Positions 1 to 52,401 of a stretch of DNA of 52,401 nt are shown here, one piece after another (the first letter of the stretch is position 1; each line of letters starts with the position of its first letter). A program made the translations under genes and the position numbers. The notes beneath the pieces are model-generated. The model saw only the letters and a list, made by a program, of their open reading frames with translations, ran no database searches and was not told the DNA's origin. The stretch is from Escherichia phage vB_EcoM_4HA13. Where the stretch lies: the sequence record NC_049466.2; one strand, 5' to 3'.

Positions 1-117
1 TTAAATACGGTCCCTACTCCAACTTTTTCTAGCCTATCGGCTTAGAACTAACACCAAGTTAGGCGCTTCGCTTATGAGTCAACGTCAACACCACTCGCTG
101 TGAGATTAGCACTGTTC

Positions 118-143
118 TGCTACATTAGTTGGAAATGATTGTG
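118..143 (+). promoter_or_regulatory. Conserved motif copy P0 (ACATTAGTTGGAAATGATTG); candidate phage promoter
   Basis: Matches the motif repeated at 2705, 6090, 10502 and 12635; lies upstream of first genes in window. Confidence 0.45.
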
Positions 144-193
144 AGAAGGCTACGCCAACTTAATCCGTTTCATAAACTACTGGAGATACAATC

Positions 194-361
194 ATGACTT
201 ACTACGATGCAGACTTAGGCTTGGTAATGTGCGAAAGCGAACTGTCCTTAGAGATAGACGCACTTGATTGGGAACACGAGCTACCTAAAGGTGAGCCACA
301 GTGGGGCGACGACGATTACGTTTATGTAGCGCCTACTGACGAATTTGATATCCCATTCTGA
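194..361 (+). CDS. Hypothetical small acidic protein (55 aa)
   Basis: ATG at 194 preceded by GGAGA; open to TGA at 359-361; below the 60-aa cutoff of the supplied ORF track. Confidence 0.35.
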   Translation: MTYYDADLGLVMCESELSLEIDALDWEHELPKGEPQWGDDDYVYVAPTDEFDIPF

Positions 362-398
362 TACTTGTCCTACTACCTGATACACAATCTGTCCTAAC

Positions 399-2363
399 TT
401 GATAAAACTGGAGCTTACAATGACTACTATCACCACTCAAACTATGAAATCTGTTGTCCCATCAATCGCTGCATTGGTATATCGTGCCAAAGAGAAACAG
501 CAATACATGGAGCCGCATACTTGTGCACTGGCTGCACTGGCTATCTTCCACATGATGACAATGTTCACTCGTGACGATGTTATCCCTGCTGTGTCAATGG
601 TTGAACTGGCAAACGCTTCAATTAAGAAGGCGAACTCCAGCAACAACGATATGAAACAATACCACTACGTTGACCCATCAATCAATCTGATTGGTCTGGC
701 TAAGCACTTTGGCTTCCTCAACATGAATGAGGATAAGTCGTTCCAACAAACTGAAGCATGGGTTGAACTGGTTACTACCAAAGATACCAGCATCCCATTC
801 ACGACTCCAGTCACTGCTGAGAATCGTCGTAAGCCTTACGTCAAAGGTGGCAAAGTTAAGCCGTCCAAGTTGTTGCGTAATACCATCAACTTCCTGCAAT
901 CAACCGAGTACCACGTAGATGGGCAAATGGTTGCAGTCATCAAGAAGATGCTCAAAATGAAACAGTTTGCTGGTGAGGTTATGCCAGTTGCTGTGAAACA
1001 AGAGGAACATGTTTGGAATGCGGCATTGAACATGGTGATTCAAGATACTCTGTTCTCTGACTACTTTGCTGACAATCGTGGTCGTTTGTATCACGTAGCT
1101 TGTGCTGGTCCTAATCCACAATCTTCTGACTTTGCTCGTTGCTTGTATTCTCACAACATTGAGAACTTCGTAAACAAGCTGAATGAAGATGGCTCAACCA
1201 CCGAAGCATACAACATGTTCATGGCTGAGCTGGATGATATCTCTGGTGGTGAGTGGAATACTCCACGCTACTTAACTCGTGTTGCTCAGAATCCTGCTGG
1301 TGCATTGGCTCAGATTCTCAACATGAGCAAAGAACAGAATCCACCTAAGAAGCCATTCACTTATGTACGTCTGGCATTAGATTGGTTCCAGTTTGAAACA
1401 ACTGGCAAGTGTGATTCTCGTGTAGGCTTTGGCTTAGATGCTAAATGTTCAGGTACTCAATACTTGGCATTCATTGCTGGCAATATGGAAATGGCTCAAG
1501 CAACTGGCTTAGTTGACAATGAGTCCAAAGCTCGTGACCCGTACCAATTATCTTTGGTGCAACTGATGAAACTGTTGGAGAAATCTAGCATGAATCCAAC
1601 TCAGGAAATCAAGGACGCATTCTTGAATCCGAAAGCTGGACGTAATTTCATCAAGACTCCATACATGGCAGTACAGTATGGTGGTGGTAAAGCAGCACTC
1701 ACTGGTAACAAGGACTTCTGCGATTATGTAGTCAACAATCTTCAAATTGACATTACTAAACTGGAAAACTTCGCTGACCTTTGTGTTGATGCAGTTCATG
1801 CAGCATTAGGTGAAAAGATTAACCTGTTTATTAATAAAGTGCAGGAAGCTGTTCAAGCTAAATGTGCTGCATTAAACAAACCATATTTCACCTACAAGCA
1901 CACTGATGGTCAGGTTGTGCACAAACCTTGCTTCCCATCTCGTGACATTTGTGAGGCATTCAGCATTCGTGTTGACTCTCAAACTCGTGTCATCTTTGGT
2001 CAGCAAATGGAGAACAAGCCTTGGACTATCCGTGAATCAAATCCAACTTGGGAAGAATTTAAACGTACTTTCGTTGTAAACTACATTCAGGGTATTGATG
2101 CACTTGTTGCACGTACTGTTGCAAAGTATGCAGAACTTGAAGGACTTCGTGGGTTCACTTCCATTCACGACTGTTTCCGTTGCTGCTTAGCTGATGCACC
2201 ACGTATGATGGATGTGATTCGTAAGGCGTATATTGAAGTATTTGTTACCAACAATCAGTTTGAGTCTTTGAGCAAACAACTTGGTGGCATTGAGATGTAT
2301 CATGAGAATATCGTAACAGAAGAACTGCTCAACTCTGAGCATGCATATTACTTCTGTCAGTAA
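399..2363 (+). CDS. Single-subunit T7-type RNA polymerase, short form (654 aa)
   Basis: DAKCSGTQY (compare T7 motif A DGSCSGIQH), YMAVQYGG (motif B), VNYIQGIDAL (compare PNFVHSQDGSHL) and IHDCF near C-terminus (compare IHDSFGT). About 230 aa shorter than T7 RNAP, so the N-terminal domain appears absent. Confidence 0.8.
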   Translation: MIKLELTMTTITTQTMKSVVPSIAALVYRAKEKQQYMEPHTCALAALAIFHMMTMFTRDDVIPAVSMVELANASIKKANSSNNDMKQYHYVDPSINLIGLAKHFGFLNMNEDKSFQQTEAWVELVTTKDTSIPFTTPVTAENRRKPYVKGGKVKPSKLLRNTINFLQSTEYHVDGQMVAVIKKMLKMKQFAGEVMPVAVKQEEHVWNAALNMVIQDTLFSDYFADNRGRLYHVACAGPNPQSSDFARCLYSHNIENFVNKLNEDGSTTEAYNMFMAELDDISGGEWNTPRYLTRVAQNPAGALAQILNMSKEQNPPKKPFTYVRLALDWFQFETTGKCDSRVGFGLDAKCSGTQYLAFIAGNMEMAQATGLVDNESKARDPYQLSLVQLMKLLEKSSMNPTQEIKDAFLNPKAGRNFIKTPYMAVQYGGGKAALTGNKDFCDYVVNNLQIDITKLENFADLCVDAVHAALGEKINLFINKVQEAVQAKCAALNKPYFTYKHTDGQVVHKPCFPSRDICEAFSIRVDSQTRVIFGQQMENKPWTIRESNPTWEEFKRTFVVNYIQGIDALVARTVAKYAELEGLRGFTSIHDCFRCCLADAPRMMDVIRKAYIEVFVTNNQFESLSKQLGGIEMYHENIVTEELLNSEHAYYFCQ

Positions 2364-2417
2364 CAACTAGTGCCAAGGATGGCGCATCAGTTGGAATAAA
2401 CTTAATAACAAAATCAA

Positions 2418-2630
2418 TTGGAGCATATAATGAACATTCAGCAAATCAAACAAATCGAAAACTGTTTCAACCCTCACCACGTTTGTAGCATGGACGACTT
2501 GTCCCGACCTACAGTTGATGAGACAAAAGACTTCTTAGAGTTGTTGGCAGAATACAAACAAGATTCGCATGTACTATTGCACGCATTCTTACACAACTCA
2601 GGATATTTTGATACAGAAATACCATTCTAA
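2418..2630 (+). CDS. Hypothetical protein
   Basis: ATG with GGAG RBS; followed directly by a terminator hairpin. Confidence 0.5.
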   Translation: MEHIMNIQQIKQIENCFNPHHVCSMDDLSRPTVDETKDFLELLAEYKQDSHVLLHAFLHNSGYFDTEIPF

Positions 2631-2634
2631 TATT

Positions 2635-2660
2635 GGGAGCTTCGGCTCCCTATTCTTGTT
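2635..2660 (+). terminator. Intrinsic terminator candidate (GGGAGC-UUCG-GCUCCC hairpin then U-rich tract)
   Basis: Perfect 6-bp stem with UUCG tetraloop followed by tattcttgtt. Confidence 0.55.
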
Positions 2661-2700
2661 CCAATTAATCTCAGAGCTGTGTTCAATATTGGAACTCAAC

Positions 2701-2723
2701 TGTGACATTAGTTGAAATTGAAG
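2701..2723 (+). promoter_or_regulatory. Conserved motif copy P1 (GACATTAGTTGAAATTGAAG)
   Basis: Same core ACATTAGTTG as the other copies; about 45 nt after the terminator. Confidence 0.45.
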
Positions 2724-2740
2724 TAACAGAATACGGAGAA

Positions 2741-3624
2741 ATATTCTGCATGTCATTTTTTATTGGTGTACAACAATATTAGCATGACAACTTGAAGCAC
2801 AGTGTGATTATGTTTGGCAACATAGAACTCCCTGAGTTTGGCCGCTCAAAGTTCCCGTCACCATGTAGAGAGTAAGAATAAGATTCGAAACTGTTGTTTC
2901 AACTAAGCATGACTCATCCCTAAAGAAGCTGGGACAGCTCATGTAGTACCCTGCTGTTTCCGAGAGTTGCAACAGGTTAAGCATGTCCAATTGTTCCAAT
3001 ATTGTCACAGTCCTATTATAAAGGCCCACCCACAAGCCGGGACTATTTAGACATGATTGGAACTTTTGGTTCATGCGATTGTAGAGAAAGTAAATTCGGT
3101 AAGAGAGCGAATACCGGACATTGTTCCGATTACAGGTATCGCCTACGCCCCGAAATTGAGCAACAAATATTGTGACAGTATTGCCTCAACAATGGCATGT
3201 GTTGCGTAGCGACAATCGTACAATATCCGCATGTAAGAATGTGCCAAACTGTTAGGGGACTAATCACCTCGAAGATACGGTGAACGTGGCAATCTAGCAT
3301 GTGGATTCGTTACGAAGATTGTGACAATAATCAGCATGTAATATTGTAACAGTATTGTGCTAACCCGCATGAATACTGGCTCTCAGCCAAGCGAAGGCTT
3401 TATCATTGCATGTAATATTGTGACAATATTGGGATTTTTAAAAGATTTATTCTTTTTATTTATTCTTTATTGTCGGTTTACAGCACTTGCTCAGCGAACT
3501 TTGAATGTGCCAAATACGTTCGAAATTGCTGTGAGTGTGGAAACCAATTAGTTATAAATGTGCATGTGATATTGTGACAATATTCTCCATTTGGCGGGGA
3601 GTGAAGTTGCAATATTGCATGTCA
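2741..3624. repeat. Array of related about 25-bp repeats built around the palindrome AATATTGT-G-ACAATATT, often preceded by GCATGT
   Basis: Copies near 2998, 3166, 3318, 3334, 3406-3433, 3560-3587 and 3609; the 3414-3430 copy is a perfect 8-1-8 inverted repeat. No credible ORF in 2631-3837. Confidence 0.6.
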
Positions 3625-3837
3625 TTCTTAGTCTAATTGCATGAAAGATAGGGCTAATTCTGTATGAATATTGGATTCAACAGGTGTCAATGTTGATACA
3701 GAATAAGCTCCAATTTATTCAACTTGATAGTTTGGCACGTATTGTGTCACATACTCCCTGATGCTTTAAGGTGGATTAAGGAACGAAAAAGCCTCCACAA
3801 CCGTCTGACGGAGTTTAATTTAAATTAGGAGTTTAAA

Positions 3838-4092
3838 ATGGCTATTGTAAAACAATGCATGTTCCAAGACCTTCTCGATGGTCAAGTATTTAAGCACAAA
3901 GACAAACGCTGGATTAAAGTTGCAGAATCCGGCGATTACAATGCTGTAAGTTTCCACAATTCAAATCTAACTTGTGATTTTGGATTATCCTGTATTGTTG
4001 AACTTGAAGTTTCGCTTGAGCCATCTGAATGGGATTTAGTTGACGATGAAGAAGTGCAACGTTCAATCGAAGGTTACAAGGAGAATTTCTAA
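3838..4092 (+). CDS. Hypothetical protein
   Basis: ATG with AGGAG RBS; first gene after the repeat region. Confidence 0.55.
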   Translation: MAIVKQCMFQDLLDGQVFKHKDKRWIKVAESGDYNAVSFHNSNLTCDFGLSCIVELEVSLEPSEWDLVDDEEVQRSIEGYKENF

Positions 4093-4331
4093 TGCGCTAT
4101 CAACTTGTTCAACTACCTGTAACTGAGTCCTTATCATCATTTGTTCTTCTGGACAATGTAACAAAGGTTTGCAAACTACGTGACCAATCAATTTACCCAG
4201 AAGATGGTGGCAAATTGGTGTGGAAGAATGCTGCTCATAACGATGCAGTATTAAACCGTGTTATGACCTATGGTGTTGTAGTTGCAGAAGCACAAGACCC
4301 GAAATTCCTTGCTGCTCATGGATTTTCATAA
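4092..4331 (+). CDS. Hypothetical protein
   Basis: Start overlaps upstream stop (translational coupling pattern). Confidence 0.5.
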   Translation: MRYQLVQLPVTESLSSFVLLDNVTKVCKLRDQSIYPEDGGKLVWKNAAHNDAVLNRVMTYGVVVAEAQDPKFLAAHGFS

Positions 4332-4528
4332 TGAAGTGGATTGTGTATTACCGAATCATTGGCGGTATTGATGCAGTTATTCGATACCGCAATCTTGCCA
4401 TTATGCAACATGACATTGAAATGGAAAAGGATAAACAATTCGACTACATTAACGCATGTACAATCTGTGATGATGGTAGTGAAGAGATTGTGTACTCTAG
4501 TGTTGAAGAAATATTAAATGCGAAGTAA
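4331..4528 (+). CDS. Hypothetical protein
   Basis: ATGA overlap with upstream gene. Confidence 0.45.
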   Translation: MKWIVYYRIIGGIDAVIRYRNLAIMQHDIEMEKDKQFDYINACTICDDGSEEIVYSSVEEILNAK

Positions 4529-4574
4529 AGACAAAACTTTCGTGGCTGGGCGTAGTGCTCATTAAGGTAAAATC

Positions 4575-4730
4575 ATGAATGATGACAATCGTTTCACCAA
4601 TCTGTTATTAGGTCAATTAGTTAATCAAGGTGTGAAGCCGAACAAGTTCGACCGTTTCTTCAATAGTTTGGTGAAATGGTTGGTCCTTGGTTTCGTTGCA
4701 TTTATGGCATTTGGAGAATTTCTGAAATGA
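4575..4730 (+). CDS. Hypothetical small membrane protein (51 aa)
   Basis: ATG at 4575; hydrophobic C-terminal segment WLVLGFVAFMAF; below ORF-track cutoff. Confidence 0.3.
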   Translation: MNDDNRFTNLLLGQLVNQGVKPNKFDRFFNSLVKWLVLGFVAFMAFGEFLK

Positions 4731-4948
4731 GTAATCTAGCAGCATTTAAGAATCTGGTTCGTCGTGCTCAAGTTAAAGCTGATAACCAGATTTGCCTGAT
4801 TGAGAATATGCCAATTACAACAAATGTTGGAATAATTCTGTATGCAGATAAGCGCATTAAAGAATTGGAAGCTACAATTCAAGCAATGCTGGAAACAGCA
4901 GAAGGTGCTGGCATTCCACGTTGTCAATTTGACGAGGATTTAAAATGA
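4727..4948 (+). CDS. Hypothetical protein
   Basis: Internal ATG at 4727 preceded by GGAGAA; the track ORF from 4676 overlaps the upstream small gene. Confidence 0.45.
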   Translation: MSNLAAFKNLVRRAQVKADNQICLIENMPITTNVGIILYADKRIKELEATIQAMLETAEGAGIPRCQFDEDLK

Positions 4949-5115
4949 TACTCCTTCGTCATATATCTGGAACCCTTTATGTGTGCACCGATGATTATTA
5001 TTTCGCGCAATATTGGAATTCTACGCAGAAGAAATGGCGAATATCTCAAATATTGCGTTCATCTTTGCAGAATAATTGTGTAAGAATTGGAAACAATTTC
5101 CTACGCAGCAAATAA
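4945..5115 (+). CDS. Hypothetical small protein (56 aa)
   Basis: ATG at 4945 with GAGGA RBS; below ORF-track cutoff. Confidence 0.3.
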   Translation: MILLRHISGTLYVCTDDYYFAQYWNSTQKKWRISQILRSSLQNNCVRIGNNFLRSK

Positions 5116-5131
5116 CAACCGGAGAATTATC

Positions 5132-5389
5132 ATGACTCGTACAGGAATGATGCTTGTTCCGCGTAGTGGTAATTCTCTTGGGGATTTCACTCCGTATAAA
5201 GTGTATACAGTATTATCAGGAACTGGTGAAGCCAATTTGTCACCAGTTGCTTTGCGTTTAGGCCACGTTGTTCACTCAGAACGTTCATGCAATGTTCGTG
5301 ATGACAAAGGAAATATCCGTTTTGTAACTTTGGACTTCTTTCGTGAATTTAGAATGAAATCAGAGTTGGGAGATTTGTTCCATGAGTGA
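5132..5389 (+). CDS. Hypothetical protein, member of a three-gene paralog set
   Basis: Start at internal ATG with GGAGAA RBS; shares a YK-[IV]-[VY]-[AT] segment with the next two genes. Confidence 0.5.
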   Translation: MTRTGMMLVPRSGNSLGDFTPYKVYTVLSGTGEANLSPVALRLGHVVHSERSCNVRDDKGNIRFVTLDFFREFRMKSELGDLFHE

Positions 5390-5451
5390 TTTAAAGACGC
5401 CAAAGTATGTAAAGAAAGTTTGGTACGATTGTCAGACAACAGGAGAGTATT

Positions 5452-5751
5452 ATGTTATTGCGTGACAAGAAGACTGGTCGTTTAAAGAAACAGCCAGCTA
5501 AAATTGGTGACAAAGTTATTGTGTTTGGTAAATATATCCGTACAGGATTGACGGCATATAAACCATACAAAATAGTTGCAACTCAGAACTCAAAGACTGA
5601 GAACCGTAAATCGTTTGGTACGGTTTACCCACTAGAGAAGTCAAATCTTAATCGTGGATTTGGTGTATTCATCATTGATAATGATGGAGACAAAGCATTC
5701 CTGTATCTTGGCGAAGATGTATTCGGCATGACAGTGGAGAAGTTAAAATGA
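5452..5751 (+). CDS. Hypothetical protein, paralog set
   Basis: AGGAG RBS; KPYKIVATQ motif resembles KTYKIVAGR in the next gene. Confidence 0.5.
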   Translation: MLLRDKKTGRLKKQPAKIGDKVIVFGKYIRTGLTAYKPYKIVATQNSKTENRKSFGTVYPLEKSNLNRGFGVFIIDNDGDKAFLYLGEDVFGMTVEKLK

Positions 5752-6050
5752 ACAAAAATTCGGTATTGAAATATGTCGGACACGATTACGTTGCTGGGCG
5801 TCGTCAAGCATTCACCAACAACAAAACGTACAAAATTGTTGCTGGCCGTGGCGATGGTGTTCCTCGTAACAATGGAACACTTGGCGCTTATATTCAATCA
5901 GCCACCAGCTGTGTTGTTATCGATGATGATAAAAAATATCGTCAGATTGAATGCAACCACAATTGGGAACTGGTCTTCGAAAGTGACGATGTAAGTTGGT
6001 ACAAGGATGAAGGTAAATCACCAATCCCAGCGTCCCGCGAGATTTGCTAA
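5748..6050 (+). CDS. Hypothetical protein, paralog set
   Basis: ATGA overlap with upstream paralog. Confidence 0.5.
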   Translation: MNKNSVLKYVGHDYVAGRRQAFTNNKTYKIVAGRGDGVPRNNGTLGAYIQSATSCVVIDDDKKYRQIECNHNWELVFESDDVSWYKDEGKSPIPASREIC

Positions 6051-6085
6051 CATTGCAAGCTGGCAAGCGAGGCCATTAACCCAAC

Positions 6086-6110
6086 TTCAACATTAGTTGG
6101 AATTGATAGG
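6086..6110 (+). promoter_or_regulatory. Conserved motif copy P2 (CAACATTAGTTGGAATTGATAGG)
   Basis: Intergenic, upstream of the gene at 6175. Confidence 0.5.
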
Positions 6111-6174
6111 AACGAATAGTTTAGCAATGACGCTGAAACTTAAACCGTAAATTACTTAAATAAGAGAGCAAACT

Positions 6175-6525
6175 ATGTCAAACGTAAAACAGTACGACGA
6201 TACTAACACTGGTATCATTGGTAAGAATGACTACAAACAGAAAGATACACATCCTGACCAACGTGGTCGTGTGAATATTAAAGGTTTGTGGTTTTGGGTA
6301 AGTGGTTGGGACAAAATGGCAAATGGCCGTCAGTTCACTTCTCTGGCATTCACTGAAATGACTCAGGCAGAAGTTGACACTATGATGGAGAAACGTGCCG
6401 CTAAATCTGCTCCACAGCAGCCTCAACAGCAGCAACAAGCTCAGGCTCCAGCTCAGCAAACTCCACCAGCAGGTCATCCGTCTCAGGAACCGCCGATGGA
6501 CTTTGATGACGATATTCCGTTCTAA
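6175..6525 (+). CDS. Small protein with Q/P-rich linker and a C-terminus identical to the E. coli SSB tail (EPPMDFDDDIPF)
   Basis: C-terminal 12 residues match the SSB tail as I recall it; N-terminal about 75 aa is W/F-rich but not recognisably a full SSB OB domain. Confidence 0.6.
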   Translation: MSNVKQYDDTNTGIIGKNDYKQKDTHPDQRGRVNIKGLWFWVSGWDKMANGRQFTSLAFTEMTQAEVDTMMEKRAAKSAPQQPQQQQQAQAPAQQTPPAGHPSQEPPMDFDDDIPF

Positions 6526-6583
6526 TTGATTTATCGATGCCATTCCACTTCGAGTGGCATCTATTAAACAAACTGGAGGAAAT

Positions 6584-7117
6584 ATGAAAAATGCTATCGT
6601 TTGGCCAGCACTTTGGGCTGAAAACAATGTGGAAATTGGTGACAAAATATACTCTCCGGTGCATGGAAGATGTACTGTAGTCCAACTTGAAGGTGAGCAA
6701 AAGCCAGCCAAGGAGGAAGAAGTTCCAGCTTGGCAACTGAAAGTTGGTGATGAAATTTGGTATGACAATGAGTGGCGCACGGTTTTAAGTGTGTATTGCC
6801 ACATTAAGTCTTGCTACCAGGAACCAAACTTATCTCAATCAAACTCAACGATTCCACTGTCTGTAAGAATGGACAAGAATCTCAAAATCCGTCGAAAAAC
6901 TGAGAACTATATTATGTCAGTTAACCTGTTAACGTCTCACGATTTGGTCAAAGAGTTGCAAGTTAAGCTCATTGACTATTCAGCATTAAATGATGCGCCA
7001 GACCGTATCGAAGCTGTACAGTCAGTTTTCATTGACAAAGTGCCAGTAATGCACGCATTGAAGAAAGAAATTCAAGCGGTGTATGCCAAACTTGGCGAAA
7101 ATATTAAGAAGATTTAA
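6584..7117 (+). CDS. Hypothetical protein
   Basis: First ATG with GGAGG RBS inside the track ORF 6554-7117. Confidence 0.55.
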   Translation: MKNAIVWPALWAENNVEIGDKIYSPVHGRCTVVQLEGEQKPAKEEEVPAWQLKVGDEIWYDNEWRTVLSVYCHIKSCYQEPNLSQSNSTIPLSVRMDKNLKIRRKTENYIMSVNLLTSHDLVKELQVKLIDYSALNDAPDRIEAVQSVFIDKVPVMHALKKEIQAVYAKLGENIKKI

Positions 7118-7172
7118 TTAACAAAGCATCTTCCCACTTCGGAGGGTGCTTGATTAATTAACTGGAGGAGTT

Positions 7173-7385
7173 ATGGAAGTAAGTGTTCATTTACCCGGAG
7201 GCTGCTCCGGCTTAAAGATGCAAGGTGTTGTTTGTCCTGAATGTGGTCATGGTGGTGGTTCAAGCTACCCGTGTTGGTGTAGCCATTGCTACGACAAGGG
7301 TGAGAAAGTATTAATGCTTTCATCTGTGAACAAGTTCACATATATCTCCAACTGGTGTGAATCAGTTAAGAAGCAGCGAGGATAG
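7173..7385 (+). CDS. Cys-rich small protein, putative zinc binding
   Basis: GGAGG RBS; CPECGH...CWCSHC pattern. Confidence 0.5.
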   Translation: MEVSVHLPGGCSGLKMQGVVCPECGHGGGSSYPCWCSHCYDKGEKVLMLSSVNKFTYISNWCESVKKQRG

Positions 7386-7386
7386 C

Positions 7387-7719
7387 ATGTATGTTTACTA
7401 CGAAACTTACAAGTATCCAGGAGCATTCTACACTCACAGAATTACCGTGTATGAAAATGCTAATGGACGTCTACGTGCGGTACTCGAAGCTAAGTATGGA
7501 CATAAAGCTGTGTCTTGGAATAAAAGGACAGGGCGATTCTATGTTCGTGAAACTTTGCGAATTGCCAGAGTACATAAAAACAAGCCACGAAACAGTCGCA
7601 CGAGACACTTCGGTGAGTGGCACTTTGCGACGTCGAGAAACTTTGCCTTATCAATATTTGCATCAATCGACGGAGAATATGGCGAACAAACAATTTCTAG
7701 AACACCAGAGTCCTATTGA
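7387..7719 (+). CDS. Hypothetical basic protein
   Basis: ATG at 7387 after GAGGA; chosen over the overlapping alternative frame 7391-7909 because it fits the downstream gene start. Confidence 0.4.
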   Translation: MYVYYETYKYPGAFYTHRITVYENANGRLRAVLEAKYGHKAVSWNKRTGRFYVRETLRIARVHKNKPRNSRTRHFGEWHFATSRNFALSIFASIDGEYGEQTISRTPESY

Positions 7720-7784
7720 ACGGCACATGAATCAGTTTGGTTGCACACGCCAAGAGGCCAAAGATGCAACATTTGGAGAAAGAT

Positions 7785-8183
7785 ATGGCAGCATTAAAAT
7801 ACTCGAAGGGCGCGAAGCTCCTAATAGTGAGCATATTTATCAGTATTGTGGTCTTGATTTCGGCCATCTGGAACGTCGCCTCAGCGTCTTCTGGATTGAT
7901 GACGTATAAATGTGGCGGATGGACTGCTGTAATTGAGCAGCGAGAAGAAGGCCCACTTGTGGCCTCTTTCCTGCCAGAAGTTGGAACGTGGGTTGAAATT
8001 CCAGTGAACGACCGTAGTGGTGATGACATGAATTTGTACTTCATGAGTATCGAAACTCAGAAACTCGCTGTGATGGGAGTAAACGCAAAGAATCAGATAT
8101 TCTTGCAAACATTCCGCAATCATCAGGCATACAAACTCAACAAACTTGAGCACTCATTGCTCTGTAAGAGAACGCATGGCTAA
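7785..8183 (+). CDS. Hypothetical membrane protein
   Basis: ATG with GGAGAAAG RBS; hydrophobic helix LLIVSIFISIVVLISAIW. Confidence 0.45.
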   Translation: MAALKYSKGAKLLIVSIFISIVVLISAIWNVASASSGLMTYKCGGWTAVIEQREEGPLVASFLPEVGTWVEIPVNDRSGDDMNLYFMSIETQKLAVMGVNAKNQIFLQTFRNHQAYKLNKLEHSLLCKRTHG

Positions 8184-8418
8184 GCAAGCATCAAAAGAAT
8201 TCGCCATTAATGGTGTAAACTACCTGCTTTCGTCAGACTGTGAAAAACAAATCTGGCCAAAGCTGTGTGACCGTGTTGAAAAACACTTAATTTTAATTGG
8301 AAGCGAAGCAGCCAAGTACATGTATGGTCCAGCCTCTGCTACTGGAAAGACCAAAATGTGTAATTCGCTTGTTTCTTTTCAATTAACCATTAATCCAGAA
8401 GGAAATCCGTTCCGATGA
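8176..8418 (+). CDS. Hypothetical protein
   Basis: Internal ATG with AAGAG RBS. Confidence 0.4.
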   Translation: MAKQASKEFAINGVNYLLSSDCEKQIWPKLCDRVEKHLILIGSEAAKYMYGPASATGKTKMCNSLVSFQLTINPEGNPFR

Positions 8419-8705
8419 AATTGGAAGAATTACCGATTGAGCTTAAAGCTGCAACAAAAGCAGCAGAAGCGCAGCAAACTTATGTCAATCAATTGGTGGA
8501 CTTGTTTAACAAAGGCCAAACCACCATTGAGGTGTTCGATAAAAACCTCAATACTTGGACAGAAGTTCCGCTAAGCGAGTTTAATGCAATGCAGAATAAT
8601 CGTTTGACTGAACTGCTGAAACATAAAGACACTCTGCAAGGTTTATATGACCAGTTGCAAAGTCCGCTTGATGAAGCATTCAAAAATGTTCCGAAGACAG
8701 CATAA
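8415..8705 (+). CDS. Hypothetical protein
   Basis: ATGA overlap with upstream gene. Confidence 0.5.
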   Translation: MKLEELPIELKAATKAAEAQQTYVNQLVDLFNKGQTTIEVFDKNLNTWTEVPLSEFNAMQNNRLTELLKHKDTLQGLYDQLQSPLDEAFKNVPKTA

Positions 8706-9103
8706 TGTCTAACGTGAAACTTGGACAACGTTCCTTAGACAGACTCAGTGGAGTGAATAGTAGTCTAGTAGCAGTATTAAAGAAAGCGTGCGAATCCATG
8801 CCTTTTGATATTACTGTACTAGAGGGCGTTCGTTCTTATGAGCGTCAACAGGAACTATTAAAGCAGGGTGCAACAAAAGTAAGTGTTAGTCGGCACATGT
8901 CCGGCAATGCTATTGACATTGCACCATACCCAATCGACTGGAACGACACAGAACGGTTCAAAATTGTAGCGCATCATATGTTTGCTGCTGCAAAAGAGCT
9001 GGGCATTGTTATTCGTTGGGGAGGTAACTGGAGTCGTCAAGACGAAACAGTTAAGCCAACCTCCTCATTCGTTGATATGCCGCACTTCGAACTTCCGGCA
9101 TAA
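8705..9103 (+). CDS. Endolysin, peptidase M15 family (L-alanyl-D-glutamate peptidase type)
   Basis: Size and motifs (SRHMSGNAIDIAPYP, IDWND, GGNW, HFEL) resemble the T5 endolysin family. Confidence 0.6.
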   Translation: MSNVKLGQRSLDRLSGVNSSLVAVLKKACESMPFDITVLEGVRSYERQQELLKQGATKVSVSRHMSGNAIDIAPYPIDWNDTERFKIVAHHMFAAAKELGIVIRWGGNWSRQDETVKPTSSFVDMPHFELPA

Positions 9104-9121
9104 ATTCCAATAGGAGCATCT

Positions 9122-9403
9122 ATGGAATATCACAAACTACCCGAACATATTGAGCATCTAAAGGCAAAACTTGTCAAAGCTCGTGAACTTTATTCAGAAG
9201 TTGCGCACAAAGAAAATCTGCATACGGCTGGGAAGGTTGAAATCACACTCAACGCAGCTGGTTATTATGGTAAATGTTATATTTCTGGTGAAGCATTGCG
9301 TAAGCTTGTTCATGCTGAAATCGCAGAGCTGGAACAGAAACTGGGCAGCGCTGAAGAACAGCACAAAGTTTTGGAAAAGGTTGCTGTCGGGCTTATTAAA
9401 TAA
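9122..9403 (+). CDS. Hypothetical protein
   Basis: AGGAG RBS. Confidence 0.5.
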   Translation: MEYHKLPEHIEHLKAKLVKARELYSEVAHKENLHTAGKVEITLNAAGYYGKCYISGEALRKLVHAEIAELEQKLGSAEEQHKVLEKVAVGLIK

Positions 9404-9469
9404 GTATTAGTATGCCCCATACCTCAGCAAGTAACTCGATTCATGAATGTTTTAAATCTGGAGTAAATC

Positions 9470-10003
9470 ATGGATTCACAAGTAATAATTGACCAGCTTA
9501 ACCGCGAAGTCAAAGATAAAACTCTGCTTATCCGTTTACATAATTTGCAGAATGGGACTGATATTTGGATTGATGGACTGTGTTGGCGTCTGTATGACTT
9601 CGATTTAGTTGATTACTTCAAAGAAGAGTTCGGCATTGAGATTGATTTACCGTTATCTTTCGATGTTTTGAAATCAGACAATGATTTCATTAACGAAGTG
9701 TGTTTCGGCAAGGTGTTTAAGCAACAAGTTTACGATGATGTAAATGGTCTGCTGGTTAACTATTCTGAAGATGCAATCCGTGAAGGTTTAGACTTAGGAG
9801 TTTCGGCAGAAAACTTTGCAGAAGCGTACAAAGGCCATTACGCAAACTTTATTTCGTTTGCAACTGGCATCTTTGACGAACTCGAACGTCCTGAATTGCC
9901 TGAGCGCTATCGAGACTGGATTGATTACGAGAAATATGCTGAGTGTTTGGAACAACAATACTACTTCGCAAATGGACATGTATTCGATGCAACGTATCTT
10001 TAG
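9470..10003 (+). CDS. ArdA-like acidic anti-restriction protein (tentative)
   Basis: Acidic 177-aa protein; C-terminal WIDYEKYA...YYFANGHVF resembles the ArdA C-terminus as recalled from memory. Confidence 0.5.
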   Translation: MDSQVIIDQLNREVKDKTLLIRLHNLQNGTDIWIDGLCWRLYDFDLVDYFKEEFGIEIDLPLSFDVLKSDNDFINEVCFGKVFKQQVYDDVNGLLVNYSEDAIREGLDLGVSAENFAEAYKGHYANFISFATGIFDELERPELPERYRDWIDYEKYAECLEQQYYFANGHVFDATYL

Positions 10004-10253
10004 TGCGGACTGGTTACAGCCCGGTGAAGTAATTTTCCACGAACCCCGTGGGCATTATTATGAATTACTTCATCGAACTTTAATTAAGTCTGACGTAAAA
10101 GGTGGAAGCTGGTCGAAAGGCTGGTGCTACCAAGAAGTGAAATCGGTGGAAGTGTTGAAGAATTGTATTCGACATGAACCACCAGCGGGAGAAGTTTATT
10201 CCCGACCGAACGAATTGTTCGACGAAGATTGGCGACTTGTTACTCCAGTGTAG
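9972..10253 (+). CDS. Hypothetical protein
   Basis: In-frame ATGs overlapping the end of the upstream gene; start uncertain. Confidence 0.35.
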   Translation: MDMYSMQRIFSADWLQPGEVIFHEPRGHYYELLHRTLIKSDVKGGSWSKGWCYQEVKSVEVLKNCIRHEPPAGEVYSRPNELFDEDWRLVTPV

Positions 10254-10383
10254 TTCCAAGCTGGAACCTTGATGTTCCAAGCGGGTTTGTAACTCGTTTG
10301 GGACTTCTTCTGACCCTTCGGCATTAGTAGGAAGTGCATCGGAGAAGTTTCCAAATCAATTAAAGCCACAACTGCATTATACA

Positions 10384-10500
10384 GAATGTGTCAAAATTCT
10401 GTCAAGAAATATTCCAAATATTCCACGCCAAAGGAATAGCGGAATAATAAATAATTTATTCTAATTATTATTAAATTTTGGAATATTGGAATAATATTGA
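10384..10500. repeat. AT-rich iteron-like cluster (AATATTCCA / TGGAATA units)
   Basis: Tandem and inverted copies of AATATTCCA directly upstream of motif copy P3. Confidence 0.5.
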
Positions 10501-10520
10501 AACATTAGTTGGAAGAAAGA
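10498..10520 (+). promoter_or_regulatory. Conserved motif copy P3 (GAAACATTAGTTGGAAGAAAG)
   Basis: Intergenic; followed by a long hairpin. Confidence 0.5.
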
Positions 10521-10526
10521 AACAAC

Positions 10527-10614
10527 ATCTTGAAGCATTCTTGTAACTTGGTAGTCCGTCCGGCGCCGTGACGTGTGAGAATGTTCGAATCATTCTACAA
10601 GAGTGCTTCAAGAT
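10527..10614 (+). ncRNA. Long imperfect hairpin with tRNA T-arm-like apex (GAATG-TTCGAAT-CATTC); candidate RNase III site or tRNA-like element
   Basis: 19-bp inverted repeat 10527-10545 / 10596-10614 with one mismatch; apical 5-bp stem with 7-nt loop TTCGAAT. Confidence 0.4.
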
Positions 10615-11327
10615 GGAATGTTTCCATCAATGTCCCGAGTATCTTGGTATCCGTTAGCAAGAACTCACAACCTAAACTTACAGTATAATCTGGCAGGTTA
10701 TCCACATAGGTTTTACGACATGTAGGGTTATTGATTTAGTTTAGACGCTATATCAATCGAACTTAGTACGAATAAGCAAGCTGATAGGGCTGAATAATTA
10801 GAGGTAATGACCTCATGCTTATGATTGTCGGTTCACAAAATTTGTATGGCTCATGTTAATTGGTTTTGAAGGAAGTTCAACTCACAATTATAGACCTTGA
10901 GCCAACATCAAATTGCTCTTATAGAGATACAGGAGATACGTATCACCGCTATTTGTTTCGCCTGACTAACGAAACAGAGAATGTGACAAAGGCTAGTCAC
11001 TGGAGTGTCGGCCTGTATCACTATAAGGGTAATTCCTGCAAGCCAGCCAGCGCCAGCCAAGCGCTACGGCATAAAGAGTGTGATTATATGGGTGGTGGTT
11101 TGCGTGTCTCAGACGTTACGGTGTTGCGCACAATGGCGCATCCTCAGAGTTCCTGTATCGCTTGAGTTGGGGCGCAAGTCTTCACCCACATAATCATACA
11201 GAATTGGAACAAACGCTTGGCAGTGGCTTGAATTTCGGGCTATTTGTGCAAGTCTGTGGTCTACTTTCAGTGGGCTAAAAGATAGAGAAACGTCACATTA
11301 ATTGAATCGAAAATTGGAGACATTCCT

Positions 11328-11627
11328 ATGATTCGTAAACATTCAGCAAGGGTTATAAAAGCAAAGAATGTACACACCGGAGAGATTGAAGCTTACGCTT
11401 TAATTGGTGGTGTATATTTTCTTGCTGGCTGGGAGAAATCCTATAAAAATCCTGGATTCAGTTTTATCGGACTAAATGACGAAACTGCATCATTGTTCGA
11501 AGAACGTGTTAAGTATTCTGCAAGCTTCTTGGAGTATTCGTTTGGTAAATCCATCAAACAACTGCTTTCCAAATCTTTCATTCACGAGTGGACTACCAAA
11601 CAGGAAGTCTACGGAGTTCCATTTTGA
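11328..11627 (+). CDS. Hypothetical protein
   Basis: ATG with GGAG RBS after about 1 kb of non-coding DNA. Confidence 0.5.
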   Translation: MIRKHSARVIKAKNVHTGEIEAYALIGGVYFLAGWEKSYKNPGFSFIGLNDETASLFEERVKYSASFLEYSFGKSIKQLLSKSFIHEWTTKQEVYGVPF

Positions 11628-11932
11628 AACGCAAAACTTTGAAACAAAAGCTCCGTGCACAGGTTCGTAAAACAAACGAACTTCGTAAGCAGGAGCATGA
11701 ACAAGCCGGAATTACAATCAACTTTGAACTTGCAGCAATGCAGTCAGTTGGTATGGCTCACGGCATCATGGCTACAATGATTCATGCCAAGAATCTGTTG
11801 GGCGAAAATGATTCTAAATATCACGAAATTCGTGACACGGCGCAGGAACGTATTGCACAGTGCGTTGTAGCATTAGTTGGAATGGGTATTCCTGCTGATG
11901 TAGTTAATCAGCGTATTGTGCAAGGTCATTAA
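11588..11932 (+). CDS. Hypothetical protein (start uncertain, GTG)
   Basis: Open frame overlapping upstream gene end; contains an internal promoter-motif-like copy at 11871-11883. Confidence 0.35.
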   Translation: MDYQTGSLRSSILKRKTLKQKLRAQVRKTNELRKQEHEQAGITINFELAAMQSVGMAHGIMATMIHAKNLLGENDSKYHEIRDTAQERIAQCVVALVGMGIPADVVNQRIVQGH

Positions 11933-11934
11933 CT

Positions 11935-12606
11935 ATGGCATTCGAGCAAGATAAAGAAATTGCGCTCGAAACTTGTAAACAGTGGCTTGAAGATAACGAT
12001 GCAGCGTATCTTGCAAAGGAAGATGTTATCATTTTCTGGACGCATTTTAATCCTGAGTCTAAACGTGGCGAGTGGTCACGATATAAGATGAAGGAAGCCT
12101 GTCGAGTTATTAAAGCCACTCGTGCAGGTTTCGCTGCAATGCGATTCATTAAGCCAGAACTGATTATGATGGCGGCTCAGGAAACCGAACGCGCCTACAA
12201 ACAGTCAGTTAAGTCTCGTTCCACAGTTCCATCTGAGTTCTTTAACTTGGAGCGCAGCGGTCACTTCAACAATTTAGAAATGTTGACAATGTGCATGTTG
12301 CAGGAATTAGTTGGAAGGGGATGGAACGTAGAAGCAATTTGCCTTGGAAAGCTTATGAAAAAGCTATTCGAAACAAAAGGCTTTACGTCCCCAAGCCGAA
12401 TGCTACGCTGGAAGCTGCTAAGGGCAGTCGCTGAAGAAGCGGGTGTAGTTATTCGGGATAGAACGAATCGAATCACTGTAACAGGTGTTGGACGGTTTGT
12501 GGCTATTCAAATCGAAGGAGTAAATGACTCCATTAAGGTTGAGTTCACCGTTGAAGAAACGCAGGACTTAATCACCGAATCAGTCAAACGATTTAATTTG
12601 ATTTAA
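11935..12606 (+). CDS. Hypothetical protein (223 aa)
   Basis: ATG 2 nt after upstream stop. Confidence 0.55.
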   Translation: MAFEQDKEIALETCKQWLEDNDAAYLAKEDVIIFWTHFNPESKRGEWSRYKMKEACRVIKATRAGFAAMRFIKPELIMMAAQETERAYKQSVKSRSTVPSEFFNLERSGHFNNLEMLTMCMLQELVGRGWNVEAICLGKLMKKLFETKGFTSPSRMLRWKLLRAVAEEAGVVIRDRTNRITVTGVGRFVAIQIEGVNDSIKVEFTVEETQDLITESVKRFNLI

Positions 12607-12631
12607 TTCGTTTGTAAATAAGAGCAGTTCT

Positions 12632-12654
12632 GAAACATTAGTTGGAATTGATTC
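12632..12654 (+). promoter_or_regulatory. Conserved motif copy P4 (GAAACATTAGTTGGAATTGATTC)
   Basis: Best match to the consensus; intergenic, upstream of the acidic gene. Confidence 0.5.
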
Positions 12655-12729
12655 TTAGAGAAATTCTTCTCAAACTTTTATCGTAAATCGGCAAAAATCG
12701 CCGCCCAATTTATATAAGGTATTAAAGCA

Positions 12730-13089
12730 ATGGCTAAAGTAGTCACAGTAACTCAGTACGAAGCACAAGACGGTTCCCTGTTTCTGACCGAACACGAGTG
12801 TGATGCACACGATTTCAAACTGGAAAACGGTGCGAAAATCGATGTTATGGCTGAAGCGTTCCTGAACACCGTCGGTGCAATCGACCGTTCTCGTAACATG
12901 CAGAAAAATGTAATCGAAGCGTTCCTGGCCTTCACCCTGCCGCGTCTGGCTGCTGGTACTGAGCTGGAACCGGTTGAACGTACCAAGTTCGACACCCCGA
13001 AAGCAGAGAAAGAAGTGGTTGAAGGCGCAGCCGAAGTTGCAGCCGAAGCGGTTGACGGCGCAGTTGGCGACGAACCTTCAGTATTCTAA
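12730..13089 (+). CDS. Highly acidic small protein; candidate host-takeover or DNA-mimic protein
   Basis: Acidic C-terminal tail EVVEGAAEVAAEAVDGAVGDEPSVF; codon choice typical of highly expressed E. coli genes; sits between motif P4 and a hairpin. Confidence 0.6.
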   Translation: MAKVVTVTQYEAQDGSLFLTEHECDAHDFKLENGAKIDVMAEAFLNTVGAIDRSRNMQKNVIEAFLAFTLPRLAAGTELEPVERTKFDTPKAEKEVVEGAAEVAAEAVDGAVGDEPSVF

Positions 13090-13110
13090 ATCGATCTGGT
13101 CGGCGGCGCA

Positions 13111-13134
13111 AGTAGGGTAGATGCCCTACTTTAG
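13111..13134 (+). terminator. Weak terminator-like hairpin (AGTAGGG-loop-CCCTACT)
   Basis: 7-bp stem then a short TTT; U-tract is short. Confidence 0.3.
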
Positions 13135-13471
13135 CAAAGTCACTTTGAATCCCATTCCTAATTGGAGTGGGCTTCAATTTGTGCATAATCCAAACACCAT
13201 TACATGAGCTTTCGACGGTAAGCAATGTTGGGAAATTTGTTGTGTACAAATTGAAGTAGTTTTCTGAGTCTTACGACGGGCCTAAACTGCCTGAAGTTAT
13301 TGTGACTGTTTTATTCATTTAAAATAAATGCAAACGATTCTGAAATGCGTGTAGCAGCTTAATTAAATTTAAGAAGCTCTCCGTGGTCTTTCGATTCCAT
13401 GTAAACAAATTCGACGCATTGTGTCTCCGTGATGTGATTAATAAAACGGAGTTCAAATTAAAGAGGTATCC

Positions 13472-13903
13472 ATGAACAAGTTAACAGCCTATAACATTGC
13501 AAAGTTGAGGTCTGAAATAAATTGGACTGTAGACAAAGATGGCTACAGGTGTGCTACTGTAAATGGGTACACAGTCAGGAGGCATATATTAAACTTTTAC
13601 ATAAAGTTTGGTTGGCTGCCTGAATATGTAGACCATATTGACAATACTCCAGGAAATGATTGGCCTGAAAACTTAAGAGCAGCAACCGCATCACAAAATG
13701 CCTGCAACTCTAAAATAAGGTCAGATAACACTAGCGGTGTTAAAGGAGTATCTTGGGATTCCTCAAGAAACAGATGGAGAGCAAGAGTAAAGGTCAATGG
13801 CCAAACTCAATCAGTGGGAAGATTTGAGACAATCGAAGAAGCCACAGAAGCTATCCATTCTGCAAGAAAGGTTCTACACAAACATTTTGCCCGCTGTGAT
13901 TAA
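13472..13903 (+). CDS. Free-standing HNH homing endonuclease with AP2-like DNA-binding domain
   Basis: HNH core VDHIDNTPGNDWPENL...SQNACN; AP2-like GVKGVSWDSSRNRWRARVKVNG; codon usage is AT-rich compared with neighbours. Confidence 0.65.
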   Translation: MNKLTAYNIAKLRSEINWTVDKDGYRCATVNGYTVRRHILNFYIKFGWLPEYVDHIDNTPGNDWPENLRAATASQNACNSKIRSDNTSGVKGVSWDSSRNRWRARVKVNGQTQSVGRFETIEEATEAIHSARKVLHKHFARCD

Positions 13904-14015
13904 TAATGGGGCATACTTCAATGAGTGTCTTATTATTAGAGTTGGGAGGTAGGTCGATGCCCAAGCTCGTGGCCCAGATAGGGCACTCTTTGAAGTATTC
14001 TAATTTGGAGAAGTT

Positions 14016-14312
14016 ATGAAAGTTGTAGACGATAACAAAGTTGACAAGGTTGACGTTTTAAGCATTGCTTTGGGTGATTGTTTCGAAGCCAACGATATGG
14101 TATTTCTGCGTATTGTGGAAGTTGAAATGATGCATCTGACAGACGGTGTAACATTGCGCAATGTTGTTGGAACTCGAGTGGAAGATGGAACATATTTCTG
14201 CATTCCTGACTACACTCCAGAATCAGTAAATTCAAGAATGGTTAAACCAGTGTGCGCCAACGTGGTAATTACTGGTAATCCTAAACTTGTGGATTTGACA
14301 AAGGTCGAGTAA
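14016..14312 (+). CDS. Hypothetical protein
   Basis: GGAGAAG RBS. Confidence 0.5.
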   Translation: MKVVDDNKVDKVDVLSIALGDCFEANDMVFLRIVEVEMMHLTDGVTLRNVVGTRVEDGTYFCIPDYTPESVNSRMVKPVCANVVITGNPKLVDLTKVE

Positions 14313-14444
14313 GCAAGTTGCCTGAGAAATAGGATATTCTGGACCATCAATCCGCTGGCAATACAGGCACTTAATAAGTGTGTCTATCCTAATTCTACAA
14401 GCCTCGCAGTTTTCAGTCTGCGATATCAAAACTGTCCAAACAAC

Positions 14445-14545
14445 GTCTGCTGGACTCCGAATTGTAGCGGAGGTATTGGGTACGTCCATCTGCCTCGCAG
14501 ACAATACCAATATGTCACCGGGTTCAAGTCCCGGAGCAGGCACCA
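14445..14545 (+). ncRNA. tRNA-like element (acceptor stem, T-arm, encoded ACCA); not a canonical cloverleaf by eye
   Basis: GTCTGCT pairs with AGCAGGC; T-arm CCGGG-TTCAAGT-CCCGG; ends ...AGCAGGC-A-CCA. The region between D-arm and T-arm is about 45 nt, too long for a standard tRNA. Confidence 0.3.
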
Positions 14546-14748
14546 AACAATAGGGATTTCCATGTATGCTGTCAAATGTTGCAACGTTTCTGACAGTGGT
14601 AAGATGGCCTCAGAAAGAAAGTATAAGTATGCAGAACGGTTCGATTCCGTGAATCCCTCCAAATTAGGTGCAGTACCTGTTACGACGACAAGCTCAGATA
14701 ACGCAAAAGGTTCGTATCACACTGCACCATTCTATTACAGGAATTACA

Positions 14749-15003
14749 ATGAGCATTAAATCAATTTTAGTTGGTATTGGTGCATTCATTGCACTTCTGT
14801 TTGCAGCATTCTTCAAGGGACGTTCCAGCGGAAAGCAGGAAGTTCAACGAGAAGTTGTCAAAGAGCAAACGAAAGCTGTTGAGGAGGTTGCTCAAGAGCG
14901 AGTAGAAAATGTTAGGGTGGCTAACCGTGTTCTACAAGAAGTTGTTATATCTAGCGATACAAAAGTTGATAAGGAACTCAACGACGAGTGGACGAGAGGA
15001 TGA
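14749..15003 (+). CDS. i-spanin (Rz-like)
   Basis: N-terminal TM helix then a charged coiled-coil-like region; directly followed by a lipoprotein gene. Confidence 0.5.
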   Translation: MSIKSILVGIGAFIALLFAAFFKGRSSGKQEVQREVVKEQTKAVEEVAQERVENVRVANRVLQEVVISSDTKVDKELNDEWTRG

Positions 15004-15233
15004 AGAAATCTTACGCGCCTATTGTTGGTATTCTTGGTATCCTTTTGATTTCGTGTTCGACACCGAGCGTGCCTCCAAACAAGTTAGTAAATGGATATTG
15101 CGATATTGCAAGTCCAATCCTACTGCTGAAATCCGAAATTCCTTTGCTCTCATTGGGGAGCAAACAACAAGTTCTTGCCCACAATAAAATGTGGAAAGAA
15201 AAGTGTTCGACGGAACTTACCCGACAAAAGTAG
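15000..15233 (+). CDS. o-spanin (Rz1-like outer-membrane lipoprotein)
   Basis: Signal peptide with lipobox LISC, Pro-rich mature part; ATGA overlap with i-spanin. Start could alternatively be the GTG at 14988. Confidence 0.5.
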   Translation: MKKSYAPIVGILGILLISCSTPSVPPNKLVNGYCDIASPILLLKSEIPLLSLGSKQQVLAHNKMWKEKCSTELTRQK

Positions 15234-16117
15234 TGACGTCAACAAATGGTATCAGCTAGACGGTGGTGTAAAAGACTGACCGTGGCGACGACGCCATATT
15301 GCTCTGGGCATAACAGTTGAAATTGCTGCCTCCTAGGATTGGAACGTCCCGCTACACATCGTTAGGGTGAGAAGGTTAGTCCACCGATACAAAGGCTTGC
15401 GGCTTACACCGGCCAAAGAAGAAAACGGTGTGCTTGAGAACGAAGCTCCGATGACCCCGTAAAGTCAACGTAATGAACACGAGACGTTCAGGTGTCCTCT
15501 TCCTAAAACAGAACGACGAGAACAAACTCGTAATCAGTTGCGGCAACGTGGTCCGGTCAAAGAACAATGAGCCACAGGTTTCCAAGCATCCGTAAAAGCA
15601 TGGCGTAGTTGACGCGTTAAGCACGAATAGCCCACGTTACGGGCCACAGAATTTGGAACTTGGTATCTGTAATGCGTCGTATTACGAATCATGAAAGCCG
15701 CACATAAGAGTGTGTAGACACATGGACTTAATAGAGGCAGATAAAATAACCAAGTTCCATACCGAAAACCTCCTGCTGGTTATTCTTCCAGATTAATAAA
15801 AGAAATAAGAAGCGTCTGGCATAGTGTAGCGATACACCTTAGTTGCGCTGATTGTGAAGTGTCGAAAAGGTTTCGGCCTGTTTGGGTTTCTCCTCATCCC
15901 GAAGTTTGAGTAATCGACTACTCAATGTTCCTAATCACATGAAATATGCAAGGCAGGGTTCTTGATAAAGTTTACTAATTCTTTATCAGGCGGGTTTAGC
16001 GATTTTCCCGGAAGGTCTCCCATAATGCGGAATTGTATATTGACTAAGCCGAAATAAATATACTCAGTTTCCAGTCTGAACAAAACTGGAATCAAATTAA
16101 CTTTAACTGGAGTTGTT

Positions 16118-16387
16118 ATGAACAGAAATTACGAACTTGTTATCCCACCTGCACCACAGCCAGAAATGGTATTGCGTGATAAAATTGCTACAATTGTTTA
16201 CGAACAAATACTTGTAGACAATAAAATGCGGGATATTGTGTGTATTGATGAAGCATCTTTGAAACATATCTCAAAGGGTATCGCCAAGATTGCACATGAT
16301 TTTGCCGATGACTTTATGCGCGAACGTTATGAACGTATGTGTGTTAAAGCAACTGGTATTAACCTCGAAGATTTAGTAAAGAAATAA
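16118..16387 (+). CDS. Hypothetical protein
   Basis: GGAG RBS; first gene after the 884-bp non-coding island. Confidence 0.5.
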   Translation: MNRNYELVIPPAPQPEMVLRDKIATIVYEQILVDNKMRDIVCIDEASLKHISKGIAKIAHDFADDFMRERYERMCVKATGINLEDLVKK

Positions 16388-16422
16388 TGTAAAAACAAAT
16401 TTCAGTAGAACTCGTAGACCAT

Positions 16423-17040
16423 ATGGGTTCGGACTTAACAGCAGTTAATGCTGCACGAGTCTCTTATGGTGCGGAGTCTAAAACGCTAACAAAACGCGAC
16501 TCCCACCTTCTGTCGTTTCTGGCAGAACATGAGCACGTAACACCTTTCCGCCACGCAGCAGTAACATTACGCTGCAAAGCGCCAATCTTCTTGGCGCGAC
16601 AATTGGGCAAGCATCAGGTTGGCTTTAGTTGGAACGAGATTTCTCGCCGCTATAAAGATGGTGATGCAATCGAAGTTGAATGCTACGTTCCTGAGTATGT
16701 TATGGCACGTCCTGATAAACTTATGACTCAGTGTGCAAGACATATGCCAGCAGATATTGCCGACGAAATGCGCATGTATATAAACAATGCTGCTAAGTCA
16801 GCAGTTCGCGAATATCAGGCATTAATTGGATTTGGAGTTGCACCAGAGCAAGCTAGAATGGTGTTACCTCAATCAATGATGACTGAATGGATTTGGACTG
16901 GCTCTCTCTATGGTTGGGCATCCATGTACAATCAGCGTTCCACTGAACACGCTCAATATGAAGCTCGCCTGTTTGCAGAAGAAGTTTCAAAAGTCATGTC
17001 AGAACTTTTCCCAATTTGCTGGGCGGAGTTGATTAAATAA
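16423..17040 (+). CDS. thyX: ThyX-like flavin-dependent thymidylate synthase (tentative)
   Basis: N-terminal AARVSYG and an ...S-x-NE-x-S-RRY segment resemble ThyX motifs; the canonical RHR is not intact. Confidence 0.5.
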   Translation: MGSDLTAVNAARVSYGAESKTLTKRDSHLLSFLAEHEHVTPFRHAAVTLRCKAPIFLARQLGKHQVGFSWNEISRRYKDGDAIEVECYVPEYVMARPDKLMTQCARHMPADIADEMRMYINNAAKSAVREYQALIGFGVAPEQARMVLPQSMMTEWIWTGSLYGWASMYNQRSTEHAQYEARLFAEEVSKVMSELFPICWAELIK

Positions 17041-17054
17041 TTTAAGGAATAGAA

Positions 17055-18815
17055 ATGCTAATTAAACAGTGCGTTCTTAAAATGAAGCACGACCATCCCG
17101 ATTGCAAATCCACCAGCGGGAAGTCATTGCAGGTGTGGATTAACGAATCAGAAGATGGAAAGCGTTTCTATTCCGGCTTTTGTTTCGCATGTGGTGTTGC
17201 TGTTCCAAACCCTCTGGGAACTGACGAAACAAAGTTTCCTGAAATTAAAATTAAGACTCCAGAAGAAATTCAGGAAGAACTTAATGAAATTACTGGCTGT
17301 CCAGTATTTGATTTAGAACATCGTTCAATTGAACCGGAATATTGGGGCGCTGCTCGTGTTCGACTGTTATACTCTGAATATGACGGCAAGACTCCATACG
17401 CCCTTGCTCATGGTTTTACAAAAGCTGGCAAACTTGTTCGCTGGAAGATTAAGCTTCTGAACAAGAAAGTTATTTGGTCTGTTGGGGATACTCAGGATAA
17501 CGACCCATATAACTGGGAAGCTGCCAAAGCAATTGGCGGTAGAACATTGTATATCACAGAGGGTGAGGAAGATGCAATTGCACTTCGTCAAATTCTGAAA
17601 ACTGCAAGTGCAGGTGGAGCATATGCTGAGTTAGACTTCCCTATTATCTCATTAACAGATGGGAGTGATTCAGTTCATAAATCTTTGTCTGGCAAAATAG
17701 AGGAAATAAAGCAGCGTTGGGAACAAGTTGTCATTGTATTTGATGACGACGAACCTGGACGTAAGGCAGCAAAAGAAGCTTGCCGTTTAATTCCCGGAGC
17801 AATGATTGCAGCACTGCCAGCAAACGATGCTAACGACTGTCTTCGTCGTGGCATGATTAAGGCAGCACAAGCAGCAGTTGTGTTTCGTGCAGCTCGTCCA
17901 CTTCCTACAGCATTAGTTGATAAAGAACTACTGATGGATGAATTGGATGATGAAGTTGAAGAAGGTGTTGATTATCCGTGGAAGCGATTAACCGAACTCA
18001 TGTATGGCCAACGTCGTGGTGAAGTTATTACACTTGGTGGTTCTGAGGGTGGTGGTAAAACCACAATGGCTCGTCAGAATGCTGAGCATAATATTATTCA
18101 GCATGATTGGAGTGTATTCTCTGCATTTATGGAAGAAACGCCACAAGAAACTTTACGTCGAATGGCTGGATTGCACGACAACCTTCCGTATTGGGAACCA
18201 AACTTTAAATTTGACCCAAGATACGATGAAGAAAAGTTCAAACAAACTTCCCGTCGCATGTTGCAGAACATGGAAATTTGGGACCGTAAACTTGCTGGTG
18301 AAGACCCATATGAAACATGGGAAGGATTGAAGACAATTATTCGTCAGATTGGTCCAGATATTGATATGTTTATTTTGGATAACCTGACTTACTTGTCAGA
18401 AGGTATTTCATCAACTGAGAAGAACGATTTCTTAGGTAAGTTGTATGCGGATATCACCAAACTATCAGACCAATATCAATTCCATTGTCTAGTGTTGTCT
18501 CACTTAAACCCTGTTGCAAAAGGTCAGCGTCCACATGAGGATGGTGGTCGAATCAAGAAGGGTGACTTTACTGGTTCTCGTGCTGCTGCAAAATACTCTC
18601 ATGGTATGTTTGGCTTTGAACGAAACAGTCAGGCAGTTGACCCTAATTGCTCAATCATTCGTTCAATCAAAGCTCGTAAGAGTGGTAAGACCGAAGGTTT
18701 CAAAACGTACTACGATAGTGATTCAGGACGTATTATTCAGCGTAGCTGGGATGATAGCCTGTTCGAAACAAGAGAAATTGTCCAGTTAACCAAGAAGACT
18801 GGACCACATCAATAA
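17055..18815 (+). CDS. DNA primase-helicase (T7 gp4-like)
   Basis: N-terminal Cys cluster, TOPRIM-like TEGEEDAIAL, Walker A GGSEGGGKTT, Walker B-like DMFILDNL. Confidence 0.8.
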   Translation: MLIKQCVLKMKHDHPDCKSTSGKSLQVWINESEDGKRFYSGFCFACGVAVPNPLGTDETKFPEIKIKTPEEIQEELNEITGCPVFDLEHRSIEPEYWGAARVRLLYSEYDGKTPYALAHGFTKAGKLVRWKIKLLNKKVIWSVGDTQDNDPYNWEAAKAIGGRTLYITEGEEDAIALRQILKTASAGGAYAELDFPIISLTDGSDSVHKSLSGKIEEIKQRWEQVVIVFDDDEPGRKAAKEACRLIPGAMIAALPANDANDCLRRGMIKAAQAAVVFRAARPLPTALVDKELLMDELDDEVEEGVDYPWKRLTELMYGQRRGEVITLGGSEGGGKTTMARQNAEHNIIQHDWSVFSAFMEETPQETLRRMAGLHDNLPYWEPNFKFDPRYDEEKFKQTSRRMLQNMEIWDRKLAGEDPYETWEGLKTIIRQIGPDIDMFILDNLTYLSEGISSTEKNDFLGKLYADITKLSDQYQFHCLVLSHLNPVAKGQRPHEDGGRIKKGDFTGSRAAAKYSHGMFGFERNSQAVDPNCSIIRSIKARKSGKTEGFKTYYDSDSGRIIQRSWDDSLFETREIVQLTKKTGPHQ

Positions 18816-18924
18816 CAAAGAACTCCCACTGCATAGAGCTGGCTAACTTAGTAGTCGTCGGTAACTACCAGTGGGATTCTTCCTATTTAACCTGGAGCCT
18901 AAAGTGTTGTATCCGTGGGAAAAT

Positions 18925-20361
18925 ATGCAAGCCAGTGATATTGAAACTACTGGATTGCTGAAACAAATGAAAAAGCAAGCGAGTCCTCGTTTGCACAACT
19001 TTGGTTTCATCGATATGATGACCAAAGAAGAAACCGTTATGGAATGGACGGAACGGAAACGTATTCAAGATTATTTGAATACAGGACCAACACTTATCAT
19101 GCATAACGGCGCAACCTTTGACTTTGAAGCATTAAAGTTCTTAGGTTATGACGTATCTAAATGTACTCTGATTGATACTTTGTATCTAAGTTGGTACTTA
19201 GAACCTCGCAGACCTAAACACGGTTTGGAAAGTTACGGTGAAGAATTTGGTGTGCCTAAACCAGTCATTGAAGATTGGGAAAACCAAACTCAGGAAGAAT
19301 ACAACAATCGTGTACTGGAAGACTGTAAAATTCAGTCTCGCCTGTGGGAACAGCAGTACAGCCAACTGTTGCAAATTTATCGTTCACCACAAGAGGTAAG
19401 ACGTTTCGTAGAATACTTAATGACAAAAGCACGTCAACAAGTTATACAGCAACGCACCAAGTGGAAGTTGAATAAAGAAAAGGCTTACGCATTTAAGGCA
19501 ATGTTGGAACCAATGTTGCTTGAGAAAACTTCTGAACTTGAGAAGTCAATGCCGCGTATTGTTGAATATGCGCTCAAAAGCCAGCCAGCAAAAATGTACA
19601 AAATGGACAGAACTTTGTCTGCCGCTGGTATTAAATGGAAAGCTATTTGTGATGCAAATGGTTTAGATTTCCGTGACCCTGATGTTCAAATTAAGTACAT
19701 CAAAGGTTATAAAGAGCCGAATGCAAACTCTCACGTACAGCTTAAAGAGTGGCTGTTCAGTTTGGGTTGGGTTCCTCAAACATTTAAGTTTGACCGTAAT
19801 AAGGAAACTGGCGAAACTCGTCAGATTCCACAAATAACAATTAAGGATGAAGATGGTAATCCTGAGATTTGTCAAAGTCTTCATGACTTGGCTGAATCGA
19901 ATCCCGGAAAAGGTATTGAACATCTTATTGGCTTGGGCGTTTATAAACATCGTCTTAGTGTTGTCAACGGGTTTCTGCGCGATGTTGATGATGAAGGTTT
20001 CCTTACTGCACGTTGTGGTGGCCTTACTAACACTTTACGTCTCAAGCATCGTGAACTCGTTAACCTGCCTTCTATTCGTGTGTTTGGTGGTGCGGAACTC
20101 CGAGGAATGCTTGAAGCGCATTCAGAAGAATACGAACAACTAGGTTCGGATTTGTGTTCTCTGGAAGACCGTTGTAAGCACCATTATCAGTGGGCGTATG
20201 ACCCTGAATATGTTAAGAAGCAGTTAGCTGATGACTATGATGCACACTTAGCAATCGGTGTTATCGGTGGATTCATTACTGAGAAAGAATCTCAGGACCA
20301 CAAAGACGGGATTGCAAAATGTAAGCAACGTCCAATGTTCAAAACAACAAACTATGCGTAA
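18925..20361 (+). CDS. DNA polymerase, family A (T7 gp5-like), N-terminal part ending inside motif B
   Basis: Starts MQASDIETTGLL (compare T7 MIVSDIEANALL, Exo I); Exo II HNGATFDFEAL; ends ...KTTNYA at a stop inside motif B. Confidence 0.8.
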   Translation: MQASDIETTGLLKQMKKQASPRLHNFGFIDMMTKEETVMEWTERKRIQDYLNTGPTLIMHNGATFDFEALKFLGYDVSKCTLIDTLYLSWYLEPRRPKHGLESYGEEFGVPKPVIEDWENQTQEEYNNRVLEDCKIQSRLWEQQYSQLLQIYRSPQEVRRFVEYLMTKARQQVIQQRTKWKLNKEKAYAFKAMLEPMLLEKTSELEKSMPRIVEYALKSQPAKMYKMDRTLSAAGIKWKAICDANGLDFRDPDVQIKYIKGYKEPNANSHVQLKEWLFSLGWVPQTFKFDRNKETGETRQIPQITIKDEDGNPEICQSLHDLAESNPGKGIEHLIGLGVYKHRLSVVNGFLRDVDDEGFLTARCGGLTNTLRLKHRELVNLPSIRVFGGAELRGMLEAHSEEYEQLGSDLCSLEDRCKHHYQWAYDPEYVKKQLADDYDAHLAIGVIGGFITEKESQDHKDGIAKCKQRPMFKTTNYA

Positions 20362-21014
20362 ATTGATGCGCATATAAAATCCCTTTAATTCGGTGGAACT
20401 CTCTACCGCAGAGACAATACCGAGCGAAGCATGAAAAGAAATTACTCACCAAAGAAATGTCCTTGTGGAAATGTATTTATTCCGACAGGGCCAAGAAGTT
20501 CCAAGTGCAAACCGTGCTCTAAGATTGTTGAACAGGAATCGAGAGATAGGTCGTACATAAAACATTGCCTCAATACAGGTATTAACTGTGGTGCTGGCAC
20601 AGGAAACTTCGAACACGCAAAAGGTTCAGAAAGCAAGTGCTACTCTTCTGGCAAAGGAAATTATGTCCGTGCTAGAAAGGAAATGCTTGAAGACCTCAAG
20701 TGTTGTGAAAGGTGTGGAAAGAATCTAATAAACGTTCACTATACAAAGCGTGTGATTCATCATCGGGACCATGACAGAAGCAATAACGTAAGAAGTAACT
20801 TTGAGTTACTTTGCAAACGTTGTCACCAACTTCATCACGATTGTCACGATGCTTTCATGAACGTGTAACGACTAGCCGTAAGGCGTACATCCAAGTGGAT
20901 GGAAACGGGGGACCCGACGTTTGTCGGTGATGATATAGTCTGCTCTGCATGGTGACATGCAGCTGGATGAAATTCCGGCATAAGATTAACGAACTTATGT
21001 GAACAATGTAAATG
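20360..21014 (+). mobile_element. Probable group I intron carrying an HNH endonuclease ORF, inserted in DNA polymerase motif B
   Basis: Flanking ORFs split motif B (KTTNYA / QYGAG); GACTA at 20870-20874 can pair with TAGTC at 20936-20940 (P7-like); hairpins with GNRA loops (GCC-GTAA-GGC, TGCATG-GTGA-CATGCA). Exact splice sites are inferred. Confidence 0.55.
20431..20868 (+). CDS. HNH homing endonuclease (intron-encoded)
   Basis: Cys-rich zinc-finger segments plus HHRDHDRSNN...LLCKRCHQLHH. Confidence 0.7.
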   Translation: MKRNYSPKKCPCGNVFIPTGPRSSKCKPCSKIVEQESRDRSYIKHCLNTGINCGAGTGNFEHAKGSESKCYSSGKGNYVRARKEMLEDLKCCERCGKNLINVHYTKRVIHHRDHDRSNNVRSNFELLCKRCHQLHHDCHDAFMNV

Positions 21015-21493
21015 GTCAATATGGTGCTGGTGTTGCAACTGTAACTCGTTCTGCTAAATGCGATTTGGCAACTGGTGCACGACTGCATAAAGCATATTGG
21101 GACTTGAACTGGTCCATCAAAGAGATTGCAGCTAATACAGTTGTTAAGACAGTTGATGGTCAGATGTGGCAGCAGAATCCAGTAAATAAATTCTGGTATT
21201 CACTCCGCACTGAGAAAGACCGATTCTCTACTCTGTGTCAGGGCACTGGCGCATATGTGTTTGATATCTGGTGTAACAATATTATCGCAATCTGCAACGA
21301 ACGTTATGGATGCGACCCACTCCTTTCTGGTCAGTTCCACGATGAATTGATTTTGCAAGTGAAGAAAGGGTATCGTGAATTGTGGACGGCACTGTTGCAT
21401 GAAGCGATGGAACGTACCAACAAACAACTTAAACTCAACCGTGATTGTGCATGTGATGTTCAATTCGGTGATAATTATTCAGAGATTCACTAA
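20999..21493 (+). CDS. DNA polymerase, family A, C-terminal part (motif B second half and motif C)
   Basis: Begins ...NGQYGAGV and contains FHDELILQV. GTG start with no obvious RBS, consistent with being an exon that in a spliced model would begin near 21015. Confidence 0.75.
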   Translation: MNNVNGQYGAGVATVTRSAKCDLATGARLHKAYWDLNWSIKEIAANTVVKTVDGQMWQQNPVNKFWYSLRTEKDRFSTLCQGTGAYVFDIWCNNIIAICNERYGCDPLLSGQFHDELILQVKKGYRELWTALLHEAMERTNKQLKLNRDCACDVQFGDNYSEIH

Positions 21494-21747
21494 TGGCACA
21501 GAAAGTTTTTGCGTTTTATGACGTGCAAGAAAACCGCCTACATATGTTTGTAGCAAATGCTGAACAAGCTGAAAATGATGCTGTAAACCAATTTATCGCA
21601 GCAAATGTAGATGAATTCTTTACTACTTCAAATCTGGAACAGGCTGAGAAATTGCAGTCTGTTATTTCTGAAACAACCTCCACCGACGAGCTGAAATCAG
21701 CATTAGTTGGATGGGACTTCCAACTTGAAATGATTCAAGTGGATTAA
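21493..21747 (+). CDS. Hypothetical acidic protein
   Basis: ATGA overlap with polymerase end; contains a promoter-motif-like copy at 21701-21711. Confidence 0.45.
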   Translation: MAQKVFAFYDVQENRLHMFVANAEQAENDAVNQFIAANVDEFFTTSNLEQAEKLQSVISETTSTDELKSALVGWDFQLEMIQVD

Positions 21748-21773
21748 TTAACTGTAACTCAAAGGTAACTAAA

Positions 21774-22637
21774 ATGGCATTTGATGCTCCTACTCTGGCC
21801 TCCAACAAAGCCCCTTCTGCTGCGCCATTACTGGAAGCGGGTGGCTATCCTGCTCGCGTTTGTCGTATCATCGACTTAGGCTGGCAACCGGGTTCTGCAA
21901 AGTATCCACAACCTCAGCTTAAATTGCTGGTGACTTTCGAACTTCTGAATGAGTACATGAAAGAAGTTGATGGTGAAGGCAAAATCATCATGGTCCAAGA
22001 CCCGGACGAAGATGACGGTGTTCTGATGGGCAAGAACTTGGAAGACAAGCCACGTTGGTTTGACTTTGAGTTCAGTTACAACTCCGATGGCTACATGGGT
22101 GACAACTCTCACATCTACAAATTTGCGAAAGCAATTGATGCAATGGAAGTTGCGCCAAATCTGGAACAAGGTGTTCAAGGTCATCCGGCTAAGAAACTTA
22201 TTGAATGGCTTGGCGAACCACTGACCGTTGGTCTTGACCAGTACCAGAGAAAGTCTGGTAAGAATGCCGGACAAATGGCAAACAAAATTATTACGTTTGC
22301 ACCAATGAAGTCCAAAGAGAAGCGCGAAGCGAAAGAACTGGTTAACCCAACTGTGTTCTTCGACATGAGCAACCCTGACCTTGAAGTGTTCAACAAACTT
22401 CCAGGCGGTGAGTCTCCATTTGCAATCAAGAACCGTATCACCACTGGTCCGAAGTTTGCCGAATCAAAACTGTCTGCATTGATTGGCGGTAAGCCAGTTG
22501 ATACTGCAACGCCGAATCAGGCGTCAGAAGAACAGGTTGACGAAGCGATGCAAGCAGAGTTGGAAGCACAGAAGCAAGCTCGTGAAGCAAATGCTGCTGC
22601 AAATGCAGAAGGTGCCACAAGCAACATTCCGTTCTAA
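21774..22637 (+). CDS. Putative ssDNA-binding or replication accessory protein with acidic C-terminus ending IPF
   Basis: Sits in the replication module; acidic tail ending ...SNIPF like SSB-family tails. Confidence 0.4.
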   Translation: MAFDAPTLASNKAPSAAPLLEAGGYPARVCRIIDLGWQPGSAKYPQPQLKLLVTFELLNEYMKEVDGEGKIIMVQDPDEDDGVLMGKNLEDKPRWFDFEFSYNSDGYMGDNSHIYKFAKAIDAMEVAPNLEQGVQGHPAKKLIEWLGEPLTVGLDQYQRKSGKNAGQMANKIITFAPMKSKEKREAKELVNPTVFFDMSNPDLEVFNKLPGGESPFAIKNRITTGPKFAESKLSALIGGKPVDTATPNQASEEQVDEAMQAELEAQKQAREANAAANAEGATSNIPF

Positions 22638-22644
22638 TTAAGTT

Positions 22645-22670
22645 GGCTCCTTCGGGAGCCCATTTTGTAT
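22645..22670 (+). terminator. Intrinsic terminator candidate (GGCUCC-UUCG-GGAGCC then U-rich tract)
   Basis: Perfect 6-bp stem, UUCG tetraloop, followed by cattttgtat. Confidence 0.55.
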
Positions 22671-22757
22671 AAATAGGAACGAATATGAACAAATACACCC
22701 ATCATACAAACCAACACTTTTCACCGTTTCCAAAACTAGCTCATCCTTGAGGTAAAC

Positions 22758-23306
22758 ATGTCAGAACTTAAACAGTACCAAAGCCATAAACTGGTGTGGG
22801 CAGCACCGATGACTCTAGGTGAGTTCAAAGAACACGCCAATAAACCAGATCTAATTGGTGACCAAGGCAGTGAAGGCTATCTGGTGGTGTACTCCAAAGA
22901 CACCCCGGAAGAGTATCACTCCTGGTCACCGAAAGGTGTGTTCGATGCCGGTAATACCGAAGTCGAACCATATCTGGTAGAGCTTATCAGCCGTGCTGCA
23001 CACTCTGCTAATCGTGGTTACTGCCAGTCGCTGGGTGACTTCTCTCAAGTTTCCTGGGACGAAGCACCGGAATGGCAGAAAGAGTCTGCCCGTGCTGGCG
23101 TCCGTTTCCATCTGGCAAACGACGTTACCCCGGAGCAATCCCACGAAAGCTGGCTGGCTGCTAAAGAAGCCGATGGCTGGAAGTATGGCCCGGTCAAAGA
23201 CGCAGAGAAGAAAGAGCATCCTTGCTTCCTGCCTTATGCCGACCTACCAGCCTATCAGAAAGCGAAAGATTTTATCTTTAAGTCTGTCGTAGACGGCTTT
23301 AAGTAA
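22758..23306 (+). CDS. RyR-domain-like protein (tentative)
   Basis: C-terminal GWKYGPVKDAEKKEHPCFLPYADLPAYQKAKD resembles the RyR repeat consensus. Confidence 0.45.
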   Translation: MSELKQYQSHKLVWAAPMTLGEFKEHANKPDLIGDQGSEGYLVVYSKDTPEEYHSWSPKGVFDAGNTEVEPYLVELISRAAHSANRGYCQSLGDFSQVSWDEAPEWQKESARAGVRFHLANDVTPEQSHESWLAAKEADGWKYGPVKDAEKKEHPCFLPYADLPAYQKAKDFIFKSVVDGFK

Positions 23307-23346
23307 TAACGAGCGGAAGCTCGTTGGATAAATGGAGAAGCATTAA

Positions 23347-24375
23347 ATGGCAAGTAAGAAAAGAAAACTTCTGCTTATTGATGGTGACATGATTGCTTTT
23401 AGTCACTGCGCTGCAGAAGAATATGGAAAGGAGTCTGAGGATATCAGTTTCTCCAAAATACAAATGTCAATGGACTCCAAAATGAAGTTCTTGACAGAAC
23501 GACTTGGCGCAACTGATATAATCACATTTATTTCCGGTGATGAAAACATGCGCCACGTAATCTTCCCTGAATACAAGTCAAACCGTGATGGTGTTTGGCG
23601 TCCAGAGAACTTGAGAAATGCGAAAGCTCACCTTCTTGTTGCATGGAATGGTATGAAGGTTGAAGGTTTGGAAGCAGATGACTTACTTGCATGTTTCGCC
23701 CGTCATAAATACGAAATCGAAATGGGCAAACGTAATGTTGTCAAATCTTTAATTGATATTGGACCATGTGATTACGATGAAGTCATCATTGCCTCTCTGG
23801 ATAAAGACCTTCGTCAACTCAGCCAATTCGGGACAAACGGTCCGGTCATTAAGCACTACCAATGGGAACGTGAGTCTCAGGGTATTGGTGAGAAAATTGT
23901 AATTCCAAAAGATTACGGTGAACTCAAATGCATTATCAAAGATACTGGCAAAACGAAGAAGAAAGAAGTTAAGGGCGATGGTCCTAAATTCTTCCTGCAT
24001 CAACTCTTAATTGGTGACAGCACTGATGGAGTTTTGGGGTGCGGTATTCGTGAACTTAAGGTTTATAAATCTGGTGCCAAATGTGGTCAAGAGTATTATA
24101 AACGTGATGGTGTCGGTGCTGTTGAATCATTCGAACTTCTTGACAAAACAACTTCATATCCCGAAGGTTTGAAGAAAGTTATCGGCGCATACATTATACG
24201 ATTCGGTGACGCTTGGGAAGAAGAACTTCTCAAGAATGGACGACTTGTTTACATGCACCATCAAATTGATGAAGGTCGTTACGTTCGACTGTGGCATTAC
24301 AAAGGTGGAATCATTGACCGATTCGACCTGAAAGAGAAACGTGTTATTCCTCATGCAGAGTATCTCCAAAAGTAA
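23347..24375 (+). CDS. 5'-3' exonuclease, FEN family (T7 gp6-like)
   Basis: LLLIDGDMIAF, YKSNRDG, IASLDKDLRQL and IGDSTDGVLGCG align with T7 gp6 segments as recalled. Confidence 0.75.
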   Translation: MASKKRKLLLIDGDMIAFSHCAAEEYGKESEDISFSKIQMSMDSKMKFLTERLGATDIITFISGDENMRHVIFPEYKSNRDGVWRPENLRNAKAHLLVAWNGMKVEGLEADDLLACFARHKYEIEMGKRNVVKSLIDIGPCDYDEVIIASLDKDLRQLSQFGTNGPVIKHYQWERESQGIGEKIVIPKDYGELKCIIKDTGKTKKKEVKGDGPKFFLHQLLIGDSTDGVLGCGIRELKVYKSGAKCGQEYYKRDGVGAVESFELLDKTTSYPEGLKKVIGAYIIRFGDAWEEELLKNGRLVYMHHQIDEGRYVRLWHYKGGIIDRFDLKEKRVIPHAEYLQK

Positions 24376-24386
24376 TTGGAGCATCA

Positions 24387-24905
24387 ATGTACGGATATTG
24401 CGGAACGGAAGCCAAGTTTACAGCATGGCTTCAATCGGCATTGAGGGCTGTTTGGACTAAACATCCAAGCAAGCTCTCGTTAGTACAGAGCAGACGTGTT
24501 GCATTGAAAGTGGGACCAAAGGCCAAGCCAATCTTCCATATTCAATGCTTCCATTGCAAGAAATTGTATAAGTTGAAAGAGATTGAAGTTAACCACAAGA
24601 CGCAAGTTGGTGGTCTACTCAAGCTCGAAGACCGTTACAGATTTCTTGACAACCTGCTACTGGTTCAGCCGGAAGATTTGGAATTACTTTGTCATGAATG
24701 TCATGGTATTGTCACGTACATGGAACGTTATGGCGTATCCAGACGTGAAGCAATTATCGAGAAGAAGTGCATTGCCTTCTCGAAATTAACAGATGCTCAG
24801 CAGATTGCCAAGTGCAAAGAAGCAAAGTTTGCTGAGATTCCCAAAACCAAAATCGGACGCAAGAATATGGTTCGAGAATATTTAAGAAAGGTTCTACCAC
24901 AGTGA
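24387..24905 (+). CDS. HNH-family endonuclease-like protein
   Basis: CFHCKK...EVNHK...LLCHECH pattern. Confidence 0.45.
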   Translation: MYGYCGTEAKFTAWLQSALRAVWTKHPSKLSLVQSRRVALKVGPKAKPIFHIQCFHCKKLYKLKEIEVNHKTQVGGLLKLEDRYRFLDNLLLVQPEDLELLCHECHGIVTYMERYGVSRREAIIEKKCIAFSKLTDAQQIAKCKEAKFAEIPKTKIGRKNMVREYLRKVLPQ

Positions 24906-25663
24906 CAATTAAAACTTTGGCTGACGGAACTTCTTACACGAAGGCGCATGCCCATGATTGGGAAGACCCGGACTGTACAATTAAAGGCCGTGTCAAAATC
25001 TACCGAAAGATTGACGGCATTCGAGCTATTCGTAATAAAATTGGTGATGTATGGAGTCGCAATTCTAAACCTCTCCCGCACTGTGACCATCTCAACTTCC
25101 AAGATGCCGAAATCTTTCGCAATTCTTGGAACGAGACTTCATCTATCCTTGGACGTATTGACGCACCGACAGTTGCGTTAACCCAAGAAAACGTTTACGA
25201 ACTTCGTGACGGTTTTATAGACCCACGTCTGTACATCGGTTGGGCAGATAATCCAAGCAATGAAAACTTGGAGGCTCTTATGCACAAGTACATTGCGCAA
25301 GGTGATGAAGGTCTGATAGTAAGGGTGGAGCATAAAGGCAAAGTCCTCTGGTGGAAAATAGTTCCGTATAAATATGCCGATGTTATTATAACAGGTTTCA
25401 AAGAAGGGACCAATAAGAACAAAGGTAAATGCGGTTCAATTGCTTCCAATTGGGGCAGTGCTGGCTCTATGGTAGAAGATTGTTTGCAAGACCATAATAT
25501 TAAAGGTGATGCAAACATTCGTACATGGCTATGGCAAAACCGTAACTCATTGATTGGTAAAGTAATGCAGGTTCGCTACCGTGAAAAGACGGAAGCTGGC
25601 AAGTTACGTTTCCCGTCTTTAGTTCGATTGAGAACCGATAAGAATGAAGAGTCATTCGATTAA
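24902..25663 (+). CDS. ATP-dependent DNA ligase
   Basis: Motif I KIDGIR at a T7-ligase-like position; GTG start. Confidence 0.65.
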   Translation: MTIKTLADGTSYTKAHAHDWEDPDCTIKGRVKIYRKIDGIRAIRNKIGDVWSRNSKPLPHCDHLNFQDAEIFRNSWNETSSILGRIDAPTVALTQENVYELRDGFIDPRLYIGWADNPSNENLEALMHKYIAQGDEGLIVRVEHKGKVLWWKIVPYKYADVIITGFKEGTNKNKGKCGSIASNWGSAGSMVEDCLQDHNIKGDANIRTWLWQNRNSLIGKVMQVRYREKTEAGKLRFPSLVRLRTDKNEESFD

Positions 25664-26255
25664 CAATGTGGCCGTTATCCTTAACGGTCCTCCCGGTTGT
25701 GGCAAAGATACCATCGCAAACAAAATAGTTGAAGGTGGTGCTTTCGTTAAACATCAATTTAAGGATGCGCTCTATGAGCACACTGCTAAACATTTTGAAG
25801 TTGATTTGGATAAGTTTATCCATTTCGCCTCTGACCGCGAACTTAAAGATTCCAAATCTTTGGCGGGCCTCGGTAATCGCACTCCTCGCGAAGCACTCAT
25901 TCATGTCAGCGAAGAAGTTTACAAACCTCGCTACGGTACTGATTACTTTGGCAAAGCTGAGGCTGCTCGTGTCAGTGAACATAAGGGGCGTTTGGGTGGC
26001 ACTCTTAATGTCATTTACCCCGATGGTGGTTTCGAATCCGAAATTCCTCCAATTGAATCTGAGTTCGACCTTGTTATTATTGTCCGTCTGCATCGTGATG
26101 GTTTTGATTTCAAAGGCGATTCTCGAAATTACATCAACCTGCCAAACACTGAAACTCGCGTCACAGTTGACGAGTACCTTGTAGAAGGCAAAATCGAAGA
26201 TGCAGTCTGGAAAGTCCAGAACTGGATTGAACGTATTATCTGGAATTTAATCTAA
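25644..26255 (+). CDS. P-loop nucleotide kinase (dNMP kinase-like)
   Basis: Walker A GPPGCGKDT near the N-terminus; about 200 aa. Confidence 0.5.
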   Translation: MKSHSINNVAVILNGPPGCGKDTIANKIVEGGAFVKHQFKDALYEHTAKHFEVDLDKFIHFASDRELKDSKSLAGLGNRTPREALIHVSEEVYKPRYGTDYFGKAEAARVSEHKGRLGGTLNVIYPDGGFESEIPPIESEFDLVIIVRLHRDGFDFKGDSRNYINLPNTETRVTVDEYLVEGKIEDAVWKVQNWIERIIWNLI

Positions 26256-26770
26256 TGTCATGCAAAGATGAAAAACAAACTGTTAAAGTTTTACGAATCC
26301 GCCCCGATGCAAAACTTCCTGCGTATGCTTCTGTTGGTGCCGCTGCTGCTGACGTTTGCACAATTTCCGATTGTAGCGTTGCTATCAATCCTGGCTGCTC
26401 TCAGCTTTTCCGCACTGGACTCAAGTTCGAAATACCAGTGGGTTGGGAAATCAAAGTGCATAGCCGTAGCGGTCACGGTTTTAAGCATGGCATTCGCCTT
26501 AGTAATTGTACCGGAATACTGGACAGCGACTACACTGGTGAGCTTATGGTCAAACTCACTAATGATTCAGAAACCGTTTACAAGGTGCAGCCATTTGAGC
26601 GAATCTGCCAAATCCAAGTTTGTCGGGCTGTACAACATGATTTCGTTGAAACTTTGGGCGAACTCAAAGTAACTGAACGTGGTGAAGCTGGCTTCGGTTC
26701 AACTGGAACTACTGAACTTGGTTCGCACAATCACCCGTTGGGTGTGGACGCATTTATCAAAAACATGTAA
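26255..26770 (+). CDS. dut: dUTPase (trimeric dUTP pyrophosphatase)
   Basis: ILDSDYTGEL and ERGEAGFGSTG motifs. Confidence 0.8.
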   Translation: MSCKDEKQTVKVLRIRPDAKLPAYASVGAAAADVCTISDCSVAINPGCSQLFRTGLKFEIPVGWEIKVHSRSGHGFKHGIRLSNCTGILDSDYTGELMVKLTNDSETVYKVQPFERICQIQVCRAVQHDFVETLGELKVTERGEAGFGSTGTTELGSHNHPLGVDAFIKNM

Positions 26771-26778
26771 CAACATCA

Positions 26779-27009
26779 ATGGAGCAACCGATGTTAGAAT
26801 TATATAGTCAACTTCTCTCGCACCTTAATGCGGAAGAAAATGATATGGCCTTGGAGTTTGAGGCCAAGTTGATTGAGTTGTTAAGCCAACAAGACCAACT
26901 GAATGAAGATAGTCAATTCCTGCAATGTTTGAAGAATGCTGGTGTTGATGATTGGGATGGGTACAGTTTTGCCCAAGAAGAAATGTGGCCGGAGGATGAT
27001 GATGAATAA
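26779..27009 (+). CDS. Hypothetical acidic protein
   Basis: Ends in WPEDDDE. Confidence 0.45.
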   Translation: MEQPMLELYSQLLSHLNAEENDMALEFEAKLIELLSQQDQLNEDSQFLQCLKNAGVDDWDGYSFAQEEMWPEDDDE

Positions 27010-27406
27010 GATTTCAAAATACGGCAATGTCGTAACCCCCGTTCAGTTCGGTTCCCTTATCCGCAGTATCTTCGAAGACCCTTTTGAAATCTCAGAAGAC
27101 TTCATGAAGCATTCCGAATGTCGTTGTGAGTTTGGTCAAGAAATTGATTTGGAATTAGCCAAAGAGATTCTTGATTCTTACAAAGGAGTGAACATTGAGC
27201 CGAAAGACTTGGTGGGCACTTGGATGATGGAATGTTCTCGCGACTACAGTAATGGTATTTACTGGGATGAAGTTTCTGAGATTGTCAAAGTTGAAAAAGT
27301 AACTGAAACAATAACTGTCACCAAATGGAAACCAATTATCGATGAAAATGTCCCAGCCTGTCGTCCTCAACAACCGCAAAGTAAAGTTTGCTTACCTCAA
27401 CAGTAA
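27002..27406 (+). CDS. Hypothetical protein
   Basis: Third of three consecutive ATGs, 6 nt after GGAGG. Confidence 0.45.
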   Translation: MNKISKYGNVVTPVQFGSLIRSIFEDPFEISEDFMKHSECRCEFGQEIDLELAKEILDSYKGVNIEPKDLVGTWMMECSRDYSNGIYWDEVSEIVKVEKVTETITVTKWKPIIDENVPACRPQQPQSKVCLPQQ

Positions 27407-27671
27407 AGTAACTTCCACTGGCGGTGGTACATATCTCACTCGTGCTCTTGCTTGTCGCAATGAAACGAATGCGGATGTGATTGTGTTCATGCTTCCTCAT
27501 GGAGAGAACACTTTAAAGAACGTCGAACGTATTAAGCGTGGGCGCGAAGATTTAATGTCGGCTGTGAAGCCGTTAATTCTGCCATTTAAGATTGTGGTAG
27601 TGGTTGGCACTTGCCAAGCATATCTGGAAGATTTCTACAAAGATATGAATTGGAGTGATATTAAGTATTAA
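27342..27671 (+). CDS. Hypothetical protein
   Basis: Overlaps upstream gene by 65 nt; start uncertain. Confidence 0.35.
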   Translation: MKMSQPVVLNNRKVKFAYLNSKVTSTGGGTYLTRALACRNETNADVIVFMLPHGENTLKNVERIKRGREDLMSAVKPLILPFKIVVVVGTCQAYLEDFYKDMNWSDIKY

Positions 27672-27688
27672 GCGACACGCAATTGTTG

Positions 27689-27715
27689 GGAGGTCTTCTG
27701 GCCTCCTATCTTAAT
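27689..27715 (+). terminator. Terminator-like hairpin (GGAGGUC-UUCU-GGCCUCC)
   Basis: 7-bp stem including one G-U pair; weak U-tract. Confidence 0.4.
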
Positions 27716-27728
27716 TGGAGTTTCGCCT

Positions 27729-27908
27729 ATGCGTACTATCACTTGTAATCACTGTGGGCATGAAATTGCAGAAGATGATTTCATTGTTCAGCAATGCCCA
27801 ATCTGTGACTCTTACATGGAAGTCAATCGTTTAAATCTTAAAGTAGATTCCGAACTTGGCACCATCATTCGTGTCAATCCTGTGCACACCTCTACATTAG
27901 TAGAATAA
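27729..27908 (+). CDS. Small zinc-ribbon protein (59 aa)
   Basis: GGAG RBS; CNHC...CPIC; below ORF-track cutoff; its 3' end holds a degenerate promoter-motif copy. Confidence 0.4.
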   Translation: MRTITCNHCGHEIAEDDFIVQQCPICDSYMEVNRLNLKVDSELGTIIRVNPVHTSTLVE

Positions 27909-27933
27909 GATTTAAAACAAAGAGAACGAATCA

Positions 27934-29958
27934 ATGTCAAAGACAGACGATTTAGGTCCAGAGTTTAACAGTAGCGTAGCCGCCTATCTTGTTAAAAACT
28001 ATGGCGACGTATTGAAAGTCTCCAGAGAAAGATTCTGCATCATATCTTTGCCATTGCTCCGTAAATACATTGCCGATAACCAAGACATTGTAGACTCATA
28101 CGAAGAACAAATTAAGGCAGAGATTGAAGGCCAGGGACTTGAAGGTAACGCTGTATTGCGTTCCGTATTCAAAGCTCAACTGGAACGTCTCCGCTCTGGT
28201 GATAAGAAAGATTCAACTGCGTATGCCGACGAGCTGAAGAAGTCGATTCAAGCAGGTGTTACAGACCGTGTTGCGGGTTCAACTTTGGAAGAGCCAACTT
28301 CCGAGCACGACAATACGGCAGAGCTTATCGACAAGATTTTGCACGACCCTCATAATGTTGACCCAACGGTTATTCCGAAGAAGGTTGCAGACGGGGTTCG
28401 TAAAATACTGATGAAAAGTTTCAAGAAGTTTGGTAAGTGGGCATTCCATATTCAAATGGGATTTCCATTCCAGTCTCAGGATTTTCACGATGTTATATTC
28501 GATGTTGGGCAAAAGATTGTGGACGGTGAAATCGACCGTGTAATTATAACAATCCCTCCACGACATTCGAAAACTCAGTTAATGAGTATTGCACTCCCAC
28601 TGTATTCATTCTGCCACAATGAAAACAGCCACAACATTATTACCTCGTATGCTGAGGACGTTGTGTTGGAATCCTCTGGTTATATTCGAGCAGTAATGCT
28701 TGACCCATTATTCCAGCGCATATTCCCTAAAGTTCGAATCGACCCAAACAAACGTTCTCTTGAGCGTTGGGGTACGACGAAAGCAGGTGTAATGCACGCT
28801 GTTCCTACTGGTGGTAAACTTACTGGTAAGGGTGCAGGACTTCTTGTCGTAAACTATGCTGGATGTTTTGTTGTCGATGACGTTATCAAACCAAAAGATG
28901 CGTACTCAGACACAGTTCGAGCAGAAATTAACGACCGCTTTGATAACACATTCATGTCGCGTTTAGCCAACGATGGATGTGTAACAGATGCCAAAGGTAA
29001 TCAGGTTAAATGCCCTCGTACACCAATGGTTATCATCATGCAGCGAGTACACGACCAAGATTTGGTTGGGTATATTCTGCGTGGTGGTTCTTCTGATAAA
29101 TACCACTACCTAAACATTCCAGCAATTATTGAGCCGGGAGTTGGTGGCAAAGAATGGTATCAGAAGTTAATTAATAAACAAGGTTACTCTCATGCAATAC
29201 CAATCTACTACGATTTGAAACGTGGTGAAGGTAAATCTGCATTGTGGCCTTCTCGTAAGAGTTTGGAATCCTTAGAAGCAATGCAGGATGCAAACCCTTA
29301 TACATACAACTCTCAGTATGCTGGCGACCCGTCTGCACAAGGTCATGGCCTTATCCAAGAAGATTGGTGGCAGGAATATGACACTGAATCATTCGACCGT
29401 AGACGTATTGTTCGTTCGTTTATTACGGCAGATACGGCATCAACTGAGAAGACATACTCAGACTACTCTGTGTTGAAGCATTGGGGCGTCACGAAAGAAC
29501 GTGATGTTTACTGCCTTGATATCATGCTGGGTAAATTTGAAATCCCAAAACTCAAGGAAGAAGTAGTTGCGTTTTGGAAGAAGTGCACCAAACTAGATAT
29601 GCGTTGGCCCGCTTGTATTCCAATGGCTGTATTCATGGAAGATAAATCAGCAGGGCAATTCCTGAACCAACAATTCATTAAAGATGGAACCGTTCGTGTT
29701 CGTCCTGTCCCTCGTGATGGTACAAATGCGAATAACAAAGTAACACGATTCATGAACGCAGTGCCGTACTTTGCTCAAAGGAGAATATATTTCCCAGCAG
29801 ACCACGAGCATTTGCCTCATGTTAAGCGTGAGATACTTGGATTTACTTCAATGGGTAGTGGGACTGGTCACGACGATTGCGTCGATAACGTATCTGATAT
29901 GGTTGCAATTGAGTTCTCTGGCCCAAGTGCCAACTACGAAGCATGGGTAAATGAATAA
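27934..29958 (+). CDS. terL: Terminase large subunit
   Basis: Walker A-like TIPPRHSKTQ, Walker B-like FVVDDV, C-terminal nuclease-like acidic motifs. Confidence 0.8.
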   Translation: MSKTDDLGPEFNSSVAAYLVKNYGDVLKVSRERFCIISLPLLRKYIADNQDIVDSYEEQIKAEIEGQGLEGNAVLRSVFKAQLERLRSGDKKDSTAYADELKKSIQAGVTDRVAGSTLEEPTSEHDNTAELIDKILHDPHNVDPTVIPKKVADGVRKILMKSFKKFGKWAFHIQMGFPFQSQDFHDVIFDVGQKIVDGEIDRVIITIPPRHSKTQLMSIALPLYSFCHNENSHNIITSYAEDVVLESSGYIRAVMLDPLFQRIFPKVRIDPNKRSLERWGTTKAGVMHAVPTGGKLTGKGAGLLVVNYAGCFVVDDVIKPKDAYSDTVRAEINDRFDNTFMSRLANDGCVTDAKGNQVKCPRTPMVIIMQRVHDQDLVGYILRGGSSDKYHYLNIPAIIEPGVGGKEWYQKLINKQGYSHAIPIYYDLKRGEGKSALWPSRKSLESLEAMQDANPYTYNSQYAGDPSAQGHGLIQEDWWQEYDTESFDRRRIVRSFITADTASTEKTYSDYSVLKHWGVTKERDVYCLDIMLGKFEIPKLKEEVVAFWKKCTKLDMRWPACIPMAVFMEDKSAGQFLNQQFIKDGTVRVRPVPRDGTNANNKVTRFMNAVPYFAQRRIYFPADHEHLPHVKREILGFTSMGSGTGHDDCVDNVSDMVAIEFSGPSANYEAWVNE

Positions 29959-30170
29959 TGGCAGTAATAACCCGTATTGATGCCCGCTCGCGTAAGAACA
30001 ATTCCCTACAGATTCAAGATTTGGAGGGGAACATTCTGTGCACGATTGAGGCAGTTTCAAACACAGAAGTTGACAAGGGCAAGTTAGGCCACGAAGCAAC
30101 TTTGCGCCTACACACCTCAAGCAATGTTCAAATTGTTAAAGGTAATGGTGTTGTATTAAGGAAGAAATAA
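29958..30170 (+). CDS. Hypothetical small protein between terminase and portal
   Basis: ATGA overlaps at both ends. Confidence 0.4.
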   Translation: MAVITRIDARSRKNNSLQIQDLEGNILCTIEAVSNTEVDKGKLGHEATLRLHTSSNVQIVKGNGVVLRKK

Positions 30171-31510
30171 TGGCTTCCCATGATGCACATGTTTTAAAAC
30201 AAGCTGGCTTCCAAAAGAAGAAGCTGGCTGATGGTCTTGAGAATTTCGTATCGGGGTTAGGCGGTGCAAAGGATAAGTCCTCGCACAACATTTGGACATT
30301 TTCCAATAAGAATGCCAACTACCATGAACTCATGAATCGCTTTCGCGAAGATTGGGTATCACAAAAGATATGTTCTATTATCCCTCAAGACATGACACGT
30401 AAATGGCGACACATTGATACAGAAGAAGGACGCAAAGCTGATAAGAAGTTACGACTTCGTAAGCTGTTCCGTGAAGCGTATCAATGGGCTAGACTATATG
30501 GAACATCTTTTGTCCTCCTTGATATTAAAGGCACTGGCAAATTAGATACACCATTGCGTCTGGATAACTTGAAGAAGGGATGTATCAGGTCCATGAGAGT
30601 TATTGACCGTTCACGTATGTGGGCCGCTGGTGCAATAGTGCTGGATGCTTTGAGTCCCCATTATGGTATGCCGGAGTTTTATACTCTGTCAGGCTATTCT
30701 GGAATGATTCACCATTCCCGTTTTGTGCGTTTCGAAGGAACAGAACTTCCGTTGTTCGAATTCCAACGAAACATGTGGTATTCTGATTCAGTGTTGATAC
30801 CGCTGTTGAAAACCATAGACCAGTTCTACACGACTGCTGCCGCTGCCGCAAACTTGGCGCAGGAAGCAACCATCGATGTAGTTTCTGTTGCAGGATTCCA
30901 ATCACTTCTGACAAGTCCAGAAGGGGAAGCTGCTGTCCTCAAACGTTTCAAACTCATGAAACAAGCTAAGAGCATTTATAACGTTCTTATCCTTGATGAC
31001 ACTGAAAAGTATGACACCAAGTCCATCGCCTTGTCAGGCGTTAAAGATTTAATTTGGGAATACCTGAAAATTGTAGCTGCGGCTGTTGGTATTCCGGCAA
31101 CACGTTTCTTATCTGCATCACCTGATGGTATGAATGCTACGGGCGAATCTGACCTCGTAAACTATATCGACTTGCTGACAGGCTTGCAAACTAACATCTT
31201 CGAACCTCGTTTAGATGTGTTCGATGCTTTAGTTCAAGCGCACTTTGGTATTGAGGAATATACATACGAATGGTGTGATATATTCCCTGAATCAAATGTT
31301 GAGAGAGCGAAACGTGCAGTGGATGTTGCTACTGCATTGGACCTATTAATTGCTAATGGGACAATCACTACCAAAACTGCGAACTGCATTATTGCACACT
31401 CGAAAGTATTTGGTGAATGTGATGTAGGCGAAGCAAATCCCAATCCTCCAAACATGCAGAAAGGTAATGCAGACAATGCGAAACCATCCAGCACCAGTAA
31501 GTCTAAATGA
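30170..31510 (+). CDS. Portal protein (putative)
   Basis: Size and position directly after terminase. Confidence 0.6.
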   Translation: MASHDAHVLKQAGFQKKKLADGLENFVSGLGGAKDKSSHNIWTFSNKNANYHELMNRFREDWVSQKICSIIPQDMTRKWRHIDTEEGRKADKKLRLRKLFREAYQWARLYGTSFVLLDIKGTGKLDTPLRLDNLKKGCIRSMRVIDRSRMWAAGAIVLDALSPHYGMPEFYTLSGYSGMIHHSRFVRFEGTELPLFEFQRNMWYSDSVLIPLLKTIDQFYTTAAAAANLAQEATIDVVSVAGFQSLLTSPEGEAAVLKRFKLMKQAKSIYNVLILDDTEKYDTKSIALSGVKDLIWEYLKIVAAAVGIPATRFLSASPDGMNATGESDLVNYIDLLTGLQTNIFEPRLDVFDALVQAHFGIEEYTYEWCDIFPESNVERAKRAVDVATALDLLIANGTITTKTANCIIAHSKVFGECDVGEANPNPPNMQKGNADNAKPSSTSKSK

Positions 31511-32543
31511 CGAGGAAACTGTATCTGTCGTAATGTTCGCTGACCGACAAACGATTCAGTCTGCTCGTGTATTACGAGACTCTGGCGAAATGATTGCGCC
31601 TGTTACGATTGCTCGTACTGGCGACATGCTATACAAAGCCAAGGAGCTTGGTCCAGATTTTGCTGACCTTCCTCCTGACCAAGTTGTTCGAGTTAATACT
31701 CCAGCAGAAGTTTTATTTGATGAAGCAACCATTAACCTTTGCCGTTCAATGGCAGTTACTGTTGGTCATCCTGCAAAAGATATTGACCTGTCGAACAACA
31801 AAGAGTTGCAGAAAGGTTTCCTTGAAGGTGCTCCCTCTGCTGACGGCTCTCACCTCAGCGGCTACGTCGTCTTGAATGATGCAGCAACTATTAAATTAGT
31901 TGATTCTGGTGTTGACCAGACTTCATGGGGACATGATGCAGTTCTGAAACGTGTTGAAGAAAACGGTATTGTGTCTGCTGTTAAGACCAAAATCACTGCT
32001 GTCAACCATTTGGCTATCGTTCGTCGTGGCCGTGCTCAGACAACTCGTATCGGCGATTCCGGCGAAGAAATTGAAATTGTTGATAAAGCAACTTTCGATT
32101 CTGTTGAAGCTGAACGTGATGATGCTCTGGCAAAGATTGGCGTACTCACTCAGAAACTTTCTGATGCAGCATCTGCCAAACTTTCCGACGAAGAGATTCA
32201 GAATATTGTTGACGAGCGTGTAGTTGCTCGCACCGAACTTCTGATTGAAGTTGCCAAGCTTGGTGACGAATATGTCAAAATGGATTTCAAGGGCAAGTCT
32301 GAATCTGAAATTAAACGTGAAGTTGTTTCCAAACTGCATGACAAAGATTTCAGCGACAAGAGCGATGACTATATCGCTGCCCGATTCGATACCGCGCTGG
32401 AAGATTGTGAATCTGTTTCACTCAGTGATGCTTTGAATCAGTCTGTTGTTGATGCTGCTAATAAGGCTGCACAATCCCAGGAACGTAAACCAAATGCGCG
32501 TGATGAAGCATTAGCTCGTCGTGCTGCCCGTTATAATAAATAA
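31467..32543 (+). CDS. Head scaffold / prohead protease-like protein (putative)
   Basis: Position between portal and capsid; acidic coiled-coil-like C-terminal half. Confidence 0.45.
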   Translation: MQTMRNHPAPVSLNDEETVSVVMFADRQTIQSARVLRDSGEMIAPVTIARTGDMLYKAKELGPDFADLPPDQVVRVNTPAEVLFDEATINLCRSMAVTVGHPAKDIDLSNNKELQKGFLEGAPSADGSHLSGYVVLNDAATIKLVDSGVDQTSWGHDAVLKRVEENGIVSAVKTKITAVNHLAIVRRGRAQTTRIGDSGEEIEIVDKATFDSVEAERDDALAKIGVLTQKLSDAASAKLSDEEIQNIVDERVVARTELLIEVAKLGDEYVKMDFKGKSESEIKREVVSKLHDKDFSDKSDDYIAARFDTALEDCESVSLSDALNQSVVDAANKAAQSQERKPNARDEALARRAARYNK

Positions 32544-32552
32544 GGTCTGATA

Positions 32553-33026
32553 ATGCCAAAGCAAGATTGGAACATTAACACTGGTGAAGCATACGCTGGC
32601 GAACAGTATGGCTTGGCCACCACAAACTCTCAGCGTCTTACTTACAGCACCGAAGTAGCAATGGCTCACTTTGGTCTGGCTGTTCAGCCGGGCGCTAAGT
32701 ATAATACCTGTAAGCCGGGCCACGACGCTGGCAAAATTCTCGGCGTTGTCATGCGCCAGAACATTCTGGAATCTAAAACTCGTCCGGGCGATGGCACCAT
32801 TAACATTCCGGTTGGTCAGCCGTTGGGCATCATGCTCGAAGGTCCAGTCATGGTTAAGCTGATTACTGCAATCACTGATTCTAAAGTTGGCGTATCTGCT
32901 ACTGGTGAATTTGGTGGCGTAGCTGCTGGTGCTTATACTGAATGTACCAATGCTGTTGCACTGAAATACCCAGCTGCTGCTGGCGACGTTATCCCAATTA
33001 TGATTAACGTCATCCCAAAGCCGTAA
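32553..33026 (+). CDS. Head structural protein (decoration or minor capsid), frame-0 product
   Basis: Between scaffold and major capsid; carries slippery heptamer CCCAAAG two codons before its stop. Confidence 0.55.
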   Translation: MPKQDWNINTGEAYAGEQYGLATTNSQRLTYSTEVAMAHFGLAVQPGAKYNTCKPGHDAGKILGVVMRQNILESKTRPGDGTINIPVGQPLGIMLEGPVMVKLITAITDSKVGVSATGEFGGVAAGAYTECTNAVALKYPAAAGDVIPIMINVIPKP

Positions 33027-33322
33027 CGCCGCCGCCTACAGCCCCGACTGTAACTCCGGTTGCAGGTACAGTAACTGCTAATGCTTCAACTGCTAATGCA
33101 ACTGTAACTGTAGACAAGCTGTTTACGTTCGGTAACTCTGCGGCAACGGATTACAACTTCTCTGTTGACCCTGCTGTAACTGGCGTGTCTGTGGCGGCAA
33201 ATGGTACTGTGACTGTTGCAACTGCAACGATTGGTACTGCAACGACTGCAACAATCAAAGCTGTTAACAAAACGACTGCAAGTGTAACTGCTTCCAAAGC
33301 GATTACAATCACGCATCCGTAA
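33008..33322 (+). CDS. -1 frameshift extension of the 32553 gene: Pro/Thr linker plus Ig-like domain, no start codon of its own
   Basis: -1 frame is open from 33008 to TAA at 33320-33322 with no ATG; CCCAAAG at 33014-33020 fits X XXY YYZ in the upstream frame. Confidence 0.55.
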   Translation, partial: RHPKAVTPPPTAPTVTPVAGTVTANASTANATVTVDKLFTFGNSAATDYNFSVDPAVTGVSVAANGTVTVATATIGTATTATIKAVNKTTASVTASKAITITHP

Positions 33323-33367
33323 TTAATTTCAGGCGTAGCAATGGTGTTGCGCCTAAAGGAATAAGAA

Positions 33368-34381
33368 ATGCCAAAGATTATCAAACTGGCTGACGGTACT
33401 GATTTCGAACTGGACGAAGCACTTGTCCGTATTCAGGATTCCGGTACTGTAACTCTGTCCGATGACGATGCTGTATATTTCCAGCGTCAACTTGAGTTCA
33501 TTGAAGCTCAAACTTACGATACCCTGTATCCTGACTTGGAGGCTCGTGACGCTTTCGGTGTTGATACAACTGGTGGTCCGGGTGCTCAAACTCTGACGTA
33601 TCGTTCGTACAACCATGTTGGTAAAGCACAAGTAATCAACGCTCGTGCAACTGACCTGCCAAAGCCAAACATTTCCGGTAAGGAATATTCTGTTACCGTT
33701 AAATCTGTTGGTACTGCATACGACTATGATGTTGACGAGATTGCTGCTGCCTCTATGGTAACTGGCATGTCTCTGGAAACTCGTAAAGCGAATGCTGCTA
33801 TTCGTGGTTACGAACAGTACGTTAACGCGACCGCATGGTACGGCGATGCTGCAAACGGTTTCGTTGGTTTCTTCGAAGACCCGGATATCACTCGTGCTGA
33901 CGTTGCCCCGACTCAGGGTGGCTCTGATACTGAGTGGGCGAAGAAGAAGCCGTCAGAAGTTATCGCTGACCTGACTTCTGCTACGTCTGCAATGTATGCA
34001 ACCACGTTAAAGATTATGCGTCCTGAAGAAATTTGGATGCCTGTTGAACACGAACAGTATATCTTCAACACCCCACGTTCTGACCAGTCTGATATGTCAA
34101 TCGGTAACTGGTTCTTGGCTAACAACCAGTTCATTAAGTCCCGCGAGAAAATCAAAGGTCTGAACGCAATCAAAGGTCACGGTAAAGCTGGCGCTGATTG
34201 TTTCGTTGTTGTTTGCCGCACTGCACAAGGCAACAAGACTTTCCGTCTGCGTGAACCACTGGCACTGACTTGGATGCCAGTTCAGTTACATGGTCTGGTG
34301 TATGAAATTCCTGGCCGTGGTCGTTTCGCTGGTTTCCAAACCATGTATCCGGCAGCACTGTCCATTAACTCTGGTATTTAA
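33368..34381 (+). CDS. Major capsid protein (putative)
   Basis: 337 aa, strong RBS, E. coli-like high-expression codons, follows scaffold gene. Confidence 0.6.
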   Translation: MPKIIKLADGTDFELDEALVRIQDSGTVTLSDDDAVYFQRQLEFIEAQTYDTLYPDLEARDAFGVDTTGGPGAQTLTYRSYNHVGKAQVINARATDLPKPNISGKEYSVTVKSVGTAYDYDVDEIAAASMVTGMSLETRKANAAIRGYEQYVNATAWYGDAANGFVGFFEDPDITRADVAPTQGGSDTEWAKKKPSEVIADLTSATSAMYATTLKIMRPEEIWMPVEHEQYIFNTPRSDQSDMSIGNWFLANNQFIKSREKIKGLNAIKGHGKAGADCFVVVCRTAQGNKTFRLREPLALTWMPVQLHGLVYEIPGRGRFAGFQTMYPAALSINSGI

Positions 34382-34432
34382 TGGAACTTGGGCTGGAGCA
34401 ATCTGGCCCTCTTACTTTTAAAGAGAATAAAG

Positions 34433-34876
34433 ATGCAGCTCAAGAACAACCAAACACGTAATGCTCAATTCTACTTCTGGAAAGAAGGTAAGAACAAGAA
34501 AGTCTCTCTGGAGTACGTGCATATTCCCGGTGGCGCTACTGTTGAAATTGATGATGATGTGTTCAAAGCACTGTGTGCATCCCGTACCGAAGTTCGTGTC
34601 ATGAAGGAGGTCGAAACTAAACTCGACGAATCCAACATTGGCGCAGATATCAAAACGGGCAAAGAAGCCCTCACCATCAAAGAGTTTTACGAAACTGGTG
34701 AATCCCGTAGTGTTAACCTGCTGAAAGAGGCAATCAAAGATGGTGACTTCACTATCATTGAACGTGCCAAAGTTGGTATGGAAGTTGTTAACGAAGTTCT
34801 GGCTAAACATGGTATTCCGGGTATTAAAGATATGCCGGAAGATGCAAAACTGGCCCTCTACGATAAGTTGGCATAA
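34433..34876 (+). CDS. Head or neck protein (hypothetical)
   Basis: Internal ATG after GAGAATAAAG; structural-module position. Confidence 0.45.
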   Translation: MQLKNNQTRNAQFYFWKEGKNKKVSLEYVHIPGGATVEIDDDVFKALCASRTEVRVMKEVETKLDESNIGADIKTGKEALTIKEFYETGESRSVNLLKEAIKDGDFTIIERAKVGMEVVNEVLAKHGIPGIKDMPEDAKLALYDKLA

Positions 34877-35250
34877 TGCTTACACTAGCTGATTTGGTGA
34901 AACGTTATCCAGCAATGGCACTCATGAGTCAAGACTTGTTCGACGTTCACCAAAGCGATGCCAAGTTAATCATGGGAACGGATGAATCACGTTGGCTAGG
35001 TTGGTATAATCCAGCAATGGCGGCATTAATCGCGCATATGTCTGTCTTAACTGATAGCCTTGCGCCCGATGATGCCCCTATGCCTGCTCTACCTGTATCA
35101 CGAACTGATGTTGATGATGTTCAGGTGGAGTTCAGTGACCGAATTATTTCGGAAATTCCGTACATTGAAGCCTCGTGGTATTCGTCTGTCTACGGACAGC
35201 AATATGTCATGTGGCGACGTATGGCCTTTGCAGGACCGAGGGTGGCGTAA
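34876..35250 (+). CDS. Head-tail joining protein (hypothetical)
   Basis: Overlapping start and stop with neighbours. Confidence 0.45.
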   Translation: MLTLADLVKRYPAMALMSQDLFDVHQSDAKLIMGTDESRWLGWYNPAMAALIAHMSVLTDSLAPDDAPMPALPVSRTDVDDVQVEFSDRIISEIPYIEASWYSSVYGQQYVMWRRMAFAGPRVA

Positions 35251-35612
35251 TGATTAATCAAAGACGTGCCTTCAATCAGTACACAACTGCCCGTCATTTT
35301 ATCCAACTGTATCAAGATGGACATTACGACGATAAAAATAATTGGGTTGGTGAAGGATACTCCAACCCCATTCCTTTCCGTTGCACTCCAATTGCCTATG
35401 GCGATAGAGACAGTGGCGTATCTGGACAAACTTTAAAGGCAACGGAAGTTGGTGAACGTCAACCTGCATTCATGCAAGTTCATTCCACCAGAGAAATGCC
35501 GATGAAATCATTGCTGACCATTTATGGATTTAGATACAAGGTTGTGTCAATTTCTGACTACACGGATGCTGGCTTTTATAAAGTAATTGTTGCAAAGGAG
35601 TTGGAGACTTAA
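35250..35612 (+). CDS. Head-tail joining or tail completion protein (hypothetical)
   Basis: TAATG overlap; start taken at MINQRRAF. Confidence 0.45.
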   Translation: MINQRRAFNQYTTARHFIQLYQDGHYDDKNNWVGEGYSNPIPFRCTPIAYGDRDSGVSGQTLKATEVGERQPAFMQVHSTREMPMKSLLTIYGFRYKVVSISDYTDAGFYKVIVAKELET

Positions 35613-36128
35613 ATGGATATTCGACAAGAAGAAATTCAAGCAATGAAGGAAATTGTCGACGTATGTGTTGGCATTCCTCAATTCACATATGCAATGCAGT
35701 TGAATGCTGAAAGACCTAAAGGGGATTATGCAGCAATCAAATGTGTTTCATCTTTGAATCCAGGATTTGATGAAAACAGAATAATTGAAATTAATGGTGT
35801 TGACCATTATCGTACTCGCGGTATTCGCGTGTTAACTTTTTATATTCTGTTCTCTCGCGAGGGCGATGAGTTTATCAAGTTTGATAACTCATTCTATCGT
35901 CCAGATGTACAAGCTAAGTTGAAGCAAACTGGATTTGCTGCTCTTGGCAAAACGACTTTGGATTTATCATCCGTTACACTTGAAACAAATTGGGAAATCC
36001 GTCAGGGTGTTAAGATGCAATTTAATATTCTGCGCGAAGATATCTCACCAATCGATGTAATGACTGGTGCAAGTGTAGGTGGTAAGTTTATCGATGGCGA
36101 CCAAGTCATCACTATTAAGGGAATCTAA
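35613..36128 (+). CDS. Neck or tail completion protein (hypothetical)
   Basis: Position before sheath gene. Confidence 0.45.
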   Translation: MDIRQEEIQAMKEIVDVCVGIPQFTYAMQLNAERPKGDYAAIKCVSSLNPGFDENRIIEINGVDHYRTRGIRVLTFYILFSREGDEFIKFDNSFYRPDVQAKLKQTGFAALGKTTLDLSSVTLETNWEIRQGVKMQFNILREDISPIDVMTGASVGGKFIDGDQVITIKGI

Positions 36129-37576
36129 TGTCTATTTCCATTTCCGATATCATTCAAGTTAGCATCGCCGTTGCTCCCAACGCTGTTGCAACTGATGGGT
36201 TCGGCCCACTGCTCTTTATGAGCAAAGAGTTTGTACCGACTGTTGATGTGTATCCTGTTCGTTCATACTCAAGTCTGAAAGAAGTGTCGGCAGATTTCCC
36301 TTCTGGTGAAATCAACAAAGCTGCAACCGCATGGTACAGCCAGAAGCCAACTCCGAAGACTTTTCTCGTTGGTGCATTGCAGCACGATACTCTGGTTCCT
36401 GCAACCTCTGGTACTTACACTGCAACTGTAGCTGGCGTACTTGCAACAATCAAAGCAGAAACTGCCGCTGACCTTACTCTGTCTGTAGATGGTGTGATGA
36501 AAACTGTCAATGGTTTAGACTTCTCTGCTGCTGCTGACTTGGCCGCTTGTGCTGCTGTAGTTGATGCTGCATTGTCTGCTGCAAACATCGGTGCACATTG
36601 TACTCAAACGGCTGGCAAGTTCAAACTGGAAACTATCTCTACTGGCTCCAAAGCAACTGTACAAAACATATCTGGTAAAGCTGCGGAAGTTATGAAGTGG
36701 CTTCCTGCCGATAATCCACAAGTCTTTGCTGGCGCTGATGAACAATCAATCGCTCTAGATTTGGCAAAGATTGCCGAAGCTCCATTCAACTTCTTCTATG
36801 TTGGCCTTGACCGTCAATATCGTGGTAAAGTTGCCCCTACCGATAACCAAATGACCGTTGCAGAATGGTGCGAAGGCATGAGCAAAGTGTTTGGTTGGGC
36901 TGACACCGACCCGAACATTCTGGTCAACGGTATGGACTCCAGCTTCAAACGTGCGAAGAATCAAAACCTTCGTAACACTCTTTGTGTATTTGATGCGTCC
37001 GCAAACGGCGATGAATATCCAGAAGTGTCTATCTTAGGTCGTGCAGCAACTGTAAACTTCAACGTTGCAAACTCTGCTTTGATTCTTGCATATAAGAAAG
37101 GTCCGGGCGTTGCAACTGCTGACCTGTCCTCCGGTCAAGTTACTGCTCTGCAATCTGTAAATGGTAACGCATTCATTTCAGTTGATGGAAACGTCATGTT
37201 CTGGAATGGTAAAATGGCTGACGGTACTTGGTTCGATACGGTTCAGGGTGTTGAATGGTTGACTCAGAAAGTACGTAACAACGTATTCAATCTATTCTAT
37301 CAATCCACCACCAAGATTCCGTGGACTGAAACTGGCGTTGCACTTGTAAACCAGCAAATTACTTTAGCTCTGGAACTGGCTGTTACAAACGGTCTGATTG
37401 CCCCTGGCTACGATAATGAAGGTGTGTTCTACCCTGATGGTTACAAAGTAATGTCTACCGATTTGTCGCTTCTGCAATCTCAGAAGGGTGAGCGTATTTG
37501 GGAAGGCTCTTCCTTCATCGCCATTGGTTCTGGTGCCCTGCAAGGTGCACAGATTTCCGGCAACTTCGTACAGTAA
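36128..37576 (+). CDS. Tail sheath protein (putative)
   Basis: 482 aa, directly upstream of tube and chaperone genes. Confidence 0.5.
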   Translation: MSISISDIIQVSIAVAPNAVATDGFGPLLFMSKEFVPTVDVYPVRSYSSLKEVSADFPSGEINKAATAWYSQKPTPKTFLVGALQHDTLVPATSGTYTATVAGVLATIKAETAADLTLSVDGVMKTVNGLDFSAAADLAACAAVVDAALSAANIGAHCTQTAGKFKLETISTGSKATVQNISGKAAEVMKWLPADNPQVFAGADEQSIALDLAKIAEAPFNFFYVGLDRQYRGKVAPTDNQMTVAEWCEGMSKVFGWADTDPNILVNGMDSSFKRAKNQNLRNTLCVFDASANGDEYPEVSILGRAATVNFNVANSALILAYKKGPGVATADLSSGQVTALQSVNGNAFISVDGNVMFWNGKMADGTWFDTVQGVEWLTQKVRNNVFNLFYQSTTKIPWTETGVALVNQQITLALELAVTNGLIAPGYDNEGVFYPDGYKVMSTDLSLLQSQKGERIWEGSSFIAIGSGALQGAQISGNFVQ

Positions 37577-37587
37577 GGATGCGCTAA

Positions 37588-38043
37588 GTGAAGCAATATT
37601 CGTTTTATAATACTGACCTGATTATCGACGGCGCTCGCGTCGAAGGTTTTACGGCAGGTCAGGCAATCATTACCGCGCGTCGTAACGTTCCTCAACATCT
37701 TCCTGTGGTTGATGCTTATGGTAAGTTGGCAGTTGCTACAACTGCTGACTTGTCAGGTACAATTACTTTCCCTCTGCTGCAAACAGCAGACTGGAACGAA
37801 ATTCTGTACTCCAAAGCTCAACTAACTCAAGCAACTGGTCTGTCTGGCAACAAGTCTCTTTGGCCGCCAATTCAGATTCAGATTGTTGACAAGATGGGTG
37901 ACGTTCTGGTCAACGGTGTCAATGGTTGTATTCTGCAGCAGCCTGCAATTCAGCGTGGTGTTTCTTTCACGTCGAACCTGTGGGCTATTTATGTAGAACG
38001 TCTGCAAATCAAGACGGGTTCATACCCTGAGATTGGCGTTTAA
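37588..38043 (+). CDS. Tail tube protein (putative)
   Basis: 151 aa between sheath and chaperone; GTG start with AAGGA RBS. Confidence 0.5.
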   Translation: MKQYSFYNTDLIIDGARVEGFTAGQAIITARRNVPQHLPVVDAYGKLAVATTADLSGTITFPLLQTADWNEILYSKAQLTQATGLSGNKSLWPPIQIQIVDKMGDVLVNGVNGCILQQPAIQRGVSFTSNLWAIYVERLQIKTGSYPEIGV

Positions 38044-38055
38044 TTGGAGTAAGCA

Positions 38056-38514
38056 ATGGCTTGTGAATTACTACAACGTGAATTCACAAACTCCAAAGGT
38101 GAGAAAGTGCTGGTGGTTGTTCGTCAAATGGCGGCAGCCTCAGCACTTGACTTACACGTGGAGTTAGTCGGAAAGCTAGGCACAAGGATTTTCCCTTTCA
38201 TCGAAGATAAGTATACCTTTGGTGATATCATCTTCCTAATGCAGCAACAAGAGCATCCGGTATTCACAGAATTATTCAAACGCGTAATCAGCATTAATGT
38301 GCAGCTAGAGGGTCAGGAAGTTAAACCGGCCCTATTTAACATGCAGTTCAATGGTGAACTGATGCTGGCCTGTAAAGTCTTTGGTTTGGTATTGGAAGCA
38401 AACTTCTTGAGTTTTTTCAAGCAAGGGCTCGAAATCAACGAACAGAGACGGTTGGAGGCGGTCGAAGCATCCAAGCTGGCAGAGCAGAAGAATTCGAGTC
38501 CGGAGACGATTTAA
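38056..38514 (+). CDS. Tail assembly chaperone G
   Basis: Directly upstream of the tape-measure gene; contains slippery TTTTTTC with a -1 frame open to the tape-measure start. Confidence 0.55.
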   Translation: MACELLQREFTNSKGEKVLVVVRQMAAASALDLHVELVGKLGTRIFPFIEDKYTFGDIIFLMQQQEHPVFTELFKRVISINVQLEGQEVKPALFNMQFNGELMLACKVFGLVLEANFLSFFKQGLEINEQRRLEAVEASKLAEQKNSSPETI

Positions 38515-38690
38515 GTTCCCTGTTCCCGGATATAAGATACTTCCTGCATCGTCCATTAATCGAGGACAGTTCTCTTTGTCGTTTATGTGAACTTCAAGAT
38601 GGAACTTACTCGGTTATGGACCTTTTAACATTCCATGATATCCTCGACCTTCGTGAGAAACTCAAACCAGTAGAAGAAGATAATGGCTAA
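38412..38690 (+). CDS. -1 frameshift extension of tail chaperone (GT product)
   Basis: -1 frame is open from 38376 to TAA at 38688-38690; slippery TTTTTTC at 38412-38418; stop overlaps the tape-measure ATG. Confidence 0.5.
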   Translation, partial: FFQARARNQRTETVGGGRSIQAGRAEEFESGDDLSSLFPDIRYFLHRPLIEDSSLCRLCELQDGTYSVMDLLTFHDILDLREKLKPVEEDNG

Positions 38691-41600
38691 TCAAAAAGAA
38701 TTAATGCGCCTTACAGCTCAAGAATTAATTGGGATGGGAGCGCAATACGGTCTCACCTTCCATGCTGGAATGAAGAAGTCGCACATGGTTCAGCAACTTA
38801 GTGCAAGCGCTGCTTCTGGATGGATGGATGTTAATGCAGGATTGACGTCTGGAGTTCCAGAGGATGATGGTATTACTTCATCCTTTGGTGGCTCTTCAAT
38901 GATTTCAGATGCTGCTCACGTAGCACAAATGTTGTCAGGTGCTGGATTCACCGAAACTTTCCATGCTGCAATGAATGGCCCTTCACATCATGTTGAAGCT
39001 ATTCACAACTATATGCAGCAACTTGGCGTAAGCTCTGACGATGTTTGGATGCATATGCCGCACGCTAATCCAAATGTACCTGCTGGTCATTTCGGTATGT
39101 TGAATAACTACATGCGAGATACTTTGCAAGGTCATCAAGATATTATGCCTGAGATTGCTGGTCATTATTCTGGCGATATCATGGGCGAGTACGCTACAGA
39201 CAAAGGTGGCATTTCTGCGTCGTATGAACATTTAGCTCATATGTATGTTGATAAGTCCCAATACAGTAGCGAACATTTATATGGTGCAGACGTATCTCGT
39301 GTTGCATCAAGACTTGCAATTGGTATGGGAAGCAAATTCTCTGAGGTGGCATTCTCTGCTGCACAGGGAGCACATGTTTCTTACATGTCAGCACTTCCTA
39401 ATCTCGGAGACCCATCAATAGTTGGTGGTGTATCTCACCCTCGCGCTGCTTTAAATGCCTCTGGTCTTCCAATGGGTGCGATTGGTTCTGGTATTAATCC
39501 AGAATATTCTTTAGCTGCTTCTCTCACTGGAACTCCTGGATGGAGTCCTTCAAGTAAAGAAGTATATTCCAACGTATCAGATACTGTAAAGTCTTTGGCT
39601 GGAGTATATCGTGGCGAAACTGGAATGGAAGGTCGTCGTCATATTACTTCTGAACGTGATATGATTATGGATTCTGCTTCTCGTTATGCAGATATCTCTG
39701 ATGTACGTTCTGGCTATGCAAACTTGACCAGAGAGTTGACAGATGACCCACACTATTCTGCAACAAACATTCGTGCAATAATTGATAATAATTATGACCG
39801 CATGGATGCAGAGTCAATGGCAGCCCCGAGTGGAGTTGCTAATCCAGATTTGCGACTACCAACGATAGCAGAAACTGGAACTGCTTTCACCACAGATATT
39901 AGCGAGCCAACAAGTTGGAACTCCGCTCGTGCTCGTCGTGAAAGTATCGCTATATCTAACATGGATTCTATTCCGTGGTCTGATATAGAAAATAATTCTG
40001 GCCCAGTTAAGTTCCATAATCTTGAACAAGGTAGTCAAGAGTGGCTGGACTTCCGAAAGAACTACGACATAACAGGTTCTACTGTTGGCGGGTTCCTCGG
40101 TAATAATGCCTACACTCGTCCGTGGGCGGAAATGGTTGACAAGATTGGCTTATCAAGAAGTAAAGAGCCGAGTGCATTTCAACAAAGAATGTTTGATGCT
40201 GGTCATAAAACAGAGGACGAAGCACGTATCAGAGTTGCTAAACAACTCGGTACTGATATCCAGCAAACTGGTGCAATAACCAATGACAATTATCCATCAT
40301 TCATGTATTCGCCGGATGGTCTCATTGGTGATGATGCGATTTGGGAACATAAGAATCCTGAACGTGCTGGCAAATTTGCTAACTTATCTGCTGGCGACCA
40401 TCCAGACTATATGGACCAAGTGCAATTTGGTATGCTTGTATCTGGTCGTTCTCGTGCACTGTTCTCACAAACCATCGGTAGTGAAACCAAATCTCAATGG
40501 ATTGAGAAAGATGAAGGTTGGTACGAAAGAAACAGAAACCGACTAGATTCTACTCTTGGTCGTCTTGATGCTGGTCGAGCATTTGTTCGCGAGAATAATG
40601 ATTTACCTCCAGATGAATTAATTAAAGGCGCTCGTGCAGCAATGATGGGAGAGGGCATCTGGAAAGATGTTTCTCAGAAATCAAATCGTGGATACTCCGC
40701 ATCTGCGGGTACTTCTGCTGACCCATTTATTGCAACCGACACTTCCGCAATAACTCCAGAGTCTATGGCAATGTCTGTCAAGACTGGTATCTTGGCTGCA
40801 CAAGAAGACAATCGTCAGAAAGCTGGAGCTGGACTGCCTTCTGGAAATACCGACCCGTTCGAAATGCAACGTGAAAGTGCTGATGAAGCATTTGATACAA
40901 TGATGCGTCGTGCTGGATATAATAATTTCGGTGGAGGTGGTGGCGGTGGTGGAAGACCACCCAGCAATGGTGGAAGTTTCTACGATGACTTTGGTCGTGC
41001 TGGTGGTGCTCTTGCTGCTGGTGTTGCTGGTGGAAGCATATCGTCTTTAAGTAGTGGTGCAATGCAAGCACTTATGGCTACACCAATGGGCCGTATGATT
41101 GGAATGGGAATTGGTGCAATTCAAATTGGTAACGAAGCTGCGGAAGGGTTGAACGACTTTGTCGGTAATGCTCTTGATGCTGGTTTAGTTAATCCAAATG
41201 AATACTCGTCAATGTCTCAGGGCATGGAAATGTTGGGACTCAATTCTCAACAAGCCGGAAGATTAAATCAAACGACACATAGTGCCTACAACACCCTGCT
41301 AAATGGCGACCCAAGCGGCGCTATCCGCATCGTTCAGGGAACCCGTGGTCTTATCAACATAGGCGACATTCGTGCAACTGAGGGCGACCCAGTGGCCCTA
41401 GCTCGCATTATGCGTGAACGTGGACAGGAGCGGGGATGGAGTCAGGCGCGGATAGCTGGCGCAACTCAAATGGCAGGACTCGACGGCATGGCAAGAGCCT
41501 TTGACCGTGGAGAATACAGCCAGAGCCAAGCGGAGCAGGTCGTTCAGGCTGGACGTGACTCAGACTATGCACAAGGAACAAGTGAGCTAGAAATGTTGCA

Positions 41601-42297
41601 GGGAGAGCGAGCGAGGGCATTGCCCGGCTACAACCTTCCGCAAGCTGCTGTCACATATGGTGGTCCGATTTTCGGTGCTGCTAGTGATGCTGTACTTCAA
41701 GCTCGTGTTGCTGGTGGTCAGGTTGCTTCTGGTGCTCGCTCAGTTTATGACTTTATCATGGGTGAAGAATCTGGTGGTCGTGATTACAATGCTGATGGTA
41801 GTGTTGTAACAAGCAGGACTGGTGCACAAGGAAGAATGCAAGTTCTAAACTCCACCAACCGTGACCCAGGGTTTGATGTGCGTCCTGCCCAAAATGACTC
41901 TCTTGATGAACGTGCTCGTGTAGGTCGCGATTACTTTGATGCGATGTTGAAGCGTTATGGTGATTACGATAAAGCAATGGCTGCGTACACTGATGGACCG
42001 GGAACTGTAGACAGAGCAGTCCAAGAGCATGGCACTGACTGGCTTAATGCCGTCCCAGCACAAGCACAAAACAGAGTTAAAGCGTTCCACGATTGGCAAC
42101 AAAATGGTGGACAGCTTACTGATGGTGCTGGTGGATTTACTCGTAATGGTGTTTCATATGGACAGACTACAGTCGTTCAAGTGAACATTAATGCTAAAGT
42201 AAATGGACAAAGTGCATCAGCAACTGTATCAACTCCAAATGGTGCTTCTGCCTCTCAGCAGATTAACGTTGGAAATGGTGCAATGCAGAAAAGATAA
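38683..42297 (+). CDS. Tail tape measure protein with embedded YqaJ-like PD-(D/E)XK nuclease domain and C-terminal lytic transglycosylase domain
   Basis: 1204 aa after the chaperone; Gly-rich hydrophobic segments; QGSQEWLDFRK...ITGSTV...SPDGL...WEHKNP is a YqaJ-like pattern; C-terminal GEESGGRDYN...AQGRMQV is SLT-like. Confidence 0.7.
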   Translation: MANQKELMRLTAQELIGMGAQYGLTFHAGMKKSHMVQQLSASAASGWMDVNAGLTSGVPEDDGITSSFGGSSMISDAAHVAQMLSGAGFTETFHAAMNGPSHHVEAIHNYMQQLGVSSDDVWMHMPHANPNVPAGHFGMLNNYMRDTLQGHQDIMPEIAGHYSGDIMGEYATDKGGISASYEHLAHMYVDKSQYSSEHLYGADVSRVASRLAIGMGSKFSEVAFSAAQGAHVSYMSALPNLGDPSIVGGVSHPRAALNASGLPMGAIGSGINPEYSLAASLTGTPGWSPSSKEVYSNVSDTVKSLAGVYRGETGMEGRRHITSERDMIMDSASRYADISDVRSGYANLTRELTDDPHYSATNIRAIIDNNYDRMDAESMAAPSGVANPDLRLPTIAETGTAFTTDISEPTSWNSARARRESIAISNMDSIPWSDIENNSGPVKFHNLEQGSQEWLDFRKNYDITGSTVGGFLGNNAYTRPWAEMVDKIGLSRSKEPSAFQQRMFDAGHKTEDEARIRVAKQLGTDIQQTGAITNDNYPSFMYSPDGLIGDDAIWEHKNPERAGKFANLSAGDHPDYMDQVQFGMLVSGRSRALFSQTIGSETKSQWIEKDEGWYERNRNRLDSTLGRLDAGRAFVRENNDLPPDELIKGARAAMMGEGIWKDVSQKSNRGYSASAGTSADPFIATDTSAITPESMAMSVKTGILAAQEDNRQKAGAGLPSGNTDPFEMQRESADEAFDTMMRRAGYNNFGGGGGGGGRPPSNGGSFYDDFGRAGGALAAGVAGGSISSLSSGAMQALMATPMGRMIGMGIGAIQIGNEAAEGLNDFVGNALDAGLVNPNEYSSMSQGMEMLGLNSQQAGRLNQTTHSAYNTLLNGDPSGAIRIVQGTRGLINIGDIRATEGDPVALARIMRERGQERGWSQARIAGATQMAGLDGMARAFDRGEYSQSQAEQVVQAGRDSDYAQGTSELEMLQGERARALPGYNLPQAAVTYGGPIFGAASDAVLQARVAGGQVASGARSVYDFIMGEESGGRDYNADGSVVTSRTGAQGRMQVLNSTNRDPGFDVRPAQNDSLDERARVGRDYFDAMLKRYGDYDKAMAAYTDGPGTVDRAVQEHGTDWLNAVPAQAQNRVKAFHDWQQNGGQLTDGAGGFTRNGVSYGQTTVVQVNINAKVNGQSASATVSTPNGASASQQINVGNGAMQKR

Positions 42298-42302
42298 TGG
42301 AG

Positions 42303-42328
42303 CCGGGATTCGTCCCGGTCTTCGTTTT
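42303..42328 (+). terminator. Intrinsic terminator candidate (CCGGGA-UUCG-UCCCGG then UCUUCGUUUU)
   Basis: Perfect 6-bp stem, UUCG loop, U-rich tail; followed by a degenerate promoter-motif copy at 42332-42342. Confidence 0.5.
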
Positions 42329-42370
42329 AATATTAGTTGAACGTGTATTAATTTCAATAGGTATATCGCA

Positions 42371-43510
42371 ATGCCGTGGATACGCAAGGTTGAGATAATT
42401 GCCTCCCGAAAGGATGACCCAAGCAGGCAAACTGTTTTCACAAAACATAGAATCGACTTTGAAGTTCGTTCGCTTGTTGGGTGGCCCGCCGATACAGCCA
42501 ACATATCGCTATTCAACCTTTCAATTGATGAAGTCAAGTTCTTGCAAAGCAAGGCTTATGGCGATATGTATATCGAAATTCGTGCAGGGTATGTAGAAGA
42601 TGAACGTGGAGTTTCGAGTGGTGGTGTTAATCAACATGCTGTAGACAAGCCAAGTCAGGCAAGGATAGAAGTAAATGGTACACTGCCGACAATCTTCTCT
42701 GGAATAATTACTAATGCCATTGGATTCAGAAGACCACCTGAGCACGTAACTCAGTTGTTTTGTATTTCTAGGGCATATGGTGCATCAACTGATTTCAAAC
42801 AAATGAAATCAATCCCAGCCAAAACTAAACTCATTGACGCAATTCGCTCAATGTGTTCTGACTATGGCTTCGGAACTATTGCAACTTACGGTGTCGAAGA
42901 TGCTGTAATGCAATCTGTATTATCTCGCCCAAGAACTTTCCAAGATACATTCTTGGTTGAATTTAAAAAACTTCTTGGTGAATATAATTTATTATTCACG
43001 ATGACGACTGCTGAAATACAAGTTTTCCCTGATACATTTGGGGATAAAGATGCAGTTAATAGAATGTCAAAGAGCAGGGAACCAATCAAACTTGATGTAA
43101 ACCAAGTGATAGGAAATCCGGTTGCAGGTATATGTACTTACCAACTTTCAACATTCTTAAATCCATCCTTCCAGCCCGGAATGATTCTTGATGTTTCACC
43201 ATTAATAAAAAGCAGCCACAGAAATCCAGATAACACTGTATCCTATGTTGATGATGGTTCTATAATGGTTAACGGTGCTACTTCTGTAACTGGTCAAGGT
43301 CTTGTTTTAAATACCGACCAATCTGTTTTCAGATGGTTAATGGAAGATAAATATTTCATTACAGAAATTGTGCATCATGGTTCCACACACGCACAAGACT
43401 TCCAAACCTCTGCAACAGCACTTCTCGGTGGTAACACCATGATGGGTGCACGTGAAGCAGTTTGGCAAGAAATGTATGCCAATAGTGGAATGGCAATGGA
43501 GTCTTTCTAA
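42371..43510 (+). CDS. Tail/baseplate protein (Mu-like module, putative)
   Basis: Position after tape measure. Confidence 0.45.
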   Translation: MPWIRKVEIIASRKDDPSRQTVFTKHRIDFEVRSLVGWPADTANISLFNLSIDEVKFLQSKAYGDMYIEIRAGYVEDERGVSSGGVNQHAVDKPSQARIEVNGTLPTIFSGIITNAIGFRRPPEHVTQLFCISRAYGASTDFKQMKSIPAKTKLIDAIRSMCSDYGFGTIATYGVEDAVMQSVLSRPRTFQDTFLVEFKKLLGEYNLLFTMTTAEIQVFPDTFGDKDAVNRMSKSREPIKLDVNQVIGNPVAGICTYQLSTFLNPSFQPGMILDVSPLIKSSHRNPDNTVSYVDDGSIMVNGATSVTGQGLVLNTDQSVFRWLMEDKYFITEIVHHGSTHAQDFQTSATALLGGNTMMGAREAVWQEMYANSGMAMESF

Positions 43511-44388
43511 TGTCAATGTTTGATACAGACTTGTTGGGTGAAGGACTTAATAAGTTAAACAAGTTCCATTACGGACACCATCCATCTGTTGTTATGTGGT
43601 CCAATGGTCCAGCACCAGAAAAGAAGGAACAAGGTTTCTTTGGTGGAACTGCACAAGCTCTTGAGTCTCTTGTAACGTCAGAAATTCCAGAAAGTTTTAG
43701 CTCTTTTAAATTTGATGCTATGGTTAGTGAGGAGCATGAAGCTCAATCTATCGTAACCAAATTTCCTGTAAGTTCTGGCTTCTTAGTCAGCGACCATGTA
43801 ATTAATCAAAACCGTGTATTGAAGTTAACTGCTGTGGCAACAAACATGCAGAACTCCTCAATCTGGTCTGCATCTGTTCAGGGCTTGTCTGTAGCAACTG
43901 GTGCAATTTTCAATAGCCCAATCATACCAATCATTGGTGGCATTGCTGGCGGTATTGCATCTGCGTTTGAAACAAGTGACCGAGTGCAATCTACCTACAA
44001 TCTGTTTAACAGTTTCAGGGTTACTGGAAAGAGACTTTATATTTCCACAATACTGGGACCATACTTAAACTGTGTTGTAACTTCTATTAAAACTAAGCAT
44101 GATAAAATGACTTCTGCCATTTTGTCTGTGGAAATCTTATTGGAAGAATTGCAAGTAATTGGGCAGAATGCTCTGGCCGATGAAGCACGTAAGGCAATGG
44201 AATCAATGTATGATTATTCTGAGTTTGCAAAAATGGCTCAGAGTATTGGAATTGGTGTTCTCGGTGGTGCTACACTTCCGGGACTTGGTGCTCTTGGAGA
44301 TTCTCCAACTAAGCAGCTCTCAACACTGAAAGGTAAGTTGGCTGACTTGGCTTCACCAATTTCTTCTGTCAAAGGACGTTTGGTATGA
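43510..44388 (+). CDS. Baseplate protein (putative)
   Basis: ATGA-coupled gene in the baseplate block. Confidence 0.45.
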   Translation: MSMFDTDLLGEGLNKLNKFHYGHHPSVVMWSNGPAPEKKEQGFFGGTAQALESLVTSEIPESFSSFKFDAMVSEEHEAQSIVTKFPVSSGFLVSDHVINQNRVLKLTAVATNMQNSSIWSASVQGLSVATGAIFNSPIIPIIGGIAGGIASAFETSDRVQSTYNLFNSFRVTGKRLYISTILGPYLNCVVTSIKTKHDKMTSAILSVEILLEELQVIGQNALADEARKAMESMYDYSEFAKMAQSIGIGVLGGATLPGLGALGDSPTKQLSTLKGKLADLASPISSVKGRLV

Positions 44389-44747
44389 TTCAAGAAGAAC
44401 AACAAGCGTTAAAAGAAATATGCAATCTGTTGCCTACAGGTTATGTAAAAAGCATCCCTTACGATATTTCAAGGGATGTTTCGTTTGAGTTCAATGGCGT
44501 GACTGTAAAAATGTCTGCATTGTATTTAAATGAATACTTAAACTGCTACATGTTTGATTTAGCTTGGGGTGCCACAGACAAGATTTATGGTATCCCGATT
44601 AAAGGTGGAATAGATATTCTTAAACAATATTCCACACCACTACCAAACATGTATGCAGCTAACACTGTATTCTCGGAACAAGATGTTTCGAGTTGGCGGC
44701 AACTTTATTTATTCACTATAGATGCGAGTGTACTAGAACGTGGCTAG
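44385..44747 (+). CDS. Baseplate assembly protein (hypothetical)
   Basis: ATGA overlap with upstream gene. Confidence 0.45.
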   Translation: MIQEEQQALKEICNLLPTGYVKSIPYDISRDVSFEFNGVTVKMSALYLNEYLNCYMFDLAWGATDKIYGIPIKGGIDILKQYSTPLPNMYAANTVFSEQDVSSWRQLYLFTIDASVLERG

Positions 44748-45534
44748 CCATAACAACAATCAAGAAGCTCCAGATATAAACACTAGTTATCCGGGGCATA
44801 TTTATAATTTTGATGCAGAGTCCCAAACTTGTGAAGTAAAGCTGGCTATTGAGCATTTGTTTGTTGGCTATAAAGAGGCTTACACACTTGAGCCTAATCA
44901 ACGTTTGGAAGGAGTTCCAGTTCAATTCATACAGGGTGGTGGTTGGAGTTTAACACATCCTGTACCAGACGGAACTCCTTGTTACGTCCACTTCTCACAA
45001 CGTGGTATCGACCATTGGATTGCTGAGAATAAAGAAGAAGCAGGGATGCTTAATGGTAGGCCCGCCCCAGCATTTAGCCAGCTGTTTTCACATAACGCTG
45101 CTGTATGCACAATTGGGACTCAACCAATACCTAAAGCGATTGGTGGATTTGCTGGTGATGTATTTGAACTTCGCAATGCAGACAGAAGTCAGAGGCATAC
45201 ATTCCATGGTGATGGTACTGTTGAGATAATTACAGGCGAAGCCAAAATTGTCATCCAAAAGGATTCGGAGATTTCAATTGAAGTTACATCGAAGGCAACA
45301 ATTAAAGCGCCGCAAATCCTTTTGGATGGTGACACGACTGTTACCAAATCCTTAACAGTGATGGGCGGTATGGCAGTGTCTGGTGGCTCTGGTGAATCAA
45401 TGTCTGTTACTGGTAATATTAAATATACTGGTGATATGGTTCAGAATGGTACATTCACATTGAATGGTATTGCTGTCAATACTCACAAACACTCTAACCC
45501 AGAAGGCGGCGATGTTGGGCCGATGAAAGCATAA
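44740..45534 (+). CDS. Baseplate central spike protein (gpV-like, putative)
   Basis: C-terminal NTHKHSNPEGG (HxH tip-like); GTG start. Confidence 0.5.
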   Translation: MASHNNNQEAPDINTSYPGHIYNFDAESQTCEVKLAIEHLFVGYKEAYTLEPNQRLEGVPVQFIQGGGWSLTHPVPDGTPCYVHFSQRGIDHWIAENKEEAGMLNGRPAPAFSQLFSHNAAVCTIGTQPIPKAIGGFAGDVFELRNADRSQRHTFHGDGTVEIITGEAKIVIQKDSEISIEVTSKATIKAPQILLDGDTTVTKSLTVMGGMAVSGGSGESMSVTGNIKYTGDMVQNGTFTLNGIAVNTHKHSNPEGGDVGPMKA

Positions 45535-45905
45535 TGGCTGGAAACTTAGCACTTGATTCCAACCACGACATTATAATTGGGCGTGGCGCTACTCGAATAG
45601 AGGGTGCAGCCCAAGTTGCGCAGTTGGTTAAATGCCGACTGCTAACATTGCTTGGGGAGTGGAAGTTAGATACTTCTCTTGGCTTGCCGTGGTTTGATGC
45701 AATCTTTACAAAGCAAGTTCGTCCTGCCGATATTGAGGCAGCGCTTGCAAATATTATTCGTGGGACTGCCGGAGTTCAGCAGTTGATATCAATTGATATT
45801 AGCCCAGACTTCCGTGAAAGAACCCTCAGTATTTCATTCATTGCCATATCTGATTATGGTGACATTTCGGAATATTTGACATGGCAACAATCCAGTACGG
45901 CGTAA
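45534..45905 (+). CDS. Baseplate wedge small protein (Mu gp46-like, putative)
   Basis: About 120 aa, follows the spike gene. Confidence 0.45.
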   Translation: MAGNLALDSNHDIIIGRGATRIEGAAQVAQLVKCRLLTLLGEWKLDTSLGLPWFDAIFTKQVRPADIEAALANIIRGTAGVQQLISIDISPDFRERTLSISFIAISDYGDISEYLTWQQSSTA

Positions 45906-47041
45906 CTACAAACGGTTTTGTCCGTAAACCTATCAATGCAATACTTACCAGTTTAAATAACAAGTTTATTGCAGCGTTTGGTACAAACTTTGATGTAAGT
46001 CCCGAATCCCCAGATGGTCAGGTTATCGGTATCATAACTGATGAAGTTGACCAATGCTGGAATCAATCTCAGCAAGTATTCAATGCGTATAGGCCAGGTG
46101 CAATGAGTGGTGTCGGTTTGGACAACATTTGTGAATTAACTGGTGTAGTGCGATACGTAAATACCAAAACCCGAGTTACAGTTTACTGCGATGGTACTAG
46201 TGGAAGTATTGTTCCTGCTGGTTCTGTAGTTGGCGATGGTACGATGACGTTCACTTTGGATACTGATGTTGTACTTCCGGGCGATGTGACTGCTGTTGCA
46301 GATGTTGCTGGTGCATACTATGTTGCTCCGGGAACAATAAACAAAATCATTACCGAAGGTATTTCTGGTTGGACTTCCGTAACAAATGCCGATAGTGGTA
46401 CTACTGGTGTAACCTACGAAACCGACCCAGAGTTCAGGGCACGTCGTGACAAAACAACGGCAATCTTGAGTTCAGCAACAGTCGAATCAATCTATGCTGC
46501 ATTGTCTGACCTCAATCTTACTTACATTCGTATTCGTGATAATGATTCCGGCGCTGCTATTGGTGCTCAGCCAGCAGGTACTGTCTTTGTTGTAGTTGAT
46601 GGTGGTTCTAAGAATGATATTGCCAGACGCATTTATAGTGTTAAAACTGGTGGTGTCCCGACTTTCGGAACGGAGTCAATAACAATAATGGATAGTAAAG
46701 GTTATCCGCATCCGATTAATTTTAGCCGCTCAAGCAATACTGAAATATTTGTAACTGGTACATTCAAACGTCGTGCTAGTGCAAACATAAGTTCGAACGA
46801 TGCTGCCAAAACTTTGCAAGAAGTAATGATTAATTATCTAAACTCCTTGCAGCCGGGCGAAGATGTTATTTGGTCTGAGTTGTTTAAACCACTCATGGAT
46901 GCCACATCTTATATCGAAATCGATTCTTTGTTTATCGGTACTACTGCCAACCCAACTGGTATTGCATCTATCGAACTTGATATCGATAAGCGTGCTCATG
47001 GCATTGAAGCCAATATCAAATTTACTGATGTAACAACGTGA
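45881..47041 (+). CDS. Baseplate J-like protein (putative)
   Basis: 386 aa in the conserved baseplate position. Confidence 0.5.
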   Translation: MATIQYGVTTNGFVRKPINAILTSLNNKFIAAFGTNFDVSPESPDGQVIGIITDEVDQCWNQSQQVFNAYRPGAMSGVGLDNICELTGVVRYVNTKTRVTVYCDGTSGSIVPAGSVVGDGTMTFTLDTDVVLPGDVTAVADVAGAYYVAPGTINKIITEGISGWTSVTNADSGTTGVTYETDPEFRARRDKTTAILSSATVESIYAALSDLNLTYIRIRDNDSGAAIGAQPAGTVFVVVDGGSKNDIARRIYSVKTGGVPTFGTESITIMDSKGYPHPINFSRSSNTEIFVTGTFKRRASANISSNDAAKTLQEVMINYLNSLQPGEDVIWSELFKPLMDATSYIEIDSLFIGTTANPTGIASIELDIDKRAHGIEANIKFTDVTT

Positions 47042-47049
47042 GATAAATA

Positions 47050-47691
47050 ATGGCTGGAAAGCATGGTGTTAACATGCTTCTTTCTCAGTATAAGAATTCT
47101 GAGAATTTAAAGAAGTATGTTTCTATTATTGTTTCTGAGTTTGAAGAAGTTCGTAAAGCTCAAGAAGATTCTATCAAGTATCGCTATCTGGCCGATTCCT
47201 TTGGTGTCATGGTTGACGATATAGCATACTTGGTTGGAGCAAGTCGAGTTATCTATGGTGCTGTTGCACTTGGATATTTTGGCTTCTACAGTAACCCAGG
47301 CGCACACCCTGCTGGTGATGACAACAACCCTAATATTGGTGGTATTCTTAAATCAGATTCTGACAAAGATTCTGGTGACTTTGTTCGTACAGATACTCAG
47401 CTTAAGCAAGCTATACGTGCTCGTATAATCAAAATTATGGGCAACTGTAATGTTGAGCAATTGATTACATACACTGAGTTAGTCCTTGGACGAACTATTG
47501 ACCTCGAAGTAAGAGAGGGACACCAAACAATCGATTACATTGTTCACGGAACTTTGTCAGTTGATGACAAAGTATTGTTGTCATACATGTTGCCAGACTT
47601 CAAGCCAGCTGGTATTGCAATAACTCTTGCAGATAATTCTGGTGACATTGCTTTGGTATATGTTTCCAAAATATATCCACCGGAGAAATAA
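47050..47691 (+). CDS. Baseplate/tail protein (Mu gp48-like, putative)
   Basis: 213 aa before the tail fibre genes. Confidence 0.45.
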   Translation: MAGKHGVNMLLSQYKNSENLKKYVSIIVSEFEEVRKAQEDSIKYRYLADSFGVMVDDIAYLVGASRVIYGAVALGYFGFYSNPGAHPAGDDNNPNIGGILKSDSDKDSGDFVRTDTQLKQAIRARIIKIMGNCNVEQLITYTELVLGRTIDLEVREGHQTIDYIVHGTLSVDDKVLLSYMLPDFKPAGIAITLADNSGDIALVYVSKIYPPEK

Positions 47692-48857
47692 TGACTAAGC
47701 GCTTACAATACCCAACTTATTGGGCATCTGGCGGCACAGCAACTGACCCTGACTTGGACACAACTGCACCAAGTTATGAAGCAAACCGCTACAAACAACA
47801 TGGCTGGCACGCTGAAAAGCCTCCAAATTTTTGGCAAAACTTCTTGTCTCAGATAACTGACGAGAAGATTATTGCTCGCATGGTTGATGGGTTTCAGTTG
47901 TTTGACTCAAGTGTTACTTATTCAGAAGGTGCAGTTTACCGAAAGGGTGACAAGTTTTACAAAATTGAGTCTGGTGTTGAGCAGGAAATTCTGGAAGTTA
48001 AGTTGGCTGTGTACCAGTCCCTTATTGATGGAATGGATAGACTCCTTAGTGACCACCTATCGGCAGACAACCCACACCAAATCACTGTTGATAAATTAGT
48101 TGGTGGTGGATACATCAAGACGGATGTGGATAAGTTCTTTGGCGACCCAAACGACCCACAAACCATTGTGTTCCACAAAGCACAGAAGGGTGCTGGTGTT
48201 CATGGTGAAACTGCTACATCAACTGGTACACTTCCTGCTGCAACTGGCGGGACTTTCACTGGTGATGTTATATTCTTGGATGGTGTGATTATCCAAGTAA
48301 CACCGTCGAAATCTATTCATATGAATAAGGCAACAGCTTTATTTGAAATTGTGAATGGGACATATTCCATTGGTGTTGATGCCAACGGGAATGGGTACAT
48401 TGTAGGTACGTCTGGCACTGCGTTAATTATCTCAGAGTTAAATCTGGATACATTGACGATGAAGTATAACAACTCATATGCCCTTCCTCCCCCATTTATT
48501 AGAGCAAATATGTGCTCAGGTTTGAGTGATGGCAGTGGCATTGGTGTGTGGACTTTGGACACTCCAGCAGACCCAGTATTTGCTGACGGATTGCAAGTTG
48601 ACAATAACGCCGCAGTTCTCACGTTTGAGAGTATCGCCGGAATTCCGGTAACAGTTCATTTGTTAGTAACATTGGCAGATGGAACAAAGCAGTCTATTGT
48701 AAAAGACTTTGCTGACTGGAACTCACACCCACAAACTGGGAGCTTACAGACAGTTGTCGGCAAAGCGTTTGGTGGAACTGACCCTAAATACTTCCGTGAA
48801 TATACGGTGTATCCAACTCTGACAGCTCGACAGAAAACAATGTTGGTGAATAAATAA
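47691..48857 (+). CDS. Tail fibre protein (paralog 1)
   Basis: Shares an HG-x-TAT-x-TG...TGGT-x-GDVIF block with the next gene. Confidence 0.55.
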   Translation: MTKRLQYPTYWASGGTATDPDLDTTAPSYEANRYKQHGWHAEKPPNFWQNFLSQITDEKIIARMVDGFQLFDSSVTYSEGAVYRKGDKFYKIESGVEQEILEVKLAVYQSLIDGMDRLLSDHLSADNPHQITVDKLVGGGYIKTDVDKFFGDPNDPQTIVFHKAQKGAGVHGETATSTGTLPAATGGTFTGDVIFLDGVIIQVTPSKSIHMNKATALFEIVNGTYSIGVDANGNGYIVGTSGTALIISELNLDTLTMKYNNSYALPPPFIRANMCSGLSDGSGIGVWTLDTPADPVFADGLQVDNNAAVLTFESIAGIPVTVHLLVTLADGTKQSIVKDFADWNSHPQTGSLQTVVGKAFGGTDPKYFREYTVYPTLTARQKTMLVNK

Positions 48858-50233
48858 TGCTAAGACCAAAGCTCAACCGTATTTGGACTTCTACAAATGC
48901 GAACTTGCGTCGTGACCCAGGCGATGCCAAATACATTCAAGGTTGGATTTCAGAGATTCCAACTTACCAAGTATTGAACTATCTGCAATACAAGGTGGAT
49001 ACCACACTGTTGGCTTTGGCTGAACGTGGTATCTTTGAATGGGGCAGCGATGTAACATATGGCCTTGCTTCTGTTGTTTGGGATGAAACCGATAAACGAA
49101 TTTACGTTTCGACTGTTGGTGCTCCAGATAAAACAAAAGCTCCGTCAGCAAACTCTGCACATTGGACTCCAAGTTCAATCCAAGTTTCTCGTGCTTCGTA
49201 TGACTCCATTGTAGCAGCAATTAATGCGCACATTGCAGACGTGACAGGCAACCCACATAAGCTAACTGCTGGTCGGTTGAATGCATACAACAAGAACGAG
49301 ACAGATGCAATTGTTGCACAATATCGTGCACTTGTTCTTGCCCACAGTTCTGATAAGAATAATCCGCATGGTGTTACTGCAACTCAAACTGGTGCTGTCC
49401 CTTCCACTGGTGGTACATATTCTGGTGACGTAATCTTCAATGCTGGAGTCTTCTTTGATTCTGGCAAGGTCAACAAGATTAATAAGTCTGGTGGACTGTT
49501 CTTGCAGAATGGTGCAGGACAAATTGGTATCAACGATTCTGGCGTAGGGATGGTTGGTCCAACTAACTCTATGTCCAAGATTGTTACTGAGGCTTCATAT
49601 CCGGGGCTTAAGTCTGCACAAGAACCAGATTATGCAGTGCCGATGCCAAACTTCCAGATGAACTGTGTTCGTGATATTAGTATCCAAACAGGTAGTGGGT
49701 ATGTGGATTCTAACTTCAATCCAATATTCTCTGCTGCCAATGGTTCTTTGGAAATTACCAATACCACGCAGGCAGTTAAATACTCAATTACAGGTTCTGA
49801 GACACTTGGCTCTAGCCAAGAGTGGACTATCAGTTTTGATATTCTTGAAGTAACTCCAAGGATTCCGACAGATGATAATGTAACGATATTAATTGGGATG
49901 GTTAACACCTTCATATATCTTACTGGTTCGAGCTTAATTAGAGCTTGGCGTAGTAATGGTTCTATAAGTGACCTAGTTCAATACCGGTTAACTGGACCAA
50001 TCAATACTTGGTATAAGGTTTCTGCAACATTCAAAGGTAATAACATTACCTTGTTCGTTAATGGTGTTCAAGTGGCACAAGTTACCAATGCGTCTGAAAC
50101 TTCTACTGTGGGTGGTGGACCATTTAGGTTCGACAGCTACACTAAGAGTGCCGATAGTATTCGTACTCTTGATGTTCGCAACATCCGTTTGTGGTCCCAG
50201 ACCCTCACCAACAAACAAGTATCAAATCTGTAA
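48857..50233 (+). CDS. Tail fibre protein with C-terminal LamG/ConA-like lectin domain (paralog 2)
   Basis: N-terminal similarity to upstream fibre; C-terminal ...ITLFVNGVQVA... pattern. Confidence 0.55.
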   Translation: MLRPKLNRIWTSTNANLRRDPGDAKYIQGWISEIPTYQVLNYLQYKVDTTLLALAERGIFEWGSDVTYGLASVVWDETDKRIYVSTVGAPDKTKAPSANSAHWTPSSIQVSRASYDSIVAAINAHIADVTGNPHKLTAGRLNAYNKNETDAIVAQYRALVLAHSSDKNNPHGVTATQTGAVPSTGGTYSGDVIFNAGVFFDSGKVNKINKSGGLFLQNGAGQIGINDSGVGMVGPTNSMSKIVTEASYPGLKSAQEPDYAVPMPNFQMNCVRDISIQTGSGYVDSNFNPIFSAANGSLEITNTTQAVKYSITGSETLGSSQEWTISFDILEVTPRIPTDDNVTILIGMVNTFIYLTGSSLIRAWRSNGSISDLVQYRLTGPINTWYKVSATFKGNNITLFVNGVQVAQVTNASETSTVGGGPFRFDSYTKSADSIRTLDVRNIRLWSQTLTNKQVSNL

Positions 50234-50242
50234 GGAATAACA

Positions 50243-50881
50243 ATGGCTCGTGGATATTCACTTGGTGGACTAATTAATGATTTGTATAAGTTAGTCTACC
50301 CTGTTGGAATTTGCATCGATTTCGATAATGCAACAAATCCAAACACAACTTTCCCAGGAACTACTTGGGTACAGATAACTGATAACAGGGTTGTGCGAAC
50401 TTCAACAAGCGCTACAGTTGGAACCAGTCCGGGGCAGATTGGTGCTATAGCTGGTAATGACACCATAACCTTAGTTGAAGCCAACCTACCTAAGCACGTC
50501 CATTGGATTGACCATTCACACGGAATATATTTTAACTCCGGTGGTGGTGGTGTTCACCAACATACAGTATCAGGAACTACCTCCGATAATGGGTGGCATG
50601 CACACGGCATTGCAATGAAGGGGCAGAACTATGGTGGCTCCAACGGTATTACCGCTTCCAACTCTGCCGCAGCGAAAGGATACATGGATACAAATGGTGC
50701 AGGTACACACAACCACTGGTGGAGTGGTGATAGTTCGTGGAGTGGTGACCACGTACATCTAATTTCAGGCAATACTGGTGGTGCATCTATGGCAAACTCT
50801 GGTGACGGCAATGGTTCAAGTGCTTCAATCAATGCTGCCAACTCCTGTCACTACTATGCAAGATGGAAACGCACTGCATAA
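50243..50881 (+). CDS. Gly/His-rich tail fibre or collar-domain protein
   Basis: Gly-rich repeats with repeated His pairs. Confidence 0.45.
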   Translation: MARGYSLGGLINDLYKLVYPVGICIDFDNATNPNTTFPGTTWVQITDNRVVRTSTSATVGTSPGQIGAIAGNDTITLVEANLPKHVHWIDHSHGIYFNSGGGGVHQHTVSGTTSDNGWHAHGIAMKGQNYGGSNGITASNSAAAKGYMDTNGAGTHNHWWSGDSSWSGDHVHLISGNTGGASMANSGDGNGSSASINAANSCHYYARWKRTA

Positions 50882-50893
50882 CATGGAAACAAA

Positions 50894-51235
50894 ATGGAAA
50901 GAATTTCGTTCCAAATGCTGTGGGATTTAATGCACCAATATGGAGTTCTTCATGGACTCCTTGCTGGAGTTACTGCACTAATTCGTGGTGCATATGAAAG
51001 TGAAGGGCTTGCGAAAGCTCTTCTTGATGCCATGCTTTGTTGCGTTATTGGTGTATTTGCTTTTCAAGTTGCTGGAACGTTTGATACTTTCCAAAGCAAT
51101 ATTACTATGCAGTTGATTCTTGCAATGGTGATTGGGGTTGTCGGAGCTAATCTGATTATAACTTCTGTTCGCGATTGCTTTACATCTGCATTGAAACAGC
51201 TTAATCCGCTTACATGGTTTAAGAAGGCCAAATGA
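50894..51235 (+). CDS. Holin-like membrane protein
   Basis: Three hydrophobic segments and a basic C-terminus; directly upstream of a cell-wall hydrolase gene. Confidence 0.45.
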   Translation: MERISFQMLWDLMHQYGVLHGLLAGVTALIRGAYESEGLAKALLDAMLCCVIGVFAFQVAGTFDTFQSNITMQLILAMVIGVVGANLIITSVRDCFTSALKQLNPLTWFKKAK

Positions 51236-51247
51236 ATAAAGGTGCCC

Positions 51248-51802
51248 ATGATTTCAATCAAAGCACTTGTAATCCTGTTGGCATCTTTCAGTACTCAAGT
51301 CCCAGCTTCGGTTGGGACTCTGAACGATTCGCTTACAGATTTTGCAAGTCATTCCTATTTAAATGGAAGTCTCAAACTATCTTCTTCACAACGGAAAGAG
51401 CTAGATTGTTTAACTAAAGTTATCTGGTTTGAAGCTCGTGGTGAGAGCAAACACGGAAAGATTCTTGTAGCTAATGTCGTTCAAAATCGAATGAACTTCG
51501 GAAAGCCATTCGCTACAACCGTTTGTGGTGTTGTCTATCAACGCAGCCAATTCTCTTGGACACTTGAGTCTAAGAAGAAGCATGCTCGCTTCAAAGATGT
51601 TGCTAAGAAGCATTGGAAAACCGAGCAGAAGCAAATAGAAGATACGATTAGTGTTGCAATGAATGTAATATTGTTCGACGCAAAACCAATCACAGAGGCT
51701 ACTCACTTCTGTACCGCTACGGAACGTTGCAGTTTCAAAAATGTAACTAAACTTGGTCGGTATGGAAATCATAAACTGTACAAGTATAAGGGCAATTCAT
51801 GA
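51248..51802 (+). CDS. SleB-type cell wall hydrolase with N-terminal signal sequence
   Basis: WFEARGE...ANVVQNR...VCGVVYQRSQFS pattern; hydrophobic N-terminus; ATG at 51248 with AAAGG RBS. Confidence 0.55.
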   Translation: MISIKALVILLASFSTQVPASVGTLNDSLTDFASHSYLNGSLKLSSSQRKELDCLTKVIWFEARGESKHGKILVANVVQNRMNFGKPFATTVCGVVYQRSQFSWTLESKKKHARFKDVAKKHWKTEQKQIEDTISVAMNVILFDAKPITEATHFCTATERCSFKNVTKLGRYGNHKLYKYKGNS

Positions 51803-52210
51803 ACGGGTTGACAAAGAATATGTGGAAGGAAGTTGGCTTCTTTACCACTGTAATAGGCCTACTGATTGCCCTAACTTATCTGTAATTTTCGCCAATAAGT
51901 TGCGAGAAATGAGTGGATTTCGTTAGAAATACATCCATTTTGAAGCAGAAATTTATAGAATTCCCTATAAAATAAGTCAAAATATTCTCAATATTGTAGC
52001 AATATTAGGAGTATAAATGGCTTATTCTAGAGGAAATTTAAGCCGAAAAGCTTACTCACTACGTTCGTTTAATCGCTTCTCGCCGTCTTTAAGGTCAAGG
52101 GCATGCTGTAAACTTCTTAATATTTAGCTAATATCGGTTGACTGTTGCTACAATATTTATCTACATAGTCGGTCAACTGTACCAAATTTATTTCAATTTG
52201 AGGGTGGAAT

Positions 52211-52315
52211 ATGAAACCAAATTATGTGGCCATTCGAAAAAGCAAGGAAGCAATGTTTCACAGATTTATAGAAGCAAAGAGGAAGGCGGAATTGGAAGGC
52301 AAGGTTGTAATTTAA
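52211..52315 (+). CDS. Hypothetical small basic protein (34 aa)
   Basis: ATG with GAGGGTGG RBS in the terminal non-coding region; too short to be confident. Confidence 0.25.
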   Translation: MKPNYVAIRKSKEAMFHRFIEAKRKAELEGKVVI

Positions 52316-52401
52316 GTCGGTAAGCGATTCGATTGTTGTGCCAATATTTAAATTTATTTTTTCGGGCAAGCGAGGAGGGAGTGTCCAACGTCCTATCGGA
52401 C

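What the first reader, a model, noticed from the sequence alone, without database searches (positions are those of the whole stretch)
38056..38690. Tail chaperone G/GT -1 frameshift at TTTTTTC
The chaperone ORF contains TTTTTTC at 38412-38418 in X XXY YYZ phase. The -1 frame is open from 38376 to 38690 and stops on the tape-measure start codon. This matches the conserved G/GT arrangement and independently supports the sheath, tube, chaperone, tape-measure order.
Basis: partly seen in the sequence, partly recalled or inferred. Interest (0 to 1): 0.5.

Follow-up and report, generated by a model that had tools for sequence, protein, structure and literature searches.

The report
Tail chaperone G/GT -1 frameshift site
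The phage's tail-assembly chaperone gene carries a conserved slippery TTTTTTC where a minority of ribosomes probably slip back one base to make a longer second protein; this is the ordinary trick of long-tailed phages, but it has gone unannotated in this phage family.

Summary

- **Identity of the window:** it is almost certainly the genome of Escherichia phage vB_EcoM-4HA13 (family Chaseviridae).
- **The -1 frame:** it is open from 38376 to 38690 and has no start codon for 66 codons after the heptamer. It ends in ATGGCTAA, overlapping the tape-measure start. The fusion product is 211 aa (24.0 kDa).
- **Conservation in relatives:** the in-phase heptamer is kept in 20 of 21 relatives, down to about 30% protein identity. 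Its three codons are the least variable at third positions in the whole gene.
- **The extension is coding:** downstream of the chaperone stop, substitutions follow -1-frame codon periodicity. The conserved C-terminal domain matches Pfam DUF6889.
- **Wider sample:** in IMG/VR, 61 of 68 loci encoding this domain have a canonical in-phase heptamer in the overlap.
- **Annotation status:** none of the 21 public records inspected annotates a joined gene, and no fused protein appeared in a 5.8-billion-protein search.
- **RNA stimulator:** no family-wide downstream structure was found.

Verdict: a new, unannotated member of the well-known lambda G/GT and P2 E/E+E' class. Interest is low to moderate.

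The parts
38056..38514 (+). Gene G: tail assembly chaperone, 152 aa, 17.3 kDa, the zero-frame product. GGAG lies 8 nt upstream of the ATG.
38412..38418 (+). Slippery heptamer U_UUU_UUC. Phe codons UUU (P site) and UUC (A site) are preceded by the U of AGU.
   Evidence: Phase checked. In-phase TTTTTTC in 20 of 21 relatives. Lowest third-position variability of 198 three-codon windows. U_UU.U_UU.C falls in the efficient H_HH.U_UU.Y class in E. coli (PMC4066793).
38418..38690 (+). T segment: 90 codons in the -1 frame plus TAA. It consists of an Arg/Gly-rich linker, then a conserved helical domain of about 55 aa (FPDIRYFLHRPLIEDSSLC..LQDGTYS..DLL.FHDILDLR).
   Evidence: Translation. First ATG/GTG/TTG is at codon 66. 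tblastn recovers this frame in 102 of 106 phage records. Codon-position variability after the G stop is 0.18/0.11/0.42. All 14 T domains tested hit Pfam DUF6889, best E 1.8e-9. PHROG 4364 at E 1.6e-15. Model pLDDT is 84-91 over residues 31-80.
38056..38690 (+). Predicted GT fusion product: 211 aa, 24.0 kDa. It joins zero-frame residues 1-121 to the 90 -1-frame residues.
   Evidence: Constructed. Equivalent fusions of 195-215 aa can be built in all relatives.
38425..38433 (+). 5' arm (GGGCUCGAA) of a possible 9-bp stem that begins 6 nt after the heptamer. It is a candidate stimulator only.
   Evidence: MFE folds. Duplex energy -15.1 kcal/mol, z about -3 against shuffled partners. Not conserved family-wide.
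38493..38501 (+). 3' arm (UUCGAGUCC) of the same candidate stem.
   Evidence: The arm lies in the dual-coding overlap, so its conservation does not by itself indicate RNA structure.
38683..42297 (+). Tape measure protein gene (1204 aa). Its ATG overlaps the end of the T frame (ATGGCTAA).
   Evidence: ORF. Pfam YqaJ and SLT domains. Detected in 4HA13 virions as 'tail tape measure protein', 128,217 Da, 64-67% coverage (PMC9699118 Table S2).
37588..38043 (+). Tail tube gene (151 aa), immediately upstream of G.
   Evidence: PHROG 280 at E 4e-30. Weak Pfam PF11681 match. Listed as 'tail tube protein', 16,516 Da, in the 4HA13 virion proteome.
36128..37576 (+). Tail sheath gene (482 aa).
   Evidence: Pfam PF11863 at E 2.4e-57. 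PHROG 205 'tail sheath' at E 1.6e-92.

Best explanation
Gene G (38056-38514) encodes the tail assembly chaperone.

**Proposed mechanism.** When tRNA-Phe occupies both the P site (UUU) and the A site (UUC) of U_UUU_UUC, a minority of ribosomes slip one base backwards. Both tRNAs re-pair on UUU UUU. Decoding then continues with CAA at 38418 in the -1 frame for 90 more codons.

**Products.** The result is a 211-aa GT protein with the same first 121 residues as G. It replaces G's helical C-terminal tail with a flexible Arg/Gly linker and a conserved helical T domain (Pfam DUF6889) of about 55 aa.

**Inferred function.** By analogy with lambda G/GT and P2 E/E+E', abundant G and rare GT coat the tape measure protein. 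The T domain recruits the tube protein so that the tube, and around it the sheath, polymerises to the length set by the tape measure. Neither G nor GT stays in the virion.

**What is shown and what is inferred.**
- Shown: the site, its phase, its conservation, the coding nature of the -1 frame, the lack of an independent start, and the chaperone family and fold.
- Inferred: that slippage is ribosomal, its efficiency (probably a few percent), and the binding partners of G and T.
For: **The site itself**
- Sequence and phase are as stated.
- Of 37 in-phase heptamers in the window's gene-like ORFs, only three open onto a -1 frame that runs past the gene's own stop. TTTTTTC occurs twice in 52 kb.

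**Conservation of the heptamer**
- In-phase TTTTTTC is present in 20 of 21 related phages spanning about 30-80% protein identity. TTTTTTT is present in a distant myovirus.
- In 8 of the 21 relatives, including the five nearest E. coli and Yersinia phages inspected, the -1 frame opens at the first base of the heptamer. The shift therefore cannot occur further upstream.
- The three heptamer codons have the lowest third-position variability (0.03) of 198 windows in the gene.

**The -1 frame is coding and has no start of its own**
- Third-position variability after the G stop is 0.42, against 0.18 and 0.11 at positions 1 and 2. This is the same pattern as in G. Variability is damped in the dual-coding overlap.
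- There is no ATG/GTG/TTG for 29-66 codons after the site in any relative that has one. SSEM1 has none at all.
- tblastn with the fusion finds both halves, in two frames, in 102 of 106 phage records.

**Wider sample**
- In five distant metagenomic or chromosomal loci, the order sheath, tube, TAC_15, DUF6889, tape measure recurs. T is in the -1 frame in all five.
- Four of the five have TTTTTTC or TTTTTTT; the fifth has AAATTTT at the same position.
- In IMG/VR, 61 of 68 distinct loci have a canonical in-phase heptamer in the overlap. The main ones are TTTTTTC (33 loci, plus 2 that also carry GGGTTTT), AAATTTG (12), AAATTTA (6) and TTTTTTA (3).

**Family, fold and published context**
- G belongs to Pfam Phage_TAC_15 and has a chaperone-like fold.
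- U_UU.U_UU.C is in the efficient class of -1 motifs in E. coli (PMC4066793).
- P2 uses TTTTTTG at the equivalent gene (PMC3091744).
- The published virion proteome lists tube, sheath and tape measure but neither G nor the T ORF.
Against: - No protein evidence for GT exists. The published mass-spectrometry search used a database without the fusion, and it analysed purified virions, where GT is not expected.
- No downstream RNA stimulator is conserved across the family. RNAalifold predicts no pairs and the cross-genome duplex test is weak.
- The local fold z-scores are unremarkable (-1.5 to -1.9).
- One relative, Erwinia phage Faunus, has GTTTTTC, so a perfect heptamer is not strictly required.
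- The relatives are phylogenetically related, so the counts overstate the number of independent observations.
- The T-domain model has no structural match to any characterised T domain, so its tube-binding role rests on analogy alone.
Confidence: 0.87

Rival explanations
1. Transcriptional slippage. The RNA polymerase adds one extra U while copying the T6 run, either the host enzyme or the phage's own T7-like single-subunit enzyme. A fraction of mRNAs then carry U7, and normal translation of them yields exactly the same 211-aa GT protein.
For: - The site is a homopolymer run, and the predicted protein is identical for both mechanisms.
- Chaseviridae encode their own single-subunit RNA polymerase (PMC12842549). 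Its slippage behaviour is unknown.
- No conserved downstream RNA stimulator was found.
Against: - From my own knowledge, six U is shorter than the runs that give efficient slippage by bacterial or T7 RNA polymerase.
- Faunus keeps only five T but retains the A-site U_UUC tetramer.
- In more distant loci the homologous position holds AAATTTG, AAATTTA or AAATTTT. These are canonical ribosomal X_XXY_YYZ sites but poor homopolymers for polymerase slippage.
- Lambda and P2 G/GT frameshifting also need no RNA structure.
Confidence: 0.05
2. The downstream frame is a separate small gene, translated on its own by initiation or re-initiation after the G stop. This is how public records annotate it (phiEcoM-GJ1 gp61 and the 73-aa 4HA13 'uncharacterized protein').
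For: - Several records call small ORFs of 37-74 aa here.
- The protein databases hold about 200 such ORFs of 43-115 aa.
Against: - In the window the first ATG/GTG/TTG of the frame is at codon 66 of 90, and no GGAG-like ribosome-binding motif is evident just upstream of it.
- The annotated phiEcoM-GJ1 gp61 begins at ATC, which is not a start codon.
- The 4HA13 ORF P0035 starts M-QAGR, where the window encodes I-QAGR.
- Annotated starts differ from phage to phage and cut into the conserved domain. SSEM1 has no start codon at all in the frame.
- The conserved region begins about 30 codons upstream of any candidate start.
Confidence: 0.04
3. Chance or relic. The heptamer and the open -1 frame have no expression consequence, and the 170-nt stretch between the G stop and the tape-measure start is non-coding spacer.
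For: Nothing specific supports this. In-phase heptamers do occur by chance: there are 37 in the window's gene-like ORFs.
Against: - The -1 frame shows codon periodicity of substitutions.
- The T domain is conserved down to about 30% identity and into metagenomic relatives.
- The synonymous sites of the heptamer are extremely conserved.
Confidence: 0.01

Closest known systems
Bacteriophage P2 E / E+E' tail chaperone frameshift (Christie et al. 2002; Xu, Hendrix and Duda 2004; as summarised in PMC3091744)
   Same: - It is a contractile-tailed phage with the same gene order: sheath, tube, chaperone with a -1 extension, tape measure.
- The U-rich heptamer is nearly the same (TTTTTTG in P2, TTTTTTC here).
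- The extension ends next to the tape-measure gene.
- No downstream RNA structure is reported for P2, and none is conserved here.
   Different: - No sequence-family link to P2 E was seen here. G belongs to Pfam Phage_TAC_15 and the extension to DUF6889.
- The proteins here are larger: 152 and 211 aa, against 91 and 142 aa in P2.
- The P2 frameshift is experimentally demonstrated; this one is not.
Bacteriophage lambda G / GT (Levin et al. 1993; Xu et al. 2013, 2014; reviewed in PMC5009743)
   Same: Two products share one start, made by a low-level -1 shift near the 3' end of G. The gene lies between the major tail and tape-measure genes. The products are absent from virions, and the arrangement is widely conserved despite low sequence similarity.
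   Different: - Lambda is a siphovirus and uses G_GGA_AAG, with tRNA-Gly and tRNA-Lys. This site uses tRNA-Phe in both ribosomal sites.
- The binding partners and the roughly 30:1 ratio are known for lambda and only inferred here.
HK97 tail assembly chaperone (PDB 2ob9) and B. subtilis prophage protein YqbN (PDB 3klu)
   Different: - Sequence identity is only 7-11%, and Foldseek did not find these matches at a significant level.
- That YqbN is a chaperone is my own recollection of the XkdN-like family. It was not tested here.

Membership tests
G/GT-type programmed frameshift of phage tail assembly chaperones (Xu, Hendrix and Duda 2004) | Two overlapping reading frames lie between the major tail (tube) gene and the tape-measure gene. 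| tested here: met
   Tube 37588-38043, G 38056-38514, -1 frame to 38690, tape measure from 38683. The same order is seen in all 21 annotated relatives and in 5 distant loci.
G/GT-type programmed frameshift of phage tail assembly chaperones (Xu, Hendrix and Duda 2004) | A slippery sequence sits in the overlap, in the phase that lets both tRNAs re-pair in the new frame. | tested here: met
   U_UUU_UUC is in phase. The motif belongs to the efficient class in E. coli.
G/GT-type programmed frameshift of phage tail assembly chaperones (Xu, Hendrix and Duda 2004) | The downstream frame has no translation start of its own. | tested here: met
   The first NTG start codon is at codon 66 of 90 in the window, at codons 29-66 in relatives, and absent in SSEM1. 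Annotated starts such as ATC are not start codons.
G/GT-type programmed frameshift of phage tail assembly chaperones (Xu, Hendrix and Duda 2004) | The shift site and the frame relationship are conserved among relatives while the proteins diverge. | tested here: met
   20 of 21 phages; 61 of 68 IMG/VR loci have a canonical heptamer; the site shows the lowest synonymous variability in the gene.
G/GT-type programmed frameshift of phage tail assembly chaperones (Xu, Hendrix and Duda 2004) | Both G and a longer GT protein are made, with GT the minor species, and both are needed for tail assembly. | not testable with these tools
   This needs a Western blot or mass spectrometry of infected cells, plus site mutants.
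G/GT-type programmed frameshift of phage tail assembly chaperones (Xu, Hendrix and Duda 2004) | The chaperones are absent from mature virions. | tested here: inconclusive
   The published 4HA13 virion proteome lists 15 proteins with at least 50% coverage, and neither G nor the T ORF is among them. The table is truncated at 50% coverage, and the fusion was not in the search database.
Pfam PF21822 Phage_TAC_15 | The profile match is above the curated gathering score. | tested here: met
   49.1 bits against a cutoff of 22, E 1.1e-12, residues 20-126. All 33 database homologues carry PF21822.
Pfam PF21829 DUF6889 (here read as the T domain) | The profile match is above the curated gathering score. 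| tested here: inconclusive
   The window's T segment scores 16.9 bits against a cutoff of 23.9. All 14 family T segments hit at E <= 1, best 1.8e-9. Most database homologues of the T profile carry PF21829.
Tail assembly chaperone fold (HK97 chaperone, PDB 2ob9) | Structural similarity of the G domain to a solved chaperone. | tested here: met
   [not shown]

The most novel reading that the evidence does not exclude
The GT product might be made by transcriptional slippage and not by ribosomal slippage. The phage's own T7-like RNA polymerase would add an extra U at the T6 run during late transcription. That would be an unusual route to a G/GT pair. The sequence evidence disfavours this but cannot exclude it for this phage.

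A milder and much more likely new point also emerges. Pfam DUF6889 is the frameshift-encoded T domain of a large group of myovirus tail modules of the TAC_15 type. In that group the shift site sits at one homologous position but uses interchangeable heptamers (TTTTTTC, AAATTTG/A/T, TTTTTTA).
Probability: 0.05. Interest if true: 0.5.

Novelty: new member of a known kind. Interest (0 to 1): 0.25.

Why it matters
The mechanism itself is textbook, so the value lies mainly in annotation.

- **Missing gene product:** in this phage family, which includes phages studied for biocontrol of E. coli, Erwinia, Pectobacterium, Yersinia and Aeromonas, the second chaperone is missing from every record inspected. 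In its place are tiny 'hypothetical proteins' with invented start codons.
- **Fix for the records:** recognising the frameshift corrects those annotations.
- **Function for a DUF:** it gives a likely function to Pfam DUF6889.
- **Annotation rule:** for tail modules with an E217/PhiTE-type sheath and tube, the rule is TAC_15 gene, then an in-phase U-rich heptamer, then a -1 DUF6889 domain ending at the tape-measure start.
- **Gene order:** it independently confirms the sheath, tube, chaperone, tape-measure order in 4HA13.

Tried and rejected
1. **Downstream stimulatory RNA.**
   - RNAalifold on 13 relatives predicted no pairs.
   - Single-sequence folds gave z-scores of only -0.2 to -1.9.
   - A test pairing each genome's 5' arm with every genome's 3' region gave a diagonal mean of -11.8 against -10.8 kcal/mol. 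The permutation p of 0.04 is confounded by relatedness.
   - The 9-bp stem 38425-38433 / 38493-38501 exists in the window-like clades but is lost in Loessnervirus, which keeps the same 5' arm. I keep it as a candidate only.
2. **Upstream Shine-Dalgarno-like stimulator.** By eye on the alignment, only a weak GAAG/GAGG is present, and it is not conserved.
3. **Rfam.** No match in 38300-38750 at E <= 1.
4. **Structure databases.**
   - The PDB sequence search with G gave nothing meaningful.
   - The T-domain model matched only its own orthologue in BFVD.
5. **Natural in-frame G-T fusions.** None was found. The one 164-aa hit (P0073) has an N-terminus unlike that of G.
6. **Joint G+T alignment for structure prediction.** The alignment (A3) was misaligned and I dropped it. 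G and T were modelled separately.
7. **Literature.** No paper in the searchable library describes a frameshift in Chaseviridae or phiEcoM-GJ1-like phages. The phiEcoM-GJ1 genome paper itself was not available.

Full report
**What the window is.** The window is 52,401 bases, the genome length reported for Escherichia phage vB_EcoM-4HA13 (MN136198.2; Chaseviridae, genus Sabourvirus) (PMC9699118). Two peptides published for that phage occur in window ORFs: IKGLNAIK in the major capsid protein and GDYAAIKCVSSLNPGFDENR in the tail completion protein. A UniRef protein of 4HA13 is 99% identical to the -1 frame discussed here. The nearest records in the phage collection are phiEcoM-GJ1-like phages at about 78-81% nucleotide identity.

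**Checking the observation.** TTTTTTC lies at 38412-38418. The ORF starts at 38056, so 38412 is a third codon position and the zero frame reads AG-T TTT TTC (Ser-Phe-Phe). This is X_XXY_YYZ phase. The -1 frame is open from 38376 to the TAA at 38688-38690. The tape-measure ATG is at 38683-38685, so the two genes overlap as ATGGCTAA. A simultaneous-slippage product has 121 zero-frame residues plus 90 -1-frame residues. Its '212 aa' and 'stops on the start codon' are near misses.

**Is it more than chance?**
- About 14,600 codons of gene-like ORFs in the window contain 37 in-phase X_XXY_YYZ heptamers. Only three of them lead into a -1 frame that continues beyond the gene's own stop, and this is one of them.
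- TTTTTTC occurs twice on the + strand of the whole window and never on the - strand.
- Of nine Phe-Phe pairs in long ORFs, eight are encoded TTC-TTT or TTC-TTC. Only this one is TTT-TTC.

**Context.**
- *Sheath:* ORF 36128-37576 (Pfam PF11863 at E 2e-57; PHROG tail sheath at E 2e-92).
- *Tube:* ORF 37588-38043 (PHROG 280). It is listed as 'tail tube protein' in the 4HA13 virion proteome.
- *Chaperone:* ORF 38056-38514 matches Pfam PF21822 Phage_TAC_15 (E 1e-12, above cutoff) and PHROG 11820 'tail assembly chaperone' (E 6e-65).
- *Tape measure:* ORF 38683-42297 is the 1204-aa virion protein annotated and detected as tape measure.

**Comparative evidence for the shift site.**
- A tblastn search with the 211-aa fusion found 106 phage records. 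In 102 of them both halves were recovered as two pieces in two frames, at identities from 80% down to about 30%. Hosts include Escherichia, Yersinia, Pectobacterium, Erwinia, Pantoea, Proteus, Aeromonas, Vibrio and Shewanella.
- I fetched 21 representatives. Twenty have TTTTTTC in the same phase at the homologous position, and a distant uncultured myovirus has TTTTTTT.
- Only Erwinia phage Faunus differs. It has GTTTTTC (Asp GAT changed to Glu GAG), which keeps the A-site U_UUC tetramer.
- In 8 of the 21 relatives, including the five nearest E. coli and Yersinia phages inspected, the -1 frame opens at the first T of the heptamer. The shift therefore cannot happen further upstream.
- By my reading of the window sequence, the 32 codons between the heptamer and the G stop contain no other slippery heptamer or tetramer.
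- Across 22 aligned sequences, the three heptamer codons have the lowest mean third-position variability of all 198 three-codon windows: 0.03, against a gene average near 0.5.

**Evidence that the -1 frame is translated as an extension.**
- After the G stop, nucleotide variability by -1-frame codon position is 0.18/0.11/0.42. In G it is 0.23/0.14/0.43. In the overlap, third-position variability falls to 0.24, as expected for dual coding.
- The extension consists of a variable Arg/Gly-rich linker and then a well-conserved domain of about 55 aa (FPDIRYFLHRP.IED..LC.L.ELQDGTYS..DLL.FH.ILDLR).
- The model of that domain is helical, with pLDDT 84-91.
- The first ATG/GTG/TTG of the frame lies at codon 66 of 90 in the window and at codons 29-66 in relatives, which is inside or after the conserved domain. 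Pantoea phage SSEM1 has no start codon there at all.
- Public records either leave the region empty or call small 'hypothetical proteins' with inconsistent starts. The phiEcoM-GJ1 gp61 CDS begins at ATC.
- No sampled record has a joined CDS.
- A search of 5.8 billion proteins with the fusion returned only proteins of about 150 aa covering the G part.

**Reach beyond the family.**
- All 14 T segments tested hit Pfam DUF6889 (best E 1.8e-9). The window's own segment is below the gathering score.
- A profile of the T segments found about 200 database proteins. Nearly all are ORFs of 43-115 aa. Some run upstream through the slippery site and read ...FFR/Q....
- Five distant loci (metagenomes and a Hafnia alvei chromosome) all show the order tail terminator, sheath (PF11863), tube (PF11681), TAC_15, DUF6889 ORF, tape measure. 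The DUF6889 ORF is in the -1 frame in all five.
- Four of the five have TTTTTTC or TTTTTTT. The fifth has AAATTTT at the same place.
- In IMG/VR, 68 of 70 distinct loci had a zero-frame ORF of at least 80 aa ending inside the open T frame. Of these, 61 had a canonical in-phase heptamer in the overlap: TTTTTTC (33, plus 2 that also carry GGGTTTT), AAATTTG (12), AAATTTA (6), TTTTTTA (3), AAATTTT (2), and 3 loci with two or three heptamers.
- Several of the seven exceptions have near-canonical sites such as G_GAT_TTA.
- From the window's background rate (37 heptamers per 14,622 codons), about 0.1 heptamer would be expected per overlap of 35 codons. The observed fraction is 0.9.
- Replacement of one canonical heptamer by another at a fixed position is hard to explain except by selection for slipperiness.

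**Mechanism.**
- The heptamer puts tRNA-Phe on UUU in the P site and on UUC in the A site. After a one-base slip both tRNAs face UUU, which is cognate.
- Sharma et al. list U_UU.U_UU.C among motifs that shift above 0.1% without any stimulator and that are under-represented in phase in E. coli genes. They also place H_HH.U_UU.Y among the most efficient heptamers in E. coli (PMC4066793).
- I looked for stimulators. No consensus structure emerged, Rfam had no match, and no conserved upstream Shine-Dalgarno-like element is visible in the alignment.
- In the window and its nearer relatives, a 9-bp stem (GGGCUCGAA 38425-38433 with UUCGAGUCC 38493-38501) starts 6 nt after the heptamer. Its duplex energy is -15.1 kcal/mol, about 3 SD better than shuffled partners.
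- Both arms of that stem lie in dual-coding sequence. The pairing is not maintained in other clades, and the family-wide test is weak. I treat it as a candidate only.
- Lambda and P2 also work without a known structure.

**Function.** In lambda, G and GT bind the tape measure, and the T part binds the major tail protein and starts its polymerisation. The roughly 30:1 ratio matters, neither protein is in the virion, and P2 shifts two to three times more often (PMC5009743). P2 is also a myovirus. It makes E (91 aa) and E+E' (142 aa) at TTTTTTG between its tube and tape-measure genes (PMC3091744). I infer the same roles here. Consistent with this, the 4HA13 virion proteome lists sheath, tube and tape measure but not G or the T ORF. 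That table is limited to proteins with at least 50% coverage, and the fusion was not searched.

**Rivals.**
- *Transcriptional slippage at the T6 run* would give the identical protein, and these phages carry their own RNA polymerase. Against it: the short run, the five-T Faunus variant, and the use of AAATTTN heptamers in distant relatives.
- *Independent translation of the T frame* is contradicted by the absence of start codons.
- *Chance* is excluded by conservation and codon periodicity.

**Verdict.** This is a genuine, conserved and hitherto unannotated instance of the standard tail-chaperone -1 frameshift. It is a new member of a known kind. Its main value is in correcting annotation and in giving DUF6889 a likely role.

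Noticed in passing
window 33014-33322 (gene 32553-33026 and the gap before 33368): A second likely -1 frameshift. In-phase C_CCA_AAG lies at 33014-33020, two codons before the stop of the 157-aa ORF upstream of the major capsid gene. The -1 frame opens at 33008 and runs 100 codons to 33322, filling an otherwise gene-less gap. It encodes a Thr/Ala/Val-rich extension that looks Ig-like by eye, giving a 256-aa fusion. The same heptamer and extension are present in Yersinia phage PYps16N, and the last 69 aa are 80-84% identical in 12 of the 21 matching phage records. Pfam gave no hit.
   Followed up: partly
window 38683-42297: The 1204-aa tape measure protein carries an internal YqaJ-like exonuclease domain (Pfam E 7e-10, residues 453-589; also PHROG RecE-like exonuclease) and a C-terminal SLT lytic transglycosylase domain. 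The YqaJ hit recurs in the tape-measure genes of distant loci. A nuclease-like domain inside a tape measure is unusual and unexplained.
   Followed up: no
L001 3129-3350 (phiEcoM-GJ1 gp61); protein P0035 (4HA13): Public annotations of the T frame use a non-start codon. The gp61 CDS begins at ATC. The 4HA13 73-aa protein starts M-QAGR, where the genome encodes I-QAGR. These look like forced gene calls that the frameshift model makes unnecessary.
   Followed up: yes
L012 1060-1066 (Erwinia phage Faunus): Faunus is the only sampled relative without a perfect heptamer. It has GTTTTTC (Asp GAT changed to Glu GAG), which keeps only the A-site U_UUC tetramer. Either it frameshifts less efficiently or P-site re-pairing is not critical.
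   Followed up: partly
L028-L107 (IMG/VR loci); L024 2483: Across loci encoding DUF6889, the frameshift position is fixed but the heptamer is interchangeable: TTTTTTC, AAATTTG, AAATTTA, AAATTTT and TTTTTTA, with a few G_GAT_TTA-like sites. This is a natural series for comparing heptamer efficiencies.
   Followed up: partly
[not shown]
   Followed up: no

What the first reader, a model, noticed from the sequence alone, without database searches (positions are those of the whole stretch)
38683..42297. Tape measure protein with an internal YqaJ-like nuclease domain
The 1204-aa protein in the tape-measure position has a central segment (about nt 40008-40475) with the YqaJ / lambda-exonuclease pattern QGSQEW, ITGST, SPDGL and WEHK. 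This sits between Gly-rich hydrophobic segments and a C-terminal lytic transglycosylase-like domain (about nt 41740-42060). Cell-wall-degrading domains in tape measures are common; a nuclease domain there is unusual and could act on DNA during or after ejection.
Basis: inference. Interest (0 to 1): 0.7.

Follow-up and report, generated by a model that had tools for sequence, protein, structure and literature searches.

The report
Phage tape measure with exonuclease domain
The long protein that fills the tail tube of this E. coli phage (4HA13, family Chaseviridae) carries the usual cell-wall-cutting domain and also an intact lambda-exonuclease-type DNA-digesting domain conserved across the whole phage family, which suggests an undescribed DNA-end-processing step when the genome enters the cell.

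Summary
ORF 38683-42297 (1204 aa) lies between the tail assembly chaperone and the baseplate hub of a myovirus. The window is the published genome of Escherichia phage vB_EcoM_4HA13.

- **Nuclease domain:** residues ~441-655 match Pfam YqaJ (E 7e-10, above the gathering score). The AlphaFold model (core pLDDT >90) superposes on lambda exonuclease and LHK-Exo (Foldseek E 1e-10, TM 0.79).
- **Active site:** R458, D545, E555 and K557 align with lambda Exo R28, D119, E129 and K131. They are invariant in 70 homologues (43-91% identity) and in more distant metagenomic relatives.
- **Distribution:** both Chaseviridae subfamilies have the domain. It is the most conserved block of the protein (25% invariant columns against 0-12% elsewhere).
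- **Virion evidence:** published LC-MS/MS found the protein in the phage preparation, with 64-67% coverage.
- **Other parts:** a Gly-rich weakly hydrophobic segment, a helical domain, an SLT lytic transglycosylase and a C-terminal beta region follow the nuclease.

Most likely the tail delivers an active 5'-3' exonuclease that acts on DNA ends at entry. The ~3 kb terminal repeats of the phage's own genome are the probable substrate. Activity, delivery and substrate are inferred.

I found no paper describing this, although public Pfam annotation already flags the domain. I rate it a new variant of a known kind.

The parts
38683..42297 (+). Tape measure / ejection protein gene (1204 aa, 128 kDa). 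It is identical to the protein named 'tail tape measure protein' of Escherichia phage vB_EcoM_4HA13.
   Evidence: ORF confirmed. 100% identity to P0006 on a 52401-bp contig. phrog_19855 'virion structural protein', 1686 bits. Full-length homologues in 78 phage records. LC-MS/MS coverage of 64-67%.
38683..38826 (+). N-terminal helix-extended-helix motif resembling the Rho N-terminal motif (residues ~1-48). It may bind nucleic acid. Support is weak.
   Evidence: The AF2 model shows helices 12-21 and 32-43. A profile of 15 N-termini has the Rho N-terminal domain (residues 11-47) as its best PDB hit, but at E 0.12, which is not significant. Pfam finds nothing.
38905..39792 (+). N-terminal alpha-helical region (residues ~75-370) of unknown function.
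   Evidence: AF2 pLDDT is mostly 75-93 and the region is all-helical. No Pfam match and no PDB fold match.
40003..40647 (+). Lambda-exonuclease / YqaJ-type PD-(D/E)XK nuclease domain (residues ~441-655).
   Evidence: Pfam PF09588 E 7.4e-10. AF2 domain model has pLDDT 85.8 overall and >90 in the core. Foldseek PDB hits: 3slp at E 1.6e-10; 3syy with TM 0.79 and rmsd 3.6 A. 46 of 187 columns are invariant in 70 homologues.
40027..40080 (+). N-terminal nuclease motif QGSQEW..R458..ITGS. R458 aligns with lambda Exo R28, the 5'-phosphate pocket residue.
   Evidence: Alignment to 1avq/6m9k. Q449, G450, W454, R458 and T464-S466 are invariant. The R458 equivalent is also invariant in the most divergent set.
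40315..40353 (+). Catalytic core D545 ... E555-H556-K557 (SPDGLIGDDAIWEHK), aligning with lambda Exo D119, E129 and K131.
   Evidence: Alignment. The residues are invariant in 70 homologues and in 12 divergent homologues. The same motifs (TPD...VEVKS) occur in the Nefertitivirinae proteins.
40408..40425 (+). Y576-x-D578-Q579-x-Q581 motif (YMDQVQ) of the lambda Exo family.
   Evidence: It aligns with lambda YMAQVQ. Y576, D578, Q579 and Q581 are invariant.
40915..41172 (+). Gly-run followed by a Gly/Ala-rich, weakly hydrophobic segment (residues ~745-830). I infer it is membrane-active.
   Evidence: The highest Kyte-Doolittle windows of the protein are at 771-798, peaking at ~1.1, which is below a classical transmembrane score. 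AF2 pLDDT is ~30, with helices at 773-832.
41173..41607 (+). Conserved helical domain (residues ~831-975; 'TRGLINIGDIR...GWSQARIAGA') of unknown function.
   Evidence: This region has the highest mean identity in the protein, 0.72. pLDDT is 84-93. It is the only region alignable by BLAST to pAh6-C gp11.
41740..42108 (+). SLT-type lytic transglycosylase domain (residues ~1020-1142) with catalytic E1029-S1030.
   Evidence: Pfam PF01464 E 1.8e-7. E1029 and S1030 are conserved in >=90% of homologues. pLDDT is 83-90. MltE and Slt-type structures are hit.
42175..42294 (+). C-terminal three-strand beta region (residues ~1165-1204). I infer it is the tip that docks at the baseplate hub.
   Evidence: AF2 predicts strands 1166-1171, 1178-1183 and 1189-1194 at low confidence. 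The region is conserved across homologues.
38056..38690 (+). Tail assembly chaperone (38056-38514) with an in-frame slippery heptamer T TTT TTC at 38412. The -1 frame stays open to 38690 and overlaps the tape measure start codon.
   Evidence: Pfam Phage_TAC_15 E 1.1e-12. Frameshift geometry.

Best explanation
The ORF encodes the tail-lumen tape measure / ejection protein of a Chaseviridae myovirus. It is a string of modules:
- N-terminal helical region
- lambda-exonuclease-type nuclease
- disordered Gly-rich, weakly hydrophobic segment
- conserved helical domain
- SLT lytic transglycosylase
- C-terminal beta tip

What is shown: the domain identities, the intact and invariant active site, the gene position, and detection of the protein in the phage preparation.

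What is inferred: on sheath contraction the protein leaves the tube C-terminus first. The SLT domain cuts peptidoglycan and the Gly-rich segment engages the inner membrane. The N-terminal half, which lies next to the leading DNA end in the virion, is pushed to or into the cytoplasm just ahead of the DNA. There the few ejected copies refold, possibly into the trimeric ring typical of this enzyme family, and act as a Mg-dependent 5'-3' exonuclease on 5'-phosphorylated double-strand ends.

The most likely substrate is the phage's own genome ends, which carry 2.3-3.2 kb direct terminal repeats. Resection would expose complementary 3' strands for annealing, giving circles or concatemers. It would also make the ends poor substrates for RecBCD.

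My estimates for each step:
- genuine lambda-Exo fold with an intact site: 0.95
- part of the virion tail protein: 0.9
- catalytically active: 0.75
- acts in the infected cell at entry: 0.6
- own terminal repeats are the substrate: 0.3
For: Domain identity:
- Pfam YqaJ scores above its gathering score.
- PDB sequence search finds LHK-Exo at E 1.2e-6 and aligns lambda Exo residue by residue.
- The AF2 model has a core pLDDT >90.
- Foldseek top hits are lambda Exo and LHK-Exo, E 1e-10, TM 0.79. The full-length model gives the same hits.

Selection on catalysis:
- R458, D545, E555, K557, Q579 and Q581 are invariant in 70 homologues at 43-91% identity.
- 25% of the domain's columns are invariant, against 0-12% elsewhere in the protein.
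- In the 12 most divergent homologues (20-39% identity), 15 of 22 invariant columns lie in the domain.
- The sister subfamily Nefertitivirinae keeps all the motifs and lacks a detectable SLT domain.

Tail protein:
- Synteny runs terminator, sheath, tube, chaperone, this ORF, hub, Dit-like protein, plug, spike.
- A -1 frameshift site sits in the chaperone.
- The source record names it a tape measure protein.
- LC-MS/MS coverage was 64-67%, and its peptides were listed second in the paper's ranked list of high-abundance proteins (PMC9699118).

Ends available as substrate:
- The family has linear, non-permuted genomes with ~3 kb terminal repeats (PMC12842549).
- Repeats of ~2.3 kb (determined experimentally for PYps23T) and ~2.6 kb (reported for Y2 and PM1) are described in PMC8762354.
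- PhageTerm predicts 3234 bp in Mangalitsa and 3120 bp in 4HA13.

Outside this family, the nearest relatives of the domain are free-standing recombination exonucleases.
Against: - No enzymatic, genetic or localisation data exist.
- Nothing shows that the N-terminal half reaches the cytoplasm.
- A folded ~24 kDa domain, and especially a trimer ring, cannot travel folded through a ~4 nm tube. The model therefore needs unfolding and refolding.
- Only a few copies enter each cell.
- Other phages with terminal repeats (T7, T5) manage without a virion exonuclease (my own knowledge).
- No single-strand annealing partner (Erf, RecT, Red-beta) appeared among the 20 early and middle ORFs I scanned.
- The NCBIfam lambda-exonuclease model scores below its curated cut-off.
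- The hydrophobic segment is weak, with a Kyte-Doolittle peak of 1.1.
- The proteomic sample also contained non-structural proteins such as SSB. Virion location therefore rests on gene position plus abundance.
Confidence: 0.5

Rival explanations
1. The injected nuclease is a weapon against DNA other than the phage's own. Targets could be broken host DNA, linear plasmids, or the genomes of co-infecting or superinfecting phages. The purpose would be host takeover or exclusion of competitors.
For: The active site is intact and invariant. The protein is carried in the tail. Virion proteins fused to nuclease toxins are known in MuF polymorphic toxins (PMC5576092).
Against: Lambda-Exo-type enzymes need free 5'-phosphorylated double-strand ends (established knowledge), and an intact chromosome has none. 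Only a few molecules enter each cell. The domain is internal and invariant, not variable, and I saw no immunity gene, unlike polymorphic toxins. The genome encodes a separate FEN-type 5'-3' exonuclease at 23347-24375 and several endonucleases that can be expressed in quantity.
Confidence: 0.2
2. The domain does its work in the producing cell. The tape measure protein is made in quantity late in infection. Before it is built into tails, its exonuclease domain serves as the phage's recombination or concatemer-processing exonuclease. Its presence in the virion would then be incidental.
For: The phage has no free-standing YqaJ/RecE-type exonuclease among the ORFs I scanned. The nearest relatives of the domain are recombination exonucleases that lie beside Erf or RecT genes.
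Against: Fusion at a fixed internal position of a tail-lumen protein has been kept across lineages that share only ~25% identity. That is hard to explain if location in the tail were irrelevant. Tape measure proteins are normally held by their chaperones until assembly (established knowledge). No annealing partner was found.
Confidence: 0.12
3. The domain is structural. The lambda-Exo fold would serve as a trimerisation module, spacer or plug in the tail lumen, and nuclease chemistry would be irrelevant.
For: Lambda Exo and LHK-Exo are homotrimeric rings, and tape measure proteins are generally found as trimers (established knowledge). The protein is ~430 residues longer than a 116.5 nm tail needs at 0.15 nm per residue, so part of it is not needed as a ruler.
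Against: The invariant residues are the catalytic and 5'-phosphate-binding residues R458, D545, E555 and K557, plus the Q-x-Q motif. They are not a surface patch. A purely structural role would not hold these fixed across such divergence.
Confidence: 0.1
4. The architecture is an artefact, arising from a fused annotation or a misassembly that joined a recombination exonuclease gene to a tail gene.
For: In two Nefertitivirinae records the region is split into two annotated ORFs.
Against: There is one uninterrupted frame in the window. The same frame is uninterrupted in 87 independent homologues of ~1200 aa and in 78 phage records. Peptide coverage of the 128 kDa product was 64-67%. A relative of pAh6-C has the region as a single 925-aa protein.
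Confidence: 0.02

Closest known systems
Lambda exonuclease (Red-alpha) and LHK-Exo of Laribacter hongkongensis; Pfam YqaJ PF09588, TIGR03033
   Same: Same fold: Foldseek E 1e-10, TM 0.79 to 3syy. Same catalytic residues: D545, E555 and K557 align with lambda D119, E129 and K131. Same 5'-phosphate arginine: R458 aligns with R28. Same Q-x-Q motif.
   Different: The known enzymes are free-standing proteins of ~200-230 aa, encoded beside an annealing protein and expressed in the cell. This domain is embedded at residues 441-655 of a 1204-aa virion tail protein, and I found no annealing partner. Sequence identity is only 20-24%. The trimeric ring and the activity are untested.
Tape measure proteins that carry enzymatic cargo domains, such as phage T5 pb2 (C-terminal peptidoglycan hydrolase) and mycobacteriophage TM4 (Rpf-like motif) (from my own knowledge)
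   Same: The gene lies between the tail chaperone, which carries a frameshift, and the baseplate genes. The protein is a long tail-lumen protein with a hydrophobic segment and a cell-wall-degrading domain.
   Different: The known cargo domains act on the cell wall, whereas this extra domain is a DNA exonuclease. There is no Pfam tape-measure family match. The protein is predicted as globular modules joined by disordered linkers, with no long coiled coil.
MuF polymorphic toxins of temperate phages (PMC5576092)
   Same: A virion protein fused to an enzymatic domain, sometimes a nuclease, that is presumed to enter the cell with the DNA.
   Different: MuF toxins are head proteins with variable C-terminal toxin domains and cognate immunity genes. 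Here the domain is internal and is the same in every member. It is of the recombination-exonuclease type, it sits in a tail protein of virulent phages, and I noted no immunity gene.
Injected proteins that handle DNA ends or transcription at entry: T4 gp2, Mu N, N4 virion RNA polymerase, and T7 gp16 with its SLT domain (from my own knowledge)
   Same: All are virion-borne proteins that act on or beside the incoming genome in the first moments of infection. T7 gp16 also combines an SLT domain with a role in DNA entry.
   Different: None of them is a lambda-Exo-type nuclease. T4 gp2 and Mu N protect ends by binding them, without resecting them.

Membership tests
Lambda exonuclease / YqaJ family (PF09588, PD-(D/E)XK) | Profile match above the curated Pfam gathering score | tested here: met
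   39.7 bits against 22, E 7.4e-10, full profile 1-149 of 150
Lambda exonuclease / YqaJ family (PF09588, PD-(D/E)XK) | NCBIfam TIGR03033 'lambda-exonuclease family protein' above its curated cut-off | tested here: not met
   50.1 bits against a cut-off of 68.05, although E is 3.2e-13 and the model is covered 2-148 of 153
Lambda exonuclease / YqaJ family (PF09588, PD-(D/E)XK) | Catalytic D...E-x-K triad and the arginine of the 5'-phosphate pocket | tested here: met
   D545, E555, K557 and R458 align with lambda D119, E129, K131 and R28. They are invariant in 70 homologues and in 12 divergent homologues.
Lambda exonuclease / YqaJ family (PF09588, PD-(D/E)XK) | Lambda-Exo-type alpha/beta fold | tested here: met
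   AF2 model pLDDT 85.8. Foldseek hits 3slp at E 1.6e-10 and 3syy with TM 0.79, rmsd 3.6 A.
Lambda exonuclease / YqaJ family (PF09588, PD-(D/E)XK) | Homotrimeric toroid | not testable with these tools
   No multimer prediction is available here.
Lambda exonuclease / YqaJ family (PF09588, PD-(D/E)XK) | Processive Mg-dependent 5'-3' exonuclease activity on duplex ends | not testable with these tools
   This needs a biochemical assay.
Two-component phage recombination module (exonuclease plus single-strand annealing protein, Red/RecET-like) | Adjacent or co-encoded annealing protein (Red-beta, RecT, Erf, Sak) | tested here: not met
   No such family appeared among 20 early and middle ORFs scanned with PHROGs. 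Flanking genes are tail genes. Some small ORFs were not scanned.
Tape measure protein (functional class) | Gene lies between the tail assembly chaperone (with a -1 frameshift) and the baseplate hub | tested here: met
   Pfam annotation of the neighbours. Slippery T TTT TTC at 38412, with the -1 frame open to 38690.
Tape measure protein (functional class) | Present in the virion | tested here: met
   This rests on literature, not on a computation here. LC-MS/MS of 4HA13 gave 64-67% coverage and high peptide abundance (PMC9699118). The sample also held some non-structural proteins.
Tape measure protein (functional class) | Length proportional to tail length (~0.15 nm per residue) | tested here: inconclusive
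   1204 aa predicts ~181 nm, but the tail is 116.5 nm. Without the two enzyme domains (~340 aa) the prediction is ~130 nm.
Tape measure protein (functional class) | Match to a Pfam tape-measure sequence family, or a long coiled coil | tested here: not met
   No such Pfam hit. AF2 predicts helical and globular modules joined by disordered linkers.
SLT lytic transglycosylase domain (PF01464) | Profile match above the gathering score, and a catalytic Glu-Ser | tested here: met
   31.2 bits against 21.3. E1029 and S1030 are conserved in >=90% of homologues.
MuF-type polymorphic toxin | Variable C-terminal toxin domain on a MuF head protein, with an immunity gene | tested here: not met
   The domain is internal and invariant across 87 homologues. 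There is no MuF domain.

The most novel reading that the evidence does not exclude
The three ejected tape measure copies rebuild a lambda-Exo-like ring at the cytoplasmic mouth of the entry channel. The leading end of the phage genome then threads straight into this ring. Resection of the 5' strand across the ~3 kb terminal repeat would be coupled to DNA entry and would do three things. It would hide the end from RecBCD. It would prepare the repeats for single-strand annealing into circles or concatemers without a dedicated annealing protein. Through hydrolysis-driven translocation, it could also help pull in the first kilobases of DNA. This would be a new class of entry machinery: a virion-borne enzyme that remodels the genome end.
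Probability: 0.15. Interest if true: 0.85.

Novelty: new variant of a known kind. Interest (0 to 1): 0.6.

Why it matters
Tape measure and ejection proteins are known to carry cell-wall hydrolases. I found no described case of a conserved DNA exonuclease riding in the tail.

If the domain is active and delivered, the first enzyme to meet the incoming genome would be the phage's own exonuclease. That bears on three long-standing questions:
- how linear, terminally redundant genomes survive RecBCD
- how they become replicating circles or concatemers
- what happens to tape measure proteins after ejection

The system is easy to work with. 4HA13 and its relatives (phiEcoM-GJ1, ST32, Y2) grow on E. 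coli or Erwinia. Single-residue mutants (D545A, K557A) would give a clear answer.

The result also matters for annotation. Homologues are currently labelled tail fiber, virion structural protein, tail tube initiator, putative endonuclease or hypothetical protein.

Tried and rejected
- **Word-indexed search with the domain alone:** it returned only 5 free-standing YqaJ proteins and missed all the tape-measure homologues. The full-length query and the exhaustive phmmer search were needed.
- **HMM of the Cleopatravirinae nuclease domain:** it found nothing in the Nefertitivirinae genomes, even with filters off. Pfam YqaJ did hit them, just above its gathering score. Reading the sequences showed all the motifs, and a BFVD fold hit to a 925-aa protein of Aeromonas phage pAh6.2TG agrees.
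- **Genomic context of distant homologues:** The search for related loci gave nothing for P0103 and P0098. With alignment A5 it returned mostly free-standing exonucleases of 200-350 aa. One contig (L012) repeats the order sheath, tube, chaperone, large YqaJ ORF. My first ORF-extension script had a frame bug, which I corrected.
- **N-terminal and 831-975 helical regions:** no Pfam or PDB match.
- **Rho-N/HeH resemblance of the N-terminus:** the hit is the top one but not significant, E 0.12.
- **Literature:** seven searches found no description of a nuclease in a tape measure protein. The original phiEcoM-GJ1 and Y2 papers are not held, so I cannot exclude an earlier remark there.
- **'T4 gp5 analog' note in the phiEcoM-GJ1 record:** rejected, because a separate baseplate spike gene exists at 44740-45534.
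- **Polymorphic-toxin reading:** rejected, because the domain is invariant and internal.

Full report
**What the window is.** The 1204-aa product of ORF 38683-42297 is 100% identical to the protein that NCBI and UniRef name 'tail tape measure protein [Escherichia phage vB_EcoM_4HA13]'. That protein comes from a contig of 52401 bp, the same length as the window. The published genome (MN136198.2) is also 52,401 bp (PMC9699118). The window is therefore the genome of 4HA13, genus Sabourvirus, family Chaseviridae, and the exemplar of the ICTV profile of that family (PMC12842549). The annotated phage collection I searched did not hold this record. Its best relatives there share 65% protein identity and ~72-79% DNA identity over parts of the gene.

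**The observation.** The ORF is real and uninterrupted.
- Pfam finds YqaJ (PF09588) at residues 453-589 over the full profile, E 7.4e-10, 39.7 bits against a gathering score of 22.
- Pfam finds SLT (PF01464) at residues 1025-1117, E 1.8e-7.
- PHROGs assigns the whole protein to phrog_19855 'virion structural protein' (1686 bits). The central part matches RecE-like exonuclease families at E 4e-20 to 3e-14.
- NCBIfam's lambda-exonuclease model TIGR03033 matches at E 3e-13 but below its curated cut-off.

The Gly-rich, weakly hydrophobic segment (residues 745-830) lies after the nuclease domain, so the nuclease is N-terminal to both that segment and the SLT domain.

**The fold and the active site.**
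- A phmmer search of PDB sequences finds LHK-Exo (3syy) at E 1.2e-6. It aligns lambda exonuclease so that R458 falls on lambda R28, D545 on D119, E555 on E129 and K557 on K131. YMDQVQ falls on lambda YMAQVQ. The functional roles of the lambda residues come from the published structures and are my own knowledge.
- An AlphaFold2 model of residues 395-672, built on 75 aligned sequences, has mean pLDDT 85.8 and blocks of 92-98 across the core.
- Foldseek against the PDB gives lambda exonuclease (3slp, E 1.6e-10, probability 1.00) and LHK-Exo (3syy, TM 0.79, rmsd 3.6 A) as top hits. The mimivirus Cas4-like nuclease R354, Cas4 and MGME1 follow.
- Against predicted viral structures, the best hits are a 1230-aa homologue and then many free-standing YqaJ and phage-type endonucleases.

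**Conservation.**
- The full-length search returned 87 homologues of ~1200 aa. Nearly all carry precomputed YqaJ and SLT domains.
- In an alignment of 70 of them (43-91% identity), Q449, G450, W454, R458, T464-S466, H508, E511, R515, Y542-G549, W554-K557, Y576, D578, Q579 and Q581 are invariant. The five homologues without a precomputed YqaJ call are in this alignment and keep these residues.
- Residues 441-627 hold 46 of the invariant columns, 25% of the region, against 0-12% for every other region.
- An exhaustive phmmer search of 1.84 billion representatives found 11 close clusters. It also found a further set of 960-1450 aa proteins with an internal YqaJ domain at 31-39% identity. Of the eight I scanned with Pfam, four show YqaJ plus a C-terminal SLT domain and four show YqaJ only. 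They are homologous to the window protein over most of its length.
- In an alignment of the 12 most divergent members, 15 of 22 invariant columns lie in the nuclease domain, including the equivalents of R458, E511, R515, D545, E555, K557 and the Y-x-D-Q-x-Q motif.
- One IMG/VR contig (L012) with only 28% identity repeats the gene order sheath, tube, chaperone, large YqaJ ORF.

**The sister subfamily.** In Nefertitivirinae the ORFs at the tape-measure position also hit YqaJ above the gathering score.
- Shewanella phage Spp001_11 ends with W..R.GKVTS, E..A, TPD...VEVKS and Y.Q.QHQM. These are the complete lambda-Exo motif set.
- In Aeromonas phage pAh6-C the domain is split across annotated gp10 and gp11, probably by a frameshift. 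A relative (pAh6.2TG) has the region as a single 925-aa protein that matches the model structurally.
- These proteins have no detectable SLT domain.

The nuclease is therefore more widely conserved in the family than the wall-degrading domain.

**Is it the tape measure?**
- The upstream genes are the major capsid protein, the tail terminator, the sheath (DUF3383), the tube and a tail assembly chaperone. The downstream genes are a hub-like protein, a Dit-like protein, a plug, a spike and a Baseplate_J protein.
- The chaperone ORF contains an in-frame slippery heptamer T TTT TTC at 38412. Its -1 frame stays open to 38690 and overlaps the start codon of the large ORF. This is the arrangement usually found just upstream of tape measure genes (my own knowledge).
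- LC-MS/MS of 4HA13 found the 128,217 Da protein at 64-67% coverage. Its peptides were listed second in the paper's ranked list of high-abundance proteins. The sample also contained SSB, so it was not perfectly pure.
- The tail is 116.5 nm long. At 0.15 nm per residue, 1204 residues would span 181 nm. Without the two enzyme domains the figure is about 130 nm, so the ruler test is inconclusive.
- The full-length AF2 model (pLDDT 68.8) shows confident modules at 75-370, 441-655, 831-975 and 1020-1142. Low-confidence linkers join them, including residues 664-820, which hold the Gly run and the hydrophobic stretch.
- As a rough volume check, three copies (~465 nm3) would fill about a third of a lumen 4 nm wide and 116 nm long. 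This is my own arithmetic, and the lumen width is assumed.

**Mechanism.**
- *Shown:* the domain identities, the intact site, family-wide conservation, the tail-gene context and detection of the protein in the phage preparation.
- *Inferred from what is known of tape measure proteins:* the protein is expelled C-terminus first. The SLT domain opens the peptidoglycan and the Gly-rich segment engages the inner membrane. The N-terminal half, which lies nearest the genome end in the virion, precedes the DNA into the cell.
- *Proposed from there:* the nuclease domain refolds, perhaps as the trimer typical of the family, and acts on 5'-phosphorylated duplex ends.

The most available ends are those of the phage itself. 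Chaseviridae genomes are linear and non-permuted with ~3 kb terminal repeats. Repeats of ~2.3 kb were determined experimentally for PYps23T, and ~2.6 kb repeats are reported for Y2 and PM1. PhageTerm predicts 3234 bp for Mangalitsa and 3120 bp for 4HA13. Resecting both ends 5'-3' would expose complementary strands for annealing. It would also leave long 3' tails that RecBCD binds poorly (my own knowledge).

No annealing protein was found among 20 scanned ORFs. These ORFs form a T7-like replication set that includes a FEN-type 5'-3' exonuclease and a ligase.

**Rivals.**
- An attack on foreign or host DNA is possible. It fits poorly with an end-dependent enzyme delivered in a few copies and with an invariant, non-polymorphic domain.
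- A role in the producing cell before assembly is possible, but it does not explain why the fusion to a tail-lumen protein is so old and so fixed.
- A purely structural role is unlikely, because the invariant residues are the catalytic ones.
- An assembly or annotation artefact is excluded by the many independent full-length homologues and by the peptide coverage.

**Novelty.** Public Pfam annotation already flags the YqaJ domain in these proteins, and one GenBank record calls the homologue 'putative endonuclease'. The domain is therefore not unseen. Seven full-text searches found no paper that describes or interprets a nuclease in a tape measure protein. The 4HA13 and ST32 papers and the ICTV profile do not mention it. 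Two older primary papers could not be read. I rate it a new variant of a known kind: a tape measure / ejection protein whose cargo is a recombination-type exonuclease, where known cargo domains are wall hydrolases.

Noticed in passing
window 38376-38690 (slippery site 38412-38418): The tail assembly chaperone ORF (38056-38514) has an in-frame T TTT TTC heptamer. Its -1 frame stays open to 38690 and overlaps the tape measure start codon. This is a probable programmed -1 frameshift giving a longer chaperone form.
   Followed up: partly
window 18871-21493 (intron candidate 20350-20962, +): The family A DNA polymerase gene is split into a 496-aa ORF and a 164-aa ORF, with an HNH endonuclease ORF (20431-20868) between them. 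Rfam Intron_gpI matches 20350-20962 over the full model at 27.3 bits (gathering score 50), E 9.4e-5. This is probably a group I intron carrying a homing endonuclease. ST32 has the polymerase as a single 644-aa ORF.
   Followed up: partly
window 38683-38826: The N-terminus of the tape measure protein looks like a helix-extended-helix motif of the Rho N-terminal type. It is conserved in shape even in homologues at ~25% identity. The best PDB profile hits are the Rho N-terminal domain, but at E 0.12, which is not significant.
   Followed up: partly
L009 about 6380 (Aeromonas phage pAh6-C gp10/gp11); L010 9232-9280 (Shewanella phage Spp001_11/_10): In both Nefertitivirinae records the tape-measure-position gene is annotated as two ORFs. 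The break falls inside the nuclease domain in pAh6-C and just after it in Spp001. Overlapping open frames suggest frameshifts or sequencing errors. pAh6.2TG has a single 925-aa protein.
   Followed up: partly
window 13472-13903, 20431-20868, 24387-24905: Three HNH endonuclease ORFs are scattered through the replication module. They are probably homing endonucleases.
   Followed up: no
phage record PP952070.1 (hits H19, H64): 'Staphylococcus phage Pel53' (host given as Staphylococcus hyicus) is a 53.7 kb genome with a full-length homologue of this protein at 58% identity. It otherwise resembles enterobacterial Chaseviridae, so the host label looks doubtful.
   Followed up: no
window 1-3120 (as reported for 4HA13): The paper reports a 3120-bp direct terminal repeat, but the window holds only one copy. 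The first 6 kb has no second match elsewhere in the window. The repeat includes the single-subunit RNA polymerase gene (399-2363), as it does in Mangalitsa.
   Followed up: partly
protein P0118 (2356 aa): A 2356-aa metagenomic protein matched residues 5-55 of the 222-aa query (TMP residues ~429-479, at the N-terminal edge of the nuclease domain) in 17 separate stretches. It may be a repeat protein or low-complexity sequence. I did not examine it.
   Followed up: no
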